Below, in pieces: positions 1 through 64,000 of a stretch of 64,000 nt of DNA. Source of the DNA: Podarcis bocagei (Eukaryota); the NCBI GenBank assembly GCA_964188305.1, contig OZ076889.1; one strand, given 5' to 3'. The notes below the pieces were generated by a model. The model saw nothing but the letters and a program-made list of their open reading frames with translations. It was not told where the DNA came from and did not search any database. The number at the start of each line of letters is the position of its first letter. Position 1 is the stretch's first letter. The translations under genes were made by a program, and so were the position numbers.

Positions 1-100
1 AGCAACAGAAGCTCACCCTGTCGCAGGGATTCGAACCACAGACCTTCTGATTGGCAAGCCCTAGGCTCTGTGGTTTAACGCACAGCGCCACCCATGTCCC
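1..100 (-). mobile_element. Sauria SINE, 5' tRNA-derived part, truncated by window edge
   Basis: Reverse complement reads GGGACATGGGTGGCGCTGTGCGTTAAACCACAGAGCCTAGGGCTTGCC...GGTTCGAATCCC; same family as 9762-9938 and 32945-33281. Confidence 0.85.
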
Positions 101-1259
101 TAAGCTGATACATAAACCCTGCAAAAATAAGTAGAATTTACAATAGAGCTGAGCTCTTCTCACAGTTGTGCTAGAGTTCTATTAATTTCAGTGGTGAAAT
201 CTCCCAGTAGATTGTGTGCATAATCAAATCCACTCCATCATAATCCAGTGTAATTAGATTGAATGTTAACTTTTCCAAAATCCGAGGCAATAATTCAATC
301 TTTTACTAAGTCAGAAAACACTGGTGATGTATATTGACTACATAGCAAATCAATGTAAAGTTGATGAATGTAGCTCATTCATGTTTCCCTTTATCTGGAG
401 CTACTTTATAGCAGTGCTTGCAATGTCAGATTTACTGAACTTTTCAGCAAAGGAATATGGAATTGAGTCAAAGTGGTCAATTTTTCTTAATTTCCTTATG
501 GACATTGAGCTGCTTAATCTGGATAATTCATGACACAAGAAGTAACAGTTAACAAGGAGAAAGTCGCAAATAAAAATCCTTGCACTGCTTAATGCAAACT
601 TTACATGTTCCAAAGTATCAGCAGTCATTTTGCAGTACTATGCCTTCTTCATGAGGGGAAGAGAGATGGATAAAACTGCAAAATGGCCGCCAACATATGC
701 TCCCTTCTTCTACATCACATTGGCTGAATTTTCTGGTTTCACATGCTGAGCATTAGACGTATGTTCCTTTGCCAGGAATACTTGGTAGCATTGCTGCTGA
801 AATCTGTCAGTTGCAGAAAATACCTGACTGCCTAAGAAAGATCTGCTGAGGAATAGACTAAACCAGAGGATAGAAAGAAGAGGAGCATTTATCCACCCCC
901 TGTCCTATCTAGGGGATGACTGGGTCCCAGGAGTGCCTTGCTCATGATACTTTTGTCTCCGAGATCAGGTTGGTAGTCCAAGAACAAGGGTAGTTTCTTA
1001 TCTAATTCATATGTGAGTACATTCAAAAGTATATTTGCAGTGTGGAATAGATATAGTAAACACTTCCTCGTGACTTTACCACACCAAGATGAACATAGGA
1101 ATTGGATCTTTCCTGTTTTGTACAGTACTATAGAGAGAGTGGAAAGGAAAGTCTTAAACTTCTATTGATATGAATCCTTGACCATTCTGCTTTAAAATCT
1201 CTTCCATGACTTCCCAGCTTGTAATCCAAGTTTAGCTTGTAATAGTTAAAGCTGGCCAG

Positions 1260-1390
1260 ACTTTATTTAAATCCCGCCTTTCCTCCATTGAGCTCAAGGA
1301 TGCATGCATAGTTCTTTGTCTCCCCATTTTATCTTCACAACAACCCTGTGAATTAGGTTAGGCTGACAGTGACTTGCCCAAGGTCCCCAC
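1260..1390 (-). mobile_element. Old squamate SINE fragment (Squam3/MIR-like)
   Basis: ccccattttatcttcacaacaaccctgtg...gtgacttgcccaaggtc motif typical of these SINEs; boundaries approximate. Confidence 0.5.
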
Positions 1391-4300
1391 TACATCTCTA
1401 CTTGGCTGAATATGGGAAATGCCTCAGCTGAAAAGCGCTGTGTTTAAGGTGTCATGGAATGATAGCTACCTTTGTAGTGATTAATCTTTAATAGCTCATT
1501 CAACAAGTCATAGCTGAATGCAAGTGATGAACATGTATTTGTAAACTTGTCCTTATTCTAGGATCATAGTAAGCCATCAAGTCAAACAACCAATAGTCAC
1601 CACTCAGCAAACCTTTTTGTGAAATAGCTCCTATTCCAATTTGTGAAATAGCACTTCGAAATCCCCCCAACAATCTTGATATTTATTATTGATTGATCGA
1701 TTATTTAAAATCAATTTAAACAAGTTTTAACAATCATTACTATAATTGATGTCTTGTATATTTTTATCCAGTATGTAGCTTCCTAGAGACTCTAATATGT
1801 AAATATCATTACTAAGAAGCAATATCGTTAGACATTCTATCACTTTTTGGTTTTCTAGGTAGATACAATAGTTGCAAATATATCATTGTTTGTGAAATCC
1901 TTCTTGAGAAAGAATGGTTGGATTCCAAAAAGACACTGGATTAGCAATGAAACCTCCTCTGCACTTGTTGAGTTCCACCTTCTACATCACTTCTGTTCTC
2001 TCTAATCCATTTTCCATGAGCTTGCTTGTTGTTCATCAGCAACTATATTTATTTACTTATTTTTTTGCATTAATGCTATTTCCAAGAAAGATCTTTTTCA
2101 AACTTCAGTCGTATTGAAGAGTGATATGAAAGCCAAACTAAACATCGTGTGTCAGTTCCGGATGTGGGTTAAACCCTTGCCTGCCCCAGTTACATATAAT
2201 GTGAGGTCATCTTACCTTTAGAGCAGGTTTTGGCGCCTTGCCATCACTCCCCTCCGCTGTGTTTCACCTCAGCTGAGTTTCAGAGCTGGAAGTTAACTCA
2301 GCTGTGAGAGAAGTGCTTGAGTAAGTGGCTGGGGGAGGTACACAGCAGTCACAGCAAAAGTTCAGCTTCCCATACCCACACACCAGTACAGCTCCAACTC
2401 AAACCTGCCTTTTATATGACTGGGGTCAAGTTGGGATTTTACAAATGGGTCTGTCACCATCACATCTAGTGCTGAATAACCTTTTTCCCACGGGAACTCA
2501 CCTCGGGCATGAAACCAACGCAGAATTATTAATGCTAAACTATCAAGCACATCCGTGTCATGTGAACTTAACCATTATGTGTGTTCCTTAGCATATGGAT
2601 TATGTCGTGGGTTTTCAGTATAAACTGCTGGCATTCAAGTACCAAGAAAGCAGGCAGTGGCAAAGTAGCCAAACCACAGCCACAATACTTTCCTTTTTCA
2701 GATTTCAGAACCTGGTTATTACCCTGACTACTGGCCAACAAACCTGGGGTGGTTTCATGGTAAGTCTCACAATGAGTATAAGCTTGAAGTATTTTTTTTT
2801 TTGTAAACCAAAGTTAGCAAATGAGGTTCTGAAATATATTTGTTCTTATTACAGATGGCACTGAGTACACATGAAGCACTGGATATCTCTTAAACCCAGT
2901 TTCAAAATCCAGGGTCTTGTTCCCTGAACAAAACAATGCCTCACTCAATCTGCTATAATGCATCATCAAACGTCTGAGTTAAGGAACTTGAGATATAAAT
3001 ATATATTGTTTGCCTGCCTCATGTATTGATATAGATCATCAGCAAAGAACTTTTTTTTCATCACAAGACTACCTTCTGATTTTTTTTTAATGACAAATAT
3101 GTCAATAACTCCCACGATATAAAGTAATTGATGCTGTTTCAAGTAAATCTCAAGGCCAAACCATAGGAAAATGGAACATGTATTCCCAACCCCAGAAGTC
3201 CAGCATGCAGTTCTTATGAAAGGCAACTACTCTTTAGGTTTATGTTGGAGAGGAATCATATATGATCTGTTGGTTCATTATCAGAGCTCTGTTTAAATTA
3301 CCATCTTTCACTACAGTGGAAAAATAATATTTTTGACATCAAATACTGCTATCAATATCCACGGCATACATTGGTATCTGTAAGGAAACAACCTTGTGAG
3401 CTTAAAGTGTAATGGTGTCCCTTCAAGGTGGAACCAAGTAGGCTAGGATGCACTGACTACACCTCACCTTTGAAAGTTGAATGGGTCTATGTTTCACTGT
3501 AATTCTAATTTGGATTTCTATGCTTTTGATAGAATTATAATTTATGTGCCCTTTAATTCTGCCCTAAATAATCCATTTGATTTAGGATTCCTTTTTGTTT
3601 TTCTGCCCCAGTTTGTGCCACCATCCTACAGCATGTGCTATTATACCAGTGAATCCTTAAGAACTCATGTTCGTATACTTTTTGTAGCCAACTGCATCTA
3701 ATTATCAGGTAAAGGTTGTAAAAGGAGGAAGGCTGCAAGCTTGCTTAAAAGGTAAATCACTCCTGCCGACGTACCATGTGTCAGATGATCCACGCTGCAT
3801 GTTTAGGAATCATGTTCTGATCTTTTGATGTACCCCTTGGATAAAAAACACATGTTATTGGCCCTTTGCACTGCATCATGTTCAGGTAAATAGAACCAAA
3901 AATAATAATGGGTTCACTCATTTTCAGTCAGCAATCCATCTGAAATCCTCCCCCCGCCCCCAAGACCAATAGGATTACTCTGGAGGTAACTGGATGGAGA
4001 AATGTGCCCTGTTAAGAGTTTTTCAGTCCTTCAGTTGGAAGCCAAAATTAGGCCATCAGGATACGAGAAAGGGACATGCAGACAGATGTTTTGCACTTAA
4101 GGCCATTTACTGCAACATGACAGACTATCAGCCTTTACAGAAAACAAACAAACCTAAAATCTAAATGGAGTCCAGCTTCAGGCTGGCTCTCAGAAAATAT
4201 TCCTCTGAGGTTTTGCACACTAAATCCAAGGCTTTGCTGAATGTCTTTGATCTGTCTGGAATTTGTACTCTTTCTCTTAAATTATTTTCCTGCTATTTGT

Positions 4301-6822
4301 TAAAACATTTAAATTAATAAAAGAATTTTCTCTTTAGTGTGTGGGCTCTCTGTTCCTTATAATTTTTCTTATTCCTTGCCTGCCTGATTATGCTTATACT
4401 TTCAACACTGTGTTGCAACTTTTACAAGTTTCCCCCCACTACCACTCTGTACACACAGACCTAATTAAAGACCCTAAACTAGTCTCTCCTTGGAAGCATG
4501 GAAAGATCTCGCACACATCCTGCACTTCACCATCTACAGGTGCTTCTCTGTTTGGTTAAATATGGGGAACAGCTCTCTGCATAATGAAGGAAGTAAATGT
4601 GGAAGTCTGGACCTGCAGTTCTGTGTACATAACTCTGAATATGAATTACAGCGATCGTATCTGTTGGGAATCAAAAAGTGCCTTAGGGACGCAAATCAGC
4701 TCATTCGGATTTTTTGAGTGGCTGCCCTTCACATTACTGAGTTACTGTGGCTCAGTGCCTAGTGTGTTAGACTTTGGTTGGGGAAGAGCTAAACCGAAAT
4801 CCTCACTATCTTGGGTTTCTATCTGTCTGTGTTTTGGGGGGTGCGGTGCAGAAGGAGAAGCATGCATGCAGCAATGGGGTCTTTGGAGGAAAAGGTGGGA
4901 TAAAGCATGTAGTACCATAAATATCTTTTAAAACAGCTCTATTTTAATTGCAGTTTGCCAAGGCAGATGATCTTGGACTCCTTTGGGAGGTGGGCTGGAT
5001 AAAACTGAATAAATGTGGGTTGTGCTATTCAGTAACACAGATTCAAATACACTAGATCGCAGCCACCGACACATTGTTATAAACTGTTTTTCCAGGACAG
5101 CATTTCTACATACATTCTGACATACATTTCTAACCTGCCTTGTCAAAAATTTTGACTAAAGTATTTGTAAATGAGTGAGCATTTCTACAATGCTGGTCAC
5201 CAGACTTGAGTTTAGAAGAAGGAATAGGGAAATGAATAAGACCCTCCTATGAAAATAATACTGGGCCTGTTCAGATATGGTTTGACCATCATATGACTTG
5301 TTTCATTCCCGCTCGTATGCTCTGATTTATTTCCTTATCTTTCTGGTTTGAGTAAACCAGTTTTCATCCAAGCCAGAATTGGAATTTACAGATTGTGAAG
5401 TAAATAATGGTGTGTGCAAACCAAGGAGGATGGAAATTTGAACATGAGAGGGAAAGCTCCATCAGCCAGACCATGATTTCGCCATTATCTCCCAACTCTG
5501 GTACTAAAGAAATGCCAAGGACCTTGGGGAAAGGACTGGTATTTGTGATGTCTCTTGGAAAACACTGGATTTGCTCTTACAGGCATATAAAATGAACTGA
5601 AATATCTGATAAGGGTTTGTTTGGTTACTTTTTACCAAAGTTGTTTAACTTCTGCAGATGATGGTTTGAACTATGGCACAGCATGCAGAATGCAATAAAT
5701 ATGCTTAATTCGTACATACAATGGAAAGAAAATCAGTAACTGGTATATTATATCAATATGCAAGAAATAAACTTGTCAACAGTTTCAACTATTTTAGAAT
5801 GTTAAGAATGAAAAATGAAGGTGGTAATAAAAAATCCTAAAATAAACATACAAATTCTGAATCTGTTATGATTTCATTTTGCTGAATCTAATATAGATAT
5901 AATGAGTATGATGCACAATGAATGGCCATTCTGAAAGGAGAACTCAAAAAGATATTTCGGTGCCTGAATTCCTGTTACTAGAAAGAAACCTAAATATATT
6001 CTGAAGCTCAGGCATATTAATAACTAGTGCAGACTGTGAGGGCACTTTAGCGGTACCTCCCCCAAAGCATGTGACATCTCTCCCTATAATTATGTTCTGC
6101 AGACATCTTGGTCAGTTCTGACACCATTGTGTTAGCTTCTGTTTACTGCATATGAAGTGCTAATCTGGATTAAGGAGGCTCTATGGGGGTGGGGAAACTG
6201 GTTATATGGCAAATACTTGGGTCAAGATGTTGAAGTCAAGATCTCCAGGTTTCTTCTAACTCAGATGCTTTGAAAGCAATTATCATCCCAAGCCAGCATC
6301 AGTTTTTCCTTAACAGACCCTTGAATTTCCACAAATGCTATATACCAAATCTTGTCACCTTCACAGAACATGTTGAAGTCTTAACTGAAGTCATATATAA
6401 ACTGCATTGCATTCTCACTTTGATGAAATCTTCAGGGTATGAGACCTTGAAGAATGAAAAATATTTTATTTTGATTTGACAAACACAAGAATTTTGCTAA
6501 TCTGGACTGGCATTGTATTTGATGACTTGTAGAACAGAGCATATTACACATGTGTACAATTGTATCCATTAACAAGTAATCTTAACAGGGAATTTGGATC
6601 CCTGACAAAGTTGGTTTTCATTTTCTAAGCTTTTATGTTATAGATAAAATCATGGAAATAGGCAAACCATGTTTGTTCTGAAATCCATGGCCGGTGTACC
6701 TGCTTGGCACTTCAAAACTACTTCTGCAGTATCTCACCCTTCTACTTCAATACTGGCACTTCTTTTTTTCCTTCTCTTGTCCTGCTGCCTTTGCTTTGAA
6801 AAACAAAGTCAATTATCAAATA

Positions 6823-7064
6823 CAGTGGTACCTTGGGTTAAGTACTTAATTCGTTCCGGAGGTCTGTTCTTAACCTGAAACTGTTCTTAACCTGAAGCAC
6901 TACTTTAGCTAATGAGGCCTCCTGCTGCTTCCGCACCGCCAGAGCAAGATTTCTGTTTTCATCCTGAAGCAAAGTTCTTAACCTGAGGTACTATTTCTGG
7001 GTTAGCAGAGTCTGTAACCTGAGTTGTATGTAACCTGAGTCGTATGTAACCCGAGGTACCACTG
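6823..7064. mobile_element. Tc1/mariner-type MITE, family A copy 1
   Basis: TIRs CAGTGGTACCTTGGGTTA / TAACCCGAGGTACCACTG, TA on both sides; near-identical copies at 23408 and 25661. Confidence 0.9.
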
Positions 7065-7776
7065 TAAAGCAAAATGTGTTAATTTTACATGCAGTACATG
7101 GGTATTCTCAGCTTGGCTTTTGTACAAGGGCTCAAACATGCCCAGCTTATAAATTATAGTTGTTGTCATTGAATAGTTGTTCTTTTCACAAACCCTGACC
7201 TAAACCTCACACAGCAGCAACAGTGTGCACTTAAGGATCTCTTTGGCTAACAGATCACCAGCATCAGTGCCGACATTGAAGGCAGGACTGGCCAAACTCA
7301 AGTGCTCTGAATGAACTCATGCTTGCAGCTCTCTTTACCACACTAATACACTATTAGGTAATGTGGATTAGTCCAACAAGGATAACACTCATCCAAGTAG
7401 AGTTGCGGGTTGTAGTTATTTATTCTTATGAGACACTTGCATACACAGAAACCAGTGTGATCAGGATGGAAACCTGAGTAGCTTCTTTCCGAGAGCAAGT
7501 CTCCTTGCTGAATGGAGACAGACCCCTGGAAACTGAAAATTATAAACCCAAGTAAATTGGTATAAGGTAGAAATAAACAAGAGAGCAATAGATGACTACA
7601 CCAATATGGGGTTGCATAGACTTTTGGAAAACCAAAATTTGAATGGAGCTTTTACTGGGATAACCTTTCAACTGATTTTTATACACTTGTAGGATTTCAG
7701 TTGATTTTACAGCTGTATTTCCTATGTAGGCACAATGGATATCTAGTTATAATTTTTTCTCTTTTGTCTGTTACAG

Positions 7777-7884
7777 GCAAATGGACACAGTTTTGTACAT
7801 ATGGAACATGAAAAAGCTGTACTGCTACTGAAGAGTTTCCAGAATACAGTAGACCTAGTTATTCAACGTGAGCTTACTGTCTAA
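7777..7884 (+). CDS. LRRC7: LRRC7 (densin-180) last coding exon, C-terminal end of PDZ domain
   Basis: Pyrimidine tract + ttacag acceptor, then [38 protein letters not shown], the densin-180 C-terminus; synteny with LRRC40. Confidence 0.95.
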
Positions 7885-7944
7885 ATATTTTTTATAAATA
7901 GTAAAATATGTCTAGCCAGATCTAATGTTTAATTAAATAAAAAT

Positions 7945-7992
7945 TTATATACATATATATATAAATAAATGAATATATATATATATATATAT
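7945..7992. repeat. (TA)n-rich microsatellite
   Basis: Interrupted atatatat runs. Confidence 0.8.
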
Positions 7993-9761
7993 GGGGGGAA
8001 ATTGCCAATTGCTGGACCAATGGCAAACATAGTGCCAAATGTATAATATACTGTATGTTAGTACTGATTATTGGGAGGGATATCTATATAAATGTAACTT
8101 CCATGGGATTACATATTAGTTCTCATTGTAAGCCTCTGTGCGTTGGTACCAGCTTTTTTTCAAGATGATTTTTAATTATTTCTAGATGTCATGTAATTTC
8201 AGAACACAGAAGCACACACAAGCTATTTACAAATTATTCCATCCATCAAAAAACAGGCTGCATGCACACCACACCTTTAAAAGACATGACACCCACCTAC
8301 CCCAATAGCCTTGTGAGGGATAAACTACAATTCCCAGAATACTCTGGGGGAAGCCATGCCCTTTTAAGGTAGTGTGTGTACGCAGCCACAGCCTCAAAGT
8401 TCTTCACGGCTTTAGAAAGAAAACTATTTAAAACTGTAATTCCCACAAAGTCTAAAGTCAAATATAATGGATTATTAAATAGTATTTTTATAGACACTTA
8501 AAATGAAATCTATATAAAAATTAACCTGTAGTCCTATATCCACTTACCTGAGAATGAATTCCATTGCACTTAATGGGGCTTTCTTCTGAGGAGACATTTA
8601 TAGAATTGCACTTTAAAACTTTTGGGCCTGATACAACTAAATGTTTGTGCTAGCGGGAGACAGTAAATGAGCTCTGCTAGTGCAACAGGGCTCCCCCCTA
8701 TTTCTGGCCACCCAATCAGCTTGGGGAGGGCAGAGGAGAGGGAGATCTTTCTGACTGGCAAGCAAAAATGCTTGTGCTGACAGAACAAACGTAATGGTGA
8801 GACACTGAATTCCTCCCTTTGCCTTTTTAAATTTCATGGGTGGTGTTCCACTGTTTTACTCAGAGTAGTAATGTCTAAGTTAATCATTTTCATTGATTTC
8901 AATGCATCTATTCTGAGTAAAACTTAACCGAATAGCACCCAATGCCTTACAGGATTAATTTAAGGTATTCCTTGAGCTGGGAGAGGGTGTCACACACACA
9001 AAACTGAGCTTCAGTGTGTATACTATTATTTGAAAAGCTCATCTCCTGCCCTTCATATGTATTTGCATCACTCAGGGTAGCTTGAAATAATACAACCATA
9101 TAAACCAATACAACAAAGACAGGCACAGCTGATGATGATCATGATAAGATGCACCACACAGCAGGCGTAAATATATAGTGAGATATGATATAATGAGGGA
9201 ATATAATGTGGGTATGACCACAGAGGTGGGTTTTTTTGCCACTTCACATCCAATATTCAATGTTCAGCCTGGAACATGACATGGAAGGGAGCCTTCAAAG
9301 CAAATCTTAGGCAGCAGGCAACCTAGGAGGGGGAGAGATGGTCCCTCAGGGATCCTTTAGGGCAGTGATGAGGAGGAACCTCTTTGGCCCTCAGATTCTC
9401 CCTAGGCCACACACTGCCCAACTAGAATGTTTCTCTGAGCTGTGCTAAGGCCTCTTGCTTGCCTGGAGATAAAAATGTGGGTGCCTGTGTAAACCTCTGC
9501 CTTTCTCATGGGCTTGCATGGCTGGAATGTAGTCTAGTGTACAAAAGTCTCACATCCTTTGTTCAGCCCACCTGTCCTCCGGCCTCACCCGCCACTAACA
9601 TGTGGCCCCTGGAAGGTTGCCCATGAGGTAATGCAGCCCTCAGTTTGAAAAAGGTTTACCATGTTTGCTGTTAGGGCTTCAAAGATAATTACCAGAACTT
9701 TGAATTGTGTCCAGAAAGGAATTAGCAAGAAGGGGATGTGCTCTTTCTTACCACAGTCATA

Positions 9762-9938
9762 GGGACGCGGGTGGCGCTTTGGTCTAAACCAGTGAGCCTA
9801 AGGCTTGCCGATCGGAAGGTCGGCAGTTTGAATCCCCATGAAGGGGTGAGCTCCTGTTGCTCGGTCCCAGCTCCTGCCCACTTAGCAGTTTGAAAGCACG
9901 TCAAAGTACCTAAGGGTCAGGGGTACCTTTACCTTTAC
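9762..9938 (+). mobile_element. Sauria SINE with large internal deletion, TSD-flanked
   Basis: GGGACGCGGGTGGCGC head, (ACCTTT)n tail; TSD ttaccacagtcat / ttaccacaatcat. Confidence 0.85.
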
Positions 9939-11719
9939 CACAATCATGTGACATGGTTTAGGGTTATACAAAGAATAGTCACAGCTAATCTGAATATTTG
10001 TAACCTAAAATGCACTCCTTCCATGCCATTTCCCATGTTCCAAGCTCAGACCCTCCTATTGCAAAAATATGCTCAGCTCAAATTCTTAATGAACAACATG
10101 CTTTATTTGATGAAATATGTGTAGGAGGTAATCCACAAGGTGACAGTTAATGAAGGGGAACAGTGTGCAAATCACTTAATATTGCTTATCAATAGAAGAA
10201 CCATTACTGTAGCTAATTAAAAGTGGTTTAGCCCTAATGTAATTCAGTTCTCTTAGCACTTTACACAAGCAATAACGTTTCTGAATATACATTCTAATTA
10301 AACTATTTAAAATATTTATATGACACCTTCTCCTAGGTTCAAGACAGTTGGCAATGAAATATAAAACCATAAAATAACTCAGGATAGCCTTATGACTAAA
10401 CAGAATGTGGTTTCAGCTCAACTGTTTTATCAAATCAGATAATGATGACAGGTTGCTTAATTAACAAGTGGGGATAAAGTTGGAAGCCAGGGAGATGGCC
10501 TGGGAATCATATGTTCTTGCTCTTTGTTTCGTAGCAAGAATGGAGAATAAGATGTTATTTCTTTTGCATGCTGTGGGCCTGTAGTGATCTTTGAATCCCA
10601 GATCAGTGATCTAAAACTTCAAATGCTATGAAACTTTCTAGTCCTCCTATCCAGATGGGGATCCTATGTTTTAAAATTCATTTGTTTTCATTTTTGATAA
10701 TGATTTAAAAATACAGTGAAATCCAAAAGTTGACATTTATTCTACACTTCTTTAGAATTTGACTCTGCTGCATTGGTTGCCATGGCACCAGTTCTGTTAG
10801 CAACAGTTCTTAAAGGTTTATTTACCAACTCTCACATTAGAGCTACACTGTAAGTAAAATAAAGGGAAAGGCTGACATTCTTTCAATTCAGCACAACAGC
10901 TGTTCAGGAAAACATAATGTGTATGGCGCATCACTACATGGAGGCAGTGACACAAGCTTGTTATGTATCTATGCATGCAGGCAGAACATATACTTGTAGG
11001 AGAAAAACTCAAAGTATGTGTTTAAAAACGGTAGATGGCAAGAGTCATGTGCTTTTCTCCCGTAAGAGGGGGAATGCCTCTTGCAGTATAGACGTCTGCT
11101 CTTACAATTGCATGCTTCTTGGTTTGGAGCCATTGTTCTTACCTATATGCAAATTTTTATTTATATATGAGCTATAACACATGACCACCAGATAACTCAG
11201 GCAACCTCCATAATTAAGACTCAAAGTCATGTGTTCTGCTTATAGCCACGTGCTGCAACAATTGCAGAAACCCTATGACTACAAATATAGGTAGTCAAAA
11301 TGTAACTTCTGCCATTACTGAGTTTGCCACTACACTAATCTCTTTCTTCCCTCATGGAACTCAAGTCAGCATACATCTTGTTTCCATGTGATCTCCCATC
11401 TAAGCATCACACGCTTTCTCAGTGATGATGCTTCCATTTTGGAACCAACACCACCCCTCCATGATACCTAAATCTTGTTAAGTTTTAGATATCTGGTAAT
11501 TCACACAGGCACATAGCAAGATCTGATGCCAGTATTGTTATTTTTAGGTGGCTGGCTCTATGCCTCATTTTAGTAACTGTATTGTGAATTTGAAACTGTT
11601 TTGTTGTAACTCGCCCAGAAATTGCTGTGCAATGAGACTAGATGAGAAATGTTTCCCAAAAAAGGGCAGACTTCTTAGCTACATTGGTTGCGTCAAGTCC
11701 CTCTGGATGGTGCCCTGTA

Positions 11720-11860
11720 TGACCGGTGCCGTTTTTTCTAGAAAAAGAGATACTGGAACTCACCATGAACGCCTCCCTTCTTCTCTTATGATGGCAATGG
11801 CACCCACCTGAGAGGTGCCAGAACTGAGTTCCAGTGAGTTCTGGCTGAAAAAAAGCCCTG
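11720..11860. mobile_element. hAT-like MITE remnant
   Basis: ttttttctagaaaaagag...gagttctggctgaaaaaaagccctg end typical of CAGGGCTTTTTT-terminated elements; boundaries approximate. Confidence 0.45.
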
Positions 11861-14107
11861 CTTGTGACCAATTTATAAATAAAAGATGGAACAGTAGTTG
11901 ATTTAAAAACAAAAACCTATTATAAACCTTGTGCCTAGGATATCTGGAATGAAAGCTTATGTTCCACAAAGGATAGTGTTCTTTATCCTACCACTCTCTG
12001 CTTCCTTTTCTTGCAGCAGCAGTGCCTACCTATTTACCAAACTAAAACCAGTAGTTTCAGCGTTGTACAGAGCTAACTTGTGAGTGTACTGAGTTCTGTG
12101 TCTGACTGCAATACATGCCTCTCTAAGAAATAATCATGCAAATCACAGAAATATAAGCAAAATGCTAATCCCTGCTAATGTTCAGAATGTATCATTGTCA
12201 ACAGCAACAGTGTTTAGTAACATTGATTCGGTTTTTCCATGTTTACAGCTTTCATGTACTGTACTTTTGAGGCAAAATTAAGATGGAACTCAAATAGTGA
12301 CTTACACTTTCACAAAACATTTTTTCTTCCTTTAGGAATTGCTGTTGAATATTTTCAGTTCCATTTTTTCCTTTGCTCATGGTCTTCATTATTGCATTGT
12401 GTTCTAAGTATGAGATAATAATAAAATCTATTTCTAAACCAGTAATTTGGATTGGATTTACATGTAGTGAAGGTGGGTTAATGAACGACAGTTTTTGCTA
12501 TGCCCAACAACAATGGTAGTCATATTTGCGCAGCCCAATACTGACACCCAAAGGCAAAGCCTAGTTTTCCTCAGCACACACATTTTTAATAGCCAGATTT
12601 CTAACGCTCTATACAATGGCAGAATTTTAACTCAGACTTTTAGAATGAGTTGTCCTTACTAGTCTTTTTGAACTTTTCAGATGCGCATTAAGTCAAACAC
12701 AAAACATGTATAATACACACCATTTTACTCCATCTAGAATTTTCATGCCCTCTTGTAAAAGCTTTTATTCTTAACATCAAGAAGCCACACCAGTTCAGCA
12801 CAAGAGGCTGAATTTTTATAAACTGGGGCCTTTCCTGCCTCTTTGCTAGCTTAGGTGGCTTAACACTGGGCAAGACAAAGACTTATTAAGTTACATTTTT
12901 CTACTTGTGAGTACTGTAATCAAGTCAAAAACAACTTACTTTATTACAAATTTTACCATTTTATAAAACACATGTTTAATTATAGAGATAGCTGTATTGT
13001 AATTAATATTTTGAGAAAATTGTGATTTTGAGCTTAAATTATATACAGAACTGTCATTTTTGTATGTGTTACAAAGATTGCTATATGAAGAACTGTACTT
13101 TTCAGTTTAATTACAATATCATTGTAAATATGGCTGAATGAAGAACCACTTACTACTCTATGAACATAGATTGTGAATGTATTTCAATGTCTTTGCAGTA
13201 TACAGATTTACTGAACTTGGAAGCTGCTTCATTTTACGTGCAAAAAGGTACTTTAAAGCTATATTTTAAATCTATTGATTCAGTGAAATCAATTATCTTT
13301 CATTTGCACATGCAGGTGGTATCGCTCCCATTTTAATTTGTGTATTGACACTAACTGGTAAGGTGCATATTGTGTCTAGAATGCATTTTGCAGATGCTTT
13401 CTGTACATAAAAAGAATACAGGGACTCAAACAATGCTGTGCAGCGTATAGCAGAGCCATTTTCGGCTTTGATGTACTCAACCTTTTTCAGTATTAAAAAA
13501 AGTGTTTTGAATAATATATTTAAAAGTCTATTGTATAAATAAAGGCACCTTATTGTAAGTACTTTGTGCGGGAGTCTTGCAATCACTTTTTTTTTTTTAA
13601 AAAGACAACTATTTCACTTTTGCTAATTCATAGAAACACCACCAAACTTTTTGCCAGGCCTCTTATTATTATTTTACTTCCTCAATCCAAGTGCATCAGA
13701 AGTACAGAACTATAAATGCATTCGCCAACATAAAAAGACGCTGTTAGCTTTTCAGGTTGTTCTCACTACCTAGGGGTTAGGACTTGCAGAGAATGGTACA
13801 GTACAATGGTTGCTAGTACCGGATGGCTGTCAGCATGTTATTAGGCCAGTCAGCTGCATAAAGCTCTACAACCTTTAGAAGAACCCACTGCCACCATCCA
13901 ACAGATACAAATGCTTCACCTAATGGTCAGAGGTGATGGGAGTTGTGTTCTAAAAACAGGTTAATCACCCCTGCACTAGTCTCTCATTGGGTGCAGACTA
14001 TGGCTTTCATAATTGTATCCAAAGTTTTGGGAAAAGGAAAGTATCTTATGGGCAATAGTGTATATATGCTTCTAATTATACATAACTCAACACAGGGGCT
14101 ACAATAA

Positions 14108-14185
14108 TAATCATAATAATTTATTATTCATACCCTGCCCATCTAGCTGGGTTTCCCCAGCCACTCTGGGCGATTCCCAACAGTT
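14108..14185 (-). mobile_element. L2-like LINE 3' tail fragment
   Basis: (AAT)n then ataccctgcccatctagctgggtttccccagccactctgggcg; a similar piece lies at 28560-28615. Confidence 0.5.
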
Positions 14186-14806
14186 TATTAAAAACACAAA
14201 AACAAGACCAGGACAACACATTTAAGGGTGTAGGCATGGCTGTCCCAAATTAAGAACAGATCGGGGAAATTCACATCAATAACCCTCTTCCAAAAAGATT
14301 CCAGTTTCTACAAGTCTTAAAAATTTAATCTGAAAGTGGGGTTGCATGGTCGAACAGTTTTAGAGTTAAAAGAATTTCATATAATAGATCATACTCTGGT
14401 GCAGCTACATGCCTCCTCCTTTCCAACTCCCAGTTTCACAGTTTTTTGCAAATAAAGGAGAAAATTCATGTGTGTGGTGTTCACAGCTGACACAGGCCAT
14501 GTGTCTTCATACTAAGCTATCCTTGTACAAGTAGGACATCTTCAAAAAGAAGCAGCTCTTAATAGCAATAACATTTAAAAAAGGAAAATAAATGGAAACT
14601 GCTAATTTTGGCAAACTAGCATCTTGAATAATTGCAAGGCGCACACACAACCAAGTATTAATTGTAAAAAAACAGAAAAAAATATTCCAACATTTGTGAT
14701 GTTCCACACAGCAGAGTTTTTCTAAACATTTCTGGCATTTGTAAACAGTTGCACTAAGTCATTTGGTTAAATTTATGAAACTGATCATTTGATATATAAT
14801 TTGAGT

Positions 14807-14939
14807 TTTATTTTCAAATAATAATTTGATAAATGTGCCAATTCATTAGTGATTAAGTCAGCACCATAATTCTTCAGCAGGCAATCGCTTGGTGCAAATG
14901 CTTCATATTATGCAAATCAAGATCTGGATTTATTTTATT
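14807..14939 (-). terminator. LRRC40: Candidate LRRC40 polyA signals
   Basis: Minus-strand AATAAA (tttatt) at 14807-14812, 14929-14934 and 14934-14939, 0.5-0.6 kb after the stop codon. Confidence 0.4.
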
Positions 14940-15433
14940 TTGGGGGCAGCCCTTTTTTGGTGACCTTAAAATTAGCTAAAAGAAAAGGAAATTTAAAACA
15001 GGATTAAAAAAAAATTAACACAATAGCACAATTCTAACCATATCCAATTTTGGATAACGTACAGTACCTGTTCATATAGAATATGTCGGTTAAGAAGAGA
15101 TCAGATGGGCACATGGATACAGCTATCAATAATTCCTAGATGGTAGCAGTATTTTTACAATCATGTCATGATCAGGGGAATTGCTGCTGGACGAATAGAA
15201 CCATCTATCAGTAACCTACCCATACACCATACAAGTATGTACGCAAGCATAGTTTGAACTGGAGGCATGCAAGGTAAGAGTCCTTTGTGAAATAGCTCTT
15301 AAAAAGTGACCACAGCATATGCACTCAGCTTATGCTAAACGAAGCAAATAGTTCTTATGTATAAGGACTTCGATCTTCATGCTTCAGAAGGTAAGATCTT
15401 GCACACATTTCAGTTCAAACCAAGCACAACAGA

Positions 15434-35691
<20,258 letters not shown>

Positions 35692-37345
35692 GGTCTCTGC
35701 CGACCCGCTCGGTTGCCCGCACCGGCTGAGCCCCTCGGAGCGCGGCGCAATGCCGGGTTGAAACGCGGGCCCGCCCGCCTTTGCTCGCGTCGTAGGCGGT
35801 TGGCGCCTCCTCTTCCGCGCGGGGAGGGGAGCGGCCTCAGAGGAAAGGTCTGGCTGAGCTCCCGTCAGAGCTTTAGCTGAGCCGGGACTTGCTTTTTTAT
35901 TTTAACCGGGAAGCACAGCAAGATGGCTATTGAGTATATGTCGGCGGCTTTTCTCCCTGAAAGTATGCACGCTGAAGTCATAAATAAGAAGAGCCTGTGT
36001 AGTTGGTGGACTGAGTGGCAGAACTCACTGAGCCGCCCCACCGAATGGCCCTTGGGCAAAATGAAGCGTGCGTGCAAGATGCAAATTTAGTATCTAGAGA
36101 CGAAGGTCTCCCAAGCCTAAGGTGCGACTCCCAGGCAGGCATCGCCTCAGCTTTTTACGAATGAAACGCTGTTTATTCCGCTCACCATTTCCTAAGAGGC
36201 TGTTCTGAGCCTGTGGAAGAGTTCTGATATACAAGTCGTGTTATAAACGACATTCCGACTCTAGGAATAACTTTATACATGAGCAACTCAGGCTAGCATC
36301 TGACGAAGTAAGACTGTAGTCCACAATGTGCGGACATTGGGTTGCACCATTATTTATTTATTTCCAGTTTCGATAAGCATCGGATGTTTTTTACAATCCC
36401 AGTGTGGGAAACAAAGTACCGGTAATAACAAGGAAGCAAAACGAGATACAAACATTGCAAAAATGATATAAACAGGTCCTACGAACAACTCAACATTTCT
36501 ATTGTAAGGTTAAACAAGAAAGCTATAGCAACAAAATTGCTATTGCCAATTTAACCAAACACCCAGGTACTGTATAAAGAAACAAATCATTCAAACTGAA
36601 TAAACAACCAATGGTATTAGCAAACTCCTCTGTTCCCTCTCTCTGTTGCTTTTGAGTTAACTTAACATGCATCTTCCCCCTACCCTTAATGAATACTTAG
36701 TCCAGCTTTCTGTCTAATGGCTGCTAAACAACCCAAGGAGCTTGTAATGCGAATGGACCCTGCTGCAAATTAAACACACAGAGAGATAAACAGATAGAGA
36801 GAGATAAGACTTGTTCACTCCAGTTAGCCTTGTCCAAAAGCTAAGACAGCTCACAACCCCAGCCTTAGCAAATACAGTAGCAAAGCGTTCAACGCGACAC
36901 GCCTCTGCAGAAAACCTAAGCGCGATTACCGCTTCGAAACCAAAGGCACATCCGACGCATGCGCAACAAAGTGTTCTAAGGAACCCACACACACGCGCGC
37001 TCCGCAAAGAATCAGCGGGAGTGGGCATGCGCAGGCCGCTAGTTCTGCGTGTCTACCGCGGCTGGGCGGCTTGCTTTGAGCAGGCGCAGGACTGAAAAGG
37101 CTCTTGCGCCGAGGCGGCGCGGGGTAGGGCCGCGGAGGGTTGTGGGATATTGCGGCCCAGGCTGGTTGGTGGCGAAACGATCGCTCGGCGGCAGTTAGTT
37201 GCGTGCGTGACGGGACTGCGATAGCTCGACGGGAAGCACTGAGGGACACAAGGAGGAGGCCACCGTCCGGTTCTCCAGGGTCGTGGCGACCCCCTCTCCC
37301 CTCGATGTGTTTGTAGTGACGGGGGCAGGAGGAGGAGGTAGCGCG

Positions 37346-37473
37346 ATGGCTTCAAGCAGCGGCACCGACGTGATCCAGGTCACCAACGTCTCCCCGAGCG
37401 CCAGCTCCGAACAGATGCGGACTCTCTTCGGCTTCCTGGGCAAGATCGAGGAGCTGCGCCTCTTCCCTCCCGA
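37346..37473 (+). CDS. SRSF11: SRSF11 coding exon 1
   Basis: GCGATGG Kozak; MASSSGTDVIQVTNVSPSASSEQMRTLFGFLGKIEELRLFPP; donor GA|GTGAGT. Confidence 0.92.
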
Positions 37474-40400
37474 GTGAGTCTCGCGCGGACGCCCCCTCAG
37501 GGGCCGCTTATGGCCGCCGCAGTCGCGCCTCATACAGGCCTAGGCCGCAGGGTGGCCTAGTGGAGGCCGCGGAGCCTCGCGCTCGGCTGCTTCCGAGCGC
37601 GGCGCGCCTACCAGGCCCAAATTGGTGGGGGCGACGACGGAGGAGGAGGAGCAGCTGGGCGCGAGGTTGCGAAGGCCGCCATTCTCAAAGCCATGGTCTC
37701 GCCTCACCATCTTGCGCTCATGGAACTACAGTTGTTCCCCCCCGCCATTACACTTCTCTTCAGGGGGCGAAAGCGACGCCATTAGTCGCTTCGCGTTCCT
37801 TTCCCCAGCCGCCTCTTTGAGACGTAATTTAAAGCCGGGTTTGAAGCAGGTAGAAAAGGGTATCGTGGCGAGTACTTCGCCGTGGACCTGCAAGGGTTTC
37901 TTAACTCCCAAGTTGTTTAATAGGAAAGGAACAATGGAGTGACTTCTGCCACCACAGTTAAGCTGGCGAAATGAAGAGAAGTTAATCTGTAGTGGACTTT
38001 GCTGTGTGTAAGGACCGTGCGCTCAACTTCGTTCAGTTTAGGATGTGCTCAAAGAGGGTCGTCCCCCCCATTTGTAATTGTGCACAAGCTCCGTGTTTTT
38101 GGTTTTTTTTCCTAAGCCAGGTGACTGAAAATGCTGAAATTAGCCCAATCCTTCAGCTGAGCGTAATTTATGGAGACAGTAACACATTGATTGATTTATT
38201 AAATACACGTGCTGCTCTACCAGAGGAGCCCAAATTTATATTTGCACCAACAAATGTTCACAATATGTTATATGAACTGTACTGTGAACACCCCTTGAAC
38301 TTGATAAGCGTATTTATTGTATAAAAGGCGCCTTTATTTACACTTCTGGCGAGTGATTTTCCTTACTGGCACTATTTCACTGATGATTCTTGTTACCTGG
38401 TTTAGCATGGCCGTATAGTGCAAGTTGCAACGTTACATATACACACTAGCAAGAGGTTTGTGTGACACCAGTCCCATTTTATGCTACCTACAAACCATAC
38501 AGTTTAATTTTTAAAGTTAACATGCACTGATAATGCTGAAAAGCAGTAATCTATACTGTCTGCAATTTTTTCAAAAAATAAGGTTATGTTGGTTCTGCTG
38601 GTTTGTAAATGAAACCTGGGAGCAGGAGAACATTGGTAAGGGACAGCGCCTCCATATTATTGCTTTTAGAGTTCTCCAGGAGTTTGAGGGCAAAGATCTG
38701 AAGTGGGGAACCTCCTCAATAAGTGCCCTGCAATGTGCAGTCCTGACTAAAATCCCAAGTACTTTATACACTTTGGTTTTGCAAATGTTAGTCATGTGGA
38801 AGTTTAGTTTTAAAAAATACAGTAGACAATGCAAGATTGACTTCAGCCAACCTTCCTTGCTCTAGAGCTCTATTATTTGTCTGATAGGGTGTAAAAACCA
38901 TGTGTAAATCATATTTATACCTGCTGTGACTAAACAAGTTCTGTCTTGTCACCACCTGCCATAGTTCATTTCTGTGAGCCACATCTGTACATAATATTAA
39001 TTCTCAGCCTCATCAATTAGTGTTTTCTGTCGATTAAGCTAAGGCTGCAATCCTATATACTCACTTACCTGAGAGCAAGTCCTAGTGAACTCAGTAGGAC
39101 TTACTTTAAGTAGACATTAAAGGATTATTTTGTAAGACTGGAATATACGTACACTTGTGAGGGAGTATATTTTAGAAATAGGCAGTAGAATGTGTTTTTC
39201 TGGAAAATGTAATAATACTATAAATTGATTGATACCTTGATTTGACATGTTTGAGTTACAGTTAGTAAATACAACTTTTTAAAAGTATGGATTGTTTTCA
39301 AGGCTGCATCAGTTGGGTATCCCCCAACCCTGGAGGGGTGATTAGATTCTCTTGCATGCATGGAAGTCCCTTGCTTCAGCAGAGCTAAGGTGTTGGATCT
39401 GGCCCTAGGTCATATTAGTCTTACATGCTGAAATACTCTGTTAGGGAAACATTAAGCAAAATGCAGTTATGCTGCAATCCTAAGCACACTTATCAGGGAG
39501 TAAGCACCGTTAGCTAGAATGGAATTTACTTCAAAATAAATAAGTACAAGTTCAAACACATTCAAAATTTTACTTGGAGATTGTTTTTATTGGATTCAGT
39601 TACTCATAAATGTCTTAGGATAGGACTTGGGAACTCAATAGCATGTACTTCACTTGTTTAAATGTTAAGGAAAGTAATATAGGTTTCACACGTCTCAATA
39701 TTTAGGGCAACAGTATGTTCCATTGAAAATAAGTGTATATGAATTTAAAACTATGCGTGGTATATAATGATATAATTATGTGTTTATTTAAAACACTACT
39801 ATACCACCCTTCATCAGTAATACTGGGGTATTTTAACAGGATAATACTATTCCAATAAGAGCAATACAATAAAGTACATTACAGTCCATAGTGGACCAGC
39901 CAGATCATGCCCAGGCTCCATATTAACAGCCCACAAATAGGCATTTATTGAAGAGTGAAGAGGTAGGTCTCTAGATAACATTGAAAGCCCATCAGAATTA
40001 TTGCTTGTTTTATTTTGGGGGATGGGGAGCCACATACTTAGAAGCTGGGCACAACGATGGAAAAAGCCTTCTTGATAATAACAAGATTCAGTTCAGCAGA
40101 CTACAACACAAGTGGGAGGGCTTTATAAAAGTGCTTAGCACTCAGACAAGTCTATGATATCCAACTCCAAAGCTGTTTATATTTAATGTGCTTCTTGTGG
40201 ATAGTAACCTAGACAAAGTTCATTAAAACTTTAAAATTGCCCAGTTTGACTGATACTAGGTCCATTATTTTACTAATTAATTTCAGGAAGCAGAAGGTGT
40301 ATTGTTAGAAGTGAAGAAATGTTCTGCTACATTTCATCCGGGATAAACCTTCTAGCAACCTCTGTGGGTTGAAAAATATGTTTGTTCCAAATTAGCCCAG

Positions 40401-43400
40401 ACTAGGTGCATGACAGAATCCCGTGTCAGTCACCTATTCCTGCTTTTGAAATCTATCTGCAACTAAATTTAGATGGTGAAGGGAAATTGAAATGATGAAT
40501 TTTCTACCTTTACCACTAGATGTCTCTTCCTCCAGAGATAAAGGTATTGTGCTGCTGCCCAAATGATGCCCTAGTATGGTATACACATCTATTGTGCAGC
40601 TGTGTATGACCTTATTTTGTAATAGCGTCTCTTGATTATTATTTTTTTGCATGTAGTGACAGCCAGCAAACCATACCCATCAGATCTCTTGCCTCTTGTG
40701 GCTGCTACATTTAATGGCAATGTAGTATAATATGAAAATAAAATACCATTACAACTCACTTTCAGTTTCATCTTCAGTCAAGTAATTCAATGATTTTGTT
40801 GGTCTTGCATTTAATATTCTTCCAATTTTTTTCCTTTCTAGTGACTCCCCTTTGCCTGTTTCTTCCCGTGTGTGTTTTGTAAAGTTCCAAGAACCTGACT
40901 CCGCAGTTGTGGCTCAGCATCTGACAAATACTGTATTCGTTGACAGAGCGTTGATAGTCGTACCATATGCAGAAGGTTTGTGAATTGTTTAATGATCTAT
41001 GAAGCCATAGAATAATGGTACTAAATCCTGATGTAGCTTAATAGCATGAAGTTTAGCACGTAAAACATTGAAGCTGTTTACCTATTTAAAACCCTTGGTA
41101 TACTGACACTGCTTGCTTTTATCCAAAAGTGAAACAATTAATTATTCAAGCAAAAGCTGGAACTTGCCTGTCAGTCTTTTTGCAAAGGCATTTAGAATAT
41201 TGATATGTTTAAGCAGCATTATTTGAATTTTTGTTTCATCAGGCCCCTTCAAGATAAGCAGTCTTTTAAAACTGATACATTTAAACAAGATAACTTGCAT
41301 TAAGTAACTTGGCATGTGTTGTCGTATGATTCATTCTCATAGAGAGTGAGTGGAAATGTGCTGCCAGTTACAAGGCAAAGTTCTGTTTACTGTAGTTGAC
41401 AATAATAATAAAAAAATACCCTCAGTACAAATTCTGGTACACCAAGGGTTTGATCTCAATTAGACAGAAAATATATCCAAAGGTGCTAAATGAGCACTGG
41501 GTGTTAGATCTTATTCCGCATTTTCTTGTTCAGCCTTGCTATATTATCTAGAATTTCACTAAATAATAAACTCTTCTCTCTGTTATTTGTGTGTGTGATT
41601 TTTGTAGTGGAGAAGGCAAATGCAAAGGCCCTTCCAGATGACTGAAACAGTGGGGTCCTCTGCAGCTACAGGGGATTCTAGACATTAACTAAAGGCCAGC
41701 AAGCACTCAAGTCCCCAAGTGTTTTCCTGGTGTAATCACTTGTTAACAACATTTTTTTCTCTTCTTTTTCTTACATTTTTAGGGTGTTACAGTAATTTGA
41801 AACCAATGAGCAGGGTTTGGGAACATAATTCAATAATTCAGTACCAAGAAGACTGCTCTTCTAACGAGTTCTATTAAACTTCTGTAGATTTCATCACAAC
41901 TATTTCAAATGCACCATTAATTGATAAACTAGTTAAATCGCTTGATTACAGTAAAATATGTGTAGTCTTGCACTTAATTCCTGCACTCACAGGCAGCTGG
42001 ATCTCATGGAGGTCAGTGGGATTTAAGCAGCCTAACTATGCAAGATTGTAGCGCAAGTCTTACCATTACCTGTTTTTATAAAAATATGTTTACACATTAA
42101 CAAGGCAGAGGAATATGCAGTGTGCAGACCTGGCAAAGACCTAGTTGTAGGATATTCCTCACTGAAGCTATAAGTAGTGTAAACAACTTTTAATCCTGAT
42201 CAGTTTTAAATTTCAGAGTAGAATATTTTTAGAATGTAATTGCTTCTGCTTTAGTTTGGACAAAATAACAATTGAGATATAATTGTTCTTGCATGAACAT
42301 CTACATATCAGGGCCAAACTAGATATGACAGTCTTTGCATTTAAACATAGACTTTCCCCAGTCACATAGAAAGAGCAGTTTGGAAGTTGATCTAGAACAG
42401 TTAAAGAACTGAAGTGCACAGAATCCTTCCTGTGCCTGCAGCTTAACTTCCTTGCAATCTGTCCCTCTGTGTTTTTATCCTTATCTGAGCTCTGATGCTG
42501 AAAATATGCTCAATGTTTGCAGAAAGGGGCTGTGGGGAGGTAAGAGCAGGTTGCGGTAGGTTTCAGGGGCTCTCACAGTTTTGCTTTTATTATTAAAAAT
42601 GGACCCGGACACCCTTTTTATGTGATTGGGGGAGGACTGCTGCACTCATATCTAGTTTGGCTCTAATAGCAGCAGTCCTGCCCTGTCAATTTCATCAAGA
42701 CTTAATTTGGCTCCTACAGAATCACCATGTTTTAAGCGTTTAATATTTTTATCTTTGAAAATACAATGTTCATTGTGCTAGAAAGATAAATCTGGCACTA
42801 AGAAATCAGCCAAATATATCACTTGAGAATCTCTTGAAATTTGTTTAATGCAACTTAAGTAGCTATTATTGACAGGGCCTCAATTTGGTGGTGTAGGATA
42901 TGTGTACAGCTGTGTAATTTGTGCGAGAACTATAATTGTGGACACAGTACTGTATAAGAATACTAGGGGTTTTTTCTGTGAACTTGAACTACTTTGTTCT
43001 TGCAATTCTTCCACGTCTATGGAATCAAACAAACTACTCATCAGTGGTTCATATTGCAAGAACCCCATTTCTGCTAGGTACTTAAGCATCATTCAGTGAG
43101 GTATTTCAAATTGAGTGGGATTGTTCATATGCATTGAACCACATGCTTAAGTACTCTGCTGAATTTAGATCTTGATTTTTAACTAGTGGTGATGGGTTTA
43201 ACATTACCTAACTGGAAGTATTAAAATACTTTACTGTGCTAATCACAGCTCCCTGTATCACTTACATTCCTGTTCTTTGTGTGTTCATATATCTTGGTGT
43301 TGGCTATTGCTTTGTGTTCTAGACTTACACAAAGTTCACGGTAAGGCATAGTACTATAAACTTCACTATGAAATTCAAGGATTTGGAAGGAACTCAGGTA

Positions 43401-46400
43401 TTAACAGTGCCTTTGGGTGGGGTTGTGTAGGTTCTTTGGTTAATGTTTGTTTATTTTGTCTGTTTCTTTTTCTTCATTTCTACACATTCATGCAGTATTT
43501 CATGGTTCTAACAAAGCAGCAGTAAAAAACACTTGACGCATGAAAATTAACTGGTGAGGGGCCTCATTGCTTTTTTAAAAATTGTAGTTTTATTTCTGAA
43601 TAACTTTTTTCCTAAAAATGAGAGGATCAGATGCATGACTACTTAATGGATGCAGATCTTCTATGAGGTGTCTCAGGATAAGAGGATTTTTAGTTAGATG
43701 CCAGAAATGTTATAGTTGCACTATTTGTGTGTAAACATAAATAATATCCTCTGAGACATAATTTTGCATGCAAAATTATCCCATAATCTCTATAGATAAT
43801 GTTTATATTGATGCATTAATGCCCTGTATCTAAATGACCTTCCCCCCTTTTCCCACCATAACTTTTGGTATTGAAATTATGACAGCTCAGTGACAGAAGA
43901 AAGATAACAGTGCTGTGTNNNNNNNNNNNNNNNNNNNNNNNNNNNNNNNNNNNNNNNNNNNNNNNNNNNNNNNNNNNNNNNNNNNNNNNNNNNNNNNNNN
44001 NNNNNNNNNNNNNNNNNNNNNNNNNNNNNNNNNNNNNNNNNNNNNNNNNNNNNNNNNNNNNNNNNNNNNNNNNNNNNNNNNNNNNNNNNNNNNNNNNNNN
44101 NNNNNNNNNNNNNNNNNNNNNNNNNNNNNNNNNNNNNNNNNNNNNNNNNNNNNNNNNNNNNNTGTATTTCAGAAACGCTACTGGTATTTGCAAATATATA
44201 GTACAGTTGTCTTATTGAACTCTCATATTGGGGGCTTGGGCACATTAACAGATTAAGCCATACGTATAGGGCTTTTGCTGTTGGATAAAATTACAACGAT
44301 CAACATTACTCTTTGTCCCACATTGGACCTCTTTAGTAAGGTTATTCTCTATTCAGGTTAGGCAGTAAAACTAGTCCCTTGCAGGCTACAAGGCTGCAGA
44401 GCAGAAATTTCTCCTGAAATGGCAATATGCAGTAGCATTCTTGGTATAGTAAGCATGACAAACAGTGGAGCATGTACTTTACTGCACAGGTAAGGATTGT
44501 GCCAAAATTTAGGCATTTACATAAACACATACACATGGACACATATGCAGAACCTTTATTTGAAGCTCTGTGGAGACCTTCATATCCATGTGACATGTCA
44601 GCAAAAGCCCTACATTTTTTCTTACCTTCGCTTAAGATTTACAAAATTGTATGGTAGGTGTAAANNNNNNNNNNNNNNNNNNNNNNNNNNNNNNNNNNNN
44701 NNNNNNNNNNNNNNNNNNNNNNNNNNNNNNNNNNNNNNNNNNNNNNNNNNNNNNNNNNNNNNNNNNNNNNNNNNNNNNNNNNNNNNNNNNNNNNNNNNNN
44801 NNNNNNNNNNNNNNNNNNNNNNNNNNNNNNNNNNNNNNNNNNNNNNNNNNNNNNNNNNNNNNNNNNNNNNNNNNNNNNNNNNNNNNNNNNNNNNNNNNNN
44901 NNNNNNNNNNNNNNNNNNNNNNNNNNNNNNNNNNNNNNNNCCTTTTGTAGAGAAAAAGGAACAGTCAAATTTTCACACATTGAAGTTTCATTCTGGCATA
45001 CAAATTAATGATAAATTATTAAGAGATCAAACATTGTATTATAGCCAACATAAGTACTTGCAGCAAACTCAGGTGGTGTTTCAGGGAGACATTTTCTGGG
45101 TATATTTGTGTGTGTGGTTTTTAAAAAAATCAGTGATGAGTGTCTTCTAATGCAAAGCTGTCTCTCTGCAGGAGTTATTCCTGATGAGACTAAGGCTTTG
45201 TCTCTCCTGGCACCAGCTAACGCTGTGGCAGGTCTTCTGCCGGGGGGTGGACTCCTGCCTACACCCAACCCACTTTCTCAGGTAAGTATACATCTTACGA
45301 GATGTATGCTAGAATGTACAACTGCATATATCTGTATTTTCTGAGATAACACCCATTACACCAAAACAGAAAAAAAAATGTATAACAGGATTTTGGCAGG
45401 TAAGAATCCAGATAACCATGCCTCTCGTTTTAAAGAACTCTGGTTTGAAACTTGATTCATGGTTATGCTTTGAAAGATGTCCCATTTATTCATTAAAATA
45501 TAAAGTGGGAAGACATGCCAGGGGTGGGGAGATGAGCAGTTTTTGTAGTTGCAGAAGTGACTTTTGCAGTCTTCTGGGGTGTCCCCACTTCCAGTATAAC
45601 AGTGCGCCTTCATGAGCAGTTAGTTGAGAGGATTAGCTGGCTGCATAACAAGGTTGAAGAAAGACAGTTTTCAGGCAGGCAACAAGAACTATCACACTAA
45701 CACACAGTGTGATACTGGTAATGCTATTCTTATTTCTCACACAGCCTCCTCAATACTTTCCCTGCACTAGGACTGTACTGTGGAGGCTGGAGTTAATGAA
45801 AAAAGCTTTCTAACTTCAGAAGCCCATGTAGAGGAGTATTCTAAAAGCTAACTGTAGAGATTTTCATCAAAGCTATACAGAAGAAACCTCTGCTGTAGGT
45901 TTCAGAAAACTGCTTTCTTGGGGCTTCCAAAGGTCACTCTAGTCCTGCCCATGTTTTCTTGGATAAAACCCCTAAAATAGGTCTGTAGTCAATAAGTTTA
46001 GCAGCGCTAGATTCTGTCCATAATGGGATCTTGTTAAAAGTGTACAAGTAGTTTTAGTAGCAAGGCCGGCATTGAGCATAGGCTTGACCCTGTTCCATAT
46101 GGTAGTACGTCTGTTGCAGGCTAGAATGCCACAGAACCCAGCAACTTAATCACAGCTGCCTCTTAAACTTATTTTAAACTTGTTAGCGTGCTGTTGGTTA
46201 GACATCCATGAACTTGGACGGTCACCTGATCAAGTGATTAAACTTTCTTTAATTGTACAAGTTGCTGTTAGCTAATCAATTGATTAAATCTGCACCTGCA
46301 TAGATCAGTAGTACTTAAGAAGCAGAGCATTTTTTATGGATCAGGTTACTTGGAAGTAAGTCCCAATGATACAGACAATTAGTCTGCTTGGAAGTGCACA

Positions 46401-49400
46401 TTGTGACACTTTGCCTTGGTGGCAGGGTGGTTTACTCATCCTTTTTCCTTTCAAAGACAATTTCAACAGGTGAGGTGAAGACTAGAAATTGCACCCGTGC
46501 ACAAGAGTTATGAGTCGCATGCATGCATCTTTCCTTCTATCACCTGCTGATTAGAGAGGAGGGAAATGTCAGAACATTAATTTCTAAAGTCAATCAGGGA
46601 CTTAACTAATTTGAAAATCTTAAATCGATTAATTGGGTTAATTAATCAAACTTTGCATTCCTAACTAGGACACACATGCTAGATAACAGGGAGTGATAGT
46701 ATATATGCTTTGCAGAAAGCTCAGATTCAATCCCCAGAATCACTATTCAGGTAGCAGATAACAGGAAATACTTTTTCATATGCTGGAGAGCTGCTATGAT
46801 TTAGCGTAGAAAATGCTAGGTTAGAATTATAGTAGTCTTACCCCTGTATAAGTCAGCTTCCTATGTCGCTTCATATTAATGTGCTGCAAGTCATTTTACA
46901 TCAGTACTTGAACGTTATGCAGAACAGTTCAAAACTATTCCTTGCCTTGTGCAGATGGTGGAAGCTGTTTTCTTGATTGTACATTCTGGTATAATATGCT
47001 GTCTACTTCTATTGATTCTCTTTATTATAGATTGGTGCTGTTCCCTTGGCTGCTTTAGGAGCTCCAACTCTTGACCCAGCCCTGGCTGCTCTAGGGCTTC
47101 CTGCAGCAAATTTAAACTCGCAGGTATATTGCTTGTGTTACATTCACATACACTTAAGTTTATTTTTAATTTGTGAATTTAACAGGGGGGGATAAAAAAA
47201 TAAGCATAATTTTTTGAAAATGAAACATATTATTAATGTATACCACCATCAGTGCACCTTAAGGGTACAGTAGCCATCAGTACAGCCATCTTGTGTCAAT
47301 AATCCAAATAGGTACCCACATGAAATTGGTGTCATATGTTCAGACATATGTTCAGATATAGCCAGGGCAGCGAGGTCCTCGGACCACTGCATGCAGATAG
47401 CAGGTGTTTATCCTTTAGGGCTTGCAGTATAAGTCTTTCAGCAACTAAGGGCTCGCAGTGTCCATTTTTTGGTTGTGCCTTTAATTTTTGTACTGTGGGA
47501 ATATAATTTCAAAGTACATGAGCATCTGCAAATATAAAGTATTTTACCACTACAAAATTGATATGGACAGCAACTTCAAACCACTGGAGAAGTTCATACC
47601 ATATGTCTCAATGAGGTATTTTCAGCATTACACCTCCATCCAGCATTATCTGTAATAGACAGTGCCTTTCTTTACAGATGTTGTAGAGTGCAGCATACCT
47701 GGAATATTAATTTTTGCTGTATCAATCTCAATTTCAAATCTAAAGAAACATTTCATATTGATTTTGAAGCATTTTTTATTTGTTTAGGATCTACTATATA
47801 CTGCTTTGGACACTATATACTGCTTTGATCTAGAATTTAATGAAACTGATACTTAACCAAGAACATTCAGCAATGAGTTAAACATGATTTTACATCAAGC
47901 ATTACACCTCCAGTATAAAAATTACAATAATTAGTCTTTCTATTATTTTTATAGATTTGTAGCTATCTCCCCAAGCCCCATTTGTTTAGAGACTCCATGG
48001 AATTTACATTTGTTTAGTCCTGCAGGGTTCAAACTGTGCTTTTTAACATCATGAAAATGCAAGATTTGAGATACAATGTCATTGATACCCAACACTGTTC
48101 CTCCATTTCATATAATTCAGATGAAGCAGTTGATTTGTTAAATCTTTATCTCAGCCCAGGATCAGGGCGTATAAAGCTCAGTCCGGACAAAACATTTGGT
48201 GAAACTTTGGTCTTTATCATTACTCATGTTCATATGACCCATTTGATATATAAAACACAGGGTAGCACTACCCACTGGCAGAGCTTCTTGTTGTATATAT
48301 TTTATTTTGCTTTAAAAGTTTTATTTGATTGAGATTTTCTTAAATAAATGAAATGGATTGTGTGTTTAAAATCGTACAGTCATACCTCAGGTTACGAACA
48401 CTGCGGGTTGCGCATTTTCAGGTTGCAGACTGCGCCAAACCCGGAAGTACCGGAACAGGTTACTTCTGGGTTTCAACGCATGTGCAGAAGCGCCGAATTG
48501 TGTCACATGTGTGTGCAGATGCAGCGCTGCGGGTTGTGTATGTGCCTCCCGCATGGATCGCGTTCACATCCCGAGGTATGACTGTATTCATGTGGCCTGT
48601 CCTCAAAGCCAAAGTTTTGCAAGAGTTAGTTATTGTTACTTCATCAGCATATTCTGTATTATGAACTCTTACTCATTCTCTTTAGGGGTTCTCTCTACTC
48701 AAACAGGGCATCACGCAGGCAAGCTCTATATTTATATCTATGGTCAATTGACCCCCACTATCCTATTTCCTAGTGTGGCTAGATTTGATTAGATTTGCTT
48801 ACCTTTAAAAATTTTGCAGATGAAAATTGCTGGAATCTTTAGAGTCGCATACTTATCTATTATAAAGGTTATGTAGAAAACTTGTAATCCGGAGCAAAAT
48901 TTCTAAAGTGTGAGTCTCAGTAAACTCAGTGCAACTGACTTCACACTAAACAGATTAGGATTATGTTGCACTGGCTAACTTTAAAAGCCCATAGTTACCC
49001 ACCATTGGAGTTCACACTTGGGGGTAACACAACTTCTAAGCAACTATCCATCTTGGAGACTAGCTATATAAGAACTTTTGACCCGTAGTCAAGCTTAATA
49101 TATAATTTAGCTTGTAAAATAAAACTATAGGCACAATTGAGAATTAAATGTGCATTGCAACTTTAAAATCTAACTTTACTGACAAGAACCACATCTGTCA
49201 ATTAGATTAAAGTACCATTAATGTTTAGAAAACAATTGCTACAAATATAGCACAAGTTTAGCTTCGCTCTTTTCACTCAACAGCTTGACTGTTAAACCCT
49301 TGGCATTTTAAACAAACAGTAAAATAAAGACCAGTTCTTCAGCAAACTGGACGCTCTCAATCAATGCAGTTGAGAATTAAGTGCTGACATTAACCACTAC

Positions 49401-52400
49401 AGGTCAGAAAGAAAATTGCTGTTCTATGCCTGGAACACTGTGACCCTATCAGAGAACATTAGGTGACTACTTCCATGAGTCAGAGATATTTTTTTTTGCA
49501 TATTCGCTTCTTTAATCTGCAAATGTCTGCTCATTTGGGTTAGATTTAGGGGCTGTTTGGATATTCTTTCCTTCCCTTCTGCAAATTTTCGACTTCTTTC
49601 AATGTTAAAAGCAATTTTTGATTAATTTTCTTTACAGTCTCTTGCAGCAGATCAACTACTAAAGCTTATGAGCACAGTGGATCCAAAGTAAGTTTCAATG
49701 TTGATGTTTAAACTATCATATTATAAAATAAATTTATAGGACACTTCATGTGCTTAAAGCCATAGAAGCAGTGTAAAAGATAAAAAGAGAGTAAAACACA
49801 CCAGGAGAATGGCAGTGCATGCACATCATGATAAACCATAGTTAATGGTTTACTGTGTACATATGATTTTCCCTCTGCTTCTCCCACAGTCTGAGTGGGA
49901 GCAGCAAACCATAATCCTTGGTTTAACATTAAATCCAAATAAAGGATCATGGTTTATTTGCGTGAAGCAAACCATGATTCTCAGTTCAGATGTAGCGCTA
50001 AGCCAGGGATCATGCTTTGCTGTTCCATTCACACTACAAATTGAATGAGAGGAGCAAATTGGGAGCTATCTTGGCATTCATGATAAACCATTAACTATGG
50101 GGCAGTGTGATCCATGCTCATAGGAAACGGAGGTCAGTTTGTAGAGAGCCTCTAGAGTATTTTTATTGTAGAAACCAACATCTTTTATTACAGAGGAAGC
50201 AACATTTTTTAATGCTGTTGCGGATCCAAGGCCTATTACTTTGCCAGTTCTTAACTTGTCTTTTTGCTTTTAATGGTTATATTGAAGTTTTGATTTTGTA
50301 TTTTTGGTCGATTGAGTTGAATATATGTACTAGCTACCTATTCATCCAGTTTTGGATAAACAGAGATGGGGAGCAGGACCACTCTATTGGTTCTACTAAG
50401 ATGCTTCTCTTCCTTTGGTTTTTTCTCTCCTGCCACAATTTTAATCCCAACTGCATACAACTTTGAAACTTTTAGAATTAGTGCCCATGTTTGATTGTGC
50501 CATCAATCAAATGTTTTCTTAACATCACTTTTTCCTTTTGTGTTGTATCTGTTATGAGCCTATGGGTGGGGACTCCTGTTTTATTAATCATCTGTCAGTT
50601 CCTTTGTTACCATTTTCAAAAGAAGAAGGGAGTAAAAATAAATGATATATTTTTGGTTTCTAGGCTGAACCATGTAGCTGCAGGTCTTGTTTCACCAAGT
50701 CTGAAAACAGATACCTCCAGTAAAGAAATAGAAGAAGCCATGAAACGAGTACGAGAAGCACAATCCCTGATTTCTGCTGCTATAGAGCCAGGTAAACTGA
50801 TCTTGACTGTCTTTCTTATATTACAAAAACTACTTGTTGTTAGAATGCCAATGACATCAAATTCTGCAGGATGGTAAAAATGGGGGCATGGGATTGAGAA
50901 GAGCTCCAAGAGATCTATCCGATGCCAACGAATGGGCAATGAATTGTCAAATGCTGTTCAGTGGAAGAAAGTATAAAGTGAGGCGAATTGGTGCTATCTT
51001 TGTCTATACGCTGATGGGTTCTGAACCGGCAATGGCTGACATGAAAAGATATTATGTAGTTGTTGTGAGTAGCTCCATGAAGAAGATCAACTCAGCATGC
51101 AACAGTTGTGAAAGGCAAATTTTGTGTTACAAATAGTTTAGAAAAAGAGACCATAATGATTTCATACACCTGTGGTGTCACCACACTTGGAAGACTGTGC
51201 AGCCCTAGTCTCAAAAAAGGATATCATAGAGCAGAAAAACATGATGCCCATCAAAACGGGCAGTTCTTCTACAAAGAAATATGATGTATGGAGCTATCTG
51301 GTTTAGCAAAAACGATGAATAAGAAAGAATGTGACAGAAGTGTATAATATTTATGCATGAAGTAGAGTTTTCTTCATTGTGGGGTCATCCAGCAAAACTC
51401 AATGCTGGGTGATTCAGGACTGACAAAAGGCGGTACTTCACACATGGTGATGGCTAGCTACTAAGTTAGAGGGCTTTAAAGGGCAAATAGATAAATTCAT
51501 GGAGGATAAGGATATCGGTGGCTACTTGTCATGATGGATGTATACTACTTCCTAGATCGGCAGCAGTATGCTCCTGAAAATACCACTTGCTAAGTAACAA
51601 CACCAGAAGACTTTTGTTCACATGCCCTGTTTATGGGCTTCTCATAGGAAGCAAATAGACTTCTGCAGAAGATGGGATCCTGCGCTAAATAAACCTTTGA
51701 TGTGATCCAGCAGGGCAGCTCTTAAGATCTCAATGTTGAACAAAACTTTGGCCTGCTTGTATATTTTAGGCACTTTGGCTTTAAAAAAAATACCATGAAA
51801 GTTCTTCATCTCTTAATGAATGTAAGCTTGCAATTTCATAGAATGGTTGTGTTAAAGAATTCAGACATAGGAATTGATGGTTTTTCTCTCTTGAGTAAAA
51901 AAAACCTCATTCACTTTCTGCTTTTTGTACAGAGTGCCCCCGAAGGTAGGCAGCCAAACATATATGTCATATGATAATGAAAGGATTCCAACTTTTTAAT
52001 ATTTTAATTCCAGATAAAAAAGATGACAAGAGAAGGCATTCAAGATCCAGATCACGTTCAAGAAGGAGGAGAACTCCATCTTCTTCTAGACACAGGTAAA
52101 ATTTAGTGAGGTGGGATCATTGACAGTCCAAAATCAAAGTGCTTTAGGATATTTCTCTTGTTATGCTGCTTTATAAATATATGACAATAGAAAAGAGTTT
52201 TGTGTATCTAGGATTTGAAAGTGAGTAAAAGGGCAGACTTTTACCAGGTTATGGGTGAAATTACGTTGCACAGAGCATGTTCTCAAACCCTGATTATATC
52301 CTTGATTCAACATATTAAGCTGCATTTGTTGAATATTAAAACTAACAATTTAGCATGGTTGGTGCTGGAAAGAGTTGCATCAAAAGATGGCCACAATTAT

Positions 52401-55400
52401 TGTGAAGGTAACTTTTAAGGTCAACTTCATTGAGATAAATTGAGAAGTTGGTTATGGGACAACTCAGTCACAGTAAGTAAAGTATGGTACAATACAATAC
52501 AGTAAGATGAATATTAAATATTGTTCTGTTCAATAGACGGTCAAGAAGCCGGTCAAGGAGACGATCTCACTCAAAATCAAGAAGCAGGAGACGATCTAAA
52601 AGTCCTCGGCGACGGAGGTCTCATTCCAGAGAGCGTGTTCGAAGGTCTCGGAGCACATCCAAACCCAGGTAATCCCTAGAAACTTAGTACATCCTTCAAT
52701 ACGAAAAGTATCAGAATTACAGTCTTGGCTATTAGAAAGTCAGAGCTATAGCTACAGGAGTTTGATAAATTCATTATGCAAGGACAGTGAGAGAGCTAAT
52801 CTGCGTGTACCTTTTTTATCTAATTGGTTTTTTAGAGACAAAAAGAAAGAAGAGAAAGAGAAGAAACGGTCTAAAACTCCACCAAAGAGTTACAGCACAG
52901 CCAGACGATCCAGAAGCACAAGCAGGTGCCGTATAACCTTTAATCTTGTATTTACTTTGCAAAAGTAATTGTGCATATCCTGCTGCATCGGACTGACCAA
53001 AAGGGTTATATAGTATCAAATAAAAGCATTTTCTTTGAACTACAGGGCTTCACATAACAAAGATGATGTAAAACATACTTAATGAGTTCATTTATGTAAG
53101 TTTTTCCTGTCTTGCGAGCCAGCAGACCCATTTCATGCAGGCATCTTGCAGTCTGAACTGTAGGTAGGCAGGTTGCTCTTTCCTATACACATAGCCCCCT
53201 TTTACTTTCCATTTCTAAGGAGTAACAAAACCATAGGGTTGTATCTGACACTGCGTGAGCAGAAAGCAAGCTGATGTGAGAGATCTTTACCTTCCCTTCC
53301 TCACCCCATACCTTCTCTCCGAAAAGCCTGTCCAAAGGTCAGCTGTCGTCCCCCCACCCAACCAAGGAAGGCGACAGTTAATTCTTTATTGACAAAAGCT
53401 CGCACTTACAGCAGCTCCTAAGGTGCACCAGAAGCATACAAACACTTCTAGTGTTTACGTAGCTGGCATTAACTTTCCCATGTTTGTGCCCCAGTGGAGC
53501 AGTTGAAGCAACAGTGGGACCATGCGCCCTCCCCCCAGGCTTATGTATCCTCATTTGACGGAATACACACACGCAACCTGAGACTTCTCTTGCACAGAAG
53601 TCGTTGCTGCGCCTCCCCCTTCAAGACCCTTCTGGTTCTGTATAGACAACATGGGTATGATGGGAATGTTAAAGTGATACTTAAAAACAATGGAGATGTT
53701 TATTTGAAGGCATCTTGACTTCTGTTATTAACTACAGAGAAAGACGGCGCAGAAGAAGCAGAAGTGGATCTAGGTCACCTAAAAAGCCCAGGTCTCCCAA
53801 GAGAAAGCCGTCCAGGTCTCCTTCACCAAAAAGGTTTGTTTATTTAACAAATCCATAAACTGTAGACTTCTGCTTTGGGAAGGACACAGTGAGAAGGCAT
53901 CCGTCTCATTGTTGCCAGGAAATCCTTGGAGCATGTTATTTTGTTAATAAGTGTACTTAGATTACCATGACTGTGGCCATTTGAGCAAACTATGGTATAT
54001 AATGGGATATGTTGAAAGGATTATAGCTTTTATTATGTTATTTTTATAAATGTTCTTTGCTATATAACATGTCAAAAGTGATGACCATATAAGTTGTAGA
54101 ATTTCCTCTTTTTTATACCTGTACACATAATTGGTTTATTTAGTGTCTCCATTGTTGTCCTGCTTTATGGTTAGTTAGTGGCTAGTGCCTGATGCTACCT
54201 GTGATCTTTTAGAAACAAAAAATACTGTGTTTTTGAAAGGAAAGGAACAGTGTAGCTTGTGAGTTGGACCTATCACACCCAAAATTGGGTGAAATAATTT
54301 CTTAGTCTGCCATCTTGATTCAGAATGGTGCCCAGAACCCTTGTGGTGATTCTGGTAATGGTAATTTGAGAGGTGGCCGAAGCTATGTCAAAATGGCCAA
54401 AGTCACACTAATGTGATGTTTCAGTCCACCACCTTGATTCACAACAGTGCCAAGTAGCAACGAAGTCTGCTGTCCCGCCGAAGGAACCCTCATGCTAAGT
54501 TTGGTGATGATATTGCGAGAAGCAACCAAACCTGTGCGAAAAATTGAAGAAGTGACATTTCTCTCTGCTGACTTGATTTAAAATGTCAGCCAGCATCCAA
54601 ACATTTACAAAGATCACTATCCCCACTTTGTTTGGCAATGATATCTCACCTATAGAGAACAGACGGACTGACAAATCCCTTTCCAAAACATATAATAGTT
54701 TAAAATTCTGGGCTGAGAAGGTATTTTAAAAACTAAAATCAGATTGATAGGAGGGCTTGTTACATTCATTTTAGTGCTTGTAGCCGATACAGTTGATACT
54801 TTTGTGTGAATAATTTTATATACTTCTAAGGAGAGTGGAATTGTTTGGATGGTTTTTTAGTAAACTAGCTTTTATAGAATTATAGGCAAGAGTAAATTTC
54901 TTTAGCTTGAATCTGAATATTACCAACAGATCAGTCCAGCAAAAATCTCACCCTCGGCAGAACCAGTTTTGGATGTACAGCTTGCCATAACCATACTTTT
55001 TGTTCAAATTTGGCTTCTGGCTACTTGAAGGGGGGCAGGGAGGAGAACTGAAATATTTCACTGATCATATAAAATGCCTATATTTCTCAGTTTCTTGAAT
55101 TATCTTACTGCCTTAGGCACAAAAAAGAGAAGAAAAAGGATAAAGACAAGGAGAGAACCAGGGATGAACGCGAGAGGTCAACAAGCAAGAAGAAAAAGAG
55201 TAAAGACAAAGAGAAGGATCGAGAGAGAAAGTCAGAGAGTGACAAAGATGTCAAAGTATGCTTTAAAAATCTGTTTTGTTTGTTTGTGCAGTGTCCTACT
55301 TAACCCTAGAATCCCAAGAGCCTTTAAGCATGTCTTACATACTTTGCTTTGTGTTTTATCTTGGCAAAGCAGGTCACAAGGGATTATGATGAAGAAGAAC

Positions 55401-55564
55401 AAGGCTATGATAGTGAAAAAGAGAAAAAGGAGGAAAAGGCAGCAGATTCTACTTCCCCAAAACATAGGGAGTCACCAGCCGAAAAAGGGAGCGGAGATAC
55501 AACAAGGGAGTCCAAAGTCAATGGGGATGATCATCATGAAGAGGATATGGATATGAGTGACTGA
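37346..55564 (+). CDS. SRSF11: SRSF11, serine/arginine-rich splicing factor 11; complete spliced CDS, 12 coding exons, 458 aa (457 without the NAGNAG Gln)
   Basis: Exon sizes 128,134,110,93,50,128,82,132,90,96,139,195; GT-AG, phases consistent; N-terminal RRM (VIQVTNVSP...RVCFVKF...DRALIV), RS domain, acidic tail HHEEDMDMSD. Confidence 0.96.
40842..40975 (+). CDS. SRSF11: SRSF11 coding exon 2
   Basis: DSPLPVSSRVCFVKFQEPDSAVVAQHLTNTVFVDRALIVVPYAE; 134 nt. Confidence 0.95.
42523..42539 (+). other. SRSF11: Candidate SRSF11 17-nt frameshifting microexon (or 98-nt PTC exon from 42442)
   Basis: tgtttgcag|AAAGGGGCTGTGGGGAG|gtaaga. Confidence 0.45.
43323..43397 (+). other. SRSF11: Candidate SRSF11 cassette exon with two donors: 18 nt in-frame (to 43340) or 75 nt with PTC (to 43397)
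   Basis: Long U-rich tract + ttctag acceptor; donors ACG|gtaagg and CAG|gtatta; TAG at 43349-43351. Confidence 0.55.
43496..43553 (+). other. SRSF11: Candidate SRSF11 58-nt poison exon
   Basis: Long pyrimidine tract + tgcag; donor CTG|gtgagg; in-frame TGA at 43534-43536. Confidence 0.6.
43919..44162. other. Assembly gap (244 N)
   Basis: Run of n. Confidence 0.99.
44385..44489 (+). other. SRSF11: Candidate SRSF11 105-nt poison exon
   Basis: cccttgcag acceptor (alternative at 44356); donor CAG|gtaagg; in-frame TAG at 44447-44449. Confidence 0.55.
44665..44940. other. Assembly gap (276 N)
   Basis: Run of n. Confidence 0.99.
45172..45281 (+). CDS. SRSF11: SRSF11 coding exon 3
   Basis: VIPDETKALSLLAPANAVAGLLPGGGLLPTPNPLSQ; 110 nt. 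Confidence 0.95.
47031..47123 (+). CDS. SRSF11: SRSF11 coding exon 4
   Basis: IGAVPLAALGAPTLDPALAALGLPAANLNSQ; 93 nt. Confidence 0.94.
47263..47480. mobile_element. Candidate TTAA-flanked non-autonomous DNA transposon (Kolobok/piggyBac-like)
   Basis: ttaa|GGGTACA...TGTGCCT|ttaa; short imperfect TIR. Confidence 0.35.
48377..48584. mobile_element. Tc1/mariner-type MITE
   Basis: ta|CAGTCATACCTCAGG...CCCGAGGTATGACTG|ta. Confidence 0.85.
49284..49402 (+). other. SRSF11: Candidate SRSF11 119-nt poison or alternative terminal exon in intron 4
   Basis: ctcttttcactcaacag acceptor; TAA at 49293-49295; AATAAA at 49323; donor CAG|gtcaga. Confidence 0.5.
49638..49687 (+). CDS. SRSF11: SRSF11 coding exon 5
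   Basis: SLAADQLLKLMSTVDP; 50 nt. Confidence 0.93.
50664..50791 (+). CDS. SRSF11: SRSF11 coding exon 6
   Basis: LNHVAAGLVSPSLKTDTSSKEIEEAMKRVREAQSLISAAIEP; 128 nt. Confidence 0.95.
50990..51730 (+). mobile_element. Old CR1 LINE 3' fragment
   Basis: ccacacttggaagactgtgc...ggggtcatccagcaaaactc...ttcaggactgacaaaagg...gataaattcatggaggataagg...tgatccagcagggc; boundaries approximate. Confidence 0.7.
52014..52095 (+). CDS. SRSF11: SRSF11 coding exon 7
   Basis: KKDDKRRHSRSRSRSRRRRTPSSSRH; 82 nt. Confidence 0.94.
52537..52668 (+). CDS. SRSF11: SRSF11 coding exon 8
   Basis: RSRSRSRRRSHSKSRSRRRSKSPRRRRSHSRERVRRSRSTSKP; 132 nt. Confidence 0.94.
52836..52925 (+). CDS. SRSF11: SRSF11 coding exon 9
   Basis: DKKKEEKEKKRSKTPPKSYSTARRSRSTS; 90 nt. 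Confidence 0.93.
53738..53833 (+). CDS. SRSF11: SRSF11 coding exon 10
   Basis: ERRRRRSRSGSRSPKKPRSPKRKPSRSPSPK; 96 nt. Confidence 0.93.
55117..55255 (+). CDS. SRSF11: SRSF11 coding exon 11
   Basis: HKKEKKKDKDKERTRDERERSTSKKKKSKDKEKDRERKSESDKDVK; 139 nt. Confidence 0.94.
55370..55564 (+). CDS. SRSF11: SRSF11 last coding exon (NAGNAG acceptor: 55370 or 55373)
   Basis: aag|cag|GTC; (Q)VTRDYDEEEQGYDSEKEKKEE...DDHHEEDMDMSD-TGA. Confidence 0.94.
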   Translation, partial: QVTRDYDEEEQGYDSEKEKKEEKAADSTSPKHRESPAEKGSGDTTRESKVNGDDHHEEDMDMSD

Positions 55565-56459
55565 ATATTGCCTTGGCAGTGAAAACAGTTGCCGACATGC
55601 ATCAGTGTCATTCCTGTGTGATTCCTTTATGCTGTACTTGTTTAACCTTTTAAGCTAGATGTACACAGCTGTAACTATAACTGGTTGTAAAGCTCCTGAT
55701 ATTAAATAATTACATCAAAAGCTTTAGAGAAAGTGATGTCTGGGTTTCCATTCTTGTTATTGGCCAAACTGAATTGAGTAGCCCAGCAGTTCTTATTAAA
55801 CTTGGTGCTGCTTTTTTCATTTTTGAGCAAAAAGCTGCATGCATCTTTGGCAGGCATGGACTGTTTGTGTTGTATGATCTTTTTAGTAAACCAGCTCACC
55901 TACAATAGTGTTTCTAGAGTTTGATTCATTTGCGGTAATAGAGCAAAATAGGGAATGCACTGGCTGCATGTTAACTGTGGCAAGAACATCCTCATCTCCT
56001 ACAACATGGTGGATCTACTAAGGGTCTTAAATGTAGACAAAGAAACTAACATTAGCTTCATCTGGAAACAAACGTTCTGATAGACATAACCTTTTTAGCC
56101 TTGTGGCTAAATCTTTTTGTTGTGGATTTGTTTGGCTTTGGCAAGGTTGAAATGCACTAGCCTTTTTTGATGCCCAATGTAAGGTGAACTTCGAGTCTAA
56201 ATCCTTCTCAGGTGGTGTGTTTGATTTTTGACAACTTGGACTTCTTGAGATAGTAATGCAAAACTTCTGTAAGACAGGAGGGAGTGAACCTTGTGTAGTT
56301 CTTCATAACCTGCGTTTATTTCATTTTGTTTGTATGTGTAAAAACCCTGCAAAAAAGGATAGTGCATTTAAAAAAATTGAACTTCATGATAATTTTAAAA
56401 CATGATGATTTTAAAACAAGTCTACTTGATAATGTACTTGATCGCAAGTTGTATAAACT

Positions 56460-56665
56460 AATAAATTTGTGTTACAGTCACTGAAGTAGTAACCTTTTGC
56501 ACACAGTGATTTCCTGTTATTATGCAAAGTAGTTGGGAAACCTCTTTTAGTTCTGGACGTTTTTGGAGCATTTACTTTTGTGCTGGTAAAAACAAAAGTA
56601 GGCTACAGTCTGTGCCATGTTGATGTACAGTTTCTGAAATTGTTTTACAAGACTTTGATAATAAA
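56460..56665 (+). terminator. SRSF11: SRSF11 tandem polyA signals
   Basis: AATAAA at 56460-56465 and 56660-56665, each with nearby TGTA and downstream GU-rich sequence. Confidence 0.7.
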
Positions 56666-58635
56666 ACCCTTAAATATACACTTGTATTTGTACTACAGTG
56701 TACATGTATCTATTTATGCTATTGACTTGTATGGCATTACCTCACTTGTCTCCTATTCACGTTTCCATTTAGGACCAGGCATAAACTGATGCATAATTCT
56801 GCTTCCAGGCGTTTCCCACATTACTTTGGGAATGGGAGAACAAAAAATAAGTGTTACAGCAAGTCCTTAAAAGAGGAAATAATACAATGTAGTCTAAAGC
56901 TTTATCACTGGAATGTCAACTCCTTGACCTGTATTTCTATTTTTAAAAAGTGGGAAAATAAGGTAACATCCAAGTGCCATTCATTCTGAATGCCAATCTG
57001 TCAAAGAAAACTTGCTCTGATAACCGGTGAAGGCTGATAGAAGTTACATGTTAATAACCATATTGGGTGGGTAACCTGTGGCCCTCTAAATGCTGTTGCA
57101 CTCTCATCAACTCCCAGCAGTATGGCTGGGGGTTAGGATGATGGAAATTGTAGTCCAGCATCATGTGGAGAGTCACAGGTTAGCCATGCCTGACCTACAT
57201 TATTTGTTTGAATTTTATAAATTTAACACAAGTAGCATATGAAAATGACATTTTTCCACGGGTGTTTTACAGTGAAAATTGCTATTTAGAATAACTTCTT
57301 AGAATTTATGGATATGTAACTTTCTAAATAACTGTGAGGTATTTTCTCAATATAGTGAAGTATATAAAGAATGTCTCCCAGCCTTTTTTTTCCTAGAAAA
57401 AATGTACCCTCAGAAGATATGAAGCGCTCTGTCTTTAGATAGCGCCACTGATGAGTATGTGCTAGAAGTCTCGGTTAATTGTTGTGGTTATTTGTGACTA
57501 TACAAAGCAATTCAAAAGCAATCCATTTATGCTGAGGTCTCAAAAGTAAATTGAAACTGTTTTGGCGTTCCTAAGGGCCAAACTAGATGATGCATTAAAT
57601 GTGATTGTAGTTTCATACTTTCCCAAGTTTTGTTTTTTAAAAAAATAGCTATATGATGGGGAACTAGCCTAGGAATGCAGAGAGGAGAGCCATAACATTT
57701 TCCCCAAACTGCGTGCACACAAAACACACAGCTGTTAAGGGTGGAAACTGCTTCTTTTCTCTGTCAAACAGCTTGGGGGGTCTCCAATGCCTTTATTTAG
57801 ACATGCAAATATGATTGTTTTTTAACATCTATTTTGGCCCCTTAGCGAGCTTGTGAAAAATGCATTAATAAAAAAGCAAGTGACTCAAAACCTGGATGTA
57901 GAAATAAGTGTGGCTCAGATGTAGACTCACTGTATACTGATGCAGGATTCCTGAAGCTGGTGCATCCTGAGCAAAGTTGTCTGCAAAACAGTCGTTTTTT
58001 GGCGTTTCCCCGAGAATCAAAATGCATTCTGGTCTAGGTCAAAGCTGACCTTCAATCCTGTATAGACCATGACCTCAAGTTAAGACAGCAGTTATGATAC
58101 AATCTCCTGAAACACATGGTAGCTGCTAATCCAGCACCATTCCACACAGGTGCTGTGAGAGGGAGGTCCTGGCGTATGCAGCTTGTCACCTCTTGGGCAA
58201 CGTAAAAGGGTAGCCATCACTGATCAACTTTTAGCCAGGTAGATGGTATGTGGAGATACTACCGTTTAACAAATAGGGCCTCCACATTTGTGCTGTGAGC
58301 TTGGAGGCAGCACCATGAACTGAGCAATCTGCTCACAAACGAGCATTTTGTATATCGGGGAATGCTTTGGAGGAATCTTTTACTTCATAGGTCTGCTGAG
58401 GATATTTCCTTGGCTCCCACATTCTGTGCCAAAAGGTATCTTTTGTACCCATTTTTGAAGCTGTCGTCTTGAGTAGAATCCTGCTGAGGAAAAAGAGCTC
58501 ACTCTCCTTGACTAGTCTCAAAAGGAAAGACTCAAGTGTCAATAGAGTGTACTGCTCAGCTGATTTCATCTTGATGAATATAAGGCTCACCCCATAAAGT
58601 TAGAAAACAACAAAGATGCACTGAAAATTGAGGAT

Positions 58636-58808
58636 TTTATTGAAAAATTGACCAATAAAATGTCCTTGTGAAAGTGATACACTGTAACATCCTTTTTCTT
58701 TAGCCTTCCTCTAATAAGGAGGAAGTGTCCACACATGGTAGAATATAGATTTCTGAAAATGTCCATATGTTCAGTCTCAAAAGCAAACAGCATCTTTTGG
58801 TCTTTATT
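58636..58808 (-). terminator. ANKRD13C: ANKRD13C candidate polyA signals
   Basis: tttatt at 58636-58641 (followed on the minus strand by TCTTTGTTGTTTT) and at 58803-58808; implies a ~3.8-kb 3' UTR. Confidence 0.6.
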
Positions 58809-61800
58809 CTAAGTGGTACAACCAAAAACACTATTAGTGAAAGTGAGTTTAGATTAGACAAAGAACACATGAAATATACAAAAAAAAAATGACATTAGGT
58901 TTTCACAATTATAAACTGTCAAAAGAAAAATTGCAGCATTATAGGAAGTTTGTTAATAAAGTTTAAATAATTAACTTTTAATGAATCAAAATCAACAAGT
59001 ATATATTTAAAAAAATGAACTTTTTGAATATATTATGCTTCAACTTAAGGTAGGTTTCCAGCACAGATTTATATCCACAGTTGTACTATCTGATAACAAT
59101 TGCTAGGTATCCATCAATTGCAGTTTAAAAATTAAATAAGGAGACAAACATCAGCTGCTTGGAAAGAAAGATTATTCCCTTTGCCACAAGTTAAAGCAAT
59201 AATTTGGAAGACCAGTAAAACTGAGTTTGGTTAAGGAAGAGCTCAGGGGTTTCTTTTTAAAAGGATTCCATATTTATGCCTACCAATACACTTTGCTTGG
59301 TTTCTAAGAGGACATACGGTATTTCAGAGAAGTTTCAAAAGCCTCAAAGAAAAGTCAAGATCATGTATACTTTTGCATCAGTCTAAAATATTCAGAATGC
59401 TACTTCCTTTACACTCTTGCTTCCCACAGATGTTATATCCAACAATGACCTATAAGCATGCAAGAGGCACTTAACCTATAATCTGGCCTCTTTCTGGTTC
59501 TTCTATTGCGATACTTTAGTACAGTTTGCATGAATGCTGTTTCACAATGCACCCCCCACCCTGCTTTCCCAATACCCTTGTGAGATAAAAAAATCCTTGA
59601 GAAAGATTCAAATGTTCTCCAGGACACAGTAATAATGCCCAACTGAAGTTCCTAGCAGTGACACTGCTATATCAGAAAATATAAGTGCTTAACTACTAAG
59701 TGCTAAATAATTTTGATTCATTTATGTCTACTCTTCTTTAATAACCAAGTATCAAAATCTCAGATCCAAGACTTCCTAATCCAGCGGTAAACTCTTGGGA
59801 ATATTACTGCGGGCATGGAGCTCCCTTTACAGAGGTGTTTTTTCCCCCAGAGTCAATGTACAACATTCCTATTGCATGGGTGGCTAAACTACCTGAATTG
59901 ACATACCAGGAGCTTGATGCATACCAGAGATCTGCTTGTATATGCATCTGCTTGCAGACGCTTTGCCAGCAACAACGGGTGCTGCTTTTTCCTGAAAATC
60001 CACTACTGGAACAAAACTAAACTCCCTTTATGTAGCTACAATTTTTTTTAATGGGATGAAATACAACATAAACTGAAATCTTTAAAGTAGGGGTGTAACA
60101 GAGTAACATTGCTCCGAAATCACTTCTGTCCTCCAAAATGGTGCAGCACCTCCACCTGGTTTAAGCCCTTCTTCACAGAAGGACACAAGGTTGTGACTTG
60201 AATAGCACAGTTCATTGTTCTTTGTTACCGTGAAAGGAGACCCACTTGCTAGACATTAGTCTGACAGTTCATGGGCTAACATTTATTTTTGTAGAACTCG
60301 ATGAAAAACAACTTTGGCATTATTTATCCAGTAATTTTACATACGTAGGAGATGACCAATTGCATATTTCCACAGTTTAGTGGCCATCACCTATCAAGCC
60401 CATACCACACACCATTCATTGGTGTGAGAACAGCATTGTAAATATCATTTTAAGCATCTCAGTTGTTTTATGAAATACTCCCAGGATAGGTAACATGAAG
60501 TGTCAAGCACCTTCAAATCCAATGTCTCCTACAGAAATTATCTGGCAGGGGAAACACCATGATTTTTTTAATATAAAAAAAAATATTGACAAAACAGCTC
60601 TGTCTTCAAAGTTCATTTTCCATTTACAGGCAGACAGTATCCTCTGACAGTGGATACTGGTAGTGAAATGGAACTTTCCACAATATGGCAGCTACAATGA
60701 TATACTAAGCCAGCAGAACTGTCAGTCTTCACTGTCAACATCACTCAGGATTGAAGCTTTAAACAAATTTACAGTATTTGTGGAATTGGGCCCAACATTT
60801 GGGCCCCTATTTTAGGTCATGAAGATTTTTTTTCTCGTGAGTTTCCTCTCTGCACACTGCAACAGTACAAAGCTATAGGACTTGGGAATATGCTTGAAAC
60901 CTTTTTCCTGGCAAAGCTTCTGTGGCTCATGAGTCTGGTTTTACTGTGCACTGTGACTCACCTCAGCTCATTTGACATTCCAAGTTATCACCAGCACTGG
61001 GTGTGTTAACTAGCATGGTGGCTTAAGTCTGAAAGTGACTTGAGCAGTTTCCAAAAGAAGAAGAAAAAAATGACTAGACTGCACAAAGAATATACCTTTG
61101 AAAATATTTACATTTCTGTACATTTACACATCACTGGAAGCTAAAAGGCCTTGGAATACAAATGAACATAGTACTGACAATTCTGGACACATTCTTTCCA
61201 GTAGAGCAAAAAAGGATAGTTCCTCTTCAAGTTTCATACAGTGGAACCATATGAAGATTCTAATTTTTTTATTTTAAAAAAAACAACCTTCTGAATAAAA
61301 ACGAACATTCTTCTTTCTGTAGCTACCCATGCTGGAAATACCTTAATTATTCTTGTACTTTCATTTTTGTACTCTCCATCCCCAATCTATTGCAACCCCT
61401 ATTCACATCTAGGTTTGCACTTTGGGAAATGAAAGCATAAACCAAGATTATTGTAGTAATATATTCAATATATTCCCAAATACTACTGGATAACAAATAC
61501 AAGTTTAGTAGGTTTGATGGGCAGCTTTTATGGCTCTGAGGAACCCAAAAGAATGTCAGTGATTCAACCTGTGGGCTGTTTAATAATCTCCAAGCATGCT
61601 CTCCAATGAACACAGCAAGGACATTTCCAACCAGCTTGGGTGGGGAGGGCAGAGGGGATATCTGCAGATTTATATAAGATTAGTAACAATTTACATTGGA
61701 GAAATGATAGGTTGGCGGGGGGGGGGGGGGATATGAATAGCACCACAATGAATTGCACTAAGGTGCTAAAGGAGGTACCTTATTCCCTGCAGAGTGAAGG

Positions 61801-62428
61801 CTCTAATTCTGAAACGTATTGCAGTAAATGAATGCAACTGTTTAAATGCTTACCATTTGGTTCATTCGTCTGCAGAAAATCAATTCCTTCTACTATATGC
61901 TCAATTTACTGAACAAATATTACAGAATTTACAATATATGAAAACAAAGCTCCAAGGAAGGTTATAAGAGCAGCTTAAGTAAGATGGGTATTTTAAAGGG
62001 CTAATAGCCAGGTAAGACATTTTAGTTCTTTATGCTAATGGTCCAAGGGTGCTTTTATTACCGAGAAACGTAAAAAAATTAAGAACAAATTACAGTCCTT
62101 ATAGCTGTTATGTAAGTTTTCGGGGGGGGGGCAGGGGGAACTTACTAAGGTGCCAGGCTATCATGCTTGCAGGTCTGGATGTATAAATGCATGTGACACA
62201 GCAGGAGACCAGCTTTCGTTTAGACACTAGGTGGATGCTTGCTATATGGTACAACTGACTGAGATTCACGGTGTGTTCCCTTTCTGGATTCATTTTAGCG
62301 AGTTCTGTCCCTTCGTACTTCACCCACTTTTAGACAGATGTCTGTGGGCTACCTGCATCCTCTCTCTCCCTGTCTCCTTGTGGCATGCTGGTATTTTCTT
62401 TTTATTTACTGCTAACTTTCCAGTTAAG

Positions 62429-62559
62429 TTAGAGATCAGGAAAGCGGCTAGGGTCCTCCTTGTAGTCATCAGGAATTGTGAAGATGGATTCATCAAACTC
62501 ATCATAGCGAAACTCCTGAAAAGTCACAGTGGCTGTGATGGTTGGAAATACAGGTATAT
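62429..62559 (-). CDS. ANKRD13C: ANKRD13C last coding exon
   Basis: DIPVFPTITATVTFQEFRYDEFDESIFTIPDDYKEDPSRFPDL-TAA; acceptor ttcttcctag. Confidence 0.93.
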
Positions 62560-63657
62560 CTAGGAAGAACAGAGCAAAGGATTGGGAGGTTAGAAAAGGC
62601 ACAATGCACAACGGAAAAGGGCATTTCTGTGGAAGAAAAGGATTCACCAGCCACTTGCTCAACTTCCTGGTAATCTGGCTGGAACAGCGTGTCAGAGGAG
62701 GGGTTGGGGGCAGAGTTTACAGTGGTTCTGGTCCTTTCTGGAGGGATATGTGTAAATTGTTTTTAACTTATTGTAAAGTAGCTTGAGATTGCCCTAAAGG
62801 GCAGAGTGAAAATATATTTTTAAAAATCTTCATTGTCCAACTCTGTTCACACTTCATGCAAATACTTGCACTCCTCACTGTTCTCATTTGTTAAGAAAAG
62901 AGCACAATGTTAGCCTCCAACCATGTTAAAGCACTGACAAACTCGGTGTAACTCTGTACCATCACAACACAGCAAATCCCTGGGCACTGACTGTGTGGCT
63001 TCTGTGTTTTCTATGACACCCGGTAAGCTTCTGCAGAAACTTTGGGTAGCAGGCAGACGAATTTTGTTCATGGGGGGTGACGTCTTGAAAACGGAATCAT
63101 TGCTTGTGGTGTATGTTCATCCCATTTTTGGATTTTGGATAAATAGTTCTGCAGGTTTTTGTGTATTTGGGAAAACCTACTAGCCTGCTTTATCAGAGGG
63201 GACAAGGCCCTAAGATATTAAACCATGTTTGCATCTCTTGCGAAATGCTGACTGTCTCCAGCCTTACTTACTCTATTGCCGCACTTCTCATTGGCCAAAA
63301 TAGTTTTGAAGTAAGACTATTAAGGAAACAAGTGATTTTCATGAGAAACTATGGGCATGCAGAAAAGGGTTAATCTCCCTTCCATATACACTGTATCTCC
63401 AAATGCTAAATGTGTTTCCTACGTTGCCTACTCAATAGGCAATAACTTCACTTTCTATTATTGTGTACTTTCCACTCAGTACACTATGAAATGGCATGCT
63501 AGTTTCACTCCAGCATCTGACTGTCCTCCTGCTAAAGCCTGAGTGACAGCCCACTGCATTTCTCACCACAAAGATTAAAAGGCTTTTCAATACAACCCAT
63601 GTTCTTGGCAGACCAGACAGTCCCTTTTAATTGATGAAATACACTTCGACAGCTCAC

Positions 63658-63758
63658 CTAACTTTACAGGAAAACCCGGTGGTAGTTTCATCTGCACAAA
63701 CTCCCGCAGTTTGTTAAAGTGCTTGAAGGGTGCAATTACTTCTAAAACATTCAATAAC
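63658..63758 (-). CDS. ANKRD13C: ANKRD13C penultimate coding exon (gene continues beyond window)
   Basis: LLNVLEVIAPFKHFNKLREFVQMKLPPGFPVKL; 101 nt; phase matches last exon. Confidence 0.93.
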
Positions 63759-64000
63759 CTGGGGGGGAAACACACACATGTAACAATTTCATCTCTTAGC
63801 AGCTTTAGGATTTACCCACACACTCCTAATCAGTGCACTGTAAGAAAAAGAGGTGTCATCTCAGCAAATCACTGCAAACTGAGCCAAGACACATGCCGAG
63901 GGAAAGATGCTATTGTTCATGGCCACTGATTCAAATCAAGTAATTATACTGAACCATTTTTGTTAGCACAATGCAGGTTAAGCAAGAGTAAGCTAAATAG

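Follow-up and report, generated by a model that had tools for sequence, protein, structure and literature searches.

The window analysed here, a stretch of 64,000 nucleotides from Podarcis bocagei (contig OZ076889.1), carries the SRSF11 gene on its + strand. The gene model comprises 12 coding exons with a stop codon near position 55566 (~55566) and predicts a protein of 457 amino acids, which is 99.8% identical to isoform X4 of Podarcis raffonei. For comparison, we used nine orthologous SRSF11 genes with their introns, from bonefish, quail, swallow, gecko, cow, anole, rattlesnake, Xenopus laevis and opossum. In the alignment of these orthologues, intron 2 was far more conserved than the remaining introns of the gene, for which no alignment was obtained even between lizard and gecko. 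The conserved blocks of intron 2 are listed in Table 1 together with the flanking exons and the splicing features discussed below. A scan of intron 2 against Rfam returned no credible match, and a repeat check found no further copies of the candidate region within the window.

Table 1. Coding exons, conserved blocks and candidate splicing features in the first part of SRSF11 (positions are those of the window)
Feature	Positions	Strand	Remarks
SRSF11 coding exon 1	37346-37473	+	gene model
SRSF11 coding exon 2	40842-40975	+	RRM end ...PYAE; exits in phase 1
Intron 2 conserved block	41476-41890		82-87% identity also in fish and frog
Intron 2 conserved block	43294-43918		
Candidate 3′ splice-site region	43294-43322	+	GU/U-rich; AG 43321-43322, TGC 43308-43310
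Exon-like 18-nt unit ACTTACACAAAGTTCACG	43323-43340	+	encodes DLHKVH in frame
Donor region of the unit	43341-43349	+	strong 5′ splice-site motif GTAAGG at 43341-43346
TAG	43349-43351	+	in frame when the first donor is skipped
Second donor GTATTA	43398-43403	+	CAG / GTATTA; would give the 75-nt version; weak
Long pyrimidine tract and CAG acceptor	43430-43495	+	AG 43494-43495; 85-95% of columns identical, 8 amniotes
58-nt cassette with in-frame TGA	43496-43553	+	near-invariant
GTGAGG donor and flank	43554-43569	+	invariant in 8 amniotes
N run within conserved block	43919-44162		orthologous intervals 244-246 nt, by coordinates only
Intron 2 conserved block	44163-44664		
N run, intron 2	44665-44940		
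Intron 2 conserved block	44941-45171		birds and mammals, 68-92% identity
SRSF11 coding exon 3	45172-45281	+	starts GVIPDETKAL...

Within this intron lies a short exon-like unit whose size, 18 nt between AG and GT borders, is within the 3-27 nt range of microexons. Upstream of its acceptor AG (43321-43322), no further AG occurs for 74 nt. When exon 2, the 18 nt and exon 3 were joined, the resulting sequence read ...PYAE-DLHKVH-GVIPD... with the frame intact. The 75-nt version, which would extend to the second donor, translates as ...DLHKVHGKA* and stops at the TAG at 43349-43351. An earlier sequence-only reading had described this arrangement and proposed that a choice between the two donors yields either a six-residue insert or a poison exon. 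The anatomy that it reported was borne out: the acceptor, the TGC, the unit ACTTACACAAAGTTCACG and the GTAAGG motif are all in place, the in-frame insertion of DLHKVH between exons 2 and 3 was reproduced by joining, and the second GT, the 75-nt form and its in-frame TAG at 43349 are present in the sequence.

We ranked splice sites with a crude matrix. In this scoring, which is valid for ranking only, the candidate acceptor reached 1.95, as compared with −1.5 to 5.1 for the real acceptors of the gene, and the first donor reached 5.69, as compared with −0.05 to 8.6 for the real donors (the exon 2 donor left out). The second donor, at 43398, scored −0.71, which ranks it under every real donor scored, again with the exon 2 donor left out. 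The real splice sites of SRSF11 overlap the whole range of these scores. We then took the candidate's own scores as thresholds and counted acceptor/donor pairs 3-27 nt apart that scored at least as high. The window contains three such pairs on the + strand and one on the − strand, and Markov-1 simulations gave an expectation of 0.98 pairs per strand, or 0.56 when a TGC was also required; a single TGC inside 35 nt was common by chance. Chance would thus supply about one such pair on each 64-kb strand, and little can be concluded from the motif by itself. The unit stands beyond chance because it is conserved across species.

The TAG / A acceptor and the ACG / GTAAG donor are kept in the lacertid, gecko, anole, rattlesnake, quail, swallow and cow. 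Among these seven amniotes, no variation occurs in eight of the nine columns from −3 to +6 of the donor or in the CACAAAG and ACG stretches of the unit, where indels are confined to the 5′ half. The mean pairwise identity is 0.84 across the region of the 3′ splice site, 0.80 in the exon and 0.97 at the donor, and it drops to 0.61 over the 34 nt directly downstream of the donor. Thus, the unit forms a local maximum of constraint and is not merely the shoulder of a larger block. The TAGT at 43349, located within an intronic block, is conserved in the seven species that keep the unit and not in the opossum. The alignment shows that the opossum has lost the unit's donor, so that at least one mammal can do without the unit. 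Nothing comparable to the unit was found in the frog and fish SRSF11 genes, and no compensatory changes were seen around it.

The length of the unit is not conserved. When the best acceptor was taken for each species, the unit measured 18 nt in the lacertid, 19 nt in the gecko, anole and rattlesnake, 20 nt in the quail and swallow, and 22 nt in the cow. By parsimony, 19 nt is the ancestral length for squamates, and the lacertid 18 nt is a derived state that arose by a 1-nt deletion. Inclusion of the unit is predicted to break the reading frame in six of the seven species and to leave it intact in the lacertid only. In the gecko, anole and rattlesnake it would lead to a stop after about 10 codons, in the quail and swallow to a frameshift, and in the cow to an internal TAG. 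An in-frame 18-nt form in the birds would need a poor second AG (score −2.5, for ranking) and would encode AIHKVY or AIHKGY. At the position of the second donor, the other species have AAATAT (gecko and anole), AGATAT (snake) or AAGATT (quail), and the cow has no GT.

These comparisons bear directly on what the sequence-only reading had made of the unit. It had named the AG and GT dinucleotides and the 18-nt length as the features whose loss in orthologues would speak against it; the dinucleotides are kept in the six other amniotes, and the length is lost (19, 19, 19, 20, 20 and 22 nt). Its view of DLHKVH as a functional insert did not hold up, as the peptide is not conserved and the frame is broken in the six other species. 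The dual outcome by donor switching fared no better, with a second donor that is lineage-specific and, at −0.7, ranks under all real donors scored. The UGC that it took as a signature of neural microexons gave a mixed picture: positioned at −15 to −13, it is kept in the six sauropsids, but the cow has UGG, and no UCUC-type element (TCTC or CTCT) lies within 100 nt upstream of the unit.

SR-protein genes use conserved unproductive splicing to keep their expression in check. Intron 2 of SRSF11 contains a second exon-like element. Across eight amniotes, the interval 43430-43569 is 85-100% invariant, and it includes the 58-nt cassette with its in-frame TGA, which begins 155 nt downstream of the unit's donor. 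Orthologous stop-carrying cassettes in other amniotes measure 58-62 nt, the length varying because the A-runs differ in length. In mouse Srsf11, a small NMD cassette designated 'exon 4' increases in the Upf2-knockout cortex (PMC5311500), and human SRSF11 contains two poison exons, with the introns on either side kept in nuclear speckles (PMC12052203). Judging from position and conservation, the cassette at 43496-43553 is the probable orthologue of the small NMD cassette known from Srsf11, and it would fit one of the two human poison exons (PMC12052203). We take intron 2 of SRSF11 to include the autoregulatory region in which the stop-containing 'poison' cassettes of the gene lie.

The reading of the unit that we favour, and to which we give about an even chance, places it within this system: a splicing unit of the autoregulatory intron 2 that is conserved and exon-like yet non-coding, and that would serve as a poison microexon or as a decoy. 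Since the 18-nt length and the preserved frame are found only in this lizard lineage, the unit looks like a part of the poison-splicing region and not like a conserved brain-specific insert. On this reading, the unit would bind U1, may be spliced and may have a regulatory effect, all three being inferred. U1 snRNP would bind to the invariant ACG / GUAAGG, from which two outcomes can be envisaged. In one, low-level inclusion of the unit as a microexon would break the frame and commit the mRNA to nonsense-mediated decay. In the other, the unit would be a decoy that engages the splicing machinery, thereby tuning the use of the neighbouring poison exon and the retention of the intron. Neither function would depend on the reading frame, so that the length could have drifted (19, 20 and 22 nt); in the lacertid lineage, the 1-nt deletion brought it to 18 nt and made the unit frame-preserving. 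Given a non-coding origin followed by this deletion, DLHKVH would be a lineage-specific by-product and not a conserved purpose. The second donor at 43398, a weak and lineage-specific GT, is probably unused.

The proposed poison or decoy unit shares several properties with the poison cassettes of SR genes (PMC5311500, PMC12052203). It resides in the same gene and the same regulatory intron, it is conserved at the nucleotide level regardless of frame, its predicted inclusion would disrupt the open reading frame in six of the seven species, and a stop-carrying exon lies 155 nt away. It differs from them in being only 18-22 nt long, far shorter and less conserved than the 58-nt exon, in having been lost in the opossum, and in that its short form in the lizard keeps the frame and would have no poisonous effect. 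A comparison can also be made with decoy exons, that is, the cryptic, non-productive exons that Parra et al. are said to have described in the journal RNA in 2018 in retained or detained introns of RNA-processing genes. The likeness here is a conserved splice-site pair, with no mature coding isoform known, in an intron reported as speckle-retained in human; the decoy exons described so far, however, are ordinary-sized. If the unit works in this way, a small conserved splice-site pair 155 nt from the SRSF11 poison exon would provide a concrete, mutable element for the study of poison-exon use and intron detention.

The strongest competitor, possible but clearly less probable than the poison or decoy reading, holds that the unit is never spliced. 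It would instead be an intronic cis-element that flanks the poison exon, either an enhancer or silencer to which a protein binds or a hairpin in the RNA, with the AG and GT falling within the binding motifs. This would agree with the location of the unit on the shoulder of a conserved block of about 1 kb in an intron that is under constraint as a whole, and with the lack of the unit in any annotated isoform. In addition, the numbering of the mouse cassette as 'exon 4' (PMC5311500) would leave no room for an extra annotated exon between the poison exons. The layout of the conservation argues otherwise: its peak matches the order of 3′ splice site, short spacer and 5′ splice site exactly, the most conserved nine nucleotides form a near-consensus U1 site, and indels are tolerated in the spacer only.

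The hairpin variant of the cis-element explanation draws on a conserved complementarity. The segments GCUUUGUGU and ACACAAAGU are predicted to pair as a 9-bp hairpin that encloses the 3′ splice site of the unit, with a folding energy of −15.1 kcal/mol. The associated z of −1.75 is not significant, however, the alignment contains no covariation in support of the hairpin, and the complementarity is broken in the cow. For these reasons, the hairpin remains a side remark. Should the unit indeed never be spliced, the lesson would be one of caution: chance is expected to produce mini-exons that keep the frame and carry UGC and GTAAG in any one genome, and such finds call for a check in orthologues.

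To evaluate possible coding uses of the unit, we collected 290 proteins with an exon-6 query and word searches for SRSF11. An insert at the junction of exons 2 and 3 was found in none of the 167 proteins that span it, all of which have PYAE joined directly to GVIPD; as members of 90% clusters were only partly visible and short exons can be missed, this negative result is of moderate to weak force. Two gene-model artefacts in the set translate intron letters directly upstream of exon 3. The DLHKVH insert is also absent from the lacertid NCBI isoforms X1 (P. muralis), X2 (Z. vivipara) and X4 (four species, namely Podarcis muralis, P. raffonei, P. lilfordi and Zootoca vivipara). These isoforms differ from one another only by an 11-aa insert, encoded by a 33-nt GC-AG cassette at 48686-48718, and by a choice between acceptors one codon apart at the last exon. 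Among the microexon catalogues, neither the supplement tables of MicroExonator (mouse) nor those of a preprint on SRRM3/4 sensitivity list an SRSF11 entry, and the sole SRSF11 entry in one human table is a 117-nt cassette elsewhere in the gene. The literature searched contained no description of a microexon inside SRSF11.

These results also weigh on the idea that lacertids gained a genuine coding microexon when the 1-nt deletion altered the unit, so that DLHKVH is added behind the RRM, whether or not SRRM4 takes part, at levels too low or in tissues too few to have been annotated. We consider this unlikely. In its favour, the 18-nt segment is in frame and free of stops, and its splice sites score inside or higher than the span of the real sites of the gene; parsimony over gecko, anole and snake makes 18 nt a derived state, and annotation pipelines easily miss short exons. 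On the other hand, the X1, X2 and X4 models of the four lacertid species lack the insert, although they captured the 33-nt cassette and the one-codon choice, and a deletion would land in frame in one case out of three, with no need for selection. A combined scenario, in which a poison or decoy microexon common to sauropsids and placental mammals would guard the SRSF11 poison exon and was made coding in lacertids by the single-base deletion, possibly under SRRM4 control via the conserved UGC, strikes us as rather improbable. The lacertid deletion is also a natural experiment in which tolerance or gain of coding use by such a unit could be followed. If the conversion to coding were true, a regulatory 'junk' exon would have been caught in the act of becoming protein-coding, contributing six residues after the RRM of a microexon co-regulator.

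The model of the sequence-only reading itself, a neural microexon governed by SRRM4 through the UGC, in which a donor switch between the 6-aa insert and the 75-nt poison exon closes a feedback loop, now appears highly improbable. In its favour, 18 nt keep the frame in this species, while the 75-nt form contains the TAG. The size falls among 3-27 nt exons, the sauropsids share a UGC placed 13-15 nt upstream of the exon, the strong 5′ and weaker 3′ splice sites together with the 74-nt AG-free zone match the profile of SRRM4-dependent exons, and the flanking intron is conserved. The background that it invoked, cooperation of SRSF11 with SRRM4 and RNPS1, agrees with the literature: according to papers that cite Gonatopoulos-Pournatzis 2018, the three proteins act on UGC-bearing microexons.

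The unit also differs from the neural microexons governed by SRRM4, SRSF11 and RNPS1. Length, frame and peptide are all unconserved, and the second donor is absent in the six other species and scores under all real donors scored. The cow has UGG in place of UGC, and the 100 nt upstream of the unit contain no UC-repeat, the element that in the 2018 work of Gonatopoulos-Pournatzis reportedly forms the SRSF11-binding half of the neural microexon enhancer. The 3′ splice-site region of neural microexons has been reported in the literature as unusually unpaired, in contrast to the 9-bp hairpin predicted over the 3′ splice site here. No listing or annotation of the unit as a coding microexon was found in the species examined: the insert is missing from the 167 proteins, the lacertid isoforms among them, and SRSF11 from the mouse MicroExonator and SRRM3/4 microexon tables. 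As a conserved mechanism, an SRRM4-driven neural switch with two outcomes is therefore not supported by the comparison.

Finally, a chance juxtaposition of splice-like motifs devoid of function is barely credible: although about one equal or better pair is expected per 64-kb strand and 35 nt often contain a TGC, sauropsids and mammals have both kept the two motifs since their split, and a local peak of conservation coincides with them.

The 3′ splice site of the 18-nt exon-like unit in SRSF11 intron 2 (43323-43340) lies in a region of local complementarity. The segment GCUUUGUGU, located 5′ of the acceptor, pairs with ACACAAAGU within the unit, and the acceptor AG is therefore placed in the loop of a predicted hairpin (-15.1 kcal/mol, z -1.75). 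Compensatory changes were sought across the orthologues and none was found; the pairing is disrupted in cow.

Downstream of the unit, the same intron contains a near-invariant element that includes a 58-nt exon with an in-frame TGA. This element is probably orthologous to the small NMD cassette known from Srsf11, and no counterpart of it was present at the SRSF11 loci of Xenopus laevis or bonefish. The most deeply conserved block of intron 2 is a separate one, which shares 85-91% identity with birds, cow and opossum, 87% with Xenopus laevis and 82.5% with bonefish; the candidate exon within it is possibly the other SRSF11 poison exon.

Features of the SRSF11 locus, in window coordinates
Feature	Position	Sequence features	Context
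Deepest-conserved block	41476-41890		intron 2
Candidate exon	41608-41729		inside the deepest-conserved block
Predicted hairpin	43309-43335		over the acceptor of the 18-nt unit
Near-invariant element	43430-43569	long pyrimidine tract, CAG acceptor, 58-nt exon, GTGAGG donor	compared in 8 amniotes
58-nt exon	43496-43553	in-frame TGA	near-invariant element
N run	43919-44162		within a conserved block
N run	44665-44940		within a conserved block
Candidate microexon	46457-46469	13 nt, frame-shifting	intron 3
33-nt cassette	48686-48718	GC donor CAG/GCAAGC	between coding exons 4 and 5
Tandem acceptor	55361-55375	AAAG/CAG/	last coding exon

Alignments of the conserved blocks reach the very edges of both N runs, and gecko, quail and cow have orthologous intervals of nearly equal length (244-246 nt for the first run and 274-280 nt for the second), which suggests that the runs are masked real sequence and not assembly gaps. 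The crude splice scores of the 13-nt candidate, which serve for ranking only (acceptor 5.4, donor 8.5), both exceed those of the 18-nt unit. No orthologous locus aligns with this candidate, and it is thus probably a chance occurrence.

As to other alternative splicing in the gene, the 33-nt cassette translates to GFSLLKQGITQ, which matches the 11-residue insert of two NCBI isoforms, Podarcis muralis X1 and Zootoca vivipara X2; it was not observed in the remaining taxa among the collected SRSF11 proteins. Some mammalian isoforms (P0188, P0180 and P0185 in our protein set) are 6-7 residues longer and carry an SSLHIC-type insert after residue 338. This insert resides in the RS domain rather than at the RRM junction; it is distinct from the 18-nt candidate microexon and should not be confused with it. 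The tandem acceptor accounts for the annotated one-residue (Q) difference between isoforms in lizards and other tetrapods.
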